Part shown: piece after piece, positions 1 to 12,110 of the stretch | Layout: each line of letters opens with the position of its first letter | How positions within the stretch are numbered: position 1 is the stretch's first letter | Virus record (IMG/VR): IMGVR_UViG_2778261454_000009 | Span: 1 to 12,110 of that record | DNA length: 12,110 nucleotides | Reading direction: 5' to 3' (one strand) | Source of the DNA: a virus | Taxonomy: Duplodnaviria > Heunggongvirae > Uroviricota > Caudoviricetes | The notes under the pieces: model-generated | The model's database searches: none | Told to the model about the DNA's origin: nothing | The model's input: only the letters and a program-made list of their open reading frames with translations | Program-made: the position numbers and the translations under genes

Positions 1-1194
1 ATGATCACCGACACAAAGCTCAGGAAGGCGCTCGGCAAGAAAAGAGATGATATCGAGATTATTTCTGATTCGCACGGGCTCAACGCCAGAATCAGCCAGG
101 CCGGAAAAATATCATTTTTCTATCGGTATCGCTGGGCCGGTAAAGCGGTAAAACTCAATGTTGGTGATTATCCTGCAATGAGTATCACCCAGGCAAGAGA
201 GCGTCGCCAACAATTCAGAAACTGGTTAACTGAGGGACTGGATCCGCGAGAGCAGGTGAAGCTGGATAAGCAGACCCGACAGGAAGCGATGTCCGTTGCC
301 GAAGCGTTCAATTACTGGATTGAAAGGCACTGTATCGCTAACGGGCTAGTTAAAGTCGATTACTATCGCCAGGTGTTTGAGAAACATATCGCCGAACCGA
401 TGAAGAATGTCAAAGTCGATAACACAGCGAAAATGCACTGGATCAACGTCTTCGATTCTATAGAAAGCAGGGTGATGGCTCATTACATGCTTTCGCTGTG
501 CAAACGGGCGTTTAGGTTCTGCGTTAACAGAAGTGTGATCGCCTCAAACCCACTCGAGGGATTACTGCCATCTGATGTCGGGCAAAAGCCTAAAAAGAGA
601 ACTCGCAGGATGGACGATGACGATCTGCGCAAAATCTATCAGTGGTTGAAAAGCCATATGTCGATAGAGTCCGTTTTCCTGGTGAAATTTATTATGCTTA
701 CCGGATGCCGTACGGCTGAGATTCGACTTAGTGAGAGATCATGGTTTCGATTGGATGATAATGAGTGGGTCGTGCCTGCGGGCAGTTATAAAACTCGGGT
801 ACATATTAGAAGGGGACTCTCAGACGCCGCCGTTAACCTGGTCAGAAATCACCTCAAGAAAATAAACACCAATCACCTGGTGACTTCACAACGTAAAATT
901 GATGGCGGGATCAAAGATTCGCCCGTTCATTCACCTGTGGCATCCAATTACGCCCGTTCTATTTGGAATGGAACAGGTATGGCAGAGTGGTCGCTTCATG
1001 ATATGAGGCGGACGATAGCCACAAATCTCTCTGAGTTAGGTTGCCCGCCGCACGTAATTGAAAAGCTGCTCGGGCATCAGATGGTGGGGGTTATGGCGCA
1101 TTACAACCTTCATGACTATATCGATGATCAGAAACACTGGCTCCGCGTTTGGCAGAGCCATCTTGAAGAGATCATCGGAGAGCCCTTCAGTTAA
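1..1194 (+). CDS. int: Tyrosine site-specific integrase with N-terminal arm-type DNA-binding domain
   Basis: 397-aa ORF from ATG at 1. N-terminal arm-binding-like motif (FFYRYRW...[13 protein letters not shown]). C-terminal catalytic boxes [14 protein letters not shown] and LGHQ...MAHYNLHDY give the R-H-R-Y signature. The window starts at the start codon, so promoter and att site are not visible and the true start could lie upstream. Confidence 0.9.
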
Positions 1195-1388
1195 TTTATC
1201 TTCTTTTTATCCTCCCACTCTTTGATTGACTCAGAGCGCCAGCGGTTAGGGTTGCCGGGCCAGTCAGGGGGTGGGAACGGGCATACGAAGCCCCGAGGCA
1301 TTGTGTCTGCACTTTGCCATGACCAAAGGGTTTTGCGTGAAATTTTGTAGCGACTGGTCAGGTCTGACGTTACCAAAATATCATCCAT
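1191..1388 (-). CDS. AlpA-family HTH protein, putative excisionase/regulator (Rac ydaQ position)
   Basis: HTH-like core [20 protein letters not shown] and C-terminal [14 protein letters not shown] resemble the phage AlpA/Xis family (from memory). The ORF track extends to 1433 but that codon is TTG with a poor RBS. The in-frame ATG at 1388 is preceded by GGAGAG at about 4 nt. Its stop overlaps the int stop tail-to-tail. Confidence 0.6.
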
Positions 1389-1429
1389 AGCTCTCTCCAG
1401 TTGCCCGTTCGGGCCATTCAAAATCTTTT

Positions 1430-1672
1430 TCAACCAACCTGCCCGGGCAGGGAGCGGAGACGGCGCATGCCGGTCATCGCTGTGGCCACGTAGCTCGCCT
1501 TTCGGTTCACCACCTCCACCCAGACTTTCACGCCTTCAACCTTCACCGTATAAGTCTCTTTCATCTTGCTTCGCCCATAGTCGCCATATGTTTGCAAGTG
1601 AGCTTCCAGCGCGATGTCGCATGCTTGGCGAGCTAAAGGTGATTGCTTACTTCCTCGATTGATCAGTCGCAT
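1430..1672 (-). CDS. Hypothetical small protein (ydaC/ralR position of Rac-like prophages)
   Basis: 80-aa ORF with ATG at 1672 preceded by AAGGAGA, lying in the leftward operon between the recT-like and xis-like genes. No recognisable motif. Confidence 0.5.
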   Translation of the reverse strand: MRLINRGSKQSPLARQACDIALEAHLQTYGDYGRSKMKETYTVKVEGVKVWVEVVNRKASYVATAMTGMRRLRSLPGQVG

Positions 1673-1710
1673 ATAATCTCCTTGAGGGAGGGTTACCCCT
1701 CCCGGTCTCG

Positions 1711-2829
1711 TCAGGCCACGTATTCCGGTTTCATATCCGCCAGGGTGATGCTGAATTGATCGTGCAGTTCATCGCCTAAGTGACGCTTTGAAGATGCAAG
1801 CATGCGCTCGGCTTCAGCGAACCGTTCGGATGCATGCGGCTCGTCGGGCTGGGGCAGGGATTTAATAGCCTCCTCAACCTTGTTGCGTGCATCCACTAGG
1901 TAATAACGCTTTACGGCTTTGTTTTTCAGCTCGGTGAATAGTGCGGATCCCAGCGTAGCTTTCGCCGTTTCAATGTCGGCACGCAGCGATTTGGCGCTAT
2001 CCACGTCCTGAGCAGATTCGATGCGTTCGCGGAAATCATCGGCAAGAGAGTCGACATTTACCGACGATTCCTGTGCGCTTTGCGTGGTTGTGACGGTGTC
2101 ACCTGAGATATCAGCCAGGCTAACGCGTTGCGGCGTTGGGTTGATCTCTTTTTCTGTGCGCTGTTCAATCTCATCAGGGGTGTACACACCAAGAACAACT
2201 GCAGGGCAATACAGGCGCGCCCAGTATTTGAGTGCCAGATAAGCGATCTGCTGTTTCGGGTTTGATACCCAAAGTGGAGAATTACGTGTGATTACGCTGG
2301 AGAGGAAAACAGGCTCTCCCCAGGTGATATCACTTTCACCGCGAATAACGGCACCTACCCGTACCGACAGTCCTTGTTCATCAGCACTTTCCCAACCGCG
2401 TACCATTTCTTTCTTGTCGTACGTCCCGCCACCTTTCGCAGGCTTTTTAACGGTTATCTCGCGGCTGCTGGCACATTTCGACCAGTCGCCCTCGTACTCA
2501 TAGTGAAAGCGGCCAACGATGGCGTTTGAGCTGGAGATCACCGCATTAACCAGTTGCGCTTCGTATCCCAGGACACCGTTAACCAGGTGCGTCTTTTGCG
2601 CCACGGCGTAAGGGTTCATACCCCACTGCATCGCCTGCATGATGATGGCCATGCAGTCTGCCGGATTGCCGCGGAGGTGCTCAGGCACCGTTACGGCTGC
2701 CTGTGCCATCAACCCGGCGACAGACTGAAGCTGGGTTAAAGCCTGCACGTTGAAAATGGCATTGCTGGCTGAGATCGTGTTTGGAGTCTGCTGTTCAGCG
2801 GTTACGATATTCGTGTTTTCCATCATCAT
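1711..2829 (-). CDS. recT: RecT/Red-beta superfamily single-strand annealing protein
   Basis: 372-aa ORF immediately downstream of recE in the same orientation (6-bp gap). Region ...DCMAIIMQAMQWGMNPYAVAQ...LGYEAQLVNAVI resembles the conserved Bet/RecT core (compare lambda Bet ALLIVANQYGLNPWTKEIYAF). AAGGGG RBS before a triple ATG. Family assigned from motif plus recE-recT synteny. Confidence 0.7.
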   Translation of the reverse strand: MMMENTNIVTAEQQTPNTISASNAIFNVQALTQLQSVAGLMAQAAVTVPEHLRGNPADCMAIIMQAMQWGMNPYAVAQKTHLVNGVLGYEAQLVNAVISSSNAIVGRFHYEYEGDWSKCASSREITVKKPAKGGGTYDKKEMVRGWESADEQGLSVRVGAVIRGESDITWGEPVFLSSVITRNSPLWVSNPKQQIAYLALKYWARLYCPAVVLGVYTPDEIEQRTEKEINPTPQRVSLADISGDTVTTTQSAQESSVNVDSLADDFRERIESAQDVDSAKSLRADIETAKATLGSALFTELKNKAVKRYYLVDARNKVEEAIKSLPQPDEPHASERFAEAERMLASSKRHLGDELHDQFSITLADMKPEYVA

Positions 2830-2834
2830 TCCCC

Positions 2835-5800
2835 TTATGCCTGAGTACGCAGCGCTTCAAGGCGGCGCAGGTCGAAGTCGTTCAGTTCGTCGGTGTAGTC
2901 AGCAGTGATTGGCGCTGGCCATTCACCTGTGTCGAATCCGGTTGCGATATTGCGCATCGCTTTGCGGTACTCGAGCATACCCAGCTCCAGTAGTTCAGCG
3001 GATGCCTCGATGATGGCGATCCAGTGGTAGTTCTCGTCTTTGTTGACGAAAATCCAGAAGAACTGGTCCAATGCTGCGGTCTCGCAATACATGGCGGCGC
3101 TCAGGTGGTAATCACGGTCGATGATTTCCCGGTGCAGTTTGGCGCGCAAACCTTCCTGTTTAATGTTCCACATGCTGATGGTTTTCAGGTCGGCACCGAT
3201 GCGAACGCCGTCCAGGTCGATCTCCAGATCAGGACGAACGCGGACTTCCAGACCGGTTTCGTCGTCAAAGCCAAAGTAGCTCACCTCAACAGCGCGGCTC
3301 GGATGCTGAAGCAGCATCCCGGCGGTTGGGTGTGCCAGTAATGCCGACTGAATAGCCAGCGCGGTGCTCAGTTGCTGACGGGTGACCAGCACTTTCCCTT
3401 GCGGATTCTCACGCCAGGCATCCAGCAGTTCGTCGGCAACGACGGCGTCCGGATTAACAGACTTCACGGTCTGGATCAGATCCGCTTTGGTACCGGACAC
3501 TTTCAGTGGTTGGGGCTTCTGCGCCTCCTGTGCAACCAAGTCAGGATTGATGATTGCCAGTTGCTCGAGTAACGCATCACGGCTACCGCTGGTTTTCACC
3601 TGTGCTGGCAGAGTGGCGTTGTATTCCTTGATGCAGGCTTTCATCGCCGCTGCGGTCTGCTTCTGGTCCGCTTCGATACGCTGATACTCTTCAGGAAGCG
3701 ACATATAGCTCTGACCAGTTTCCTCGACTGAACCACCCAGCGGCACCTGTGCTGGCAGAGTGGCGTTGTATTCTTCGAGCAAGGCTTTGATCTCATCTGC
3801 ACTCAGCAGCGCTTGCAGACCTGCGTTGTAATCATCGATAAACGCGCGGATCGTTGCCGTCGTGGTGAATGCGCCTTCCGGAATTACCGGTTCAACGCTG
3901 AATTCGGCATCCAGCAGTTCGGGCTGCAGCGCCAGCGCATGCACCAGGTTTCCCATGTCGAGCACCGGTGAGCGTTCTTTGACGATTGTCTTGGCGACGT
4001 GGCGCGCATTAAAGTACATCAGGCTAACTCGGGCATCTTTCACCTGCGTGGAGCTGATACCGTTGGCGGCGTGGTAAACCTCGTTCGGCAAACCTTCATA
4101 ACGACCTGGCTCGAAGTAAGCGGGATACACGGCTACCGGTTCGTCAGTTTGTACTTCTGGTTCGTTTTGTGCCGCAACTGGCTCAATTTGGTTTACAGAA
4201 TCGCTATTTTGGGCGACAGAATCCGCATTCTGGTTTACATCGGCTTGCTGGCTGGTATGTGACTCTTCACCAGTTTCCAGACTGCTTTCGCTTGACTGCA
4301 CTTCATCACCAGCATGTTTTTCATCACTGACAGTTTCTTCCATCTGCACATGGCTGGTGGTGTCCTCATTAACTGGTGAACGGTCATCTGTTTGTGTTTG
4401 TTGATCGCCCATCAGGCCATCAATGGAGAATACGCCGTTGCCCATGTTGGCGATTTGTGGCTGTTTAGCATCTGTTTTCTGCTCTGCAGCGACCTGCTCA
4501 TTAACCTCATTTTCCCAGCTGACGTCCGGCGCATGACCAGCATCAGCCAGCGTTTCTTCTGAGGGGTTTGAGTGGTCATTTTCGGTTAGATTGGCATTGA
4601 TATATGCCCGCAACCGCCCAGGAAAGTTAACCAATTCGGATGATGTGCCGCGGATGAGTGCAAAGATGGCTGCGCGTGAATAGTCCAGGATGCCAGCGGT
4701 TTTGCGCAGCGCCTCAGACCATTCGCTGAACGGACTTTCTTTCTTGCTGACAATCTCTTTAGCGCGACGGTAGACCCCACCAGGTATGTCGTAGATATTG
4801 AAATCCATTGGCAAGGTGGCCAGCGCAATTTCAACATCCAAAGTGTCCAGTGTGTGGACATAGTCGGTATTACGATCGGTCTTATTTCCACCGCCAGCAT
4901 TGGTTTTGACGTCAGTACGTTGAATCTGCGCAACGCGGTTACCTTTCTGCCATTCCTTGGCCAGCAGGCCACGGTCGATGTAATCAGTGTTGAACCACAC
5001 AGTCAGGAACTGGATAACTGTTGCCAGCTCCGGTTTTTTACCGTCGACAGGGAAGACTTTCTTAACAGCATTCACGACTTTATGAATATCGTGCTCAATG
5101 GCTTTTTTGAATGCTTCCACATTCTCAGCAGCCAGCAGCAGGTTCTGGATGTACGTGTCATCAGTGTCCATCTCAAGGCGGACAATCTCGTTTTTCTGCC
5201 CAGCGTCGATGTGATAGAGATATTCACCATCACCGATGAACTGAGCCAGTACGCGCTGACGGAATGGCAGGGTGGCTACGACGATCAGGTTCGGCTGATC
5301 TGGCTGCTGAGATTGTTCTTCGGGACCGACTTCATCACCAACGCTGGTGGTTTCAGTTTTGAGCAGAGGAAACTTTCCACTGCGCCAGTCTTCAACCAGT
5401 TGATTGCGATCACCTGCTTCTGCGTTCACCCAGTCAGACATGAAAGCAGCGATCACTTCAGGTTCATGCTCTTCACCCTGTTCGAAGATGTCTTTAATCG
5501 CCTGAATCATTTTCCACTCAGCATTAAGACTGAGTTCGCCAACTTCAGGAACATCATTTTTAACCTGCAGCAAGTTCTGGAGATAGGTATTGCTTTCGTC
5601 CAGTGACATTTCGCTGGCAGCCAACTGCTGCTCTTTAGTGACGTGGGTTTGGTATTTATCGTTCATCAGATGGACGGCAAAGCGGACCGCTGGAGTACGG
5701 TTTTCAACCGGGACAATTTCGGACGCAGTCGCATCTTCAACGATTACGGTCGGAGTAGGTGTGTAGGGGGCGTCAACGGAACCAGTAGACACACCAGCGG

Positions 5801-6074
5801 CTTTTGGCAGCCAGGTGCGCCCATCGTCCTGAAGCTCGTAGCGATCACACCAGGTAAAATCAACTTCACCTTCTTTCGGCAGGCCGTCGACAACTGGGAA
5901 ATCAGTGCGAATCGGTTTGGCGTAGTCCTTACCCCGACCTGTTTCGATACCTGCATCTTCCAGCGCAACATCCAGCATCAGATTGGCGCGAGCCTCGGTT
6001 TTAGCAGTGAACCAGACCACTGCATCTTGCTTTCCGGATTTCTGAGTGGCTTTAACCACATTAAAGAATTCCAT
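2835..6074 (-). CDS. recE: Exodeoxyribonuclease VIII (RecE-like), enlarged form with acidic low-complexity linker
   Basis: 1079-aa ORF. N-terminal TDFPVVDGLPKEGEVDFTWCDRYEL and central KVFPVDGK...WFNTDYIDRGLLAKEWQKGNRVAQIQRT...NAGGGNKTDR...LDYSRA blocks match my recollection of E. coli Rac RecE ([51 protein letters not shown]...NAGGGNLTDR). GAGGAT RBS before ATG at 6074. Confidence 0.85.
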   Translation of the reverse strand: MEFFNVVKATQKSGKQDAVVWFTAKTEARANLMLDVALEDAGIETGRGKDYAKPIRTDFPVVDGLPKEGEVDFTWCDRYELQDDGRTWLPKAAGVSTGSVDAPYTPTPTVIVEDATASEIVPVENRTPAVRFAVHLMNDKYQTHVTKEQQLAASEMSLDESNTYLQNLLQVKNDVPEVGELSLNAEWKMIQAIKDIFEQGEEHEPEVIAAFMSDWVNAEAGDRNQLVEDWRSGKFPLLKTETTSVGDEVGPEEQSQQPDQPNLIVVATLPFRQRVLAQFIGDGEYLYHIDAGQKNEIVRLEMDTDDTYIQNLLLAAENVEAFKKAIEHDIHKVVNAVKKVFPVDGKKPELATVIQFLTVWFNTDYIDRGLLAKEWQKGNRVAQIQRTDVKTNAGGGNKTDRNTDYVHTLDTLDVEIALATLPMDFNIYDIPGGVYRRAKEIVSKKESPFSEWSEALRKTAGILDYSRAAIFALIRGTSSELVNFPGRLRAYINANLTENDHSNPSEETLADAGHAPDVSWENEVNEQVAAEQKTDAKQPQIANMGNGVFSIDGLMGDQQTQTDDRSPVNEDTTSHVQMEETVSDEKHAGDEVQSSESSLETGEESHTSQQADVNQNADSVAQNSDSVNQIEPVAAQNEPEVQTDEPVAVYPAYFEPGRYEGLPNEVYHAANGISSTQVKDARVSLMYFNARHVAKTIVKERSPVLDMGNLVHALALQPELLDAEFSVEPVIPEGAFTTTATIRAFIDDYNAGLQALLSADEIKALLEEYNATLPAQVPLGGSVEETGQSYMSLPEEYQRIEADQKQTAAAMKACIKEYNATLPAQVKTSGSRDALLEQLAIINPDLVAQEAQKPQPLKVSGTKADLIQTVKSVNPDAVVADELLDAWRENPQGKVLVTRQQLSTALAIQSALLAHPTAGMLLQHPSRAVEVSYFGFDDETGLEVRVRPDLEIDLDGVRIGADLKTISMWNIKQEGLRAKLHREIIDRDYHLSAAMYCETAALDQFFWIFVNKDENYHWIAIIEASAELLELGMLEYRKAMRNIATGFDTGEWPAPITADYTDELNDFDLRRLEALRTQA

Positions 6075-6213
6075 GTGAGATCCTCATTTTTGGGTGTTAG
6101 AATCCCCGGACCATTGATAGCGCCCATTGGGTTAACTTTGGTTTTAATGTTGTTTCCGGTGTAACTTTGGTCGGTACCACCGGACGTAGATCCCGCCTTG
6201 CGCGGGTTTTACG

Positions 6214-6375
6214 TTAGCCTTCGTGAGCCATCTGGTCGTGCGAAGCGCAACGTTTGGAGCAATACTCTTTTTCTTTGCGCGCCAGCTGTGAGCCGTTGCG
6301 ATAGAGAAGGGTGCTCTTGATTACTTCCTCCGTTTTAACCGGCTTGCCGCAATATCCGCATTTCTTGTCTAACAT
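6214..6375 (-). CDS. Small zinc-ribbon protein (YdaE-like), 53 aa, absent from the ORF track
   Basis: Hand translation of the minus strand gives MLDKKCGYCGKPVKTEEVIKSTLLYRNGSQLARKEKEYCSKRCASHDQMAHEG, with a CxxC ... CxxxC cysteine pattern. GGAGGA lies 4 nt upstream of the ATG. It sits between the kil-position gene and recE, where Rac has ydaE. Confidence 0.6.
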   Translation of the reverse strand: MLDKKCGYCGKPVKTEEVIKSTLLYRNGSQLARKEKEYCSKRCASHDQMAHEG

Positions 6376-6386
6376 GACATCCTCCG

Positions 6387-6593
6387 CTAGTGGCTGAGTC
6401 CATGCCCCAGACCGTTCAGATAAACTTCAACCAGCAAATCCTTGGTGTAAGTCATTTCTACGCCGCGATGCAGATACAAACGTCCGCGAGCGTTAGCTGA
6501 TGCCGTCCAGGTTGAGTCTTTGTGTTTGACGAGCATCCCCGGCTGAACTGCGCCGCGGTTTACTGTCTGTGTACCGTAGTGCTGATGAACCAT
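6387..6593 (-). CDS. Small protein, first gene of the leftward early operon (KilR position by synteny)
   Basis: The ORF track's 116-aa version starts at a TTG (6737) with no usable RBS. The in-frame ATG at 6593 (MVHQHYGTQTVNRG...) is preceded by GGAGAA at about 6 nt and gives a 68-aa product. Function is inferred from position only. Confidence 0.55.
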   Translation of the reverse strand: MVHQHYGTQTVNRGAVQPGMLVKHKDSTWTASANARGRLYLHRGVEMTYTKDLLVEVYLNGLGHGLSH

Positions 6594-6845
6594 GATGTTC
6601 TCCAGTTTTTCTGAGTGAACTTCGCTGGTGGTGCCGCGGCGCTGATCTTCACGGTTGAGCGTTTTAACTCTGCAATTCACCACCGCGAAGCTCACTCTGT
6701 GCTTTGCCCTTGTCGCCAGGCTGGCGGAACGTTTCAAACCTACTGCGCGTTAATCTCACCACCTCATTCCGGTCTTCGTATGCCCCGGACGGCTACTTCG
6801 TGGGCTCCATGCCTGGGTGGTTCGTGGTGCGTCTTGGTGATTGCA

Positions 6846-6874
6846 TATTAAGCCTGAGACTTAAATCATGTCAA
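6846..6874 (-). promoter_or_regulatory. PL-like sigma70 promoter for the leftward operon
   Basis: Minus strand reads TTGACA (6874..6869), a 17-nt spacer, then TTAATA (6851..6846). The spacer and -10 contain the operator palindrome also found at the rightward promoter. Confidence 0.5.
6848..6864. promoter_or_regulatory. Putative repressor operator, 17-bp near-palindrome (OL-like)
   Basis: TTAAGCCTGAGACTTAA is the exact reverse complement of 9062-9078 and is itself a 14/17 palindrome. An additional half-site TCAGGCTTAATT lies at 6902-6913. Confidence 0.45.
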
Positions 6875-7015
6875 GCTCCAGGCGAAATGTGATTGTAAGT
6901 TTCAGGCTTAATTGTGATGTTCACCGAATTGCAGGCAAAAAAAATCCCGACGCTAAGGTCGAGATCGGGGACTTCGTGGCTGGGTGTTGGCGGCTGAGAT
7001 GGTGGGTGAGGGTGT

Positions 7016-7045
7016 AAAAAACCCGGCGCTGTGGCCGGGTTTTTT
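7016..7045. terminator. Bidirectional rho-independent terminator
   Basis: AAAAAA-CCCGGC-gctgtg-GCCGGG-TTTTTT: a 6-7 bp GC stem with a 6-nt loop, flanked by an A-run and a T-run. It starts 2 nt after the stop of the 34-aa ORF and separates the AT-rich unit from the PL-like promoter. Confidence 0.65.
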
Positions 7046-7047
7046 CA

Positions 7048-7152
7048 TTACTGCTGGTTAAATCCTTTCGGCGAGTGCTGCTGTTCTTTATTACCAAATT
7101 TTTGATTTACAATGATTTTATAAGCGTTATTGAGAGCTTGCTTTATAGACAT
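7048..7152 (-). CDS. Small ORF (34 aa) co-transcribed downstream of the HslV-like gene
   Basis: Hand translation MSIKQALNNAYKIIVNQKFGNKEQQHSPKGFNQQ. AAGGAG lies 6 nt upstream of the ATG at 7152, 17 nt after the upstream gene's stop. It ends 2 nt before the terminator and is AT-rich like its neighbour. Short ORFs are prone to false calls. Confidence 0.35.
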   Translation of the reverse strand: MSIKQALNNAYKIIVNQKFGNKEQQHSPKGFNQQ

Positions 7153-7169
7153 TAATATCTCCTTATGTG

Positions 7170-8474
7170 TTATTGACGATTAAAGTAGTTAGAGTTTAGC
7201 TCTTTAGGGAAGTAGTGTTTACGATTTACCCAAACAAATCCATCAACTTTTGATATCACAGCGACATCAACAGGCCCACCGACAGTTTCATAATCATGTG
7301 ATACTTTTCTTTTGAATGCAGTGATGTTCACTAATGATTCGGCCATATACGCAAGATCTGCCTTCCCAAGTGATTGCAACATCGATATCATTTTATTTGT
7401 ATGGTTATTAACAATATAGCTTTCAAGTTTAGTATCGTGATCTTGTAAAAGTACGTTTTTGAGTTCCTCAATTTCACTGGAGAAGTGATTGGCTAGTACT
7501 CCATTGTTCATTGCAGGGAAAATATTGCTAGAAACATAATGATTAAGCCGATCAAAAACTTCCTCTGTAAGAGTTCTGTTAAAATTAATGATGTTAGGGT
7601 TGCACCCATCAATGAAAGTTACTACTTCATCTTCTTGAGCAAATGGTATAACAAACCCCATATTGGTTACCTCATTATGGGATTTATTATCAATATTATG
7701 GATCATCAATTTGTTTTTAAAAATGCCGTAGATATGAAGAGTGCAAATGGAAGGGTAATATTCTTCCTCTCCATAACCTGTTATAACAATCCCTGAATAT
7801 GTACGACTAGCATGGACTTTGAAAATTAAATAAGTGGAATATAATATGACTTTTTCCATAAGCTCTTGCTGTATATTTTCACAGTTATCAAGAACAATAA
7901 TTGATGAAATGTATGGCGATATTAAATCTTGTATATATGCTAAAGCATCATTAAACTCTTCTGTATCAAACCCTTCGAAAAAGAGATTATTCCTTAAGAT
8001 TCCTATCTCTAAATCAAAGGCTTGCTTAACTATGTTTTGAAAAATAACATTGTCGAGTTCAACGGCGGGGTTCATTGTTAAATAGTTTACTACATTATTA
8101 TCATTAATGTATCTCATCAAACCTTTGAGGTTATCAACAACAAGGTTTATAACGCAAGCCTCTCTCATTTCATTTGTTATAAGGTCTGAGTTACCATTGA
8201 TGAATTTTACAAAGTCATTAACATATTCTTTAATGGTAGGGAAACTAGTTTTCCCCAATTGTTTTCTATAGGATTTAATTATAAGTTCCCACGGTGCGCC
8301 ACCCAGTGTCGCATTATTATAAATCATGATCCCCACGGGATGGTGTTTAGATAGTTCGAATAGTTTTTCCGCACTATTATTTATTTTTACTAATCTATTA
8401 TGCTCTGTGGTGACTGCAGAGTCAGCAGCAAGGGCGATTCCAGTATTATTTATTACAACAATCTCAGCTGTCAT
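7170..8474 (-). CDS. HslV/20S-proteasome-beta-like N-terminal-nucleophile hydrolase homolog with a large insertion
   Basis: 434-aa product from ATG at 8474 (the track's longer form from 8573 has no RBS). The ORF is about 33% GC. N-terminus MTAEIVVINNTGIALAADSAVT...NNSAEKLFEL parallels HslV [24 protein letters not shown]...KKVRRL and 20S beta [21 protein letters not shown]...KNCSKIHFI, with Thr directly after Met, Asp at 17 and Lys near 33-36. Mid-protein IVITGYGEEEYYPSICTLHIYG and C-terminal DYETVGGPVDVAVISKVDGFVWV resemble the corresponding T1-family strands. The GSG loop is not recognisable. Comparison is from memory, not a search. Confidence 0.6.
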   Translation of the reverse strand: MTAEIVVINNTGIALAADSAVTTEHNRLVKINNSAEKLFELSKHHPVGIMIYNNATLGGAPWELIIKSYRKQLGKTSFPTIKEYVNDFVKFINGNSDLITNEMREACVINLVVDNLKGLMRYINDNNVVNYLTMNPAVELDNVIFQNIVKQAFDLEIGILRNNLFFEGFDTEEFNDALAYIQDLISPYISSIIVLDNCENIQQELMEKVILYSTYLIFKVHASRTYSGIVITGYGEEEYYPSICTLHIYGIFKNKLMIHNIDNKSHNEVTNMGFVIPFAQEDEVVTFIDGCNPNIINFNRTLTEEVFDRLNHYVSSNIFPAMNNGVLANHFSSEIEELKNVLLQDHDTKLESYIVNNHTNKMISMLQSLGKADLAYMAESLVNITAFKRKVSHDYETVGGPVDVAVISKVDGFVWVNRKHYFPKELNSNYFNRQ

Positions 8475-8502
8475 TGCAAAACATCCCGTGTAGTAGTGAT
8501 AA

Positions 8503-8531
8503 ATATTAATTAAATTGATAGTTTTTTTCAA
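8503..8531 (-). promoter_or_regulatory. Candidate sigma70 promoter for the HslV-like unit
   Basis: Minus strand reads TTGAAA (8531..8526), a 17-nt spacer, then TAATAT (8508..8503), about 30 nt upstream of the ATG at 8474. Confidence 0.45.
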
Positions 8532-8615
8532 TCTAACATAAATGGCGGAATCACCCCCCAGTAAAGACATCATTGTCTCATGGGAACTAAAAATTCAGGA
8601 CAAACCTAAAGCGAT

Positions 8616-9002
8616 TCAGTCCCCCTGCGAGCGAATCCGCCCCTTCATGTACTTCTCATACAGCTCATCCAGTTCCTTAAGACGTATCGAAAAGATGCGG
8701 AGCATGTTCTGTTGCTCTTCTTCTGGAAGCTGGCGGTAGAGCTCAAGCAGGCGCTGTTCGTCCGGCTTAAGTCCGTCCTTCTCGCCGACATCCTCACCGA
8801 GTAACCAAGGCACAGACACGCCAGCTGCGTCAGCGACAGCGAGAGCTGATTTCTTGCTGATCACGCCTTTTTTAAACCAGCCGTTCACAGACTGCGGGGT
8901 TACCCCAGCAACCCTGGCCATATCGGATTTGGTCATACCGCGCCCGTTCAGCTCTGAAAGGCGTTCGACAAGTATCGGATTAAGTACGGTTTTCTCTTTC
9001 AT
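8616..9002 (-). CDS. CI-like immunity repressor, XRE-family HTH transcriptional regulator
   Basis: 128-aa ORF with a canonical HTH (MTKSDMARVAGVTPQSVNGWFKKG) and a helical C-terminal region. It is divergent from the Cro-like gene, with shared operators in the intergenic region. No obvious S24 peptidase domain, as in RacR/DicA-type repressors. Confidence 0.8.
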   Translation of the reverse strand: MKEKTVLNPILVERLSELNGRGMTKSDMARVAGVTPQSVNGWFKKGVISKKSALAVADAAGVSVPWLLGEDVGEKDGLKPDEQRLLELYRQLPEEEQQNMLRIFSIRLKELDELYEKYMKGRIRSQGD

Positions 9003-9050
9003 GGTTAGAAGAATAAGCCTTTTGCTTAAACTTGAAAATTCGCCTCAGGC

Positions 9051-9080
9051 TTGACAATAAATTAAGTCTCAGGCTTAATT
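9051..9080 (+). promoter_or_regulatory. PR-like sigma70 promoter for the rightward operon
   Basis: TTGACA (9051-9056), a 17-19 nt spacer, then a TTAATT/TAATTT -10-like element (9075-9081), followed by GGAG and the ATG at 9107. This is a mirror-image copy of the PL-like cassette. Confidence 0.5.
9062..9078. promoter_or_regulatory. Putative repressor operator, 17-bp near-palindrome (OR-like)
   Basis: TTAAGTCTCAGGCTTAA lies between the -35 and -10 of the PR-like promoter and is the exact reverse complement of 6848-6864. A related half-site CTCAGGCTTG at 9044-9053 overlaps the -35. Confidence 0.45.
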
Positions 9081-9106
9081 TGATTGTATTCAAATCGGAG
9101 ACAACG

Positions 9107-9325
9107 ATGAACGGGTTAACGAAAGCCATTAAGTCCGCTGGCACTGCAACAAATCTCGCAACCATGCTGGGCATCAAGCCGATGTCGGTCAGCCGCTGGA
9201 AAAACCGGTACCAGGGCATGGTGCCTGCTGATCGGGTCCTTCAAATCTACGCGGCTACCGGCGTAACTCCACACGAGCTGCGCCCTGATCTCTATCCAAA
9301 CCCAAGTGACGGTTTACCAAAGTAA
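9107..9325 (+). CDS. Cro/YdaS-like small HTH regulator
   Basis: 72-aa product from ATG at 9107 with GGAG 6 nt upstream (the track's longer ORF from 9032 lacks an RBS). HTH ATMLGIKPMSVSRWKNR and the HELRPD motif are typical of the YdaS family. It is divergent from the repressor. Confidence 0.7.
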   Translation: MNGLTKAIKSAGTATNLATMLGIKPMSVSRWKNRYQGMVPADRVLQIYAATGVTPHELRPDLYPNPSDGLPK

Positions 9326-9336
9326 GGAATGTAACT

Positions 9337-9876
9337 ATGCAATCACTTACGTATCAACAGAGTAACGGGTTCATTTCAGCAGCGCTGATAAATCGCGCTC
9401 AACCAAAACCGGGCGTCAGTTGTGGTGCCCTCCGTGATGCTGTTCGCGCCTGGTCAGCAGTAGCCGGGCAGGACGTTGTAACGGCCCTGATCGTTGAAGA
9501 GTGGCACCGGATAGGTGGCGAAGGTATCGACTTTCCGGCAGATCACAGCCGTGCCCGGCAGAAGCTGTTCCGCTTCCTGGATAACCATTTCAACAGCGAA
9601 CGGTACCGCGAGAACGTCCGCCAGCTGACGCCGGCAATCCTCGCTGTCCTGCCGATTGAATACCGCAATCGTCTGCTACCAGAAGACAACGTAATGGCTC
9701 GTCTGGCAAGGCTGGAGAAGGAAACCAGCGAAGCGAAGATTGCTGTCGCAATGGATGCGCCACGTCATCAGAAGCTGAAAGAGTTGAGCGAGGGGATCGT
9801 GGAGATGTATCGCGTTGACCCTGGGTTAACCGGTCCGTTGATGGAAATGGTGCAGATTATGCTGGGGGCTATATGA
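9337..9876 (+). CDS. YdaT-like protein (cII-like regulator / putative toxin YdaT family)
   Basis: 179-aa ORF 11 nt after the Cro-like gene, with AAGGAA RBS. The motif LTPAILAVLPIEYRNRL resembles the conserved PAILAILP segment I recall from Rac YdaT. Gene order matches ydaS-ydaT. Confidence 0.6.
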   Translation: MQSLTYQQSNGFISAALINRAQPKPGVSCGALRDAVRAWSAVAGQDVVTALIVEEWHRIGGEGIDFPADHSRARQKLFRFLDNHFNSERYRENVRQLTPAILAVLPIEYRNRLLPEDNVMARLARLEKETSEAKIAVAMDAPRHQKLKELSEGIVEMYRVDPGLTGPLMEMVQIMLGAI

Positions 9877-9960
9877 CCGGTTCAAAAATGGCGAAAGCCG
9901 CGGTGCTCGAACACCAACGGCTTTCAGGTGCAAAAACAGTGCGTAATTGCGGAGAACAGT

Positions 9961-10869
9961 ATGTCAAACACCGCTGAAATAATCAATTTCCCAAATAAAA
10001 CCGAACAACCGGGAGGTCGTATGGCCGACCTGTCGAACGGGTATACCAAGGTCGCTAACGAGATCCAACAGCTTAAGCCTCGCCTGAGACTGTCAGGCCG
10101 GGAATGGCAATGTTTTGAGGCGGTGATCTGGCTTACCTACGGCTGGAACAAGAAACAGGACCGCGTGACAAATACGGTTATTGCCGAGCTTACGGGCCTG
10201 AGCGATACGCATGTATCGGACGCGCTTAAGTCTCTCGCAGAACGCAAAATCATCTTTTCACAGAAGCAGGGCATGATGAAAATCGTCGGTGTAAACACTG
10301 ACCTTTCAGCATGGATTTTAGACAAACCGGAAACGGGAAGAAAATTCCCGAAAACGGGAAAATCCTTCCCGAAATCAGGAATAACCTTCCCGAAAACGGT
10401 AGACACCCAATACAAGAACAAGAACAGTATTAAAAGATCTTCGTCCGAGAATTCTGACGAATCCTCTGACGCACGTCTGAAGAAATTTTTATCAACTCAT
10501 CCTGAAGCTGCGGTCTACACACCATCCGGTGCGAAGTGGGGCTCTGCTGAAGACCTCGAGACAGCTAAGTGGATTTCCTCCAGGGTGAAGCTGATTAACC
10601 CAACCTGCAAAGCCCCGGACATGACCTCCTGGTCTAACACTGTTCGCCTGATGCGCCAGATAGACAACCGGTCGCACCAGGACATCTGCGCGCTGTATGA
10701 CTGGGCTAGCAAACACCACTTCTGGCAGACCAACATCCTGAGTCCCGAAAGCCTGCGTAAGCAGTGGGACAAGCTGACAATGCAGCGTAACGCCGGAGGT
10801 GAGCAGCGCGCTGTCAAGCCAGATCTGGACTTCAACAACACTGACTGGGCCTATGGGGTGATCCGATGA
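9961..10869 (+). CDS. Replication initiator, lambda O-like
   Basis: Start at ATG 9961 (GGAG 6 nt upstream; the track's start at 9928 is an upstream extension). MSNTAEIINF... resembles lambda O MTNTAKILNF, and ...LTYGWNKKQDRVT... matches O ...KTYGWNKPMDRIT. Iteron repeats are embedded in the linker-coding region. The stop overlaps the next start (ATGA). Confidence 0.8.
   Translation: MSNTAEIINFPNKTEQPGGRMADLSNGYTKVANEIQQLKPRLRLSGREWQCFEAVIWLTYGWNKKQDRVTNTVIAELTGLSDTHVSDALKSLAERKIIFSQKQGMMKIVGVNTDLSAWILDKPETGRKFPKTGKSFPKSGITFPKTVDTQYKNKNSIKRSSSENSDESSDARLKKFLSTHPEAAVYTPSGAKWGSAEDLETAKWISSRVKLINPTCKAPDMTSWSNTVRLMRQIDNRSHQDICALYDWASKHHFWQTNILSPESLRKQWDKLTMQRNAGGEQRAVKPDLDFNNTDWAYGVIR
10325..10403. 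repeat. Origin iterons: four ~21-bp direct repeats, each an internal inverted repeat, inside the O-like gene
   Basis: CCGGAAACGGGAA / TTCCCGAAAACGGGAA / TTCCCGAAATCAGGAA / TTCCCGAAAACGGTAG spaced at 21-22 bp, followed by a more AT-rich stretch (10405-10450). They encode the FPKTG peptide repeats. Architecture resembles lambda ori (TCCCTCAAAACGAGGGA x4). Confidence 0.6.
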
Positions 10870-11444
10870 AATCTCTTGCAGAGCAGATGCGTAACCACGA
10901 CCGCGAGCAGATGAGCCGCATGGCCCATAACCTGCCAGAGCAGTACCAGGAGTGCGCGCCGGTCGAGCAGGTGGCGCAGGTATTCAACAAGCTGTTCAAC
11001 GAGCTGCGCGCCGCGTTCCCGGCCAGCATGGCGAACTTCCGCACCCAGGAAGACCTGAACGAATTCCGCCGTCAGTGGCTGCTGGCGTTTCAGGAGAACG
11101 GGATCCACACCATGGCTCAGGTCGATGCCGGCATGCGCATTGCCCGCCGCCAGGAGCGCCCATTCCTGCCGTCGCCGGGCCAGTTCGTCGCCTGGTGCAA
11201 GCAGAGCGGCGGCGCGCTGGGCGTCAACGTTGACCAGGTGATCGCCGAATACTGGGACTGGCGTAACCGCTCGTTCGAATTCATCTCCAGCGAGCAATTT
11301 CCATGGTCGCAGCCGGTCATGTACCACATTTGCGTAGAATTGCGCCACCGCAGCACCGAGCGCCAGTTAACGCATGGTGAACTGGCACGCGAGGCAGGCG
11401 ATCTGCTGGACATGTGGGAAAGGCGCGTCACCGAGGGTATCTGA
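10866..11444 (+). CDS. Replication protein, lambda P-like helicase loader (short form)
   Basis: MKSLAEQMRNHDREQMSRMAHNLPEQY... closely parallels lambda P MKNIAAQMVNFDREQMRRIANNMPEQY..., and ...RRQERPFLPSPGQFVAWC... is shared. At 192 aa it is about 40 aa shorter at the C-terminus than lambda P (233 aa, from memory). Confidence 0.8.
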   Translation: MKSLAEQMRNHDREQMSRMAHNLPEQYQECAPVEQVAQVFNKLFNELRAAFPASMANFRTQEDLNEFRRQWLLAFQENGIHTMAQVDAGMRIARRQERPFLPSPGQFVAWCKQSGGALGVNVDQVIAEYWDWRNRSFEFISSEQFPWSQPVMYHICVELRHRSTERQLTHGELAREAGDLLDMWERRVTEGI

Positions 11445-11476
11445 TTATCTCCTGTGCCCACATTCCGTTTTGCCGC

Positions 11477-11502
11477 TTCTCCCAAACCAACCTTTTTTAT
11501 AA
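11477..11502. promoter_or_regulatory. Candidate hix/gix-like crossover site for the adjacent serine invertase
   Basis: TTCTCCCAAACC-AA-CCTTTTTTATAA has a 12-2-12 layout with an AA core and about 20/26 identity to hixL (TTCTTGAAAACCAAGGTTTTTGATAA) as I recall it. It lies 60 bp upstream of the invertase ATG. No partner site is visible in the window. Confidence 0.4.
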
Positions 11503-11561
11503 CCATCAAAAATCTGGTGATGCTTCGCCGTTTCTCCTGTTTTCATAACAGGAGAAATCCC

Positions 11562-12110
11562 ATGATTTACGGTTATGCCCGAGTATCAACAAACCACCAG
11601 GACACTGAATTGCAACTAACGGCGCTCAAGTCAGCGGGTTGTGAGAAAATTTTTGAAGAGCATGCCAGCGGGAGGAAATCGAATCGGCCGGTTCTAAAAC
11701 GGCTGATCGCCACTATGCAGCTGGGGGATGAACTGGTGGTCTGGAAGCTGGACAGGATAGGCCGCAACGTTCTGCATGCGCTGTTGATGTTCCAGCAGTT
11801 ACAGGAAAAGGGTATCAACTTCCGCAGTATTACCGATGGCGTGGATCTCAAAACAGCCAGCGGCCGCTATAACTTTCGTAACATCCTTTCCGCAACACAA
11901 TATGAATCTGATCTTAATAGCGAACGTACCTTAGCAGGGCTGGCCGTAGCCAGGGCAAAAGGGCGAGTTGGTGGTCGCAGGCCTAAGTTCACGGATGAGC
12001 AATGGCGGGAAATGGGGGAGCGGATGGCAACCGGTGAATCACGACAAAGCGTATCAAAAACGTATGGAGTAGGGCTCTCAACTCTGTATAAAAAGTTTCC
12101 AGCTAGCTGA
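11562..12110 (+). CDS. Serine DNA invertase, Hin/Gin/Pin/Cin family
   Basis: Start at ATG 11562 (GGAG 7 nt upstream; the track's start at 11454 is an upstream extension). MIYGYARVSTNHQDTELQ... has the catalytic-Ser N-terminus; LVVWKLDRIGRN and INFRSITDG match the resolvase core; the C-terminal HTH ends ...LSTLYKKFPAS (compare Hin ...LSTLYKKHPA). The window ends at its stop codon. Confidence 0.85.
   Translation: MIYGYARVSTNHQDTELQLTALKSAGCEKIFEEHASGRKSNRPVLKRLIATMQLGDELVVWKLDRIGRNVLHALLMFQQLQEKGINFRSITDGVDLKTASGRYNFRNILSATQYESDLNSERTLAGLAVARAKGRVGGRRPKFTDEQWREMGERMATGESRQSVSKTYGVGLSTLYKKFPAS

Follow-up and report, generated by a model that had tools for sequence, protein, structure and literature searches.

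Mirror-image operator and promoter cassettes as probable OL and OR regions of a Rac/Gifsy-like lambdoid prophage

Introduction

A 12,110-nt stretch of DNA from a tailed-phage record (IMG/VR IMGVR_UViG_2778261454_000009), here called the window, carries a promoter-like segment on the minus strand that recurs, in mirror image, on the plus strand at the other side of a repressor-like gene. The question raised by this locus is whether the two segments are the left and right operators of one repressor, as an earlier note made from the sequence had proposed, and, if so, how many sites each of them holds, which promoters they would control and which protein would bind them. Our reading is that 6845–6913 comprises OL1–3 and PL, and 9013–9079 comprises OR1–3, PR and, on the other strand, PRM, within a Rac/Gifsy-like lambdoid immunity region; on sequence comparison we give it a probability of about 0.85. 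The lambdoid switch design is already known, and what is described here is ordinary lambda logic.

Results and Discussion

Genomic context of the cassettes

The window is most likely a Rac/Gifsy-like lambdoid prophage of E. coli. Its segment 6700–9400 matches E. coli chromosomes at 99.7–100%, the prophage adjoins kch in strain Z22-7, and the immunity region was found, at a query coverage of at least 80%, in 13 of 5426 complete E. coli genomes. The genes and sites of the prophage run in the order int; recT and a recE-like gene; ydaE and kil (phrog_294); PL/OL; two terminators; a 467-aa gene; the repressor gene; OR; cro; a cII-like gene; and O and P. The first gene downstream of PL is kil, while to the right of OR a Cro protein of the YdaS family is followed by a CII-like protein of the YdaT family, and then by O and P. 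The features surrounding the cassettes are the following:

8616–9002, minus: repressor, 128 aa, N-terminal five-helix HTH plus C-terminal helical hairpin, without S24 peptidase domain
9107–9325, plus: Cro analogue, 72 aa, YdaS family (Pfam YdaS_toxin and P22_Cro)
7170–8573, minus: 467-aa gene between the repressor gene and the terminators, phrog_5990 (function unknown)
6943–7045: two terminator hairpins, 6966–6943 (minus) and 7016–7045 (bidirectional), from a terminator scan and inverted repeat I9

The Cro analogue is presumed to share the operators of the repressor. The 467-aa gene has a G+C content of 31–36% versus about 52% in its flanks, and its sole match was phrog_5990, with none in Pfam or PADLOC. 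It is a 'moron', a foreign gene inserted between the repressor gene and PL, and, being 100% identical in the ET881 prophage, which has another operator type, it moves as a cassette. The predicted terminators at 6943–7045 would end the repressor-moron transcript before OL.

Some minor observations concern the same surroundings. The 467-aa gene occupies the position of lambda rexAB. Inside it, at 7869–7884, lies a LexA-box-like CTGT-N8-ACAG motif, CTGTATATTTTCACAG; two matches to CTGT-N8-ACAG occur in the whole 18.7-kb locus, versus 0.24 expected, and in AT-rich DNA they may be due to chance. The recE-like gene of the window (2835–6074, minus) is 150 nt shorter than the copy of strain Z22-7 (locus L001, 3986–7375), so that, despite the 100% identity over 6700–9400, the window comes from a related, not identical, prophage. 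Between the recE-like gene and ydaE (6116–6212, plus) there is a sub-threshold Rfam match to the Hfq-binding sRNA isrB (28.6 bits versus a gathering score of 35, E = 0.077).

Sequence and statistics of the mirror image

On the minus strand, 6847–6886 reads CGCCTGGAGC-TTGACA-TGAT-TTAAGTCTCAGGCTTAAT, and on the plus strand, 9041–9080 reads CGCCTCAGGC-TTGACA-ATAAA-TTAAGTCTCAGGCTTAAT-T. The letters given for both cassettes in the earlier note were correct when re-read on either strand, and an inverted-repeat search of the window returned the same pairs (I1, I4 and I2). By our own count on the local alignment, 35 of 41 aligned columns are identical between the left and the right cassette. Local alignment of the reverse complement of 6800–6960 with the repressor-cro intergenic region (9003–9106) gave a score of 33, to be compared with 9.4 ± 1.7 (maximum 20) for dinucleotide shuffles, none of which reached 33 in 2000 trials, and with 14 as the next-best score for any other 161-nt piece of the window. 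Likewise, the pattern TTAAGYCTSAGRCTTAA, with up to 3 mismatches, was matched three times in the window (6848, 6895 and 9062) versus 0.06 expected, and three matches were obtained in 0 of 200 shuffles.

The near-identity claimed for the cassettes was thus borne out by their alignment, but not its extent. Direct reading and local alignment within the window indicate that minus strand 6845–6913 mirrors plus strand 9013–9079; since the alignment is 69 nt long and spans O3-O2-O1, the mirror image is bigger than the approximately 40 nt reported earlier.

Operators, site by site

In relaxed scans, three 17-bp sites were found on each side, with centres 23 and 24 bp apart on the left and 24 and 25 bp apart on the right:

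OL1, 6848–6864: perfect 17-bp operator TTAAGCCTGAGACTTAA, 0 mismatches, covering the PL spacer and -10
OL2, 6871–6887: degenerate operator, minus strand TTTCGCCTGGAGCTTGA, 4 mismatches in 14 specified positions, with its good half-site overlapping the PL -35
OL3, 6895–6911: 17-bp operator GTAAGTTTCAGGCTTAA, 2 mismatches, 15 of 17 palindrome consensus positions
OR1, 9062–9078: perfect 17-bp operator TTAAGTCTCAGGCTTAA, covering the PR spacer and -10
OR2, 9038–9054: degenerate operator ATTCGCCTCAGGCTTGA, 4 mismatches, overlapping the PR -35 and abutting the candidate PRM -35, with its centre 24 bp from that of OR1
OR3, 9013–9029: operator ATAAGCCTTTTGCTTAA, 2 mismatches in 14 specified positions, over the spacer of the candidate PRM

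OL1 equals OR1 letter for letter, read on the opposite strand, and an own-type site occupies the OL1 position in every related locus. The description of a 17-bp near-palindrome that overlaps the spacer and the -10 on both sides was accurate, and corresponds to the two perfect O1 sites. What had been taken for an extra half-site at 6902–6913 is a true match, but not half a site: it is the right half of the full OL3. The proposal of OL/OR logic agreed with every comparative test run, with three operators per side instead of one and a half.

The O2 sites deserve a separate comment. Each has one good half-site (TCAAGCC), overlapping the -35, and, as only 10 of 14 specified positions match, O2 is called an operator on account of its position and of its conservation in type A (the immunity type of the window, see below). 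The OL2 centre is 23 bp from that of OL1 and 24 bp from that of OL3, and an equivalent site is present in all six type-A loci; OR2 is conserved in type-A loci as well. Concerning spacing, OL3 and OL1 stand 46–47 bp apart, start to start, across all four immunity types, and the distances to the repressor ATG are about 74–76 nt for OR1, about 50 nt for OR2 and about 26–27 nt for OR3 in nearly all of the 23 related genome loci, with the exception of L022, where the OR sites are shifted by about 23 nt. Beyond the OL and OR sites, the window contains no further match with up to 2 mismatches. Subtraction of site centres places OL2 and OR2 2167 bp apart.

A direct repeat (D3) also touches both cassettes. 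It contains TGATTGTA and lies on the plus strand at 6879–6897 and 9070–9088, TGATTGTA itself being at 6888–6897 and 9080–9088. Its positions are non-equivalent: between OL2 and OL3 on the left, and right after the PR -10 on the right. A role as a YdaT site was considered and rejected, the published site being another sequence located at the ydaS end (PMC9986795). Given this difference and the non-equivalent promoter positions, the repeat is treated as chance or unexplained.

Promoters

Three promoters can be assigned to the cassettes, the third as a candidate:

PL, 6845–6874, minus: -35 TTGACA (6874–6869); -10 CTTAAT (6852–6847, 16-nt spacer) or TAATAT (6850–6845, 18-nt spacer)
PR, 9051–9079, plus: -35 TTGACA (9051–9056), 17-nt spacer, -10 CTTAAT (9074–9079)
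Candidate PRM, 9010–9038, minus: -35 TTTTCA (9038–9033), -10 TATTCT (9015–9010), read directly

PL was found by promoter scan in its 18-nt spacer form (TTGACA, TAATAT; 6874–6845, minus), with 10 of 12 matches; its -10 is ambiguous between the 16- and the 18-nt spacer, and transcription would start near 6840. PR was not detected by the consensus promoter scan of the window, because its weak -10, CTTAAT, lacks A at position 2; a GGAG at 9097–9100 precedes the cro ATG at 9107. In both cassettes TTGACA is followed, after 4–5 nt, by O1, the promoter-distal end of which supplies the -10, and this TTGAC-N4/5-O1 layout is common to all the immunity types.

The candidate PRM has no Shine-Dalgarno sequence, and its end lies 7 nt ahead of the repressor ATG at 9002, which would make the repressor mRNA leaderless. 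In types A–D a -10-like hexamer is found 6–7 nt before the repressor ATG, again without Shine-Dalgarno, and the mRNA of PaaR2, the repressor of prophage CP-933P, is leaderless according to 5′ RACE (PMC8630535). From these positions we infer that PRM has the geometry of lambda PRM and gives a leaderless repressor mRNA. The placement of OR3 and OR2 for autoregulation of this promoter had been overlooked in the earlier note, while its OL/OR reading as such is supported.

A structured leader downstream of PL

The DNA that follows OL1 encodes a further conserved element:

6690–6846, minus: structured PL leader, core stem-loops at about 6759–6820 (alignment, RNAalifold, covariance model)

This leader, about 155 nt long, follows immediately upon OL1 in each locus of all four immunity types, which speaks for transcription starting just past OL1. 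RNAalifold predicts an outer stem (CCACC/GGTGG) around two hairpins, plus a downstream hairpin, and compensatory changes occur in 8 of 17 predicted pairs. The covariance model found one copy per locus, always after OL1, together with weak matches after PL of CP-933P (22 bits) and to the left of racR in the Rac prophage of K-12 (25 bits); the CP-933P promoter, PL933P, is active, as shown experimentally (PMC8630535). The leader may be a processive-antitermination element or another kind of leader element. No Rfam family was assigned to it in a scan of the window, and the covariance model gave no second copy after PR in the related loci; a pair of put-type antiterminators (putL/putR) is not supported, since each locus has a single copy. 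Unlike lambda, the window phage has no visible N gene.

Immunity types and co-variation of operators with DNA-binding domains

The cassettes were compared among 29 loci, namely 23 genome loci (from a scan of one genome per species, with encoded relatives 61–97% identical), three phage records, two E. coli prophages and the window. The loci sort into four groups by HTH sequence, each with its own palindrome:

Type A (the window's type): TTAAGYC-N3-GRCTTAA
Type B: RTAAAYC-N3-GRTTTAY
Type C: GTAAAKY-N3-RMTTTAC
Type D: YTAAACW-N3-WGTTTAR

In most loci an own-type OL3/OL1 pair, 46–47 bp apart and with a TTGAC -35 in between, was found past the repressor gene, at a distance of 85 bp to 2.4 kb; the mismatch limit of the simple scan let through a single OL site, or none, in several loci. 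The type-A pattern (up to 2 mismatches in 14 positions) gave 9 OR and 12 OL matches in the six type-A loci, none elsewhere in them, and no match in the 23 loci of the three other types. The type B and C patterns overlap because their half-sites are similar. A megablast of a type-D locus against E. coli genomes gave no match.

A change of type affects the repressor HTH, the Cro HTH, OR and OL jointly. The palindrome type tracks the HTH of the 8616–9002 repressor over the 29 related loci, in line with the earlier suggestion that the operator marks an immunity type. The HTH region of Cro also changes with type, its C-terminal 22 residues being invariant or nearly so. This, together with the fact that YdaS footprints the same region of CP-933P as PaaR2, could be taken to mean that the palindromes serve mainly the Cro-like YdaS protein, or the CII-like YdaT protein, and not the 128-aa repressor. 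We consider this very improbable: sharing of operators is normal in lambdoid phages and does not exclude the repressor, the repressor HTH covaries with the palindromes just as tightly, including loci with a different C-terminal subtype, and the known YdaT site, TTGATT-N6-AATCAA, differs from them and lies at the ydaS end (PMC9986795).

The most direct evidence comes from the prophage of E. coli ET881 (locus L027). It is 100% identical to the window over 6956–8655 (terminators, 467-aa gene and 3′ end of the repressor gene) and 94–98% identical to the left of about 6820, but exactly two patches are of type B, 6845–6955 (OL) and 8656–9300 (repressor HTH, OR and cro). Such a double swap suggests that the left cassette belongs functionally with the repressor/OR/cro module and not with the gene in between. 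More generally, the same operators occur with different morons, and the same moron with different operators.

These comparisons also bear on a less functional explanation, that a duplication or gene conversion left the mirror image behind as a neutral remnant, or else that the sites serve the 467-aa gene product. Mosaic recombination is indeed frequent in these prophages, but the paired arrangement is kept in four types with differing operator sequences, and the positions of the sites are fixed relative to -35 and -10, so that we find a neutral remnant scarcely credible. The same applies to the 467-aa product: ET881 has the identical gene with type-B operators, on which ground this candidate was rejected, and SEN34, SW-37, L002 and L003 have type-A operators at varying distances from the repressor gene, SEN34 having a different gene there.

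The repressor and its family

Only HTH_3 passed the Pfam cut-off in the 128-aa repressor. The AlphaFold model (pLDDT 86.8) shows a five-helix HTH (residues 9–67), a linker and a helical hairpin (80–127). By Foldseek the HTH resembles those of P22 c2, 434 repressor and SinR, and the hairpin is kept across all the immunity types. A PDB sequence search with the repressor returned spurious ubiquitin matches, due to a KDGLKPDEQRL-like stretch, and weak matches to the 434-repressor HTH. Homologues with 83–95% identity occur in Klebsiella, Enterobacter, Citrobacter and Salmonella, and others in phages SEN34, SW-37, PHB10 and mEp237, the last one being annotated as similar to a regulator of S. Typhimurium 14028S.

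The family appears to be that of GfoR, the repressor of Gifsy-1. The cloning primer for gfoR (PMC3121763) encodes the residues KEKTHQIN, with which the type-D repressors of L013–15 begin, and these are 64–71% identical to the window protein; the comparison with GfoR itself is thus one of an 8-residue, primer-encoded N-terminus. The family probably includes also GfhR, described in the same article as 66% similar to GfoR. There, GfoR and GfhR are reported to be small, uncleaved repressors, whose inactivation is due to the antirepressors GfoA and GfhA, themselves under LexA control. In Gifsy-1, GfoR, a dimer by its elution, represses the operons of recE and of the cII-like gene, and fusions to these genes in Gifsy prophages are induced by mitomycin C in an antirepressor-dependent manner (PMC3121763).

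Concerning the antirepressor, the Z22-7 prophage (L001), which is identical to the window over 6700–9400, has an SOS-type module at 13690–14431, to the right of the replication genes and about 0.3–1 kb past the right end of the window. It contains a terminator hairpin, a LexA box (TACTGTATAAAAACACAGTA, 13794–13813), a dinI homologue (13832–14065) and an ORF (14183–14431) for 82 aa (VSDSALQ... ...VTPPSD), the ends of which match the gfoA antirepressor primers of PMC3121763. Judged by these components, it is a Gifsy-type SOS-induction module.

In BLASTP, PaaR2 aligned with the window repressor over 43 C-terminal residues only (21% identity, E = 9e-4), and hhalign gave a probability of 77% over 71 columns, in the C-terminal part only, so that the homology is marginal and does not cover the whole protein. 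The window repressor would work like PaaR2 but is not clearly a member of its family. RacR, with an hhalign probability of 94%, matched only 34 HTH residues.

Control scheme and comparison with known systems

The best-supported control scheme follows from the anatomy of the locus, from co-variation and from two studied relatives, the Gifsy phages (PMC3121763) and CP-933P (PMC8630535). A dimer of the 128-aa HTH repressor would sit, with two-fold symmetry, on the 17-bp TTAAGYC-N3-GRCTTAA sites. Occupancy of O1 and O2 would block RNA polymerase at PL and PR and thereby shut off kil-recET, to the left, and cro-cII-O-P, to the right. With OR2 abutting the -35 of PRM and OR3 over its spacer, the repressor would regulate its own gene first positively and then negatively, as suggested by this geometry and by CP-933P. 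The YdaS-like Cro would compete for the same sites with the opposite preference. Induction probably proceeds without repressor cleavage, probably through a GfoA-like antirepressor under LexA control, the gene for which was seen right of the replication genes in the 100%-matching strain.

The earlier note had spoken of a single dimeric repressor, and we also infer a dimer, from the symmetry of the sites and by analogy with GfoR. An extension of the main explanation, contradicting only that expression, is that a higher-order form of the repressor (tetramer or octamer) bridges OL and OR through a DNA loop of about 2.2 kb, instead of binding as independent dimers. The three sites per side with a spacing of about 24 bp, as in lambda, the 2167 bp between OL2 and OR2, the C-terminal hairpin conserved in all immunity types, and the octamerisation of PaaR2 in solution (PMC8630535) are consistent with looping. 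On the other side, the homology of PaaR2 is marginal, GfoR, the nearest relative among the studied repressors, behaves as a dimer on elution (PMC3121763), and the repressor gene-OL distance varies among relatives between 85 bp and 2.4 kb, so that the size of such a loop is not conserved. We regard looping as possible, while leaning towards independent dimers.

Gifsy-1 and Gifsy-3 resemble the window (PMC3121763) in having a small HTH repressor without cleavage domain, recE in the left operon and a cII-like gene in the right one. A further common point is the group formed by a LexA box, a dinI homologue and a GfoA-like ORF, which the matching E. coli strain has on the right side of its replication genes. 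In GfoR and GfhR the C-terminal domain is conserved while the HTH varies between heteroimmune phages, as occurs in the window family. The operators differ, TTAAGYC-N3-GRCTTAA in the window versus TTAAACA-N3-TGTTTAA in GfoR-type loci, and so do the hosts, E. coli with the prophage adjoining kch versus Salmonella. No OL/OR mapping for GfoR or GfhR appears in the searched sections of that article.

CP-933P, from E. coli O157:H7, is like the window in having OR1–3, OL1–3, PR, PRM and PL, with a small leaderless repressor divergent from ydaS-ydaT (PMC8630535). There, binding of PaaR2 and YdaS to the operators and repression of both PR and PL have been shown, in a study that used EMSA, footprints, gfp fusions and 5′ RACE (PMC8630535). 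Unlike in the window, its Cro protein shows no detectable similarity to the Cro of the window, its operators (consensus GTTTAGTAA, four 18-bp inverted repeats; PMC8630535) differ from the 17-bp type-A sites, and its moron is a toxin-antitoxin pair instead of the 467-aa gene.

Lambda shares with the window three partly symmetric 17-bp operators per side with centres about 24 bp apart, O1/O2 over the early promoter, OR3 over PRM and a leaderless repressor mRNA (predicted in the window), as well as a moron and a terminator between cI and PL, and an OL-OR distance of about 2.2 kb. Unlike the lambda repressor, that of the window lacks an S24 autocleavage domain, and the two show no detectable sequence similarity outside the HTH fold; induction is probably by antirepressor. 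The Rac prophage of K-12 has, like the window, recET, kil, ydaE and members of the YdaS and YdaT families, and RacR matches in the HTH helices but differs in having 158 aa and a different C-terminal part; its operators and leader do not align with those of the window, except for the 25-bit leader match.

Type-A specificity and its relation to type B

The type-A operator sequence was in no paper found by a full-text literature search. This sequence, and the four-substitution/two-base difference between types A and B, are what is modestly new here. The half-sites of A and B differ at only two positions (TTAAGYC versus RTAAAYC), so heteroimmunity between A and B is putative. Within the folded HTH, the only complete A/B separators are the conservative substitutions L18I, S26A, S38A and V56I. 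It is somewhat doubtful, but worth proposing from these alignments, that the window represents an uncharacterised type-A specificity of the Gifsy repressor family, set apart from type B by a minimal change in recognition. Should Ser26 and Ser38 suffice to determine the specificity, nature would have provided a phage repressor with a switch of two residues and two bases, and the ET881 and window prophages would be an isogenic pair for testing it.

With the operator set, promoters and repressor putatively assigned for one immunity type of a prophage family widespread in Enterobacteriaceae, superinfection immunity and cross-repression between co-resident prophages can be predicted, and the four operator/HTH pairs on one scaffold form a natural series for the evolution of repressor specificity. 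The understanding of lambdoid switches is unchanged.

A last observation concerns L022, from Phytobacter sp. V91 (4880–5000). Its type-A repressor lacks the N-terminal arm, starting at MTLVERL, and its gene is not leaderless, the start codon being preceded by about 25 nt of leader that include a weak Shine-Dalgarno sequence. Its operators are still of type A, which indicates that the N-terminal arm is dispensable for type-A operators.

Follow-up and report, generated by a model that had tools for sequence, protein, structure and literature searches.

A low-GC gene pair between a PL-like promoter and a repressor gene

The window, which is the whole stretch of 12,110 nucleotides analysed here, carries on its minus strand an enzyme gene (7170..8474) followed by a small partner ORF (7048..7152). 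The enzyme gene is predicted to encode a proteasome-beta-like (Ntn, Thr1) hydrolase of 434 amino acids, of the PMI type and with two helical insertions; its start was set at the ATG at 8474, and a PGAP model of 467 amino acids starting at 8573 was dropped. The partner is a basic protein of 34 amino acids (MSIKQALNNAYKIIVNQKFGNKEQQHSPKGFNQQ) with a molecular mass of 3.9 kDa and a pI of 10.0, by comparison with a pI of 5.2 for the enzyme. The small ORF begins 15 nt past the enzyme stop codon (ATG 18 nt downstream) and has a strong ribosome-binding site, with the Shine–Dalgarno sequence AAGGAG at 7164-7159 (minus strand). The unit is closed by an intrinsic terminator hairpin (7016..7045, minus strand) that is flanked on each side by runs of A and T. 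Directly upstream of the enzyme gene and on the same strand lies a repressor gene (8616..9002) encoding a DicA/RacR-like protein of 128 amino acids, and the 141 nt that separate the stop codon of this gene from the enzyme ATG contain a promoter-like sequence, TTGAAA-17-TAATAT (8503..8531, minus strand).

The first-pass annotation of this DNA described a fall in GC content to about one third over 7050-8530, and sliding windows of 300 nt bear this out, with values of 0.30–0.36 across 7051-8550 against 0.51–0.55 at 6451-7050 and 0.53–0.54 at 8551-9000. Codon usage agrees: GC and GC3 are 0.337 and 0.303 for the enzyme ORF, and 0.333 and 0.371 for the small ORF, versus a GC3 of 0.54–0.81 in the backbone genes. 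Neither the windows nor the GC3 values show the uniform composition that would have spoken against foreign cargo.

A 17-bp palindromic operator, TTAAGYCTSAGRCTTAA, was found at 6848-6864, 6895-6911 and 9062-9078 (an exact match at the last site), giving three matches in the window versus 0.06 expected. The first two copies lie around a PL-like promoter (TTGACA-18-TAATAT at 6874..6845), the whole forming an OL/PL-like control region (6845..6911, minus strand) that bounds the immunity region on the left, while the OR-like third copy lies between the repressor gene and ydaS (cro-like) and marks the right edge. The placement of the operators and the PL-like promoter thus puts the unit within the immunity region, with OL/PL on one side and the repressor on the other. 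The repressor gene product matches Pfam HTH_3 (1e-06), the NCBIfam DicA subfamily (1.7e-08, below cut-off) and phrog_8, a transcriptional regulator. Two earlier statements about the unit therefore hold, namely its position between the PL-like promoter and the repressor gene, as it is bracketed by operators at 6848-6911 and 9062-9078, and its co-orientation with the repressor gene, as both ORFs and 8616..9002 are on the minus strand.

The slot had also been equated with that of lambda rexAB and Rac sieB, and this too is in agreement with K-12 Rac, which keeps sieB, together with ydaF and ydaG, in the kilR–racR interval. Sibling prophages with the same kil side and the same ydaS/ydaT side carry other cargo in the kil–repressor interval, consisting of proteins of 173 and 84 amino acids, or of 211 and 101 amino acids plus an extra HTH protein; the repressor allele has diverged as well. 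We considered these alternative proteins as known defence genes and rejected this, as they are coiled-coil proteins with no significant PADLOC match. The enzyme gene is not core backbone of the related prophages, being carried by only 13 of 5,426 complete E. coli genomes, in all of which both ORFs are intact, with at least 99.7% identity. The unit has several features of a moron or immunity cargo: it lies between OL/PL and the repressor gene and is co-oriented with it, its composition is foreign, and it is present in some related prophages and absent from others. The earlier reading of the unit as a moron is supported by this composition, by its non-backbone status and by the rexAB/sieB slot.

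Transcription of the cassette

The unit had further been described as autonomously transcribed, with its own promoter at the 5' end and a strong bidirectional terminator at the 3' end. The TTGAAA-17-TAATAT sequence is indeed there (minus strand, 8531..8503) but agrees with the consensus at only 9 of 12 positions, and 14 sites of that quality occur within 6700-9400 versus 7.2 ± 2.4 in shuffles; because such matches abound in the AT-rich DNA here, it is not discriminating. Nor is it conserved in other copies: the DNA upstream cannot be aligned between genera and similarity to the Klebsiella copy begins at the ATG, so that a conserved cassette promoter was rejected. On the minus strand from the repressor stop (8616) to the enzyme ATG (8474) no terminator-like site was detected, and with nothing insulating the cassette from the repressor transcript, read-through is as likely as initiation at the weak promoter match. 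Autonomous transcription in the window is thus putative, and the repressor gene is, on this layout, the likely source of read-through transcription into the cassette. In other prophages, where the cassette runs antisense to the late operon (see below), a promoter of its own is implied, if only indirectly, by that placement. DNA of 33% GC is a typical H-NS target in E. coli, and expression in the lysogen may therefore be low.

The terminator fared better, although its ownership is in doubt. The hairpin AAAAAACCCGGC-CACAGC-GCCGGGTTTTTT at 7045..7016 has a dG of -18.9 kcal/mol (z = -4.67), none of 200 shuffles was as stable, and with A and T runs on either side it is plausibly bidirectional. However, identity to sibling prophage L003, which carries other cargo, is 91% over the terminator and the adjoining DNA on its far side, so that in E. 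coli the hairpin is a property of the slot and not demonstrably of the cassette. The cassettes of Klebsiella, Serratia and Pantoea are closed by near-identical CCCGGC/GCCGGG hairpins, and that of Rahnella by a variant (CCCAGC/GCTGGG) without a T run.

A proteasome-like core with a predicted helical cap

An AF2 model of the 434-amino-acid enzyme (pLDDT 87.1, pTM 0.82) predicts a soluble-type protein with a proteasome-like fold, the alpha-beta-beta-alpha Ntn core being superimposable on proteasome beta. In the model this catalytic core is made up of residues 1–98, 219–292 and 369–434, and is broken by two helical insertions at about 99–218 and 293–368, which together amount to approximately 195 amino acids. 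No full-length relative was found in the BFVD viral structure library.

Residues M1, T2, D18 and K30 are invariant in 46/46 diverse sequences. The enzyme homologs start with MTAEI and, among the 150 best representatives, the match begins at residue 1 or 2 in 144, so that a propeptide is the exception. Removal of an initiator Met that precedes Thr is expected from the specificity of methionine aminopeptidase and, in an enzyme with no propeptide, would expose Thr1. D18 corresponds to Asp17 in mature numbering; both T2 and D18 are in register with genuine E. coli HslV in the sole hhalign alignment obtained, whose E value of 0.19 is marginal by itself, as is that of 0.033 for the alignment of a C-terminal motif to residues 166–186 of Thermoplasma beta. 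The residue aligned to Ser169 is Val, and K30, although invariant, was not placed on Lys33 by any tool, AF2 confidence being below 50 at residues 23–31. Conservation is unevenly distributed across the homologs, with an identity of 0.19–0.21 in the hypervariable insertions versus 0.45–0.77 in the core, a pattern which fits a recognition surface under diversification.

Proteasome homologs with Multiple Insertions (PMI) were defined in a purely computational study that gives no partner gene, prophage or satellite slots, or function for these proteins, and according to which insertions at such positions would interfere with assembly into rings or double rings (Fuchs, Alva & Lupas 2021; PMC8665760). 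The enzyme resembles PMI-4 in its core with Thr1, Asp and a putative catalytic Lys, its lack of a propeptide and its long insertions after H1/H2 and between H3/H4. This insertion layout is as described for both PMI-3 and PMI-4, while the distribution is that of PMI-4: our loci are in Proteobacteria, Firmicutes, Actinobacteria, Bacteroidetes, PVC, Cyanobacteria, Euryarchaeota and phages, the same groups as in Table 1 of that study (PMC8665760). The enzyme is therefore most likely a PMI-4 protein, an assignment made over PMI-3 by abundance and distribution only, from the published description of the group, whose representative is HDY66466.1. The family numbered 501 nr90 sequences in 2021 (PMC8665760), and we find 6,085 clusters at 50% identity.

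Other proteasome relatives differ in several respects. HslV, BPH and Anbu are housekeeping, ring-forming proteins of approximately 175–240 amino acids, HslV being ATPase-driven, whereas the enzyme here has 434 amino acids with its long insertions, no ATPase partner, a location on mobile elements and a paired small ORF. Connectase, an archaeal monomeric proteasome homolog, is a protein ligase that bears a lid and yet is strictly sequence-specific, acting at the D-P bond of a short conserved motif (PMC7980362). Unlike the enzyme here, connectase lacks H1/H2 and has a helical insertion that separates S3 from S4; it occurs solely in methanogens, acts on a target (MtrA) whose gene is not a small neighbour of its own, and is not linked to mobile elements.

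The small partner ORF

The enzyme gene is almost always accompanied by a tiny downstream gene: of 84 loci, 80 have a small ORF whose start lies between -11 and +30 nt relative to the stop of the enzyme gene, as compared with 31% at random positions, and the two genes frequently overlap by 4–11 nt. The Klebsiella, Serratia, Pantoea and Rahnella copies keep an ORF of 34–35 amino acids with a GGAG Shine–Dalgarno sequence and the motif AYK.[IL]...KF[GS], and these enterobacterial partners are under purifying selection (pS 0.82 versus pN 0.10; pS 0.82 versus pN 0.19). Nitrospirota, Clostridia, Planctomycetota and methanogens have a longer homologous partner family (34 members), in which a [YF][FL]P motif is present in 28/34 versus 2.1 expected and Pro in 32/34. 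The two-gene pairing holds across bacteria and archaea, but a single homologous partner family over all clades was rejected since the short enterobacterial and the long forms align with an hhalign E value of only about 0.2; the conservation that can be claimed between clades is thus positional only. The idea that the partner has a D-P site like that used by connectase was likewise reduced to a minor lead, as this dipeptide occurs in 9 of the 34 long-form partners (3.5 expected) and in none of the enterobacterial ones. The partner matches no Pfam family, DNA-binding or otherwise.

Distribution in phages, satellites and genomes

In other enterobacteria the pair also sits in the classic accessory slots of temperate phages and satellites that are expressed in the lysogen. 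A Klebsiella copy that is 70% identical lies directly 3' of a LexA-like cI gene and is co-oriented with it; such cI-linked copies are found in three lambdoid prophages of Klebsiella with differing replication and recombination modules, all in the rexAB arrangement. The cassette lies between Q and the holin gene, in antisense orientation, in Serratia, Enterobacter, Salmonella (where it adjoins HicAB) and ETEC, another Klebsiella copy adjoins a holin–lysozyme cassette, and an S. marcescens copy lies 3' of the primase gene in an integrase–AlpA–primase island. It was also found in satellite phages of Streptococcus and in phages of Providencia, Stenotrophomonas and Porphyromonas; 13 phage or satellite records carry the family. 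Members are present as well in archaea and at loci with no visible phage genes; phage conflict therefore need not be their sole role.

Neither protein matches any family in PADLOC-DB v2.0.0, which includes RexAB, at E <= 0.1, and no Pfam or NCBIfam model matches either. Literature searches produced no link of a proteasome or Ntn enzyme to phage defence, and nothing under the RefSeq accession or PHROG number; no proteasome-like Thr1 hydrolase was found among known defence systems. Among the neighbours of the cassette at 37 diverse loci are Type I, IIG and III R-M systems, MADS, DrmMI, HEC-06, PDC-S01, dCTPase, Zeta toxin and SocA, with RelBE beside some copies. This census was made without a background control, and plain housekeeping genes are also among the neighbours.

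A possible role in phage conflict

Our preferred reading, to which as a whole we give a probability of roughly 45%, is that horizontal transfer brought the two genes of the low-GC stretch, as a cassette, into the immunity region of a Rac-like lambdoid E. coli prophage, that the cassette is transcribed by read-through or from its own promoter, and that it encodes a capped Thr1 enzyme and its partner and serves in phage conflict; the capped enzyme, the binding of the partner and the conflict itself are hypothetical steps. In the lysogen, transcription would come by read-through from the repressor promoter, from the cassette's own promoter, or both, and would stop at the 7016-7045 hairpin, a scheme comparable to lambda cI-rexA-rexB. 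Rather than a degradation chamber, the enzyme would be a capped, sequence-specific Thr1 hydrolase or transpeptidase, with connectase as precedent; its variable helical cap would pick the target, and the small basic partner would bind to the acidic enzyme and inhibit it, gate it or serve as its co-substrate. On infection the enzyme would cleave a phage or host protein, and the module would act for the resident prophage against incoming phages by superinfection exclusion or abortive infection. More tentatively, the cassette may represent an unrecognised and very widespread anti-phage or inter-phage conflict system, spread by temperate phages and satellites, in which specificity of a Thr1 effector is set by the cap and the partner either gates the enzyme or is consumed by it.

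Several of these features would also suit a toxin–antitoxin-like addiction module, in which the hydrolase is a toxin neutralised by the small protein and the pair stabilises its carrier with no dedicated anti-phage role. The tight and often overlapping gene layout, the small and fast-evolving partner, the opposite charges of the two proteins and the location on mobile elements, sometimes beside the TA systems HicAB, RelBE and Zeta/SocA, are all consistent with this; but most type II antitoxins are encoded by the upstream gene and have a DNA-binding domain, whereas here the small gene is downstream and its product has no such domain. Many TA modules are in any case abortive-infection systems, so that this unlikely alternative overlaps with the conflict reading. 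Similarly unlikely is a protease that benefits the phage during induction or infection, perhaps by eliminating a host defence or regulatory protein, as a form of counter-defence, or by processing a phage protein. Isolated phages of Providencia, Stenotrophomonas and Porphyromonas carry the cassette, often adjoining lysis genes, and other proteasome homologs, PPH and AAH, are known from phages, with roles unknown (PMC8665760). Against this, in the Q–holin slot the cassette has the antisense orientation relative to the late operon, it is co-oriented with the repressor gene in the window and in Klebsiella, a layout typical of lysogen-expressed genes, satellites carry it in accessory regions, and the family is common in genomes and archaea without phage context, beside R-M systems.

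Less probable again is that the small ORF encodes a precursor which the Ntn enzyme cleaves or ligates into an active peptide, perhaps a signal or inhibitor. A short ORF with a conserved [YF][FL]P motif does adjoin a specific-looking enzyme, and connectase works at D-P (PMC7980362), a dipeptide enriched in the long-form partners, although the enterobacterial partners have neither motif; no transporter or other maturation genes travel along in the contexts inspected, and by eye the partners have no obvious signal peptide. Finally, a GC content of 33% in a host of approximately 51% and the rarity of the cassette in E. coli are what one would expect of an inert passenger, AT-rich foreign DNA that is silenced or decaying and without function in the prophage. 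This is very improbable given that both ORFs are intact in 13/13 E. coli copies, the catalytic residues are invariant over 46 diverse sequences and the small ORF is under purifying selection.

Immunity-region morons were already known, and the enzyme family had been catalogued by computation in 2021 without function or context. New here are the partner gene that almost always accompanies the enzyme gene, the placement of the pair in enterobacteria in lysogen-expressed accessory slots, including that of rexAB/sieB, and the division of the enzyme into a hypervariable helical cap and a strongly conserved catalytic core. An orphan family of thousands of clusters thereby gains a concrete hypothesis that can be tested cheaply in E. 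coli; if the conflict reading is true, threonine-Ntn proteolysis would join the immune effector chemistries and a PMI proteasome homolog would have its first biological role.

The likeness to rexAB and sieB is one of position, as cargo between OL/PL and the repressor gene, and with rexAB the cassette also shares its two genes and its co-orientation with the repressor gene, unlike K-12 sieB, which is opposite to racR. There is no relationship in sequence or fold, no PADLOC or Pfam match having been found; RexB and SieB are membrane proteins. Lit of prophage e14 is a zinc metalloprotease that cleaves EF-Tu on T4 infection and, as a prophage-encoded protease acting as an abortive-infection effector, may by analogy be the nearest functional precedent for the proposed mechanism. 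Lit is encoded by one gene, and both its trigger and its target are known, whereas the cassette described here would act through a Thr-Ntn enzyme and has a partner gene.

Two foreign genes occupy the rexAB/sieB slot

The minus-strand cassette is a foreign unit in the slot known from lambda rexAB and Rac sieB, and comprises a gene for a proteasome-fold enzyme (7170..8474), whose Thr1 is predicted to be exposed and whose Asp and Lys residues are conserved, and a small partner ORF (7048..7152). GC content is 0.30–0.36 across 7051–8550 (300-nt windows) against 0.51–0.55 in the left flank and 0.53–0.54 in the right, confirming as real and sharp the dip that the first-pass annotation had sampled by hand. 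Computed per gene, GC and GC3 are 0.337 and 0.303 for the large ORF and 0.333 and 0.371 for the small ORF; GC3 is 0.54–0.81 in int, recT, recE, kil, the repressor gene, ydaS, ydaT and the replication genes. The replication-protein-P-like gene (10866–11444) deviates the other way, with GC 0.62, GC3 0.81 and windows up to 0.66, which suggests another mosaic joint in the prophage. The RecE-like gene (2835–6074) encodes 1079 amino acids from its first ATG and 1129 in the PGAP model, compared with 866 for K-12 Rac RecE; its Pfam matches are confined to an Exonuc_VIII part at the N-terminus and a PDDEXK-like part at the C-terminus.

A 17-bp palindrome (TTAAGYCTSAGRCTTAA) occurs in three copies (6848–6864, 6895–6911 and 9062–9078; 0.06 expected), two of which flank a TTGACA-18-TAATAT promoter at 6874..6845 while the third lies between the repressor gene and ydaS. 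These define putative OL-like and OR-like sites of the prophage immunity system, with a single copy found on the OR side in a search allowing up to three mismatches. The cassette therefore lies inside the immunity region, between the OL/PL-like control region and the repressor gene (8616..9002, minus strand), and runs in the same direction as the latter, both as first annotated. The proposed positional analogy with rexAB and sieB was also correct; the kilR–racR interval of K-12 Rac contains sieB (annotated as 'phage superinfection exclusion protein'), ydaF and ydaG.

Comparison with related prophages showed that the cassette is cargo and not core. Among 5,426 complete E. coli genomes, 13 carry it; these come from human, pig, chicken, dog, frog and river sources, and every copy is ≥ 99.7% identical. 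Other prophages match a 3.1-kb query on the kil and ydaS/ydaT sides and carry different genes between: proteins of 173 and 84 amino acids in SZQ1 and NADC1036, and of 211 and 101 amino acids plus a second HTH gene in 1368KP. These alternative cargo proteins are uncharacterised coiled-coil proteins with no significant match to defence models. Homology with the window restarts at 6840 and 8620 in SZQ1, and at 7045 (91% identity) and approximately 8644 (~70%, a diverged repressor allele) in 1368KP; an OL side 91% identical to the window makes an unusual match with repressors that are only ~70% identical, given how operator and repressor alleles are otherwise paired. The 1368KP prophage (L003) also has two tandem HTH repressor-like genes of 131 and 137 amino acids in its immunity region (L003:4658–5486), and its cargo gene ends in a CACCTG/TGCACC hexamer run of at least nine repeats (L003:3676–3740) before the common terminator.

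Transcription signals

The terminator hairpin at 7045..7016 (minus strand; AAAAAACCCGGC-CACAGC-GCCGGGTTTTTT) is strong (−18.9 kcal/mol, z = −4.67, 0 of 200 shuffles equally stable) and, because A and T runs flank it on both sides, the bidirectional action first proposed is plausible. In E. coli the hairpin goes with the slot and is not clearly part of the unit, as first assigned: 1368KP, with its other cargo, has the same terminator and the DNA on its far side. Between this terminator and the PL-like promoter, the minus strand also has a less stable terminator-like hairpin (6943–6966; −13.5 kcal/mol, z = −1.6) with TTTTTTTT after it, which could be a backup or a coincidental match.

The TTGAAA-17-TAATAT sequence put forward as the unit's own promoter exists at 8531..8503, but it is a weak match (9 of 12 consensus positions) and such matches are about twice as frequent in the stretch as in shuffles (14 versus 7.2 ± 2.4). 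There is no terminator-like structure in the 141 nt from the repressor stop (8616) to the ATG at 8474, so read-through from the repressor promoter, for which lambda cI-rexA-rexB is the model, is no less likely than initiation at the weak promoter match. The lysogen would transcribe the cassette with, or just after, the repressor, and transcription would end at the slot terminator.

The enzyme has a conserved core and a hypervariable helical cap

The PGAP/RefSeq model begins at ATG 8573 (467 amino acids, WP_244586339.1). This start was rejected in favour of ATG 8474 (434 amino acids) because the match to phrog_5990 is full-length, most of the 120 homologues listed start at MTAEI (the rest with short N-terminal extensions before it), and DNA homology with the Klebsiella copy begins exactly at 8474. 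The longer start would bury the catalytic Thr behind 33 non-conserved residues.

The enzyme has no Pfam, NCBIfam or PADLOC match. Its family numbers more than 6,128 proteins at E ≤ 1e-5 in a 90%-identity collection and 6,085 clusters at 50% identity, 3,380 at E ≤ 1e-30, with lengths of 417–457 amino acids; among the cluster matches listed, nearly all begin at residue 1 or 2. In the structure model two helical blocks (~99–218 and 293–368) break up the core. Conservation varies strongly: pairwise identities average 0.57, 0.45 and 0.77 over the core segments and 0.21 and 0.19 over the two insertions. Sequence similarity alone to proteasome subunits or HslV is marginal and is in line with the proteasome fold: a profile with both insertions removed matched Thermoplasma beta 166–186 (DSASGGMIDVAVITRKDGYV) at E = 0.033, and the sole hhalign alignment with genuine E. 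coli HslV placed M1-T2, D18 and T22 in register at E = 0.19. None of the tools used aligned K30 with Lys33, and at residues 23–31 the model is of low quality.

The two blocks occupy the insertion sites of classes PMI-3 and PMI-4 (after H1/H2 and between H3/H4) of the 'proteasome homologs with multiple insertions', where insertions are argued to hinder ring and double-ring assembly (Fuchs, Alva and Lupas, PMC8665760). PMI-4 fits best, judged by abundance and distribution, phages included, as described in that study, which is silent on the function, partner genes and mobile-element context of PMI proteins.

A tiny basic partner is co-inherited with the enzyme

The enzyme stop codon ends at 7170 and is followed by an AAGGAG Shine–Dalgarno sequence (7164–7159) and the partner ATG (7152), whose 34-codon ORF ends 2 nt short of the terminator A-run. 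Calculated pI values are 10.0 for this 3.9-kDa partner, which is basic, and 5.2 for the acidic enzyme. Klebsiella, Serratia, Pantoea and Rahnella copies have an ORF of 34–35 amino acids in the same place with a GGAG Shine–Dalgarno sequence, and the enterobacterial partners have the motif M[ST]...AYK.[IL]...KF[GS] in common. Substitutions are mostly synonymous between E. coli and Klebsiella (pS 0.82, pN 0.10; first 20 codons) and between Serratia and Rahnella (pS 0.82, pN 0.19; whole ORF).

In a set of 84 loci that covers phages, several archaeal lineages and nearly all bacterial phyla, an ORF of 30–95 amino acids starts −12 to +35 nt from the enzyme stop in 80 (31% at random positions), often overlapping the enzyme gene by 4–11 nt. 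Thirty-four small partners, from Nitrospirota, Clostridia, Planctomycetota, Chloroflexota and methanogens, form one HMM-detectable family with a basic N-terminus, [FY]xSxxE[FYW]...[YF][FL]P, a linker and a ..G..LA.E.L helix; [YF][FL]P is present in 28 of the 34 (2.1 expected) and its Pro in 32. A second family has 17 Bacteroidota members. Homology between the short enterobacterial and long forms was not demonstrable (E about 0.2), and the cross-clade partner claim is therefore positional.

Proposed working of the module

The genomic and structural parts of our explanation, taken alone, are very probably right. For the whole chain, a lysogen-transcribed module in which a capped, specific enzyme interacts with its partner and acts in conflict with incoming phages, our estimate is roughly 0.45. 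Rather than a degradation chamber, the enzyme would be a hydrolase or transpeptidase with sequence specificity, and the partner would gate it, inhibit it or be consumed by it. A precedent for a capped, sequence-specific enzyme among proteasome homologues is connectase, a monomer that works through its N-terminal nucleophile and whose activity is confined to the D-P bond within a KDPGA motif (PMC7980362).

Enzyme and partner could instead form a plain addiction module, which we consider unlikely, and a similarly doubtful reading is a protease that benefits the phage or counters host defences. That they are a peptide-maturation pair is distinctly improbable, and that the cassette is inert passenger DNA very improbable indeed. 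Immunity-region morons were already known and the enzyme family had been listed computationally; we found no functional study of any PMI protein and no defence system based on a proteasome or Ntn enzyme in the searchable literature, and PADLOC-DB v2 has no model for enzyme or partner. What is new is that the enzyme gene and a small ORF form a conserved pair, that the enzyme is split into conserved core and hypervariable cap, and that the placement in accessory slots of temperate phages and satellites is systematic.

Genomic homes of the cassette

In Klebsiella a copy with 70% identity directly follows a Peptidase_S24 cI repressor gene, in the same orientation, in three lambdoid prophages with different replication/recombination modules. 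In Serratia ureilytica, Enterobacter, Salmonella and ETEC E. coli the cassette is antisense to the late operon between antiterminator Q and holin, in Enterobacter in two prophages with different lysis cassettes and in Salmonella adjoining HicAB. It adjoins a holin–lysozyme cassette in another Klebsiella lineage, directly follows the primase of an integrase-AlpA-Toprim/VapE island in S. marcescens and lies within a phage-like element in Pantoea. GenBank phages carry it between Q/Dam and holin (Providencia) and adjoining the lysis cassette (Stenotrophomonas), and the enzyme gene is present in a Porphyromonas phage and in nine Streptococcus records, which include seven satellites; in Javan421, the one satellite inspected, it lies close to RelBE in the accessory end. 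A raw, background-uncorrected listing of the four closest genes in 37 diverse genomes includes Type I, IIG and III restriction-modification, MADS, DrmMI, HEC-06, PDC-S01, dCTPase, Zeta toxin and SocA/Panacea, and ordinary metabolic genes as well.

A conserved block, a hairpin followed by ...CTACGT.ACCACTCTTATCA.GTTACAA..., is common to the copies in Serratia and Rahnella approximately 200 nt 5′ of the enzyme gene. It is missing from the E. coli and Klebsiella copies and could serve as a slot-specific regulatory element in the Q–holin region. A second, diverged family member of 427 amino acids is present in nine E. coli genomes, ETEC strains included; in ETEC-2265, the genome inspected, it lies between Q and a DNA methyltransferase, tRNAs and holin (L105:6907–8190), the same slot as the Stx genes of other lambdoid phages.

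Follow-up and report, generated by a model that had tools for sequence, protein, structure and literature searches.

The 34-aa protein encoded directly downstream of a proteasome-like gene in an Escherichia coli prophage is best explained as a conserved partner of that enzyme, most likely an inhibitor or an antitoxin-like protein, in a cassette that possibly serves phage exclusion; as a whole, we give this explanation a probability of about 0.6. The family of the large protein was recognized in 2021 as a proteasome homolog, without functional or genomic clue, and the small partner, which offers a first handle on this family, is unreported in the literature searched. Searches of the literature on proteasome-like or HslV-like defence systems, on Rac hotspots and on follow-ups of the 2021 paper found no functional study. 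The near-universal small partner gene appears to be new information.

A Rac-like lambdoid prophage of E. coli makes up the stretch of 12,110 nucleotides analysed here (the window), and the features of its two-gene unit are collected in Table 1. The small ORF extends from an ATG at 7152-7150 to a TAA at 7050-7048 and translates as MSIKQALNNAYKIIVNQKFGNKEQQHSPKGFNQQ. A gap of 17 nt (7169-7153) separates it from the TAA of the large gene at 7172-7170. The terminator AAAAAACCCGGCCACAGCGCCGGGTTTTTT begins 2 nt past the small ORF stop and has a folding energy of -18.9 kcal/mol (z = -4.5), a value that none of 200 shuffled sequences reached. Every element described in the initial annotation, from the 34-aa ORF and the 17-nt gap to the spacing of AAGGAG and the terminator 2 nt beyond, is present in the sequence. 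A second terminator-like hairpin, GATCTCGACCTTAGCGTCGGGATT followed by T8, lies at 6943-6966 on the minus strand, ~50 nt downstream of the first; tandem terminators thus separate the cassette from kil.

Table 1. Features of the two-gene cassette in the window.
Feature	Position	Strand	Remark
Candidate sigma-70 promoter, TTGAAA-17-TAATAT	8503..8531	minus	consensus match only
Large gene, 434 aa from ATG 8474	7170..8474	minus	proteasome-beta-like Ntn hydrolase
Shine-Dalgarno sequence AAGGAG	7159..7164	minus	6 nt 5' of the small ORF ATG
Small ORF, 34 aa plus stop	7048..7152	minus	sequence, orthologous ORFs, third-position bias
Intrinsic terminator (A-tract, CCCGGC/GCCGGG stem, T-tract)	7016..7045	minus	closes the two-gene unit

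The earlier description of the small ORF as unannotated is right for RefSeq/PGAP, from which the ORF is absent, but not for GenBank and UniRef, where the exact 34-aa protein is listed as "hypothetical protein" (ELF09959.1, EOW97843.1 and A0A377BHT8_ECOLX). The exact protein was called in 2107 blocks of the assembly collection, and it sits directly 3' of the large gene in all ten distinct contexts shown. The cluster of this small protein (P0130) also holds a 40-aa variant, in which a six-residue extension (…FNQQDRKSVV) replaces the usual end; it is evidence from one contig only that the C-terminal length varies.

For close relatives of the large gene, the surrounding contigs were inspected, including metagenomic and viral ones. 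Large proteins that are 81%, 70%, 68%, 46% and 42-46% identical to that of the window are each followed by an ORF of 34-37 aa, which begins 10-28 nt past the large gene stop and in most cases has a GGAG-type ribosome-binding site upstream. Examples of these orthologous small proteins are MSVKQAMNNAYKIIVNQKFGNKEQPSSPKGYNQK, MSVKQALDSAYKIIINQKFSSQPPQKTNAKNYNEQ, MSVKQLVDNAYKIIINQKFGGQQDKPTTTKSYNQQ, MSLEKIIAEAYKVIAETKFGSNSTQQAIQAGFKK and MSLQQVVDNAYKALAAAKFPIGSGSSSQQAALATKKK. Both position and sequence are thus kept beside the homologs of the large gene from 81% down to 42% identity, which was the check proposed along with the initial annotation. Among small proteins of the window type, residues M1, A10, Y11, K12 and F19 are invariant. 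Over the first 22 codons, the small ORF and its closest relative differ at codon positions 1/2/3 in 2/0/12 cases, and the corresponding differences against two further relatives are 6/2/9 and 7/2/13. Comparison with the small ORF of the 81% relative (L007) gave 19 synonymous and eight non-synonymous changes. Over the first 20 codons, pS amounts to 0.8-1.0 versus a pN of 0.05-0.14. The orthologs differ in length by whole codons (34, 35 and 37 aa). AF2 prediction from the single sequence yielded a helix at residues 3-18 with a pLDDT of about 85, followed by a polar disordered tail with values below 55. No hydrophobic stretch was found in the 34-aa protein, and a reading as an amphipathic helix or membrane peptide was dropped, as the hydrophobic moment is also matched by 23% of the shuffled sequences.

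Judged from this substitution pattern, the 34-codon ORF is almost certainly a genuine protein-coding gene. The opposite reading, an untranslated 3' UTR, small RNA, terminator-associated element or chance open frame, draws on Rfam matches over 7014-7121 (AgrB with 27.1 bits against a gathering score of 40; OrzO-P with 23 against 60) and on the finding that 24-28% of control sequences contain an ORF of 34 aa or longer by chance, yet it is very improbable given that substitutions cluster at third codon positions and the peptide is kept as the DNA changes, that ortholog lengths change in whole codons, that a strong Shine-Dalgarno sequence stands at ideal spacing, and that all the Rfam matches fall below threshold and span the terminator hairpin. 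An identity as a known non-coding RNA was rejected on the same sub-threshold matches, which center on the terminator.

The association of the two genes extends far beyond these close relatives. One-genome-per-species, metagenomic and viral contigs contributed 80 loci each, and annotated phage or satellite records another three. A locus was counted as paired if an ORF of 34 aa or more begins on the same strand between -25 and +45 nt from the large gene stop. Of the 190 non-redundant loci, which come from bacteria, archaea, phages and satellites, 97% have such an ORF, against 24% for shuffled downstream DNA and 28% for the antisense strand, which bears out the tight coupling and the two-gene unit suggested at the outset. 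The median length of the downstream ORF is 58 aa, versus 20 aa in shuffled and 24 aa in antisense controls. Re-inspection of nine loci with a missed or doubtful small ORF showed that eight of them have one, with an earlier start or in another frame. The sole exception among the about 190 non-redundant loci is that of Vibrio sp. J1-1 (L020), where the large gene appears intact and no small ORF follows it in any frame downstream of 4284. Overlap with the end of the large gene was seen in 82 of the 176 distinct small ORFs, and 89 begin no more than 30 nt from its stop; a Shine-Dalgarno-like 4-mer precedes 60% of the 176 at -18 to -4, compared to 16% at random positions. From this placement, translation of the small gene is probably coupled to that of the large gene. 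An all-against-all BLAST of the flanking ORFs from the 80 genomes revealed no third conserved gene, and 243 viral contigs encode a relative of the large protein. Altogether, the small protein is in all likelihood a functional partner of the enzyme. An apparent natural fusion of the large and small proteins (P0142) was rejected as an unrelated membrane permease clustered by artefact.

Across the family, the small proteins range from 29 to 85 aa, are basic (median net charge +4) and are not hydrophobic. The commonest type, of 50-70 aa, spans Nitrospirae, Planctomycetes, Firmicutes, Cyanobacteria and methanogens; it has a basic N-terminus, the motif x(Y/F)xS..(E/D)(F/Y/W)...(Y/F)(F/L)P with an invariant proline, and a second helix with G..LA..S(L/M), and it has no relative in Pfam or PDB. 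Several shorter types occur in Gammaproteobacteria, among them that of the window, which is represented by 13 distinct sequences. Attempts to join the window type to the common type failed: against an HMM built from 62 long forms, the short forms did not outscore shuffled sequences, an iterative profile built from the 13 window-type sequences recruited nothing at E below 1e-3, and hhalign of A2 against A5 returned a probability of 0.2%. A likeness of "...NQKF" to "...QKKFNP" or "...EKKFFP" exists by eye only and was set aside. By profile comparison, homology is demonstrated within types only, and what is conserved across the family is position and general character. As the types cannot be linked by profile methods, the notion of the same partner everywhere rests on position. 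The small proteins have undergone either very fast divergence or repeated replacement.

The large gene is very probably annotated too long. Both the mechanical ORF and the RefSeq CDS (WP_244586339.1, hypothetical protein) comprise 467 aa and reach 8573. The match of phrog_5990 to this 467-aa ORF starts at residue 34, homologs retrieved by protein search extend over just about 93% of it, and nearly all of the best 150 among 6129 family representatives match the profile starting with their own first residue. Because of these three observations, the true large protein very probably has 434 aa and starts at Met34 (ATG 8474), thus beginning with Met-Thr. The annotated CDS accordingly starts 33 codons too early (8475-8573, minus strand), and homologs and profile begin at Met34-Thr35; the start at ATG 8474 is needed for an exposed N-terminal threonine. 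The candidate promoter lies upstream of the 8474 start, within the over-long annotated CDS.

The large protein adopts, in its model, the four-layer alpha-beta-beta-alpha fold of proteasome beta subunits. Structural comparison gave figures of up to 15.6 for proteasome beta subunits, 14.3 for Anbu, 12.2 for BPH, 12.0 for HslV and 11.5 for Connectase. Among 30 diverse members, M1 and T2 are invariant, which places a threonine nucleophile at the N-terminus. D18, K37 (in a K-L-F context), G399/G400, D403, V404 and A405 are likewise invariant, and G48 is at least 90% conserved. The C-terminal GGPxDVA motif is also invariant, and in an HMM search GGxIDVAVI aligns to residues 168-185 of archaeal proteasome beta. 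In an alignment by eye, T2, D18, K37 and G48 would be the equivalents of Thr1, Asp17, Lys33 and Gly47, and GGPxDVA that of SGG..DVAVI. The protein is devoid of a propeptide and possesses two helical insertions, at residues about 95-220 and about 293-370, which together account for ~230 aa. In the first, helices 62-73 and 81-94 (H1/H2) are followed by four extra helices at 101-218; in the second, helices 293-321 and 325-368 are placed between helix 281-289 and helix 371-392 (H3/H4). Judged from its model and sequence, the large protein carries the proteasome-like Ntn hydrolase fold and catalytic residue set, and its activity as a peptide-bond hydrolase or transferase is putative.

The family is large, with 6129 clusters at 50% identity and E up to 1e-3 in 1.84 billion representatives, and 3469 at E up to 1e-30. 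PF00227 was matched weakly by two of the 30 diverse members; neither protein of the window matched a Pfam or NCBIfam model, and neither matched a defence model of PADLOC-DB 2.0 (library of 2023) at E up to 1. In PHROGs, the large protein matched phrog_5990 only, the function of which is uncharacterised. It is probably of the PMI type, proteasome homologs described by Fuchs, Alva and Lupas in 2021 (PMC8665760), in which PMI-4, represented by HDY66466.1, is the largest group and is also found in phages. Both PMI-4 and the present family have a proteasome-beta-like core with the Thr1/Asp17/Lys33 set and no propeptide, and long insertions after helices H1/H2 and between H3/H4. They also share a spread over Proteobacteria, Firmicutes, Actinobacteria, Bacteroidetes, PVC, Cyanobacteria, Euryarchaeota and phages, and both are known only from bioinformatics. 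An assignment to PMI-4 fits by architecture and taxonomic spread, although PMI-3 has the same insertion sites. According to the 2021 description, the insertions could hinder ring assembly or form a cap, and no informative genomic context was found (PMC8665760); the near-universal small downstream gene is an addition to it.

The initial annotation had called the large protein HslV-like, which is correct at the level of the proteasome-beta/HslV Ntn fold and its N-terminal threonine, but the protein is not an HslV. HslV, of about 175 aa and free of insertions, assembles into double hexameric rings and requires HslU as its AAA+ partner, whereas the present protein has 434 aa with insertions, no HslU-type or other conserved AAA+ neighbour in 80 genomes, and a small non-ATPase partner.

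The pair occupies a cargo position in the prophage. The genes are ordered as integrase, RecT, RecE, YdaE, Kil, the cassette, an HTH repressor gene in the direction of the cassette, the divergent YdaS and YdaT, and the replication genes O/P. The cassette has a GC content of 31-38%, compared to 50-55% in its flanks, and is present in 13 of 5426 complete E. coli genomes. It fills a slot between kil and the repressor gene, at about 6840-8615 of the window (loci L002, L271, L272 and L273), which in sister prophages contains either HicAB or fumD, each accompanied by a hypothetical gene, or else hypothetical genes in pairs. Two Rac-like prophages with other cargo (H14 and H15) match the window at 6926-7045 only, so that the shared sequence ends at the terminator. 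A near-identical hairpin lies 3' of the small ORF in Klebsiella and other prophages (L007 2266-2310, L003 4438-4480 and L008 2383-2425). The CCCGGCC...GCCGGG terminator is nearly alike in four prophage backbones, and cassette exchange may be anchored by homology at this site. With its candidate promoter, large gene, small gene and terminator, the unit is a self-contained, horizontally mobile, low-GC cassette.

Similar settings recur in other elements. The large gene of Klebsiella lambdoid prophages is located downstream of a CI-type repressor gene, at a distance of a few hundred nt, and a repressor-like HTH gene precedes the large gene in L007 and L008. The pair of Providencia phage PSTRCR_117lys, the small ORF of which is annotated (QQK88394.1), sits between the Q/methylase genes and the lysis genes, and that of a Stenotrophomonas phage adjoins the lysis cassette. 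In the Streptococcus satellite Javan421 (L100), the large gene (2501-3880) is located in an accessory region, with an unannotated 55-aa ORF beginning 6 nt past its stop and a RelBE pair ~1.7 kb downstream. The large gene was also seen in phage-inducible satellites of several Streptococcus species (H20-H26). Some chromosomal neighbours are defence or mobile genes, including type I R-M, methyltransferase, PglZ, Upx, dCTPase, Zeta toxin, integrase and transposase; many others are housekeeping genes, and the count of defence genes stands without a background rate. This context of prophage cargo, satellites and defence neighbours points to a role in conflict, and is suggestive only.

Taking these features together, we propose a mechanism in which the small protein would bind its cognate enzyme through the N-terminal helix and control its activity. 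Translated from the same mRNA, the partner would gate or block the exposed Thr1 active site, and loss or displacement of this inhibitor would release proteolysis. For an enzyme that is devoid of a propeptide, for which no AAA+ partner was detected and whose insertions may hinder ring formation, a trans-acting partner is the simplest restraint on Thr1. Fast divergence of the small protein against the conserved core of the enzyme fits cognate-pair or conflict-driven evolution. The cassette might act in phage exclusion, abortive infection or addiction-type stabilisation of the element; these roles are suggested by its place on the strand of the prophage repressor gene, immediately downstream of it, and by its occurrence in temperate phages and satellites. 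On its own, the role of the small protein as an inhibitor or regulator is tentative, and so is a role of the cassette in defence. The functions proposed along with the initial annotation (regulator, trigger sensor or antitoxin-like component) and any phage resistance are likewise hypothetical. More speculative still, and on balance doubtful, is a two-component immune or addiction module that extends across bacteria and archaea, with the fast-evolving small protein as an inhibitor that phage infection removes or displaces. If true, it would be the first known module with a proteasome-like protease as effector, spread by temperate phages, satellites and prophages as cargo beside repressor genes.

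Several known systems resemble parts of this arrangement. In staphopain-staphostatin and SpeB-Spi, a protease gene and the gene of a small specific inhibitor follow each other in one operon, and the inhibitor shields the cytoplasm from an immediately active enzyme. The gene order, protease before small partner, is the same here; however, staphopain and SpeB are cysteine proteases with folded or propeptide-like inhibitors, whereas the present pair comprises a threonine Ntn hydrolase and, as the putative inhibitor, a 34-aa helix with a tail. Like type II toxin-antitoxin systems, the cassette has a small protein adjacent to, and co-transcribed with, a larger enzymatic partner, and both toxicity and neutralisation are putative. 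Classical type II systems less often place the inhibitor gene downstream of the target gene, which counts against an inhibitor. Lambda rexAB and Rac sieB are cargo downstream of the repressor gene of lambdoid prophages. The cassette resembles them and HicAB, which takes the same slot in sister prophages, in lying directly downstream of the repressor gene and ending at a terminator, but it bears no relationship in sequence or fold to RexA/B, SieB or known toxins. Pup and UBact are small, largely disordered modifiers tied to bacterial proteasome systems, and the small protein shares with them its size, its largely disordered character and its tie to a proteasome-family enzyme. It lacks a conserved C-terminal motif of the GGQ/GGE type (the window protein ends in FNQQ, and its relatives in YNQK, YNEQ, GFKK or KKK), and no PafA/Dop-type ligase was found among the neighbours.

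Two other roles for a genuine small protein are both improbable. In the first, the small protein would be a dedicated substrate or reaction partner that the Thr1 enzyme cleaves or ligates, as Connectase does with MtrA; the conserved motif would then be a recognition or scissile site, K-F in the window type and (Y/F)(F/L)P with its invariant proline in the common type. In the second, it would be a structural subunit or an assembly factor, Ump1-like or cap-like, that is required for oligomerisation or folding and performs no switching. Gene placement for coupled translation suits proteins that are made together, and assembly factors are typically small, basic and partly disordered; the helical insertions are moreover predicted to disturb ring formation or to form a cap (PMC8665760). 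Against it, unlinkable and fast-diverging types beside a highly conserved core are more typical of arms-race or cognate-pair evolution, and the Vibrio locus retains an intact large gene in the absence of a small ORF. We retain an inhibitor or antitoxin-like partner as the preferred reading.

The small partner turns an orphan enzyme into a two-component module, and it points to control by a trans-acting peptide, not by ring assembly or an AAA+ unfoldase. Found as it is in prophage slots, temperate phages and satellites, the module plausibly takes part in conflicts between phages or between phage and host, and such a role, if true, would add proteasome-type chemistry to the prokaryotic immune effectors. 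The case is also an example of how conserved genes below 60 aa stay hidden behind length cut-offs and annotation pipelines.

Two further observations concern other genes of the window. Another 34-aa ORF, at about 9873-9977 on the plus strand, is repeatedly predicted across the end of ydaT and the start of replication gene O, for example at 1176-1280 of L261 and at the same position in L262-L265 and L267-L270. The 116-aa mechanical ORF at 6387-6737 on the minus strand matches the Kil septation-inhibitor family over residues 42-115 only, and as annotated versions of Kil have 68 aa, its mechanical start is too early.

Follow-up and report, generated by a model that had tools for sequence, protein, structure and literature searches.

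What is the nature of the long gene that lies next to the immunity repressor of this Rac-like prophage, and what could it do for its carrier? The gene occupies positions 7170..8474 on the minus strand of the window, by which we mean the whole 12,110-nt stretch of DNA analysed, and it consists of 434 codons plus a stop, exactly as first described. The original prediction saw in it a horizontally acquired relative of the proteasome-type peptidases with a possible role in phage exclusion or abortive infection. We find that it belongs to the proteasome/HslV superfamily, as a divergent member with an N-terminal-nucleophile (Ntn) hydrolase core, threonine being the putative nucleophile, and that it shares a cassette of its own with a second, much smaller gene.

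The cassette and its small second gene

The hydrolase gene follows directly downstream of a prophage repressor gene (8616..9002, minus strand; RacR/CI-like, Pfam HTH_3, annotated by RefSeq in a 99.9% identical locus), which lies on the same strand immediately upstream of the cassette and is divergent from ydaS/ydaT. This is the arrangement of cI-rexAB, and the immunity-adjacent slot that had been proposed for the gene is indeed the one it occupies. GC content is 31–37% across the hydrolase gene and roughly 49–53% in the flanks. Within the AT-rich insert, upstream of the 8474 start, stands a promoter-like site (TTGAAA, 17 nt, TAATAT; 8503..8531, minus strand) that a scan detected by consensus match only, with 9/12 consensus positions. 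At the other end, an intrinsic terminator (7016..7046, minus strand), a CCCGGCC...GCCGGG stem with a run of T behind it, folds as RNA at -18.9 kcal/mol, with a z score of -4.1 and 0/200 shuffles folding as well. At this terminator the sequence becomes homologous again to other E. coli Rac-like prophages, whose megablast matches end at about 7045. A related prophage carries other genes in the same slot, and only 13/5426 complete E. coli genomes are carriers. The cassette is foreign AT-rich cargo composed of its own promoter-like site, the hydrolase gene, a small ORF and a terminator, which agrees with its earlier description as a horizontally acquired moron. Having its own promoter-like site and terminator, it could be expressed in the lysogen.

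The start codon deserves a comment, since the longest ORF begins at 8573, which adds 33 codons, and its 467-aa product is the form annotated in RefSeq. Sequence comparison supports 8474 as the start, because homologs are 416–440 aa long, their alignment begins at M-T-A-E-I, and the sole PHROG match, phrog_5990 (labelled ‘unknown function’), covers residues 1–434 end to end. The N-terminal extension of the RefSeq model (8475..8573, minus strand), which homologs starting at MTAEI do not share, is probably not translated. The promoter-like site falls inside this extension, downstream of 8573, and if it is used the 8573 start is excluded. The RefSeq model would accordingly be 33 codons too long at the N-terminus, hiding the nucleophile.

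The small ORF escaped the original prediction, which treated the hydrolase as a single gene. It is unannotated, was read directly from the sequence (7048..7152, minus strand) and encodes 34 aa, MSIKQALNNAYKIIVNQKFGNKEQQHSPKGFNQQ; its start codon lies 18 nt past the hydrolase stop, behind a Shine-Dalgarno sequence AGGAG at 7164-7160. The same succession of Shine-Dalgarno sequence, 35-aa ORF and terminator recurs in Klebsiella (locus L090) and Tatumella (locus L002), and the first 19 codons of the ORF in the window differ from those of the Klebsiella locus by seven synonymous-only and four nonsynonymous codons. The mere presence of such an ORF means little, because ORFs of at least 25 aa occurred on the antisense strand in 72/96 loci when we controlled for chance; the evidence lies in cross-locus conservation and fixed position. 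A small same-strand ORF directly 3' of the hydrolase belongs to a cross-locus family in 77/97 loci, and three independent cross-taxon families comprise 40, 21 and 5 loci. The partner HMM matches 28 loci; each match stands immediately 3' of the hydrolase in the same orientation, and there is no other in 1.25 Mb of six-frame translation. Partner starts often overlap the hydrolase stop, and two phage records annotate the ORF. The partner is a basic, helical protein of 34–65 aa translationally coupled to the hydrolase, and the pair has a toxin-antitoxin-like architecture of two adjacent genes, one of them small, under one putative promoter and one terminator.

Uniting all small downstream ORFs in one family was given up, as homology across the types is unproven by hhalign: the widespread 55–65-aa type aligns with the Bacteroidota type at E 0.003, and the 34-aa enterobacterial type of the window aligns with the widespread type at E 0.75, the Enterobacter type at 0.0015 and the Serratia type at 0.022. 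Looking up the hydrolase from the partner returned one pair, one case cut by the contig end, and one orphan without hydrolase, in Kuenenia, beside a type IIG restriction-modification gene.

A proteasome fold with two helical insertions

The core of the protein has the four-layer alpha-beta-beta-alpha fold with strands S1–S11 and helices H1–H4, and in structural comparison 20S beta and Anbu score above connectase. The proposed homology to Ntn hydrolases is supported by fold and catalytic triad, but by no sequence-profile match to PF00227. Searches of Pfam, NCBIfam and PADLOC with the full protein gave no match, nor did Pfam with four core-only constructs from which the insertions had been deleted, so that the Proteasome profile, suggested earlier as a check, is matched by neither form and no sequence-profile method supports homology to it. 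Searches of PDB sequences with phmmer and with a family profile yielded chance matches and one weak in-register match to the Thermoplasma beta subunit at E 0.8. When the family was aligned by hhalign with the E. coli HslV sequence, M1-T2 and D18 fell in register at a non-significant E of 0.22.

In place of the single insertion of about 180 aa that had been read from the sequence, there are two. The first, of about 127 aa (residues 96–222; 7809..8189, minus strand), follows the canonical core helices H1/H2 and forms helices 101–134, 142–161, 171–192 and 203–218 in the model; it is hypervariable yet of conserved length, with a mean column entropy of 3.09 bits and 0 columns conserved at 95% or above. 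The second, of about 76 aa (residues 293–368; 7371..7598, minus strand), lies between core helices H3 and H4, with model helices 293–322 and 325–368, and is likewise hypervariable (2.92 bits, 0 columns at 95% or above). Identity to close relatives is 90% in the core versus 69% in the insertions in one comparison and 81% versus 58% in another. The insertions sit where proteasome subunits make their ring and ring-ring contacts, which makes a closed barrel improbable, and the protein probably does not form one.

The N-terminal, middle and C-terminal motifs on which the original prediction was built can all be found in the protein, and nowhere is the family more strongly conserved. Across 81 sequences from many phyla, M1, T2, D18, S19, K30, K37 and the glycines G228/G233/G235 are at least 95% conserved, and so is V398-G399-G400-P401-x-D403-V404-A405. 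In the aligned homologs T2, placed right after the initiator methionine as had been pointed out, is found in 78/79, D18 in 79/79, K37 in 80/80, E396 in 79/80 and T/S397 in 80/80; the codons of T2, D18 and K37 lie at 8471-8469, 8423-8421 and 8366-8364. The specificity of methionine aminopeptidase is such that removal of a methionine preceding threonine is expected, and this removal would expose Thr2 as the nucleophile. D18 is residue 17 of the mature protein. The lysine had been correctly singled out, but its position, given as ‘about 36’, is exactly 37 and becomes 36 only after Met removal. It stands in the context A-E-K-L-F-x-L, and its K37-L-F-x-L pattern matches K33-L-F-Q-I of the Thermoplasma beta subunit. 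Judged from the aligned homologs, Asp18 and Lys37 would complete with the putative threonine nucleophile a triad of the Thr1/Asp17/Lys33 type that characterizes the T1 superfamily.

The C-terminal motif E396-[TS]397-V-G-G-P-x-D-V-A-x-I-S-K409 (7248..7289, minus strand; at least 95% conserved) appears to be the counterpart of the Asp166/Ser169-GG stretch and of strand S10 in 20S beta. It is this motif that falls in register with ‘SGGMIDVAVITRKDGYV’ of Thermoplasma beta (residues 168–185) in the weak profile match at E 0.8 among PDB sequences. E396-[TS]397, which precede the GG motif, may substitute for Asp166/Ser169. The canonical Gly-Ser129-Gly loop, already reported as not obvious, is replaced before H3 by an invariant F-A279-Q280 without serine. 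At position 53, the equivalent of Gly47, glycine is found in 48/81 sequences and asparagine in 25/81 (the window protein and 24 others); where asparagine stands, the oxyanion-hole role could be filled via the backbone amide. Given the replaced loop and the asparagine at the Gly47 position, catalytic competence is not guaranteed. The superfamily definition of Fuchs et al. (2021; PMC8665760) consists of the triad plus Gly47, without Ser129, Asp166 or Ser169.

Has such a protein been described before? Fuchs, Alva and Lupas catalogued proteins named PMI, for ‘proteasome homolog with multiple insertions’, and in their account a long insertion at each of two sites, one after H1/H2 and one between H3/H4, is a feature of PMI-3 and PMI-4 alone (PMC8665760). 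PMI-4 is the large one of the two (501 sequences at nr90) from Proteobacteria, Firmicutes, Actinobacteria, Bacteroidetes, PVC, Cyanobacteria, other bacteria, Euryarchaeota and phages, for which no informative genomic context or co-occurring gene was reported (PMC8665760). The model of the prophage hydrolase agrees with that description: both sites carry a long insertion, and S3 and S4 are not separated by one. The family also shares with PMI-4 as listed in Table 1 of that work (PMC8665760) its spread over bacterial phyla, Euryarchaeota and phages. By these two insertion sites and this phyletic spread the family is probably PMI-4, the group represented by HDY66466.1. The fold has therefore probably been recognised in print before, though without a function, and the suspicion that the family is undescribed holds with respect to known defence families but probably not with respect to proteasome homologs. 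New here are the cassette of its own, the conserved small ORF downstream of the hydrolase, and the mobile-element and defence context, none of which is part of the published account of PMI-4.

Compared with 20S beta, HslV, Anbu and BPH (MEROPS T1), the prophage hydrolase is twice as large, owing to its two helical insertions; it lacks the GSG/Ser129 loop, a PF00227 match and an adjacent AAA+ unfoldase gene, and its gene travels on mobile elements together with that of a small coupled protein. HslV (ClpQ), in particular, is a compact subunit of about 175 aa with HslU adjacent, in contrast to the 434 aa and two insertions found here. In connectase (MJ0548 and its Methanosarcina mazei counterpart) H1/H2 are missing and the signature insertion separates S3 from S4, whereas the prophage hydrolase keeps H1/H2 and has its insertions at other sites.

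Carriage on mobile elements and genomic neighbours

The family numbers more than 6000 clusters at 50% identity and is distributed patchily across most bacterial phyla and archaea, with identities of 31–45%. Among 50,697 phage records 13 carry the hydrolase, and these are exclusively temperate-type (prophage-derived or lambdoid) phages and satellites. All 12/12 annotated contexts that we examined place the module within or next to a mobile element—a prophage accessory-gene (‘moron’) slot, a phage satellite, or a site beside filamentous-phage genes. It follows a CI-like repressor in three Klebsiella prophages with differing replication and recombination modules, stands elsewhere between Q and holin or beside holin, and comes after endolysin in prophages of Bacillus, Enterococcus and Peribacillus; it is also found in an int-AlpA-primase island of Serratia and in seven Streptococcus satellites. 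At least four different slots are thus used, in both orientations relative to the phage operons.

The neighbourhood survey that had been proposed also revealed restriction-modification and Abi genes often nearby. Within two genes of the hydrolase, in about 75 diverse genomes, we find Eco57I, MmeI, N6 methylases, ResIII, GmrSD, Abi_2, a Zeta toxin and integrases, defence genes being a minority of all neighbours by raw count. A Panacea-domain protein also occurs in the neighbourhood of the hydrolase, and in B. thuringiensis a type IV restriction enzyme shares its accessory-gene region. Some hydrolase genes stand beside restriction-modification or Abi genes in loci where the scanned immediate neighbours include no recognised mobile-element gene. 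All-against-all BLAST of the neighbours of 80 loci found no large conserved partner gene: only integrases (8 loci), an HsdM-like methylase (3 loci) and a small ORF behind the hydrolase recurred, and an AAA+ or other large partner is therefore absent.

What the module may do

Lambda RexAB and Rac SieB are accessory genes that exclude other phages, and the prophage hydrolase resembles them as a foreign gene beside the immunity repressor, putatively active in the lysogen and differing from one related prophage to the next. This context suggests an exclusion or abortive-infection activity. We hypothesize, with about even confidence, that the threonine hydrolase and its small partner form a lysogen-expressed accessory module protecting the carrier against other phages. 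Specificity or sensing would fall to the variable helical domain, and the conserved threonine active site would be the effector, cleaving or transpeptidating a protein of the host or of a phage. As for the small partner, it would either restrain the enzyme or be the first protein attacked, much as in abortive-infection systems of the toxin-antitoxin type. The module would in this way protect the lysogen, and hence the prophage or satellite, from other phages.

Protease-based abortive infection has a precedent in Lit of prophage e14, a zinc metalloprotease. With Lit, RnlAB and LsoAB the module may share the principle of a prophage-borne hydrolase that stays silent until infection. RnlAB and LsoAB are, besides, toxin-first anti-phage toxin-antitoxin pairs with a small labile partner downstream, as we propose by analogy here; RnlA and LsoA, however, are RNases, and neither they nor Lit have homology with the prophage hydrolase. 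The Gifsy-1 prophage encodes two single-gene defences, HepS (PMC13043305) and GiPD474 (PMC12724215), which we considered as relatives and set aside as unrelated proteins. None of these systems is an Ntn hydrolase: RexAB is an ion-channel/sensor pair, SieB a membrane protein, HepS a HEPN nuclease and GiPD474 an ATPase. The PADLOC-DB 2.0.0 HMMs of known defence families gave no match at E values up to 10, in line with the earlier impression that this is not a characterised defence family. As PADLOC holds no model for it, the family has not surfaced in past defence screens, and full-text searches of the literature yielded no phenotype and no paper tying proteasome homologs to phage defence.

Could the pair instead be an addiction module only, in which a hydrolase toxin and a small antitoxin stabilize the prophage or satellite without any anti-phage role? 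The two-gene architecture with its tightly coupled partner, the carriage on mobile elements, and the Zeta toxin and Panacea-domain protein in the neighbourhood would all suit such a role. A simple addiction system, however, has no need of hypervariable sensor-like insertions, nor does it account for restriction-modification and Abi neighbours where no recognised mobile-element gene stands among the scanned immediate neighbours, and we consider it unlikely. Many prophage toxin-antitoxin pairs prove to be defence systems, so that the addiction and defence readings overlap.

We give a similarly low likelihood to a protease serving the phage itself, either as counter-defence against a host immunity protein or in processing a regulator of lysogeny or induction. 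The carriers in the phage collection, all of them temperate-type phages and satellites, and the placement beside regulatory (repressor, Q) or lysis modules speak for this role. The variety of slots and orientations speaks against it, as do the cassette's own promoter-like site and terminator in the window, its rarity in sequenced phages, and its occurrence in satellites and beside restriction-modification genes. A ligase or transpeptidase akin to connectase, transferring the threonine acyl-enzyme to an amine and so modifying a specific protein, possibly the small partner, seems more doubtful still, because the connectase signature (two-helix insertion between S3 and S4, loss of H1/H2) differs from the architecture found here and connectase is outscored by 20S beta and Anbu. 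A housekeeping quality-control protease like HslV, Anbu or BPH, hitch-hiking on mobile DNA, is very improbable: it would share the superfamily fold and catalytic triad, yet it is at odds with the few E. coli carriers and the patchy, transfer-like distribution, the missing adjacent AAA+ partner, the hypervariable insertions, and a mobile element in every annotated context examined.

Protection of the lysogen against other phages therefore remains our preferred hypothesis. More tentatively, and at rather less than even odds, the prophage pair may be the founding example of a very widespread, hitherto unrecognised two-gene anti-phage class, made of a non-barrel threonine hydrolase with phage-sensing insertions and a tiny gating partner. 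The family is called ‘hypothetical protein’ in every source and is recognised by none of the domain or defence libraries. The partner ORF, mostly missed by gene callers, offers a ready way into experiments: its product may inhibit the hydrolase, serve as its substrate or act as an adaptor. Should the module prove to be a defence system, it would bring a new catalytic principle to anti-phage effectors, that of the N-terminal-threonine proteasome-type hydrolase, and the largest group among the orphan proteasome homologs listed in 2021 would gain a function. The wider two-gene class, if it exists, would mean that bacteria and archaea, too, use proteasome-type chemistry for immunity.

The hydrolase gene, its fold and active site

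The hydrolase gene spans positions 7170-8474 on the minus strand and comprises 434 codons beginning with M-T-A-E-I, as the original prediction of a 434-codon ORF starting M-T had described. The longest ORF in the same frame starts at 8573 (minus strand), 33 codons upstream of 8474, and this 467-aa form is annotated by RefSeq in an E. coli locus 99.9% identical to the window. We place the start at 8474 because nearly all listed homologs align from residue 1, because phrog_5990, a family of unknown function, spans residues 1-434 end to end, and because a promoter-like site (TTGAAA, 17 nt, TAATAT; 8531-8503, minus strand) separates the two candidate starts. The family is large, with more than 6000 homologs; among the matches listed, most are 416-440 aa long and nearly all aligned from residue 1. 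The RefSeq/PGAP model WP_225893418.1 (467 aa; 9671-11074 in locus L001, which carries it) begins 33 codons before the family-wide M-T-A-E-I (window 8475-8573, minus strand), probably through a start-site error; if translated, it would bury the N-terminal Thr nucleophile. The GC content is 31-37% across the gene versus roughly 49-53% on both flanks.

The full-length hydrolase matched no family in Pfam, NCBIfam or PADLOC, and the Pfam check proposed with the original prediction remained without a match even after the insertions were removed. The sole match of the family profile is weak (E 0.8), in register, to the Thermoplasma proteasome beta subunit, pairing T-V-G-G-P-I-D-V-A-V-I-S-K-G-D-G-F-I of the family with S-G-G-M-I-D-V-A-V-I-T-R-K-D-G-Y-V. 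In structure comparison, the Ntn hydrolases NAAA, acid ceramidase and penicillin V acylase, which are further removed, rank behind the proteasome-type proteins; Foldseek against the PDB recovered the same families, and its best viral match is a phage ‘proteasome beta’. When the window protein was aligned with 80 homologs from different species of many phyla, the catalytic residues proved essentially invariant (Thr2 in 78/79, Asp18 in 79/79 and Lys37 in 80/80), and the structural reading of the original prediction, a proteasome-like Ntn-hydrolase, was right. Lys37 lies within K-L-F-x-L, just as Lys33 of Thermoplasma beta lies within K-L-F-Q-I. Thr2 immediately follows the initiator Met, as the Thr does in E. 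coli HslV, and removal of this Met by methionine aminopeptidase is expected to expose the Thr. The Gly-Ser129-Gly loop of the 20S beta subunit, already noted as not obvious, is replaced by an invariant F-A279-Q280, and the position of Gly47 is Asn in the window hydrolase, Gly being found in 48 of 81 sequences. Judging from the sequence, an invariant E396-[T/S]397 just before the G-G-P-x-D-V-A strand may substitute for Asp166/Ser169 of 20S beta. We are highly confident that the enzyme has the proteasome fold and retains the complete Thr/Asp/Lys triad.

Hypervariable insertions and the probable relation to PMI-4

In the predicted model, the hydrolase core is interrupted at two sites. Insertion 1 (about residues 96-222) adds four helices after H1/H2 and insertion 2 (about residues 293-368) a long helical hairpin between H3 and H4; a helical insertion had been foreseen, albeit only one. 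Both are conserved in length and hypervariable in sequence, with a mean column entropy of 3.0 bits versus 1.0-2.1 bits in the core and none of 203 columns at least 95% conserved versus 46 of 231. Compared with an 81%-identical relative, the core retains 90% identity and the insertions 69%. As modelled, two fast-evolving helical modules occupy the subunit-contact positions. The Streptococcus and Enterococcus hydrolases (loci L100, 9274-10479, and L106, 8001-9209) are about 400 aa long with a shorter second insertion, and the family profile matches them in two separate stretches.

Among the 22 new proteasome homologs described by Fuchs, Alva and Lupas (2021), the ‘proteasome homolog with multiple insertions’ families PMI-3 and PMI-4 alone carry long insertions at both sites, after H1/H2 and between H3 and H4 (PMC8665760). 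PMI-4 is the large family of the two and is recorded for Proteobacteria, Firmicutes, Actinobacteria, Bacteroidetes, PVC, Cyanobacteria and other bacteria, as well as for Euryarchaeota and phages (PMC8665760), a spread that agrees with the one found here. By this published description of insertions and spread, the hydrolase family likely belongs to PMI-4, and its fold assignment is therefore probably not new. In the view of the same authors, insertions of this kind should impede the assembly of rings and double rings; they report no genomic context or co-occurrence pattern pointing to function (PMC8665760). Database entries name the family ‘hypothetical protein’ throughout, and full-text literature searches found no paper tying proteasome homologs to phage defence. 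The PMI-4 description covers neither the two-gene anatomy nor the hypervariability of the insertions, nor the context in prophages, satellites and defence islands.

The small partner ORF

A 34-codon ORF (MSIKQALNNAYKIIVNQKFGNKEQQHSPKGFNQQ; 7152-7048, minus strand) follows the hydrolase stop codon by 18 nt, preceded by a strong Shine-Dalgarno sequence (AGGAG, 7164-7160, minus strand) and directly followed by a strong intrinsic terminator (7046-7016, minus strand; -18.9 kcal/mol, z -4.1). It is unannotated in RefSeq. A Shine-Dalgarno sequence, a 35-codon ORF and a terminator also follow the Klebsiella (70% identical) and Tatumella (45% identical) hydrolases, and the first 19 partner codons of the window and Klebsiella differ by seven synonymous-only and four nonsynonymous codon changes. 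At 97 loci, a small same-strand ORF starts close to the hydrolase stop, a few tens of bases away at most and often overlapping it, and at 77 of these it belongs to a family common to other loci. Presence of a small ORF means little by itself, since an antisense control has one in 72/96 loci; the support for the partner lies in sequence conservation and fixed position.

The largest partner family (40 loci) extends over Proteobacteria, Nitrospirae, Planctomycetes, Firmicutes, Cyanobacteria, Actinobacteria and archaea, and combines a basic N-terminus, the motif S-x-x-E-[FYW]-x-x-x-[FY]-[FL]-P and a C-terminal helix G-x-x-L-A-x-x-S-L-x-K. Its HMM matched 28 loci, each time directly after the hydrolase, with no other match in a 1.25 Mb six-frame translation. 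With hhalign, the Bacteroidota type (21 loci) displays weak kinship to this family (E 0.003), and no relationship was demonstrable for the short enterobacterial types. The partner protein matches no Pfam family, and its structure is predicted to begin with a basic, disordered tail and to continue into two helices (pLDDT 77). In two records, a Streptococcus satellite and a Providencia phage, the protein had been annotated by the submitters.

Searching in reverse, from partner to hydrolase, produced a mixed picture: one partner paired with a 434-aa hydrolase at a 4-nt overlap, and one orphan beside a type IIG restriction-modification gene. This lone copy (locus L110, 6001-6189; Candidatus Kuenenia stuttgartiensis CP049055.1), with no hydrolase within 6 kb, is 81% identical to a Euryarchaeota MAG partner and comes after the 1289-aa type IIG gene, in a region with PLD-SNF2 helicase and AAA_16 genes. 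In Vibrio vulnificus (locus L096, 2646-5297), a PLD-family gene matching PDC-S69 and DrmC-like models and a 107-aa ORF stand upstream of the hydrolase and its 54-aa partner, all on one strand; this lineage may have a larger operon.

Mobile carriage and possible roles

The window is a Rac-like prophage in which integrase, RecT, RecE, YdaE and a kil-like gene precede the cassette (8531-7016, from promoter-like site to terminator), and the HTH repressor (8616..9002), YdaS/Cro, YdaT, O, P and a serine invertase follow it. The predicted slot next to the repressor is borne out: the repressor gene is followed immediately, on its own strand, by the cassette, the arrangement of lambda cI-rexAB. The cassette is rare in E. 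coli (13 of 5426 complete genomes), and homology with other Rac-like prophages resumes at its terminator. The same slot of a related prophage is filled by two unrelated genes for hypothetical proteins and an additional HTH gene; in E. coli 1368KP (locus L099, 5553-6935, between kil and repressor) these encode a 211-aa coiled-coil-like protein, a 101-aa protein and a CI-type HTH protein, with no match to known defence families. Between the cassette terminator and the kil-like gene, close to the terminator, a good sigma-70-like promoter match (6845-6874, minus strand; TTGACA, 18 nt, TAATAT) may represent the prophage's early-left promoter. At 10866-12110, the lambda-P-type replication gene is 192 aa long versus 229 aa in a related prophage, and about 115 bases past it a serine recombinase/invertase gene (Resolvase and HTH_7; conserved core from 11562, longest ORF from 11454) reaches the window end; GC rises to 0.61-0.63 at 10750-11500, and the prophage looks truncated or rearranged right of P.

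Elsewhere, homologs occupy other accessory-gene slots of temperate elements: after a CI-like repressor in three Klebsiella prophages with differing replication and recombination modules, between antiterminator Q and holin in Enterobacter prophages and a Providencia phage, beside holin in Klebsiella prophages and Stenotrophomonas phages, behind endolysin where the prophage ends in Bacillus thuringiensis, Enterococcus faecium and Peribacillus, within a Serratia island with integrase, AlpA and primase genes, at the cargo end of seven satellites of Streptococcus, and, in Vibrio vulnificus, adjoining filamentous-phage genes (Zot) and the PLD-family gene. Of 150 neighbours lying no more than two genes away, from about 75 genomes of many phyla, the commonest families were Eco57I, N6 and MmeI methylases, ResIII, GmrSD, Abi_2, Zeta toxin, HTH/S24 repressors and integrases. 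No large conserved partner, specifically no AAA+ unfoldase, was found among the neighbours. Carriage by prophages and satellites is systematic, in slots known for lysogen-expressed accessory genes, and the module is very probably mobile accessory cargo, with independent transcription signals recognizable as a promoter-like site and a terminator.

What role might such a module play? From the fold, the variable modules, the coupled partner, the transcription signals and the mobile carriage, we infer a lysogen-expressed anti-phage module, a role to which we give roughly even chances. Expressed in the lysogen, it would shield its host from other phages, the variable helical domain supplying recognition and the Thr active site cleaving or transpeptidating a target. 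The partner would restrain the hydrolase or serve as its first substrate, akin to toxin-antitoxin-like abortive-infection systems; that it is a specific inhibitor seems rather unlikely. The pair could otherwise be a pure addiction module, a protease serving the phage itself through counter-defence or regulation, a connectase-like ligase or a hitch-hiking quality-control protease. With its two-gene anatomy, hypervariable insertions and context, the cassette is a well-grounded candidate for a new kind of anti-phage system, and one that lends itself to experiment.

Follow-up and report, generated by a model that had tools for sequence, protein, structure and literature searches.

An immunity region of a Rac-like Escherichia coli prophage with paired operator triplets and a predicted leaderless repressor transcript

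In phage lambda, the repressor and cro genes are divergent and are accompanied by three partly symmetric 17-bp operators about 24 bp apart, with centres at approximately -19, -42 and -66 relative to the repressor ATG. The lambda cI gene is expressed from both PRE and PRM. In prophage CP-933P of E. coli O157:H7, the immunity region has been described with the regulators PaaR2, YdaS and YdaT (PMC8630535, PMC9986795). PaaR2 is reported to form octamers, and its transcript is leaderless by 5'-RACE, N-terminal sequencing (MQKKE) and mass spectrometry (PMC8630535). The Gifsy repressors of Salmonella are uncleaved, and small LexA-controlled antirepressors remove them from DNA, also across heteroimmune phages: GfoA and GfhA inactivate heteroimmune repressors (PMC3121763). 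The antirepressor Rem relieves DicA of Qin, for which spontaneous switching is also described (PMC10448788).

We analyzed a stretch of 12,110 nucleotides from a Caudoviricetes record (hereafter the window), which is a lambdoid, Rac-like E. coli prophage. Its backbone (int, recT, recE, ydaE, kil, ydaS, ydaT) is that of Rac, and its features are collected in Table 1. A leftward operon encodes RecT, a RecE-like exonuclease (1079 aa), YdaE and Kil. The Cro-like protein belongs to the YdaS family (E = 1.3e-14) and is all-helical, its nearest solved structure being Xfaso Cro (3bd1). The product of the following gene matches YdaT (E = 2.5e-23) and the CII-like PHROG (E = 4.6e-54), and further rightward lie the replication genes O and P and a serine recombinase. 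A helix-turn-helix (HTH) repressor gene divergent from a Cro-like gene, with CII-like and replication genes next, is the gene order of a lambdoid switch. The first-pass annotation of this DNA had proposed divergent repressor and Cro-like genes flanking an operator palindrome, and both the gene identities and the site searches agree with it; the Cro-like gene begins with the ATG at 9107 and not at 9108. We consider it very probable that the intergenic feature is the OR region of this prophage, with a leaderless PRM, repression through OL and OR, and induction by an antirepressor.

Table 1 Features of the immunity region and its surroundings in the window
Feature	Position	Strand	Description
Integrase gene	1-1194		Left end of the window
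PL	6845..6874	-	TTGACA-18-TAATAT, 10/12 matches, called independently by the promoter scan
OL1	6848..6864		Centre 6856; TTAAGCCTGAGACTTAA, exact reverse complement of OR1
OL2	6871..6887		Centre 6879; TCAAGCTCCAGGCGAAA, paralogous to OR2, overlaps the PL -35
OL3	6895..6911		Centre 6903; GTAAGTTTCAGGCTTAA
Terminator-like hairpin	6943..6966	-	T-run, for leftward transcription; upstream of OL
Second hairpin	~7016-7045		Flanked by A and T runs
Accessory gene	7170..8474	-	434 aa, low GC; between the repressor gene and the terminators
Repressor gene	8616..9002	-	128 aa; N-terminal HTH_3 resembling that of the 434 repressor, conserved helical C-terminal domain
Putative PRM -10	9010..9015	-	TATTCT, 7 nt before the repressor ATG
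OR3	9013..9029		Centre 9021, -19 from the A of the repressor ATG; ATAAGCCTTTTGCTTAA
Putative weak PRM -35	9033..9038	-	TTTTCA, 17-bp spacer; read from the letters
OR2	9038..9054		Centre 9046, -44 from the A of the repressor ATG; ATTCGCCTCAGGCTTGA
PR -35	9051..9056	+	TTGACA
OR1	9062..9078		Centre 9070, -68 from the A of the repressor ATG; TTAAGTCTCAGGCTTAA
PR -10 region	9074..9082	+	CTTAAT (9074-9079, 17-bp spacer) or TAATTT (9077-9082, 19-bp spacer)
Cro-like gene	9107..9325	+	72 aa, YdaS family; Shine-Dalgarno GGAG at 9097-9100
YdaT-family gene	9337..9876	+	CII-like

Three sites of 17 bp, spaced by about 24 bp and sharing the half-site TTAAGyCT, lie between the divergent genes. OR1 is the core of a 23-bp palindrome (9059-9081, 10 of 11 arm pairs), which a repeat search returned as an inverted repeat with 11-nt arms (9059-9069 and 9071-9081, 91% complementary, 1 nt apart). 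The same kind of search gave a family of direct repeats with three copies, at 9010, 9035 and 9059 (spacing 25 and 24), and the motif CTCAGGCTT occurs twice, at 9044-9052 and 9068-9076, 24 bp apart. OR2 is a weak site with one good half-site; it and its counterpart OL2 are recognisable mainly by their mutual similarity and their conservation, not as palindromes. With up to three mismatches allowed, the pattern TTAAGYCTNAGRCTTAA has four matches in the window against 0.14 expected, and none of 200 shuffles reached four. If at least 10 of 11 arm pairs are required, the window has two palindromes; shuffles have 0.13 on average, and two were reached in 4 of 300. It is thus unlikely that this set of sites arose by chance. 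A further palindrome, ATTTGA-N6-TCAAAT at 9078-9095, was considered as an additional site and rejected, as it is not conserved in SEN34-type relatives.

The register of the sites relative to the two promoters is nearly that of lambda, with centres at -19, -44 and -68. As in lambda, a strong O1 lies over PR, a weak O2 near the PRM -35 and O3 over PRM. OR1 overlaps the PR spacer and -10, OR2 overlaps the PR -35 and adjoins the putative PRM -35, and OR3 overlaps the putative PRM -10, so that related, partly palindromic operators cover both divergent promoters, as in a lambdoid switch. The 17-bp palindrome of the first-pass annotation can be read directly from the letters at 9062-9078, and the related site that it saw over the PR -35 is real, being the copy of CTCAGGCTT 24 bp upstream. 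The palindrome was also said to sit between the hexamers of PR; TTGACA does precede it, but it overlaps the -10 and is not strictly between them. Two of the six operator sites had been seen in that reading, which missed OR3 and the whole OL/PL set and did not bring up the ambiguous PR -10 or the lack of a self-cleavage domain in the repressor.

The -10 of PR is non-canonical, poor, and ambiguous between its two candidates. A promoter scan of 8500-9500 called neither PR nor PRM, and both were therefore assigned from hexamers read by eye and from conservation. A -35-like hexamer is found at a constant offset from O1 in all four classes of related loci that are described below.

The longest exact match that the intergenic region has elsewhere in the window is an inverted 18-mer, TTAAGTCTCAGGCTTAAT, at 6847; it consists of OR1 plus one flanking base, and its exact reverse complement is at OL1. 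Of the OL sites, OL1 and OL3 were found by the pattern search, and an OR2-like third site lies between them. When OR is aligned to the reverse complement of OL all three sites align, and 59 of the 102 alignment columns are invariant. The OL triplet is inverted relative to OR and 2.2 kb away from it, comparable to the second operator triplet over PL in lambda. PL reads leftward into the kil/ydaE/recE/recT operon, with OL1 between its -35 and -10 and OL2 over its -35, which mirrors the arrangement at PR. The segment 6848-6911 with TTGACA-18-TAATAT is the OL/PL region of the prophage, and a second operator set over a leftward early promoter is again characteristic of lambdoid switches. OR and OL operator sets, and a PL that resembles PR, are also found in CP-933P.

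The OL copy bears on whether the palindrome might function as RNA, either as a terminator or attenuator or as a stabilising 5' structure, instead of as a protein-binding site. The segment 9055-9110 does fold, to -11.9 kcal/mol with a z-score of -2.7. However, the identical 18-mer is inside the core of a second promoter, PL, and OR2 and OR3 are in register with OR1 yet make poor hairpins. We rejected the hairpin reading, which we regard as having almost no chance of being correct, on three grounds: no U-tract follows the hairpin; with either -10 the palindrome is mostly upstream of the PR start and would be largely untranscribed from PR; and relatives keep the half-sites with a variable centre, a pattern for which no pairing is needed.

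To place the locus among its relatives a protein-level search was needed, as a DNA search of the phage collection gave one partial match only (PHB10). Relatives of the repressor, taken from phage records and from one genome per species, provided 30 usable loci, or 31 with the window. The repressor family as a whole comprises 916 database clusters and joins a nearly invariant C-terminal domain to at least four DNA-binding specificities. When the loci are sorted by the repressor HTH they fall into four classes, each with its own operator, and because the 30 loci are interrelated they amount to about four independent classes and not to 30 independent samples. Class A (HTH TKSD...TPQSVNG, operator TTAAGyCTnAGrCTTAA) contains the window, Salmonella phages SEN34 and SW-37, and prophages of Atlantibacter, Citrobacter and Phytobacter. 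Class B (TKAD...TPQAVNG) includes phage PHB10 and has the operator GTAAATnnnnGGTTTAC (GTAAAT..GGTTTAC). Class C (SKTE...SKQAV(S/T)G) includes mEp237 and has the operator GTAAAnnnnTGCTTTAC (GTAAA..GCTTTAC). Class D (S(A/S)QSVNN, operator yTAAACnnnnTGTTTAA) consists of loci L007 and L019-L025.

The geometry of the sites is the same throughout. In every class O1 has its centre at 65-68 nt from the repressor ATG, and O3 at about 18 nt wherever it was scored. Of the 30 loci with a defined O1, the window counted, 26 have a class-matched copy of the O1 type, corresponding to OL, at a distance of 0.5-2.8 kb past the repressor gene. Class A members conserve the three operator sites, the hexamers of both PR and PL and the Shine-Dalgarno sequence of cro, with variable spacers between these elements; at OR2, class A relatives keep ATTCGCC...GrCTTGA. 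Over the four classes the repressor HTH, the Cro HTH and the OR and OL sites co-vary with site positions constant. Judged from the sequences, this combination of co-variation and fixed geometry is the pattern that would be expected of operators read by the adjacent regulators, and neither chance nor an RNA hairpin would easily account for it.

As both proteins change with class, co-variation alone does not separate binding by the repressor from binding by Cro, and it would also suit sites that serve the YdaS-type Cro protein only, with the 128-aa protein binding elsewhere or not being the immunity repressor. We regard this as very unlikely. In every studied lambdoid switch the operators are common to both proteins, and in CP-933P, which also contains YdaS, the PaaR2 and YdaS footprints overlap (PMC8630535). 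Furthermore, the strongest site covers PR and PL, the promoters that a lysogenic repressor must silence, and the repressor HTH tracks the operator class over the 31 loci. Operators shared by the repressor and Cro are the preferred reading.

The repressor start must be at 9002, as this is the first start codon past an in-frame stop and the invariant residues begin at R14; it is the sole start upstream of the invariant residues R14, L15 and E17. This agrees with the first-pass annotation, which also saw a weak ribosome-binding-site-like sequence there; we find no Shine-Dalgarno sequence ahead of this ATG, where the upstream sequence is ttcttctaaccATG. The repressor start codon of lambda likewise has none. 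By contrast, all cro genes of the family are preceded by GGAG or AGGAG. The putative PRM reads TTTTCA-17-TATTCT on the minus strand (9038..9010). Its hexamers suggest a weak promoter, in line with a need for activation, and its -35 adjoins OR2.

In none of the 31 loci does the repressor gene have a Shine-Dalgarno sequence, and in each of them a -10-like hexamer ends 6 nt (in the window and locus L008, 7 nt) upstream of the ATG. Depending on the class, the hexamer is TACAAT, TAGAAT, TAAAAT, TACACT or TATTCT. With this spacing the transcript is predicted to have its 5' end at the A of the ATG or directly beside it. The PRM of CP-933P, obtained here by joining published primer sequences of the immunity region, has the corresponding arrangement GATAAT + 6 nt + ATG, and its transcript is leaderless by experiment (PMC8630535). 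The conserved geometry and this proven analogue support a leaderless repressor mRNA in the window element, and with it the weak or leaderless PRM-type expression that had first been offered as speculation.

An alternative is that the repressor is translated independently of a Shine-Dalgarno sequence from a leadered mRNA, made from a PRE-like or other upstream promoter, and that PRM is not leaderless. A leftward promoter-like site at the cro/ydaT junction (9357..9328) could provide such a transcript, and in Gifsy-3, a longer form of the repressor is made from a promoter upstream when the prophage is induced (PMC3121763). The one route does not exclude the other. As a replacement for the leaderless reading, we give the leadered one a minor but real share of the probability: four operator classes of differing sequence all have the -10-like hexamer at 6-7 nt from the ATG, and the spacing is the same as in the proven leaderless paaR2 (PMC8630535). 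A leaderless PRM transcript thus remains the reading that we prefer.

In the 128-aa repressor, Pfam identifies HTH_3 only, and a C-terminal S24 peptidase domain with an Ala-Gly cleavage site, as in self-cleaving repressors of the lambda cI/LexA type, is absent according to Pfam and NCBIfam. Beyond the HTH, we found no sequence similarity to lambda cI. A short protein with an N-terminal HTH and no cleavage domain has the architecture of GfoR and GfhR of Gifsy-1 and Gifsy-3, which are likewise short uncleaved repressors with a variable HTH and a conserved C-terminal domain. A single-sequence AlphaFold model shows an N-terminal domain of five helices that a linker joins to three C-terminal helices; its pLDDT of 63.7 is too weak for a fold search, and only the helix pattern of the model was used. 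Searches of solved structures with the repressor and with the family profile gave the 434 repressor HTH as the nearest DNA-binding domain, as a weak match, and no structure for the C-terminal domain. Matches to polyubiquitin and BurrH structures were discarded because they arise from summed repeats. There is almost no variation in the C-terminal domain (GLKPDEQRLLELYRQLPEEEQ...RLKELDELY.KY) among the four specificity classes.

The relationships of the repressor to described families are of different kinds. NCBIfam reports a weak full-length match to DicA (NF007257), and at 34.4 bits, against a cut-off of 101, the repressor is not a DicA orthologue and was not assigned to that subfamily. With PaaR2, only the C-terminal half aligns: BLASTP gives 43 aa at 21% identity (E = 9e-4), and hhalign gives 77% probability over 71 columns (E = 2e-5). 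By these scores, the C-terminal halves are probably remotely homologous. Membership of the PaaR2 family was rejected, as homology is not full-length and the N-terminal domain and the operators differ. For GfoR, the primer le144, used to clone gfoR of Gifsy-1 from strain 14028, encodes KEKTHQIN, which is the N-terminus of the class D proteins L019-L021; these are 72-73% identical to the window repressor. By the evidence available, which for GfoR consists of these eight primer-derived residues, the window repressor would group with the Gifsy GfoR type. The homologue in mEp237 carries an annotation of similarity to a 14028S regulator, and it has the upstream in-frame ATG described for GfhR*. The GfoR N-terminus matches class D, whereas the window belongs to class A and has another operator specificity; operator sequences of GfoR and GfhR were not found stated in PMC3121763.

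As there is no S24 domain and the repressor appears to group with the GfoR type, induction is probably through an antirepressor and not through RecA-stimulated cleavage. By analogy with these systems, induction most likely depends on a small antirepressor encoded outside the window, and the conserved C-terminal domain is its likely target; near-invariance of this domain across classes fits the action of GfoA and GfhA on heteroimmune repressors. No antirepressor gene was recognised within the window, in which it differs from the Gifsy phages with their LexA-controlled GfoA and GfhA. A search of the window for LexA boxes gave one CTGT-N8-ACAG match (7869-7884), which is inside a gene and compatible with chance. 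The missing antirepressor gene, together with a GfoR link of eight residues, would also fit a switch that is of the lambda type in all respects, with a repressor inactivated by RecA-stimulated cleavage or by host proteases. We consider this improbable, given a 128-aa protein with HTH_3 only and no S24 domain. The closest repressors with experimental data, GfoR/GfhR and DicA, are uncleaved and are relieved by antirepressors (PMC3121763, PMC10448788), and PaaR2, which shares this architecture, is unresponsive to mitomycin C (PMC8630535). Induction by an antirepressor is therefore retained in the scheme that follows.

By analogy with lambda and CP-933P, the locus would form a bistable switch. In the lysogen, repressor dimers would occupy the strong sites OR1 and OL1 and, probably cooperatively, the weak sites OR2 and OL2, and PR and PL would be silenced; PR would be blocked because its spacer and -10 lie under OR1 and its -35 under OR2. 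Repressor at OR2 (centre -44) would probably stimulate the weak PRM, whose mRNA would be leaderless given a TATTCT hexamer 7 nt before the ATG. At high repressor levels OR3 (centre -19, overlapping PRM) would also be filled and PRM shut, giving negative autoregulation; alternatively, OR3 would serve for the shut-off of PRM by Cro. Once the repressor is gone, Cro made from PR would bind, presumably at OR3 first, and lock PRM off; this YdaS-type Cro presumably fills the sites in reverse order to the repressor. The same repressor would act on PL through OL1-3. A loop between OL and OR is possible, and is made plausible by the 2.2-kb spacing and by a possible relation to the octameric PaaR2.

Based on this computational evidence, the locus appears to be a real, ordinary and rather complete lambdoid immunity switch. 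It combines the tripartite OR and OL of lambda, the YdaS/YdaT partners and leaderless short repressor of CP-933P, and a non-cleavable repressor of the Gifsy/DicA type. Unlike lambda, it has a 128-aa repressor without a self-cleavage domain of the S24 type, an all-helical Cro of the YdaS type and a YdaT-family protein in the CII position. The short lambdoid repressors of Qin (DicA/DicC) and Rac (RacR/YdaS/YdaT) are, as in the window, encoded divergently from a Cro-like gene. CP-933P resembles the window in its short, peptidase-less repressor and its YdaS- and YdaT-type partners, but its DNA-binding region and operators are unrelated (PaaR2 half-site GTTTAGTAA, four inverted repeats), its YdaS has no detectable similarity and its YdaT is 28% identical. 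The site TTGATT-N6-AATCAA of CP-933P YdaT has no meaningful match in the window. An accessory gene lies downstream of the repressor gene in both lambda and the window, where the 434-aa gene takes the position of rexAB; in CP-933P this cargo is a toxin-antitoxin pair. No match to the 434-aa protein was obtained in PADLOC, Pfam or NCBIfam.

In the literature, we found no experimental study of the window's immunity type. The operator and promoter map of this type is now complete, with OR1-3, OL1-3, PR, PL and a putative leaderless PRM. The geometry of a leaderless repressor transcript, as proven for CP-933P, holds throughout a large family of repressors that are short and non-cleavable. The general understanding of lambdoid switches is unchanged, and the main value of the analysis lies in the family-wide co-variation table over four classes, which predicts homoimmune prophages, and in the almost minimal Ser/Ala contrast of classes A and B. 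The HTHs of these two classes differ at two Ser/Ala positions only (KSD/QSV versus KAD/QAV), and their operators mainly at two positions per half-site (TTAAG versus GTAAA); further differences between the proteins lie in other parts of the DNA-binding domain and in the N-terminal arm. We suggest, tentatively and with the odds against it, that the two Ser/Ala residues alone reprogramme specificity and that antirepressors have a common docking surface in the shared C-terminal domain. If both were true, the family would hold a simple natural recognition code and a route of cross-induction for heteroimmune prophages across genera.

Beyond the Salmonella phages SEN34 and SW-37 and the Citrobacter, Atlantibacter and Phytobacter prophages, the immunity type is present in 13 of the 5,426 complete E. 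coli genomes, which contain the whole stretch 6700-9400 at 99-100% identity. A further 76 E. coli genomes match this stretch in parts, and those listed match at the query ends only, which is consistent with prophage mosaics that bear other immunity regions.

Across the helix-turn-helix, class A repressors, to which the repressor of the window belongs, differ from those of class B at two Ser/Ala positions only (KSD/QSV in class A versus KAD/QAV in class B), based on a comparison of repressor residues 21-45 (8868-8942 of the window) with the loci L003 and L010-L014. In their operators, the two classes diverge at two positions of each half-site (TTAAG versus GTAAA), and the N-terminal arms of the repressors are also dissimilar. 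In phage mEp237, the annotated N-terminal extension of the repressor spans the operator region. This form, known from annotation, recalls GfhR*, the longer form of the Gifsy-3 repressor that has been reported on induction (PMC3121763).

Features of the window, and the repressor of the related mEp237 locus
Feature	Positions	Strand	Details
mEp237 repressor (L001)	2917-3384 of L001		annotated with N-terminal extension from in-frame upstream ATG
Stretch from predicted PL start to Kil-matching part of ORF 6387-6737	6593-6838	-	~245 nt
Low-GC gene	7170-8474 (ORF up to 8573)	-	434-467 aa
LexA-box-like sequence	7869-7884		CTGTATATTTTCACAG; within low-GC gene
Promoter-like site of low-GC gene	8531..8503		TTGAAA-17-TAATAT
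Perfect inverted repeat	9078-9095		ATTTGA-N6-TCAAAT; between PR -10 region and cro Shine-Dalgarno sequence
Leftward promoter-like site	9328-9357	-	TTGATA-18-TACATT; where cro-like and ydaT genes meet
23-bp palindrome	11533-11555		TCTCCTGTTTTCATAACAGGAGA; 10/11 arm pairs
Serine recombinase gene	11562-12110		182 aa

The low-GC gene, with a GC content of 0.30-0.37 compared with ~0.5 in its flanks, lies between OL and the repressor gene, where lambda has rexAB, and is followed by terminators. Its product matched only PHROG 5990 (unknown function), with no match in Pfam, PADLOC or NCBIfam searches. Given its rexAB-like position, it may be an accessory or exclusion gene expressed in the lysogen. The LexA-box-like sequence within it is the single CTGT-N8-ACAG match in the whole window, and is probably due to chance because 21 of 200 shuffles contained at least one match.

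The Kil match of ORF 6387-6737 begins at residue 42 and is preceded by an in-frame, arginine-rich N-terminal extension (MKRSASLATRAKHRVSF...). The stretch between the predicted PL start and this match may be a leader, a small gene of its own or a portion of Kil.

The leftward promoter-like site is located at a place equivalent to that of PRE in lambda and of PRE933P in the O157:H7 prophage CP-933P. The CP-933P YdaT binding motif is absent here.

The perfect inverted repeat ahead of the cro-like gene is found in a near-identical Atlantibacter locus. Class A relatives of the SEN34 (Salmonella phage) type lack it, which makes it unlikely to be a conserved site. Besides the OR palindrome, the window has only one strong 23-bp palindrome, which is directly upstream of the serine recombinase gene and contains its Shine-Dalgarno sequence. 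It might serve in autoregulation or as a crossover site.

What the first reader, a model, noticed from the sequence alone, without database searches (positions are those of the whole stretch)
10325..10403. Lambda-type origin of replication (iterons) embedded in the O-like gene
Four roughly 21-bp repeats, each containing the inverted motif TCCCG-AAAA-CGGGA, are followed by a more AT-rich stretch. This mirrors ori-lambda inside gene O. The repeats impose the peptide repeat FPKTG/FPKSG/FPKT on the protein linker, so one DNA stretch carries both a coding and a cis-acting role.
Basis: partly seen in the sequence, partly recalled or inferred. Interest (0 to 1): 0.4.

Follow-up and report, generated by a model that had tools for sequence, protein, structure and literature searches.

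The report
Known phi80 replication origin in O gene
The repeats are the already described replication origin of phage phi80, a lambda-type origin lying inside the initiator gene, here carried base-for-base identical in a cut-down E. coli prophage, so the finding is correct but ordinary.

Summary
Four 21-bp-spaced repeats lie at 10325-10401, built on the palindrome TTCCCG-AAAA-CGGGAA. A 67% A+T stretch follows them. They sit in the linker of a 302-aa O-family initiator gene (9961-10869) and encode PETGRK/FPKTGKS/FPKSGIT/FPKT.

The interpretation also holds, and it is not new. Window 10251-10560 is 100% identical to phage phi80, and the protein is 100% identical to phi80 gp15. GenBank JX871397 annotates these four repeats as gp15 binding sites.

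Comparison adds three points:
- The array is kept in relatives with about 70% identical O proteins. Iteron cores are conserved and spacers diverge. Conservation does not depend on codon position.
- A phage with a related C-domain but an unrelated N-domain has different repeats at the same place.

One local twist: the adjacent P-type helicase-loader gene is cut at codon 192 by a deletion that, judged against intact relatives, removes about 30 kb. It loses the segment that in lambda P grips DnaB. The origin therefore probably cannot fire unaided in this 12-kb prophage remnant.

Novelty: already known. Interest: low.

The parts
9961..10869 (+). Initiator gene, 302 aa, identical to phi80 gp15 (the lambda O analogue). 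Its N-terminal DNA-binding domain is roughly aa 20-118. The linker at aa 122-170 holds the origin. The C-terminal domain is related to lambda O.
   Evidence: Translation. Pfam PF04492, phrog_277 and TIGR01610. 302/302 identity to phi80 gp15.
10325..10339 (.). Iteron 1. It has a degenerate left arm: AACCGGAAACGGGAA.
   Evidence: Maps onto the phi80 'protein_bind gp15' site at JX871397 36663-36677. Motif hit with 3 mismatches.
10345..10360 (.). Iteron 2, the perfect 16-bp palindrome-type site TTCCCGAAAACGGGAA.
   Evidence: phi80 gp15 site at 36683-36698. Motif hit with 0 mismatches.
10366..10381 (.). Iteron 3, TTCCCGAAATCAGGAA.
   Evidence: phi80 gp15 site at 36704-36719. Motif hit with 2 mismatches.
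10387..10401 (.). Iteron 4, TTCCCGAAAACGGTA.
   Evidence: phi80 gp15 site at 36725-36739. Motif hit with 1 mismatch.
10402..10440 (.). A+T-rich stretch (67% A+T). It is the inferred unwinding region, equivalent to the 38-bp A+T-rich part of ori-lambda.
   Evidence: Composition. Third codon positions are almost invariant among 61 distinct O genes. The lambda ori description comes from PMC3349717.
10432..10470 (.). Right-arm box AAAAGATCTTCGTCCGAGAATTCTGACGAATCCTCTGAC, shared almost unchanged with lambda. It contains the imperfect inverted repeat GAGAATTC (10447-10454) / GAATCCTC (10459-10466).
   Evidence: Alignment with lambda ori. Sliding DNA identity to lambda O peaks at 85% over 10429-10467, against 53% for the whole gene.
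10476..10500 (.). Second short A+T-rich stretch (76% A+T). Whether it belongs to the origin is uncertain.
   Evidence: Composition only.
10866..11444 (+). Truncated P-type helicase-loader gene. It encodes 192 aa, against 229 aa for phi80 gp14. It lacks the equivalent of lambda P domain IV, the C-terminal lasso.
   Evidence: PF06992 at 6e-48 and phrog_109. Alignment with gp14 and lambda P. The domain IV role in gripping DnaB is from PMC12661323.
11436..11439 (.). Deletion junction with 4-bp GGTA microhomology. It joins P codon 191 to the region upstream of the tail-fibre DNA invertase.
   Evidence: Parental sequences on both sides compared. BLAST break points.

Best explanation
This is ori-phi80, the lambda-type replication origin of phage phi80. 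It is embedded in the linker-coding part of the initiator gene (gene 15, the O analogue).

Shown:
- The sequence is identical to phi80.
- There are four iterons at 21-bp spacing, which is two helical turns.
- Each iteron is an inverted repeat, TTCCCG-AAAA-CGGGAA.
- An A+T-rich stretch follows, and then a box shared with lambda.
- The constraint acts on the DNA itself rather than on the protein.

Inferred by analogy with lambda:
1. Dimers of gp15 bind the four iterons through the N-terminal domain and bend the DNA into an O-some. A-tracts recur about every 10 bp across the array, which would favour bending.
2. This destabilises the adjacent A+T-rich stretch.
3. The gp15 C-terminal domain recruits the gp14(P)-DnaB complex.
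4. Host chaperones release DnaB, and bidirectional replication starts.

The same bases also encode the flexible linker. The iteron periodicity of 21 bp equals 7 codons, which stamps the peptide repeat FPK(T/S)G onto it.

In this window the module sits in a 12-kb prophage remnant at the phi80 attachment site. Its P gene has lost the C-terminal DnaB-binding lasso. I therefore infer that the origin is intact in cis but cannot fire without a loader supplied in trans, for example by a superinfecting phi80, HK225 or mEp237-type phage.
For: - Identity: window 10251-10560 is 100% identical to phi80 JX871397. The protein is 302/302 identical to gp15. The phi80 record annotates four gp15 binding sites that coincide with the repeats. 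The same DNA is in phages mEp237 and HK225 at 99.6-99.9% and in 132 of 5426 complete E. coli genomes.
- Anatomy: period-21 array. The motif cluster is far above chance. The A+T-rich region and the lambda-conserved right arm are present. This matches the published description of ori-lambda as four 18-bp iterons plus a 38-bp A+T-rich stretch inside O (PMC3349717).
- DNA-level selection: across 61 distinct O genes, the iteron codons 122-147 show identities of 0.92, 0.94 and 0.93 at codon positions 1, 2 and 3, with amino-acid identity 0.87. The N-domain shows 0.98, 0.99 and 0.86, with amino-acid identity 0.97. Between the phi80-type and PHB10-type arrays, iteron cores differ at 6 of 61 positions and spacers at 8 of 15 (Fisher p = 6e-4).
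- Specificity pairing: phages with the same N-domain keep the same iterons (PHB10 and Meifeng). Klebsiella phage ST16-OXA48phi5.2 has a related C-domain but an unrelated N-domain, and carries different repeats (CCGCACATGAAG) at the same place.
- Truncated loader: P' ends at residue 191 plus one foreign codon. Lambda P domain IV (residues 193-233) is the C-terminal lasso that binds the DnaB DH-LH elements and is probably the first part to bind (PMC12661323).
Against: - No binding or replication experiment can be run here. The functional assignment rests on identity to phi80, on a GenBank annotation and on analogy with lambda.
- I could not read the primary papers. These are Grosschedl & Hobom 1979 Nature 277:621, Moore et al. 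1979, Ogawa et al. 1988 and Rotman et al. 2012. Only their citations were seen.
- Three of the four iterons depart from the palindrome.
- The claim that P' is non-functional is inferred from lambda P structures. It has not been tested for gp14.
Confidence: 0.93

Rival explanations
1. The repeats are only a peptide repeat or slippage product in a disordered protein linker, with no cis-acting role on the DNA.
For: The region does encode a heptad-like peptide repeat in an interdomain linker. Amino-acid identity there is lower than in the flanking N-domain.
Against: - A peptide repeat gives no reason for each unit to be a DNA inverted repeat.
- Third codon positions are as conserved as first and second positions in this stretch (0.93 against 0.82 gene-wide), while the protein is less conserved.
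- Cores are conserved and spacers diverge.
- The sites are annotated as gp15 binding sites in phi80.
- The copy number is fixed at four in all but one of the 80 related loci kept by the search.
Confidence: 0.02
2. In this particular remnant the array no longer serves replication. Instead it is retained as a decoy: intact O plus iterons, with or without the lasso-less P', titrate or poison the replication proteins of incoming phi80-type phages. This would be a form of replicative exclusion.
For: - O and ori are fully intact, while a deletion that by comparison with intact relatives spans about 30 kb removed the late genes and the end of P.
- Plasmids carrying oop plus the lambda iterons inhibit phages that use the lambda replication module (PMC3349717).
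- The remnant is recorded for two samples.
Against: - The junction occurs in 0 of 5426 complete E. coli genomes and in none of the three contig collections. That suggests a recent accidental deletion rather than a selected state.
- The perfect identity of ori and O to phi80 is equally explained by recency.
- There is no PADLOC hit for P'.
- In the lambda work, iterons alone were not sufficient without oop transcription.
Confidence: 0.05
3. The palindromes act as RNA or DNA hairpins, for example a minus-strand intrinsic terminator at iteron 2, rather than as protein-binding sites.
For: The terminator scan lists a minus-strand stem-loop, TTCCCGTTTTCGGGAA followed by TTTTCTTCCC, at 10360-10345.
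Against: - The scan found 3 terminator-like sites in the region against 1.5 expected by chance.
- The stem has only 6 pairs.
- No promoter-like site was found downstream of the array, so nothing seen here would send minus-strand transcripts through it.
- A hairpin role does not explain four phased copies or the pairing with the N-domain type.
- Rfam finds nothing in the window.
Confidence: 0.01

Closest known systems
ori of bacteriophage phi80 (within gene 15; GenBank JX871397 and X13065)
   Same: It is identical in sequence over 10251-10560. The initiator protein is identical. The four annotated gp15 binding sites are the same, and so is the gene order cII - 15(O) - 14(P).
   Different: Only the context differs. 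The immunity region and the left arm are mEp237-like rather than phi80. Gene 14 is truncated by a deletion that fuses it to the tail-fibre invertase region.
ori-lambda (lambda 39034-39160, inside gene O)
   Same: - Both have four inverted-repeat iterons in the O linker, then an A+T-rich stretch, then a nearly identical right-arm box.
- Both have the pattern TCCC...AAAA...GGGA in each iteron.
- In both, a P-type loader gene follows.
   Different: - The iteron sequence and geometry differ. Lambda has TCCCTC-AAAAC-GAGGGA, with the CCC and GGG blocks 12 bp apart. Here the site is TCCCG-AAAA-CGGGA, with the blocks 9 bp apart.
- The spacing here is a regular 21 bp, against 20, 24 and 23 bp in lambda.
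- The O proteins are 41% identical overall. The shared DNA outside the right arm is about 50% identical.
Origins of Stx phages (933W, P27) with six iterons
   Same: They have the same lambda-type layout, and O binding has been studied by EMSA (PMC7466680).
   Different: Those origins carry lambda-like iterons in six copies. This one has four copies of the phi80-type iteron.

Membership tests
Lambda-type (O/P) origin embedded in the initiator gene | The origin lies inside an O-family initiator gene, between the N-terminal DNA-binding domain and the C-terminal domain. | tested here: met
   PF04492 and TIGR01610 cover aa 20-118. The iterons occupy codons 122-147. The C-terminal part matches O-like PHROGs.
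Lambda-type (O/P) origin embedded in the initiator gene | There is an array of about four direct repeats, each with internal inverted-repeat symmetry. | tested here: met
   Period-21 array with 3.5-4 copies. The palindromic motif is clustered four times, and 0 of 200 shuffles reach the observed count.
Lambda-type (O/P) origin embedded in the initiator gene | An A+T-rich stretch lies directly to the right of the iterons. | tested here: met
   A+T is 67% at 10402-10440, against 49% for the gene.
Lambda-type (O/P) origin embedded in the initiator gene | The right-arm box is conserved among lambdoid origins. | tested here: met
   Identity to lambda is 85% over 10429-10467, the maximum along the gene, against 53% overall.
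Lambda-type (O/P) origin embedded in the initiator gene | The iteron type is paired with the type of the initiator N-domain. | tested here: met
   The same N-domain goes with the same iterons in PHB10, Meifeng and the IMG/VR loci. A different N-domain goes with different repeats in the Klebsiella phage and in lambda.
Lambda-type (O/P) origin embedded in the initiator gene | A complete P-type helicase loader is encoded next to O. | tested here: not met
   The gene is present (PF06992, 6e-48) but truncated to 192 aa. It lacks the equivalent of lambda P domain IV. This bears on whether the module is autonomous here. It does not bear on the identity of the cis element.
Lambda-type (O/P) origin embedded in the initiator gene | The initiator binds the iterons, and the region supports O/P-dependent replication. 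| not testable with these tools
   Only indirect evidence is available: the GenBank annotation of gp15 binding sites on the identical phi80 sequence. The primary literature is cited but could not be read.
ori-phi80 specifically | Sequence identity with the phi80 origin and with gp15. | tested here: met
   100% DNA identity over 310 nt. 302/302 protein identity.

The most novel reading that the evidence does not exclude
The 12-kb remnant keeps a perfect O gene and origin together with a loader that has lost its DnaB-gripping tail. It may have been co-opted as a replication-level exclusion device. Resident gp15, the iterons and P' would then sequester or poison the replication proteins of incoming phi80-type phages.
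Probability: 0.05. Interest if true: 0.35.

Novelty: already known. Interest (0 to 1): 0.08.

Why it matters
It matters little as a discovery. The phi80 origin was sequenced and compared with lambda's in the late 1970s, and it is annotated in GenBank. The value of this check has three parts. It shows that a tool-less reader recognised a genuine dual-use stretch, coding and cis-acting, from sequence alone. It documents with current data that the constraint there acts on the DNA and that the iteron type travels with the initiator's N-domain. And it flags that in this genome the origin sits in a deletion remnant whose helicase loader is crippled, which is relevant to anyone predicting whether this prophage can replicate or be induced.

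Tried and rejected
- Rfam scan of the whole window: no family at gathering score. No known structured RNA explains the palindromes.
- Terminator and promoter scan of 9800-10900: iteron 2 scores as a weak minus-strand terminator, but the number of such sites is near chance. Rejected.
- Literature: I tried to read Rotman et al. 2012 by DOI and by PMC id. It is not held. Two further full-text searches found no open paper that describes ori-phi80 directly. One paper reading failed on a term that was too short.
- Exact searches for the P'-invertase junction in genome contigs, viral contigs and metagenome contigs gave no hits. No complete E. coli genome spans the junction. The source was eventually found by exact protein look-up.
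- PDB sequence search with O gave only a marginal hit to a winged-helix regulator (E = 0.009). No solved structure of an O protein was found.
- PADLOC scan of P' and two neighbouring ORFs gave nothing.
- My first script failed because the locus files were not yet present. It was repeated.

Full report
**1. What is in the sequence**

Window 10325-10401 holds four head-to-tail units spaced 21 bp apart. Tandem Repeats Finder reports period 21, 3.5 copies, 78% matches and no indels at 10327-10399. The repeat finder gives three in-register copies at spacing 21 and 21.

Each unit is built on the inverted repeat TTCCCG-AAAA-CGGGAA. The motif TCCCGAAAACGGGA hits at 10325, 10346, 10367 and 10388 with 3, 0, 2 and 1 mismatches. 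The whole 12-kb window is expected to give 0.92 hits, and none of 200 shuffles reached the observed total of 5. Only the second unit is a perfect palindrome.

Read directly from the sequence, runs of A start at 10331, 10341, 10351, 10359, 10372, about 10381 and 10393. That is about every 10 bp, in phase with the DNA helix.

To the right comes a stretch of 67% A+T (10402-10440). A G+C-normal box follows, then a second short A+T-rich stretch (76% A+T, 10476-10500). The gene as a whole is 49% A+T.

The repeats lie in frame inside the ORF 9961-10869. There they read ...DKPETGRK FPKTGKS FPKSGIT FPKTVDT....

**2. What the surrounding genes are**

The ORF is an O-family replication initiator:
- Pfam PF04492 matches residues 20-118 at 6e-25.
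- NCBIfam TIGR01610 'phage replication protein O, N-terminal domain' matches at 1.8e-40.
- phrog_277 'replication initiation O-like' matches at 3e-122 over the full length.

The next ORF (10866-11444) is a lambda-P-type helicase loader (PF06992, 6e-48). Upstream lie a cII-like (YdaT family) gene, a cro-like gene and a divergent repressor gene. This is the standard lambdoid early-right operon.

**3. Identity**

The 1-kb stretch 9900-10900 is 99.9% identical to phage mEp237 and 99.6-99.8% identical to phages phi80 and HK225. It occurs in 132 of 5426 complete E. coli genomes. Over 10251-10560 the window is 100% identical to phi80 JX871397. The encoded protein is 302/302 identical to phi80 gp15.

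The phi80 record annotates gene 15 as 'similar to lambda O' and gene 14 as 'similar to lambda P'. It carries four 'protein_bind: gp15' features. With the offset taken (window = locus + 7451), these features fall at 10325-10339, 10345-10360, 10366-10381 and 10387-10401.

The comparative papers on lambdoid origins are Grosschedl & Hobom 1979, Nature 277:621, and Moore et al. 1979. I saw them only as citations. From my own knowledge they include the phi80 origin, but I could not read them here. The feature is thus already known and already annotated.

**4. Comparison with lambda**

The lambda record annotates four iterons at 39034-39118 inside O. PMC3349717 describes ori-lambda as four 18-bp iterons joined to a 38-bp A+T-rich stretch, bases 39034-39160.

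Aligned with lambda, the window has the same layout but a different iteron. Lambda has TCCCTC-AAAAC-GAGGGA, with the CCC and GGG blocks 12 bp apart. The window has TCCCG-AAAA-CGGGA, with those blocks 9 bp apart. This fits the different N-domains; the proteins are 41% identical overall.

The stretch most like lambda is not the iterons. It is the box right of the A+T-rich region, AAAAGATCTTCGTCCGAGAATTCTGACGAATCCTCTGAC (10432-10470). Sliding identity there is 85% over 10429-10467, against 53% for the whole gene.

**5. Is the constraint on the DNA or on the protein?**

I collected 80 related loci from IMG/VR plus phages PHB10 and Meifeng. After removing duplicates there were 61 distinct O genes, which I aligned by codon.

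| Region | Pos 1 | Pos 2 | Pos 3 | Amino-acid identity |
|---|---|---|---|---|
| N-domain (codons 1-118) | 0.98 | 0.99 | 0.86 | 0.97 |
| Iteron codons (122-147) | 0.92 | 0.94 | 0.93 | 0.87 |
| Whole gene | 0.90 | 0.94 | 0.82 | 0.88 |

The N-domain shows the ordinary pattern of a protein under selection. In the iteron codons the three positions are equally conserved while the protein is less conserved. This points to selection on the DNA itself. Third positions stay almost invariant through about 10465.

Between the phi80-type array and the PHB10-type array (O about 70% identical), the iteron cores differ at 6 of 61 positions and the spacers at 8 of 15 (Fisher p = 6e-4).

All of the 80 kept loci have four iterons except L063. 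That locus has two, through an in-frame 42-bp loss between iterons 2 and 4.

Klebsiella phage ST16-OXA48phi5.2 has a C-domain about 80% identical in DNA but an unrelated N-domain. At the same place it carries a different repeat, CCGCACATGAAG.

So the iteron type travels with the N-domain, as expected for initiator-origin specificity.

**6. Mechanism**

Shown here:
- Identity to ori-phi80.
- The anatomy of the origin.
- DNA-level constraint.
- Pairing of iteron type with N-domain type.

Inferred from the established lambda pathway (my own knowledge, partly restated in PMC3349717 and PMC12661323):
1. gp15 dimers bind the four iterons and bend the DNA.
2. The adjacent A+T-rich stretch opens.
3. 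The gp15 C-domain brings in gp14-DnaB.
4. Chaperones free DnaB and replication starts.

The 21-bp period equals seven codons. This is why the origin imprints FPK(T/S)G on the linker.

**7. The local twist**

The window is identical to NCBI assembly GCA_002518125.1, contig NODD01000008.1. There it is followed by a YCII-family gene and, further on, tryptophan-biosynthesis genes. In strain UPEC85 the same invertase is followed by yciI and tonB. In strain ECCWS199 the integrase end of the intact relative lies next to kch. This is the phi80 attachment site between kch and yciI, as noted in the mEp237 record.

Homology to gene 14 stops at 11439, and homology to the tail-fibre/invertase region starts at 11436. 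The two parental sequences share GGTA at the join. Intact relatives such as mEp237 and the prophage of strain ECCWS199 have roughly 30 kb of nin, Q, lysis, head and tail genes between these points.

The resulting P' has 191 native residues plus one foreign codon, against 229 in gp14. The missing part corresponds to lambda P domain IV (193-233). That is the C-terminal lasso, which binds the DnaB DH-LH elements and is probably the first part to engage the helicase (PMC12661323).

I infer that the origin is intact in cis but not autonomous here. The junction is absent from 5426 complete E. coli genomes and from three contig collections. This suggests a recent, rare deletion.

**8. Rivals**

- A pure peptide repeat is contradicted by the palindromic DNA, by the codon-position result and by the core/spacer contrast.
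- A hairpin or terminator role rests on one weak scan hit at chance frequency, with no Rfam support.
- A decoy or exclusion role for the remnant is not excluded but has no positive evidence. There is no PADLOC hit and the junction is very rare.

**9. Verdict**

The feature is the already known and annotated origin of phage phi80. Interest is low.

Noticed in passing
window 10866-11444 and 11436-11439; L090 (GCA_002518125.1 NODD01000008.1): The P-type loader gene is cut at codon 192 by a deletion with GGTA microhomology. The deletion fuses it to the region upstream of the tail-fibre DNA invertase. In intact relatives about 30 kb of late genes lie between these points. What remains is a 12-kb remnant running from int to the invertase at the kch/yciI attachment site. 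The junction is absent from 5426 complete E. coli genomes and from three contig collections.
   Followed up: yes
window 11478-11503: TTCTCCCAAACCAACCTTTTTTATAA lies upstream of the invertase gene (11562-12110). From memory it looks like a hix/gix/cix-type crossover site of Din-family invertases. It lies about 40 bp right of the deletion junction, so the deletion did not occur at this site.
   Followed up: no
window 7170-8573 (- strand): A 467-aa ORF lies just downstream of the repressor gene, on the same strand. It has no Pfam, NCBIfam or PADLOC match and hits only phrog_5990 (unknown function, 1e-177). mEp237 has three small ORFs at this position instead. It sits beside the repressor gene. 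From my own knowledge lambdoid phages often carry exclusion genes there.
   Followed up: partly
window about 9903-9950 (- strand): A hairpin, GAAAGCCG...CGGCTTTC followed on the minus strand by a T-run, lies between cII and O. This is the position of the phi80 M3 RNA, the lambda oop homologue annotated in JX871397. Rfam gave no hit.
   Followed up: partly
L063 (IMGVR_UViG_3300048929_000128), O gene: A natural variant has only two iterons. It arose by an in-frame 42-bp loss between iterons 2 and 4. From memory this resembles the classical lambda ori-minus 'r' deletions. Whether that phage still replicates is unknown.
   Followed up: no
L006 1061-1172 (Klebsiella phage ST16-OXA48phi5.2): This O gene has a phi80-like C-domain but an unrelated N-domain. 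In its linker it carries a different, 12-bp-period repeat (CCGCACATGAAG). This is presumably its own iteron set.
   Followed up: partly
window 1-6840 vs mEp237 and ECCWS199 prophage: The left arm (int, a DUF4060 gene, recT, a 1079-aa recE, ydaE, kil) is only 91-95% identical to mEp237 and to the ECCWS199 prophage, and has internal gaps. The O-P segment is 99.8-100% identical. This shows mosaic ancestry, with the replication module shared almost unchanged.
   Followed up: partly

What the first reader, a model, noticed from the sequence alone, without database searches (positions are those of the whole stretch)
11400..11561. Abrupt junction: short P-like gene followed directly by the invertase module
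The P-like protein ends about 40 residues short of lambda P (length recalled from memory). Only about 115 bp separate it from the invertase start, and that interval holds the hix-like site and a perfect hairpin. In Rac-type prophages the invertase normally sits far from the replication genes, next to tail-fibre genes. This may be a deletion or recombination scar of a degraded prophage, possibly invertase-mediated.
Basis: inference. Interest (0 to 1): 0.4.

Follow-up and report, generated by a model that had tools for sequence, protein, structure and literature searches.

The report
Deletion scar in a phi80-type prophage remnant
The abrupt junction is the scar of a roughly 30 kb deletion that removed all late genes from a phi80-family prophage of E. 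coli. It fused a truncated replication gene to the DNA just upstream of the phage's invertase, which is ordinary prophage decay and not the invertase's own work.

Summary
The P-like gene (10866-11444) encodes 192 aa. Residues 1-191 are 100% identical to the 229-aa P (gene 14) of phi80-type phages and prophages. A 117-bp spacer follows, holding a hix-like site (11477-11502) and a 12-bp hairpin (11530-11558). An intact Gin/Pin-type invertase starts at 11562.

Every relative matching the left side stops at 11439. Every relative matching the right side starts at 11436. The two share only GGTA.

In intact prophages at the same kch-yciI (att-phi80) site, P and the invertase lie 30-32 kb apart, in the same order and orientation. 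The Q, lysis, head, tail and tail-fibre genes sit between them. In the source contig the invertase is followed directly by yciI-tonB, so the remnant is about 12 kb.

The breakpoint is about 50 bp from the hix crossover dinucleotide, and the P-side sequence is not hix-like. I therefore read this as a microhomology-mediated illegitimate deletion, not an invertase event.

P' loses the equivalent of lambda P's DnaB-binding C-terminal "lasso". The hix site is left without a partner. The truncated allele was found in one isolate only. This is ordinary prophage decay and of low interest.

The parts
9961..10869 (+). O-like replication initiator (phi80 gene 15 type). Intact, 302 aa from the start annotated in relatives; the longest ORF begins at 9928.
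   Evidence: Pfam PF04492 Phage_rep_O. 99.5-100% DNA identity to phi80, mEp237 and E. coli prophages. A 302-aa gene is called in the source contig.
10327..10399 (.). 3.5 copies of a 21-bp repeat inside the O gene, read as the origin iterons.
   Evidence: Tandem Repeats Finder, period 21, 3.5 copies. That these are ori iterons is inferred by analogy with lambda and phi80.
10866..11444 (+). Truncated P-like helicase loader P' (192 aa): 191 native residues, one junction-encoded Ile, and a TGA supplied by the right-hand DNA.
   Evidence: 191/191 identity to the 229-aa P. PF06992. PHROG 109 positions 1-191 of 236. The end aligns to lambda P residue ~192.
11436..11439 (.). Deletion joint: 4-bp microhomology GGTA present in both parental sequences.
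   Evidence: Left-side homology ends at 11439 in every hit. Right-side homology begins at 11436. Three-way alignments. Chance of >=4 bp overlap is 0.016.
11440..11506 (-). Remnant (about 23 codons, MVIKKVGLGEAAKRNVGTGDNQI) of the 5' end of the invertase-proximal alternative tail-fibre segment. It now runs into antisense P sequence.
   Evidence: Translation. In LR-33 the same sequence starts the 'gp53-like domain' tail-fibre ORF. Annotated as a tail-fibre or tail-collar pseudogene in UPEC85 and phi80. Shared with tail-fibre regions of ~96-kb plasmids.
11477..11502 (.). Invertase-proximal hix-type recombination site (core AA at 11489-11490), now without a partner.
   Evidence: Identical to one arm of the inverted pair flanking the invertible segment in LR-33 and TUM12355. 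It is the only high-scoring site in the window and in the 20.6-kb source locus.
11530..11558 (+). Hairpin (12-bp stem, 5-nt loop) whose 3' arm contains the invertase Shine-Dalgarno AGGAGA (11550-11555). A native leader element, annotated 'IR3' in phi80.
   Evidence: Fold of 11505-11580: MFE -24.9 kcal/mol, z = -4.4. Identical in LR-33, UPEC85 and TUM12355. Retained in phi80 and mEp237 with one U-A to C-G double change. IR3 annotation.
11562..12110 (+). Intact serine DNA invertase (Gin/Pin/Hin type, phi80 pinL homologue), 182 aa.
   Evidence: PF00239 and PF02796. Collinear 1-181 alignment to Mu Gin (3UJ3, 4M6F), E about 1e-55, Ser9 conserved. 93-99% DNA identity to the invertases of phi80, mEp237 and HK225.

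Best explanation
The window is the whole of a ~12-kb remnant of a phi80-family lambdoid prophage integrated at att-phi80, between kch and yciI, in an E. coli isolate (assembly GCA_002518125.1). An internal deletion of about 30-32 kb removed everything between codon 191 of the P-like helicase-loader gene and a point 126 bp upstream of the invertase gene. The lost genes are the nin-region genes, Q, lysis, terminase, head, tail, tail fibres and almost all of the invertible tail-fibre segment. The two ends were joined at a 4-bp microhomology (GGTA), the signature of illegitimate recombination (replication slippage or microhomology-mediated end joining) rather than site-specific recombination. The inferred consequences are as follows. 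(1) P' lacks the equivalent of lambda P domain IV, the C-terminal lasso that grips the DnaB DH-LH interface, so the replication module is probably dead. (2) The element cannot lyse the cell or make particles. (3) The invertase and its native leader (hix site, SD-sequestering hairpin) are intact, but the hix site has no partner, so the invertase has nothing to invert in cis. (4) The invertase now lies directly downstream of, and co-oriented with, the early rightward operon.
For: The breakpoints are shown directly. Left homology ends at 11439 and right homology starts at 11436 in all relatives, with base-level alignments. Intact prophages at the same site have a 229-aa P and, in the same order and orientation, the invertase 29.8 kb away in LR-33 and ~32 kb away in AREA_C483. 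ECCWS199 also has a 229-aa P followed by nin, Q and lysis genes. Viable phages phi80, mEp237 and HK225 carry both the same O/P genes (gene 14 = 229 aa) and the same invertase next to attP. The source contig runs int...P'-invertase-yciI-tonB-...-trp with no late genes. The 192-aa allele is recorded for one contig only, while all 14 other listed members of its 2,112-member 90% cluster are 229 aa. The junction 20-mer is absent from GTDB species representatives and from JGI metagenomes. The chance of 4 bp or more of microhomology is 0.016. The truncation point aligns to lambda P residue ~192, the boundary of domain IV (193-233), which forms the DnaB-binding C-terminal lasso (PMC12661323). A second, independent internal deletion of the same prophage type (ydaT joined to baseplate J) exists in TUM12355, so such decay recurs at this locus.
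Against: The actual parent genome is not available. The deleted length and content are therefore inferred from relatives that carry at least three different late-gene modules. A single-step deletion cannot be distinguished from several successive events, or from recombination between two co-resident prophages. Four bp is short, and a 1.6% chance overlap is not negligible. The right-hand parental sequence has one fairly good hix-like half-site at the joint. Loss of P function, loss of invertase substrate and read-through into the invertase are inferred, not tested. The two assemblies that share the junction (NCBI and Logan) may derive from the same reads.
Confidence: 0.88

Rival explanations
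1. Invertase-mediated deletion: the Pin-type recombinase joined a quasi-hix site in the P gene to a quasi-hix site just inside the invertible segment, excising the DNA between them.
For: An active-looking invertase sits 123 bp away. The right-hand parent has a hix-like half-site GGTATCTGATTA abutting the joint (half-site score 7.0 against 7.5 for the real site's weaker half). Two registers of the right parent rank at the 98.7th-99.5th percentile. From general knowledge, recombination with quasi-sites is documented for Cin and Gin.
Against: The genuine hix site (11477-11502) is untouched, and its crossover dinucleotide is about 50 bp from the joint. The P-side parental sequence scores at or below the 87.5th percentile in all 16 registers tested, so it offers no binding site. 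In the only register with any score, the two parents have different core dinucleotides (AG and CC or CA), and core mismatch blocks serine-invertase ligation (general knowledge). Registers whose core falls inside the shared GGTA score at background. With 16 registers and two parents tested, one 99th-percentile hit is expected by chance. Wild-type Hin/Gin-family enzymes need a Fis-enhancer invertasome and strongly disfavour deletion (general knowledge).
Confidence: 0.04
2. Assembly artefact: the contig is a chimera that wrongly joins the early region to the invertase end of an intact prophage.
For: The junction occurs in only one isolate and nowhere else searched. The source is a draft assembly.
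Against: The joint shares only 4 bp, far below any assembler's overlap or k-mer length. It lies inside a 189-kb contig with correct chromosomal synteny on the side examined. The same protein and contig are recorded from two sources, NCBI and the independent Logan assembly. An independently deleted sibling exists in a complete genome.
Confidence: 0.04
3. Native arrangement: a phage lineage that naturally has a short P and the invertase right after the replication genes.
For: None beyond the ORFs being open.
Against: No record in 50,697 phage records, 72,556 plasmids or 5,426 complete E. coli genomes covers the junction. P' is identical to the 229-aa form up to the exact breakpoint. The minus-strand tail-fibre fragment is cut mid-codon. 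The element has no structural genes.
Confidence: 0.01

Closest known systems
Enterobacteria phages phi80 (Lula), mEp237 and HK225, and their prophages at att-phi80 (kch-yciI)
   Same: The O/P (gene 15/14) DNA is 99.5-99.9% identical. The invertase (pinL) with its upstream hix remnant and IR3 hairpin is 93-99% identical. The attachment locus is the same. mEp237 has the same int-DUF4060-recT-recE order.
   Different: Those phages have a 229-aa P and a full set of late genes between P and the invertase in prophage order. Here about 30 kb is missing and P is truncated.
Cryptic, decayed lambdoid prophages of E. coli such as Rac, DLP12, e14 and Qin
   Same: It is a defective remnant that keeps integrase, RecET, KilR, the immunity region and, as in Rac (pinR) and e14 (pinE), a Pin-type invertase, after losing morphogenesis genes by internal deletion (general knowledge; gene content).
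   Different: The attachment site and replication module differ. This deletion is a strain-specific singleton, not a fixed, species-wide remnant.
Mu Gin/gix, P1 Cin/cix, Salmonella Hin/hix and e14 Pin/pix inversion systems
   Same: The invertase aligns end to end with Gin and has Ser9. The 26-bp site has 12-bp half-sites around a 2-bp core and lies in the tail-fibre coding region next to the invertase. Intact relatives have two inverted copies flanking about 1.4-1.8 kb that carries alternative tail-fibre and assembly genes.
   Different: Only one site survives here, so there is no invertible segment. The Fis enhancer was not examined.
Lambda P helicase loader (PDB 6BBM, 8V9T)
   Same: Homologous over residues 1-199 (E = 1e-54), encoded next to an O-like initiator gene that carries iterons.
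   Different: It lacks the region equivalent to domain IV, the C-terminal lasso (lambda residues 193-233), which contacts the DnaB DH-LH elements.

Membership tests
Lambda P-like helicase loader (PF06992 / PHROG 109) | Significant match to the family profile | tested here: met
   PF06992 at E=6e-48, 163 bits against a cut-off of 26. PHROG 109 at E=5e-74.
Lambda P-like helicase loader (PF06992 / PHROG 109) | Full length, including the C-terminal DnaB-binding lasso (lambda P domain IV, residues 193-233) | tested here: not met
   The protein ends at residue 191 plus one foreign residue. That aligns to lambda P ~192 and to profile position 191 of 236. Intact orthologues are 229 aa. It is a truncated member, probably a pseudogene product.
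Lambda P-like helicase loader (PF06992 / PHROG 109) | Encoded immediately downstream of an O-like initiator gene that contains ori iterons | tested here: met
   PF04492 O-like gene at 9961-10869, overlapping the P' start. 21-bp x 3.5 repeats at 10327-10399.
Hin/Gin/Cin/Pin serine DNA-invertase system | Small serine recombinase: N-terminal resolvase catalytic domain with the nucleophilic Ser near position 9-10, plus a C-terminal HTH | tested here: met
   PF00239 and PF02796. Alignment 1-181 to Mu Gin with Ser9 in YARVST.
Hin/Gin/Cin/Pin serine DNA-invertase system | Two 26-bp crossover sites in inverted orientation flanking an invertible segment | tested here: not met
   Only one high-scoring site in the window and in the 20.6-kb source locus. 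The same scan recovers both sites in LR-33 and TUM12355.
Hin/Gin/Cin/Pin serine DNA-invertase system | Fis-bound recombinational enhancer, usually inside the 5' part of the invertase gene | not tested
   No Fis-site analysis was done, and binding cannot be shown with these tools.
Invertase-mediated (hix or quasi-hix) rearrangement | The novel joint falls in the central dinucleotide of a hix-type site, and both parents have recombinase-binding half-sites | tested here: not met
   The joint at 11436-11439 is about 50 bp from the hix core at 11489-11490. The P-side parent scores at or below the 87.5th percentile in all registers. The cores differ in the only scoring register.
Microhomology-mediated illegitimate deletion | Collinear parental sequences joined at a few bp present in both parents, with no longer homology and no inserted bases | tested here: met
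   GGTA is shared, flanking bases differ on both sides, and there is no filler DNA. Order and orientation are the same as in intact prophages.
phi80-family prophage at att-phi80 | Integrated between kch and yciI, with int at one end and pin at the other | tested here: met
   The source contig has the invertase followed by yciI-tonB. Relatives have kch next to int. The mEp237 and phi80 attP annotations are. kch itself lies outside the window and outside locus L005.

The most novel reading that the evidence does not exclude
The deletion may have done more than kill the prophage. It places an intact invertase, leader included, directly downstream of and co-oriented with the early rightward operon (cro-like, ydaT, O, P'), with no convincing terminator between them. 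Invertase expression could therefore have become dependent on prophage derepression or SOS, and act in trans on invertible tail-fibre segments of other prophages. Separately, the lasso-less P' could act as a dominant-negative partner of O or DnaB and interfere with superinfecting phi80-type phages. Neither idea is excluded and neither is supported by any test here.
Probability: 0.05. Interest if true: 0.35.

Novelty: already known. Interest (0 to 1): 0.1.

Why it matters
It matters little beyond correct annotation. The 'replication protein P' here is a truncated pseudogene product. The 'recombinase family protein' is an orphan phage invertase. The island is a defective remnant unable to replicate, lyse or form particles. 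It is a clean, base-resolved example of prophage decay by a microhomology deletion. With TUM12355, it also shows that the att-phi80 prophage loses its late genes repeatedly and independently while keeping both ends.

Tried and rejected
(1) Invertase-mediated joint. I scored every register around the joint in both parents against hix-type half-sites. The P side is at background and the real hix site is untouched, so I rejected this.

(2) The same junction elsewhere. I ran exact 38-mer and 20-mer scans of the GTDB representatives and a 20-mer scan of JGI metagenomes. I also ran megablast against complete E. coli genomes, phages and plasmids. Nothing was found. The exact-protein look-up found only the source isolate.

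(3) The hairpin or hix site as a product of the event. Both are identical in intact relatives and annotated in phi80, so I rejected this.

(4) The hairpin as an intrinsic terminator. No T-run follows it. The scan reports only a weak 6-bp stem at 11515-11530.

(5) The Rotman et al. 2012 phi80 genome paper could not be read because it is not held. The phi80 details therefore come from the GenBank annotation.

(6) An att core repeat search between attL and attR of TUM12355 found no shared repeat of 10 nt or more. I did not pursue it.

(7) The low-GC 467-aa ORF gave no hit in PADLOC or Pfam.

Full report
**What is in the sequence.** The window carries, left to right:
- a tyrosine integrase (1-1194);
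- a small minus-strand ORF in the xis position (1191-1433) and a DUF4060 gene (1430-1672);
- recT (1711-2829, minus strand) and a 1079-aa recE (2835-6074, minus strand);
- ydaE- and kilR-type genes;
- a low-GC 467-aa ORF (7170-8573, minus strand);
- a cI-like repressor (8616-9002, minus strand), a cro/YdaS-like gene and a YdaT/CII-like gene (9337-9876);
- an O-like initiator (to 10869), a P-like gene (10866-11444) and a serine invertase (11562-12110).

The finding's elements are all real:
- P' is 192 aa.
- The spacer to the invertase is 117 bp.
- The spacer holds a 26-bp hix-type site at 11477-11502, by far the best such site in the window.
- It also holds a 12-bp-stem hairpin at 11530-11558 (z = -4.4).

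**Where the homology breaks.** I ran megablast of 9900-12110 against 5,426 complete E. coli genomes. Hundreds of prophages matched the O and P genes at up to 100% identity. Every listed match stopped at window 11439, and no record covered the junction. The same held for the whole window, for phage records and for plasmids. Matches to the right-hand part all began at 11436, and strain UPEC85 was 100% identical from there to 12110.

The base-level comparison and 41 reads:
- left parent: ...GTCACCGAGGGTAagccagtg...
- right parent: ...catatccGGTATCTGATTATC...
- window: ...GTCACCGAGGGTATCTGATTATC...

The joint is therefore a 4-bp microhomology, GGTA (11436-11439), with no inserted bases. Under random joining, an overlap of 4 bp or more has probability 0.016.

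**What the parent looked like.** The O/P module is that of phage phi80 (genes 15 and 14; gene 14 = 229 aa), mEp237 and HK225, at 99.5-99.9% identity. Those same phages also carry this invertase, called pinL in phi80, next to attP. The mEp237 record places the attachment site in the kch-yciI region (written "yciL" in the record).

Complete prophages at that site include LR-33, AREA_C483 and ECCWS199. Where the whole element was retrieved (LR-33 and AREA_C483), the order is:
- kch, int, recT, recE, immunity genes, O, P (229 aa);
- nin-type genes, Q, lysis, terminase, head and tail genes;
- tail fibres with an invertible segment;
- invertase, then yciI.

P and the invertase have the same orientation. 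They lie 29,827 bp apart in LR-33 by breakpoint coordinates, and about 32 kb apart in AREA_C483. The ECCWS199 locus covers kch through the lysis region and shows the same 229-aa P.

The exact-protein look-up identified the window's source as contig NODD01000008.1 of GCA_002518125.1. That contig is identical to window 866-12110, and there the invertase is followed directly by yciI, tonB, yciA and on towards trp. The element is therefore a ~12-kb remnant with no lysis or structural genes.

**Was the invertase responsible?** In LR-33 and TUM12355, the window's hix-type site is one arm of the inverted pair that flanks the tail-fibre invertible segment. The deletion endpoint lies 37-40 bp beyond that site, inside the former invertible segment. 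It cuts the conserved tail-fibre motif ...VGTGDNQIP(D)... on the minus strand.

A serine invertase exchanges strands at the central 2 bp of its site, here 11489-11490, about 50 bp from the joint. I scored all 16 registers around the joint in both parents:
- The P-gene side never exceeds the 87.5th percentile of background.
- The right parent has one decent half-site and reaches the 98.7th-99.5th percentile in two registers. That many tests would produce such a hit by chance.
- In the one register where the recombinant itself scores above background (core 11434-11435), the core dinucleotides of the two parents differ.

I therefore rate invertase mediation at about 4% and favour illegitimate, microhomology-mediated deletion. 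A single step cannot be proven without the parent genome.

**Consequences (inferred).** P' is identical to the 229-aa protein for 191 residues, then has Ile and a stop supplied by the right-hand DNA. Residue 191 aligns to lambda P residue ~192. In the lambda P-DnaB cryo-EM work, residues 193-233 form domain IV. [quoted passage not shown] P' lacks that whole segment, so helicase loading is probably lost.

The invertase is intact. It aligns to Mu Gin over residues 1-181 and keeps Ser9. However, only one hix-type site remains in the 20.6 kb examined. The same scan finds both sites in loci that still have invertible segments. The invertase is therefore an orphan in cis. UPEC85 also shows only one such site in 28.7 kb, as do phi80 and mEp237 within the ~8.7 kb retrieved around their invertase genes. 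In UPEC85 and phi80 the adjoining DNA is annotated as a tail-fibre pseudogene fragment. An orphan pin next to attR is thus common in this family.

**The hairpin.** It is not a by-product of the junction. It is identical in LR-33, UPEC85 and TUM12355 and is annotated as IR3 in phi80. In phi80 and mEp237 one stem pair has changed from U-A to C-G on both sides. Its 3' arm contains the AGGAGA Shine-Dalgarno sequence 6 nt before the ATG. The most likely role is to dampen invertase translation. This rests on one compensatory change and on geometry only. No T-run follows it, so it is not a typical terminator.

**How unusual is it?** The 192-aa allele is recorded for a single contig among about 15 billion proteins, and the other listed members of its cluster are all 229 aa. 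The junction is absent from the GTDB representatives and from the JGI metagenomes. It looks like a recent, strain-specific event.

TUM12355 carries an independent deletion of the same prophage type, joining ydaT to baseplate J. The one search match pattern suggests the same for TD225-C4. Decay at this locus therefore recurs. All of this is textbook prophage degradation.

**Verdict.** The deletion-scar interpretation is supported, and the invertase-mediated mechanism is not. Novelty: already known. Interest: low.

Noticed in passing
window 7170-8573 (minus strand): A 467-aa ORF just downstream of, and on the same strand as, the cI-like repressor gene has strikingly low GC (0.31-0.36 against about 0.52 around it). 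It has no Pfam or PADLOC hit and matches only PHROG 5990 (unknown function, E=1e-177). It is present in LR-33, TUM12355 and AREA_C483 but replaced by other genes in ECCWS199. It sits in a typical moron or exclusion-gene position.
   Followed up: partly
window 2835-6074 (minus strand); L001, L002, L004, L008: RecE length varies widely among otherwise near-identical prophages: 1079 aa here, 887 aa in ECCWS199, 969 aa in LR-33 and TUM12355, 1076 aa in AREA_C483. The protein contains repeated 'EYNATLPAQV' segments, which suggests internal repeat expansion or contraction.
   Followed up: no
L004 (TUM12355) 11506-12913; also H57 TD225-C4: An independent internal deletion of the same att-phi80 prophage type fuses ydaT to a truncated baseplate J gene. 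It removes O, P and most late genes but keeps the complete invertible tail-fibre segment and the invertase.
   Followed up: partly
L006 (phi80) 3855-4123; L007 (mEp237); L003 (UPEC85) 13625-14127: phi80 and mEp237 (within the ~8.7 kb retrieved around the invertase) and the UPEC85 prophage (28.7 kb) carry the invertase with a single hix-type site. In phi80 and UPEC85 the DNA upstream is annotated as only a tail-fibre pseudogene fragment. The invertase appears to have no invertible segment even in apparently functional members of the family.
   Followed up: partly
L002, L003, L008 compared with window 1-11439: At least three unrelated late-gene modules sit behind near-identical early regions at the same attachment site, each ending in tail fibre, hix and pin. 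They are a DUF3383-sheath myovirus type in LR-33, a Mu/P2-like myovirus type in AREA_C483, and a lambda/N15-like siphovirus type in UPEC85, phi80 and mEp237. This is strong mosaicism.
   Followed up: no
window 11436-11498: This 60-bp stretch (tail-fibre motif plus the left part of the hix site) matches ~96-kb E. coli and Shigella plasmids at 90-98% identity. They are probably P1-like phage-plasmids. This fits the known sharing of tail-fibre crossover regions among unrelated phages.
   Followed up: no
window 11530-11558: The hairpin that sequesters the invertase Shine-Dalgarno is conserved from phi80 to this prophage, with one compensatory U-A to C-G change. It may be a translational brake on the invertase, and I do not recall it being described for pin-type genes.
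   Followed up: partly
window 11422-11447 and the right parent, L003 13986-14012: The tail-fibre side of the joint contains a fairly good hix-like half-site (GGTATCTGATTA, 9 of 12 matches to the TTATCAAAAACC half-site in reverse complement). I judged it coincidental, but it is the one feature that keeps the invertase hypothesis from being zero.
   Followed up: yes

Follow-up and report, generated by a model that had tools for sequence, protein, structure and literature searches.

An orphaned Pin/Gin-type crossover site in a decaying Escherichia coli prophage, very likely stripped of its partner by a 29.8-kb deletion

The window analysed here, a stretch of 12,110 nucleotides that makes up positions 1 to 12,110 of the viral record IMGVR_UViG_2778261454_000009, is a whole prophage remnant. 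Its source is the 189-kb Escherichia coli contig NODD01000008.1 (GCA_002518125.1). The remnant retains int/xis, recET, the immunity region, gene O, a truncated gene P, and an invertase gene with a partnerless crossover site. The features at its right-hand end are as follows, with the basis for each in brackets.

10866..11444, + strand: truncated replication gene P, phi80 gene 14 type (Pfam Phage_lambda_P; identity to HK225)
11436..11439, no strand: deletion junction (megablast break point, alignment, blastn against the LR-33 prophage)
11440..11476, - strand: invertible-segment stub, the first codons (...GEAAKRNVGTGDNQIP) of an alternative tail-fibre C-terminal cassette
11477..11502, + strand: invertase-proximal crossover site, TTCTCCCAAACC AA CCTTTTTTATAA (half-site matrix, comparison with pix and gix); segment-side half 11477-11488, AA core 11489-11490, outer half 11491-11502
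11530..11558, + strand: hairpin with a 12-bp perfect stem, GUUUCUCCUGUU / AACAGGAGAAAU, overlapping the invertase Shine-Dalgarno sequence AGGAG (RNA fold)
11562..12110, + strand: intact serine DNA invertase of 182 aa with Ser9 (Pfam Resolvase and HTH_7; phrog_125, DNA invertase)

Read directly, positions 11477-11502 form a 26-bp site with two 12-bp inverted halves around a 2-bp AA core, which is the 12-2-12 layout that the original prediction had described. The dyad symmetry between the two halves is weak (6/12). The pix sites used for comparison were taken straight from the E. coli MG1655 genome and gix from the Mu genome, while the hix and cix sequences are those that we assume for these sites. 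The segment-side half and the core together (TTCTCCCAAACCAA) match both e14 pix sites of MG1655 exactly. Over the full 26 positions, identity is 22/26 to the pinE-proximal pix of e14 (TTCTCCCAAACC AA CGTTTATGAAAA), 20/26 to the distal pix (TTCTCCCAAACC AA GGTTTTCGAGAG), 17/26 to Mu gix (TTCCTGTAAACC GA GGTTTTGGATAA), and 20/26 to hixL, which we take to be TTCTTGAAAACC AA GGTTTTTGATAA. A half-site weight matrix made from the other family sites gives the site 22.3 bits, a score that 300 dinucleotide shuffles of the 20.6-kb source locus never reached (maximum 20.8, mean 10.7). The outer half-site is degenerate (6.7 bits), as it also is in the e14 proximal site. A gene for a small serine DNA invertase lies next to the site, which has the position and polarity usual in the family: from its centre to the invertase ATG is 72 bp, against 67 bp for both Mu gin and e14 pinE, and its polarity relative to the gene is that of the gin- and pinE-proximal sites. 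Because of the matrix score, the matches to pix and gix, the polarity and the spacing, we conclude that this is a genuine Hin/Gin/Cin/Pin-family crossover site and that the resemblance is not due to chance. The family likeness and the customary placement beside the invertase, both proposed earlier, are thus borne out, and the alignment to known sites is far from poor.

The identical 26-mer serves as the invertase-proximal site of many E. coli prophages, and in a set of 80 related phage contigs at least 25 have it in the same place 5' of the invertase. This survey covered IMG/VR contigs carrying invertase relatives at 79-99% identity, and in most of them the centre of the site is 72-73 bp from the ATG (71-87 bp overall). 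Across the 80 contigs the outer half is constant with the invertase gene, and the inner half changes from one segment to another. As a side observation, a 60-bp stretch at 11436-11495, consisting of the cassette stub and the segment-side half, matches unannotated stretches at 92-98% in otherwise unrelated phages of E. coli, Klebsiella and Salmonella. Crossover-region modules are common to various tail-fibre genes, and these matches fit that pattern.

The invertase gene starts sixty bases 3' of the site, and the window ends exactly at its stop codon. Its product has the domains expected of the DNA-invertase family, a Resolvase domain (Pfam, 6e-38) with the catalytic Ser9 and a C-terminal HTH (HTH_7, 1.5e-9), and it is close to known invertases. 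BLASTP gives 55% identity to PinE of e14, and the closest solved structure is that of Mu Gin (PDB 3uj3, E = 6e-56, ungapped). Compared with PinE it belongs to a distinct lineage, carried beside the attP of phages that use the phi80 attachment site. Ser9 is invariant across 37 distinct invertase relatives, and the protein is 100% identical to the UPEC85 copy. Synonymous diversity in the 37 distinct genes shows no clear dip over codons 8-30, the stretch in which an enhancer embedded in the gene would be expected, and PADLOC returned no defence-system match for the invertase. Upstream of the gene, the fold of 11503-11580 has a z-score of -4.45, with 0/200 shuffles folding as well. The hairpin is kept in relatives, with one compensatory change of U-A to C-G in mEp237. 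Judged from the predicted fold, it probably buries the Shine-Dalgarno sequence and so would damp invertase translation. A scan of 11300-11700 found no sigma-70-like promoter overlapping the site on the + strand, leaving an operator role unsupported.

Control by Fis may also differ in this lineage. Hin, Gin, Cin and Pin depend on a recombinational enhancer, a pair of Fis sites within the 5' part of the invertase gene. In the enhancer register set by what we take to be the Fis-site positions of Hin and Gin, the proximal Fis-like 15-mer (GTATCAACAAACCAC) retains its G/C ends, and neither end is kept in the stretch that lines up with the distal site. A search for a pair of Fis motifs at ~48-bp spacing, which also covered e14, Mu and HK225, found none in the window over the first 330 bp after the site, and the same scan missed the e14 pairs too. 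The N-terminal part of helix E (residues 104-120) is strongly unlike that of Gin (NFRNILSATQYESDLN vs FFHVMGALAEMERELI in Gin). Hin contacts Fis through Q151, R154 and L155 (PMC3798978), whereas the corresponding positions in the window invertase are E150, E153 and R154, and are the same in the copies of E. coli LR-33 and TD225-C4.

To the left of the site, two sequences of different origin are joined. Positions 10800-11439 match the replication genes O/P of HK225 at 100% and phi80 genes 15/14 at 99%, while 11436-12110 match the mEp237 invertase region at 96% and many E. coli prophages at 99-100% (megablast). The switch point is at 11436-11439, where the four bases GGTA are all that the P gene and the invertible segment have in common. 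Residues 1-191 of P are those of HK225 P (229 aa), and they are followed by one foreign Ile codon and a stop, both from the tail-fibre stub. This stub fills the 37-41 bp between the junction and the 26-mer, and its minus-strand translation reads ...GLGEAAKRNVGTGDNQIP. It is 99-100% identical to E. coli prophages that have an annotated tail-fibre or gp53-like gene there, and its residues 2-29 match phrog_2557, a virion structural protein. The original prediction had placed the site against the 3' end of a P-like gene. A P-type gene does lie on that side, but it is truncated (191 of 229 codons) and the stub intervenes; what lies immediately left of the site, at 11440-11476, is therefore the stub of an invertible tail-fibre cassette and not, as had been stated, the replication gene. 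The unusual context was rightly noted, the site being fused to a truncated P by way of this stub, and the suggestion that the locus is the remnant of a rearrangement was also right: 29.8 kb were deleted from inside the prophage, and the junction shows 4 bp of microhomology. The rearrangement also created a 130-codon antisense ORF (11117-11509, - strand) that opens with the stub start (MVIKKVGLGEAAKRNVGTGDNQIP) and continues as the antisense of gene P; it is almost certainly meaningless, although it could be mis-annotated as a gene.

No junction-spanning match was found by megablast among phage records or in 5426 complete E. coli genomes, and the absence from those genomes is what a chimeric contig, with the P-invertase junction an assembly artefact, would predict. 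We regard this as very improbable: the junction lies well inside a 189-kb contig, the junction-specific P protein is recorded in two contigs/samples (and in those only), and the break holds no repeat that could mislead an assembler, the two sides having only 4 bp in common. Moreover, the complete genome of E. coli TD225-C4 carries an independent internal deletion in a prophage of the same family.

The nature of the missing DNA becomes clear from E. coli LR-33, which holds a full prophage of ~42 kb between kch and yciI. This prophage is colinear with the window through int, DUF4060, recT, recE, ydaE, kil, a 466-aa ORF, the repressor, a cro-like gene, a ydaT-like gene, O and P. Beyond P it continues with the nin region, Q and lysis genes, terminase, head, tail and baseplate genes, and then tail fibre, tfa, tfa', fibre' and invertase. 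The e14 switch and the relatives of the window share this last layout (tail fibre / tfa / tfa' / fibre' / invertase). A blastn comparison with the window as query, in which LR-33 prophage coordinates are those of the reverse complement of locus L009, gave three matching blocks.

Window 1-4365, LR-33 prophage 7525-11889: 94.6% identity
Window 5801-11439, LR-33 prophage 12992-18632: 98.4% identity
Window 11436-12110, LR-33 prophage 48456-49130: 99.3% identity

Window position 11439 corresponds to 18632 and window position 11436 to 48456, and 29,823 bp are absent relative to LR-33. LR-33 has the same 26-mer and, 1.8 kb upstream in the tail-fibre gene, an inverted partner, TTACCACAAACC TT GGTTTGGGAGAA. 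Two other regions of the remnant deserve a remark. The middle (4366-5800) of the window's recE (2835-6074, - strand) has no blastn match in LR-33, whose recE is shorter; it has the look of a mosaic insertion or replacement within the central, non-catalytic part of this 1079-aa RecE-like gene. Between the kil/ydaE region and the repressor, the 466-aa ORF (7170-8573, - strand) is conserved in LR-33 and TD225-C4. It has neither a Pfam nor a PADLOC match, and hits only phrog_5990 (unknown function). Lambdoid prophages often have exclusion genes at this position.

Since the window stops exactly at the invertase stop codon, with nothing visible further right, the invertase could in principle lie inside the invertible segment, as in Hin, with the partner site to the right. 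The source contig makes this extremely unlikely. Past the stop codon there are 120 bp and then a phi80-type att core (annotated in mEp237), which marks attR. The conserved genes yciI, tonB, yciA, yciB, yciC, ompW, yciE, yciF, yciG, trpA and trpB follow in standard order, and this flank is 99.96% identical to LR-33 over 7 kb. Within the 9.3 kb searched on the right, the best matrix score is 8.4 bits with a GC core, which is below the shuffle mean of 10.7. Wherever a partner is present among the 80 relatives, it is always on the tail-fibre side, 5' of the invertase. The earlier idea of a Hin-like segment with its partner beyond position 12110 is thus contradicted by the contig.

The search on both sides gave the same answer. 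With the weight matrix, no second site above noise appears in 11.4 kb to the left and 9.3 kb to the right, so that an inverted, core-matched partner is absent from this range. The next-best score in the window and contig flank is 9.7 bits with a TA core, a value reached by 62% of shuffles, whereas the same matrix picks out two sites in each of e14, Mu and LR-33, at 22-30 bits. A search for the partner with a 14-mer, allowing up to 3 mismatches, found 3 occurrences against 2.1 expected, which is chance level. With no partner here, a partner in relatives, and that partner lost with the 29.8-kb deletion, the site belongs to the family by descent only and is not a working switch.

In relatives, the same 26-mer does invert. 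The predicted inverted isomer of LR-33 was built from its two cores, and the 700-bp novel junction was searched in E. coli genomes. TD225-C4 holds this junction (100% coverage, 99.6% identity), adjoining the same invertase and yciI, and a local comparison of LR-33 with TD225-C4 places the strand switch inside the common half-site and core. Both isomers at the same 26-mer therefore exist in nature, in the relatives LR-33 and TD225-C4. The TD225-C4 prophage belongs to the same family and occupies the same kch/yciI site. It has a deletion of its own, independent and different, at 1438-2405 of its locus (L008, NZ_CP035860.1), where a ydaT-like pseudogene is fused to a fragment of a baseplate gene. 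This prophage family has decayed repeatedly in E. coli.

A core-matched partner lies 1.2-2.6 kb upstream in at least 43 of the 80 contigs, and about 7-14 of the 80 have orphan sites, including those of the plaque-forming phages mEp237 and HK225. These two phages share with the window the invertase lineage (180-181 of 182 residues identical), the upstream site and the att site, and they too have no core-matched partner. They differ in having retained their tail-fibre genes, whereas the window has lost its entire late region and has its site fused to a shortened P. Gix-like sequences (CTCGC.CAAACC TC GGTTTAGG...) in the tail-fibre genes of the orphan-invertase genomes mEp237 (L001, 4043-4068) and UPEC85 (L002, 5839-5864) were considered as partners and rejected, since their core is TC, not TT, and cannot pair with an AA-core site. 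Their core is like that of Mu gixL, and they are probably the vestige of an older, different switch.

Of the better-known systems, e14 pix/pinE shares with the site the segment-side half and core (TTCTCCCAAACC AA), the polarity and a near-equal spacing from the invertase start codon (72 bp here, 67 bp in e14). The site differs in its outer half (CCTTTTTTATAA vs CGTTTATGAAAA in e14), and the window has neither partner nor invertible segment. With Mu gix/Gin the site has in common the 26-bp 12-2-12 architecture, an invertase outside the segment, and a position where the constant part of a tail-fibre gene meets the variable part; the identity is lower (17/26), the core is AA rather than GA, and again there is no partner in the window. 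The hix/Hin and cix/Cin systems are comparable to gix/Gin.

Taken together, we consider it very likely that the window carries an orphaned Pin/Gin-type crossover site whose partner and invertible segment were removed by the 29.8-kb deletion in a decaying E. coli prophage. The site would have been the invertase-proximal half of a tail-fibre inversion switch in a prophage of ~42 kb integrated between kch and yciI, at the phi80 attachment site. In relatives that are still intact, the invertase would synapse this site with the inverted partner (TT core, same strand) inside the tail-fibre gene, flipping a segment of 1.2-2.6 kb that carries alternative fibre C-termini and assembly chaperones. We infer that the deletion was illegitimate and mediated by the GGTA microhomology, running for 29.8 kb from codon 191 of P to a point 37-41 bp short of the site. 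It would have taken away the nin region, Q, the lysis, head and tail genes, the partner site and nearly all of the invertible segment, leaving on the right the site, the invertase gene with its hairpin, and attR. As a single site is left in this region of the chromosome, inversion in cis is impossible; the site is thus a molecular fossil, presumably inactive now.

The end of the deletion is close to the crossover site, and the invertase itself might have made the deletion by recombining its site with a pseudo-site in P. Such quasi-site recombination has reportedly been described for this invertase family, in the literature on Cin. A site-specific event would, however, join exactly at the core, and the junction is ~50 bp away from 11489-11490 with 37-41 bp of segment DNA left between; we therefore conclude that the deletion was not made by the invertase, and give this origin very little credence. 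The breakpoint in P also lacks any half-site resemblance, and the event would need the site and pseudo-site in direct geometry. Recombination in direct orientation is disfavoured by wild-type invertases.

The module may not be functionally dead in trans, as the invertase gene is undamaged and other genomes have identical copies. It could even be kept because it is functional, the invertase acting in trans on the Pin-type segments of other prophages, or binding its lone site for self-regulation, or both. We see this as a possibility, if a somewhat unlikely one. The ORF is intact with Ser9 and 100% identical to the UPEC85 copy, the segment-side half and core are those of the e14 pix sites, and the plaque-forming mEp237 and HK225 likewise carry the invertase with an orphan site. 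Pin genes of cryptic prophages (pinQ/pinR type) persist without a working switch of their own, and inversion in trans of the e14 P segment has been reported for PinQ, which belongs to the cryptic prophage Qin (PMC12529663). On the other hand, no sigma-70-like promoter lies over the site on the + strand, and the rarity of the junction (2 samples) points to a recent accident rather than to a selected state. The E150, E153 and R154 residues of copies that do invert raise the question of whether this lineage uses Fis canonically. Since inversion occurs in relatives that lack the three Fis-contact residues of Hin, an invertase that is naturally Fis-independent or differently controlled can be envisaged, and, if so, recombination between the lone site and others elsewhere could still take place. 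The stronger proposal, in which the orphan invertase is kept as a trans-acting switch for other prophages' Pin-type segments in a lineage that is perhaps Fis-independent or differently controlled, appears improbable to us.

The orphan site is a member of a well-known family, left over from ordinary prophage decay. Through a single deletion, probably mediated by microhomology, that stripped off the entire late region, this remnant is an example of how cryptic prophages decay. Where a prophage edge carries only a lone invertase and its site, annotation as a phase-variation switch is unwarranted. Beyond annotation the finding has little significance, and the intact invertase could merit attention only if tail-fibre segments of other prophages prove to be its targets in trans, or if the lineage works without the canonical Fis contacts.
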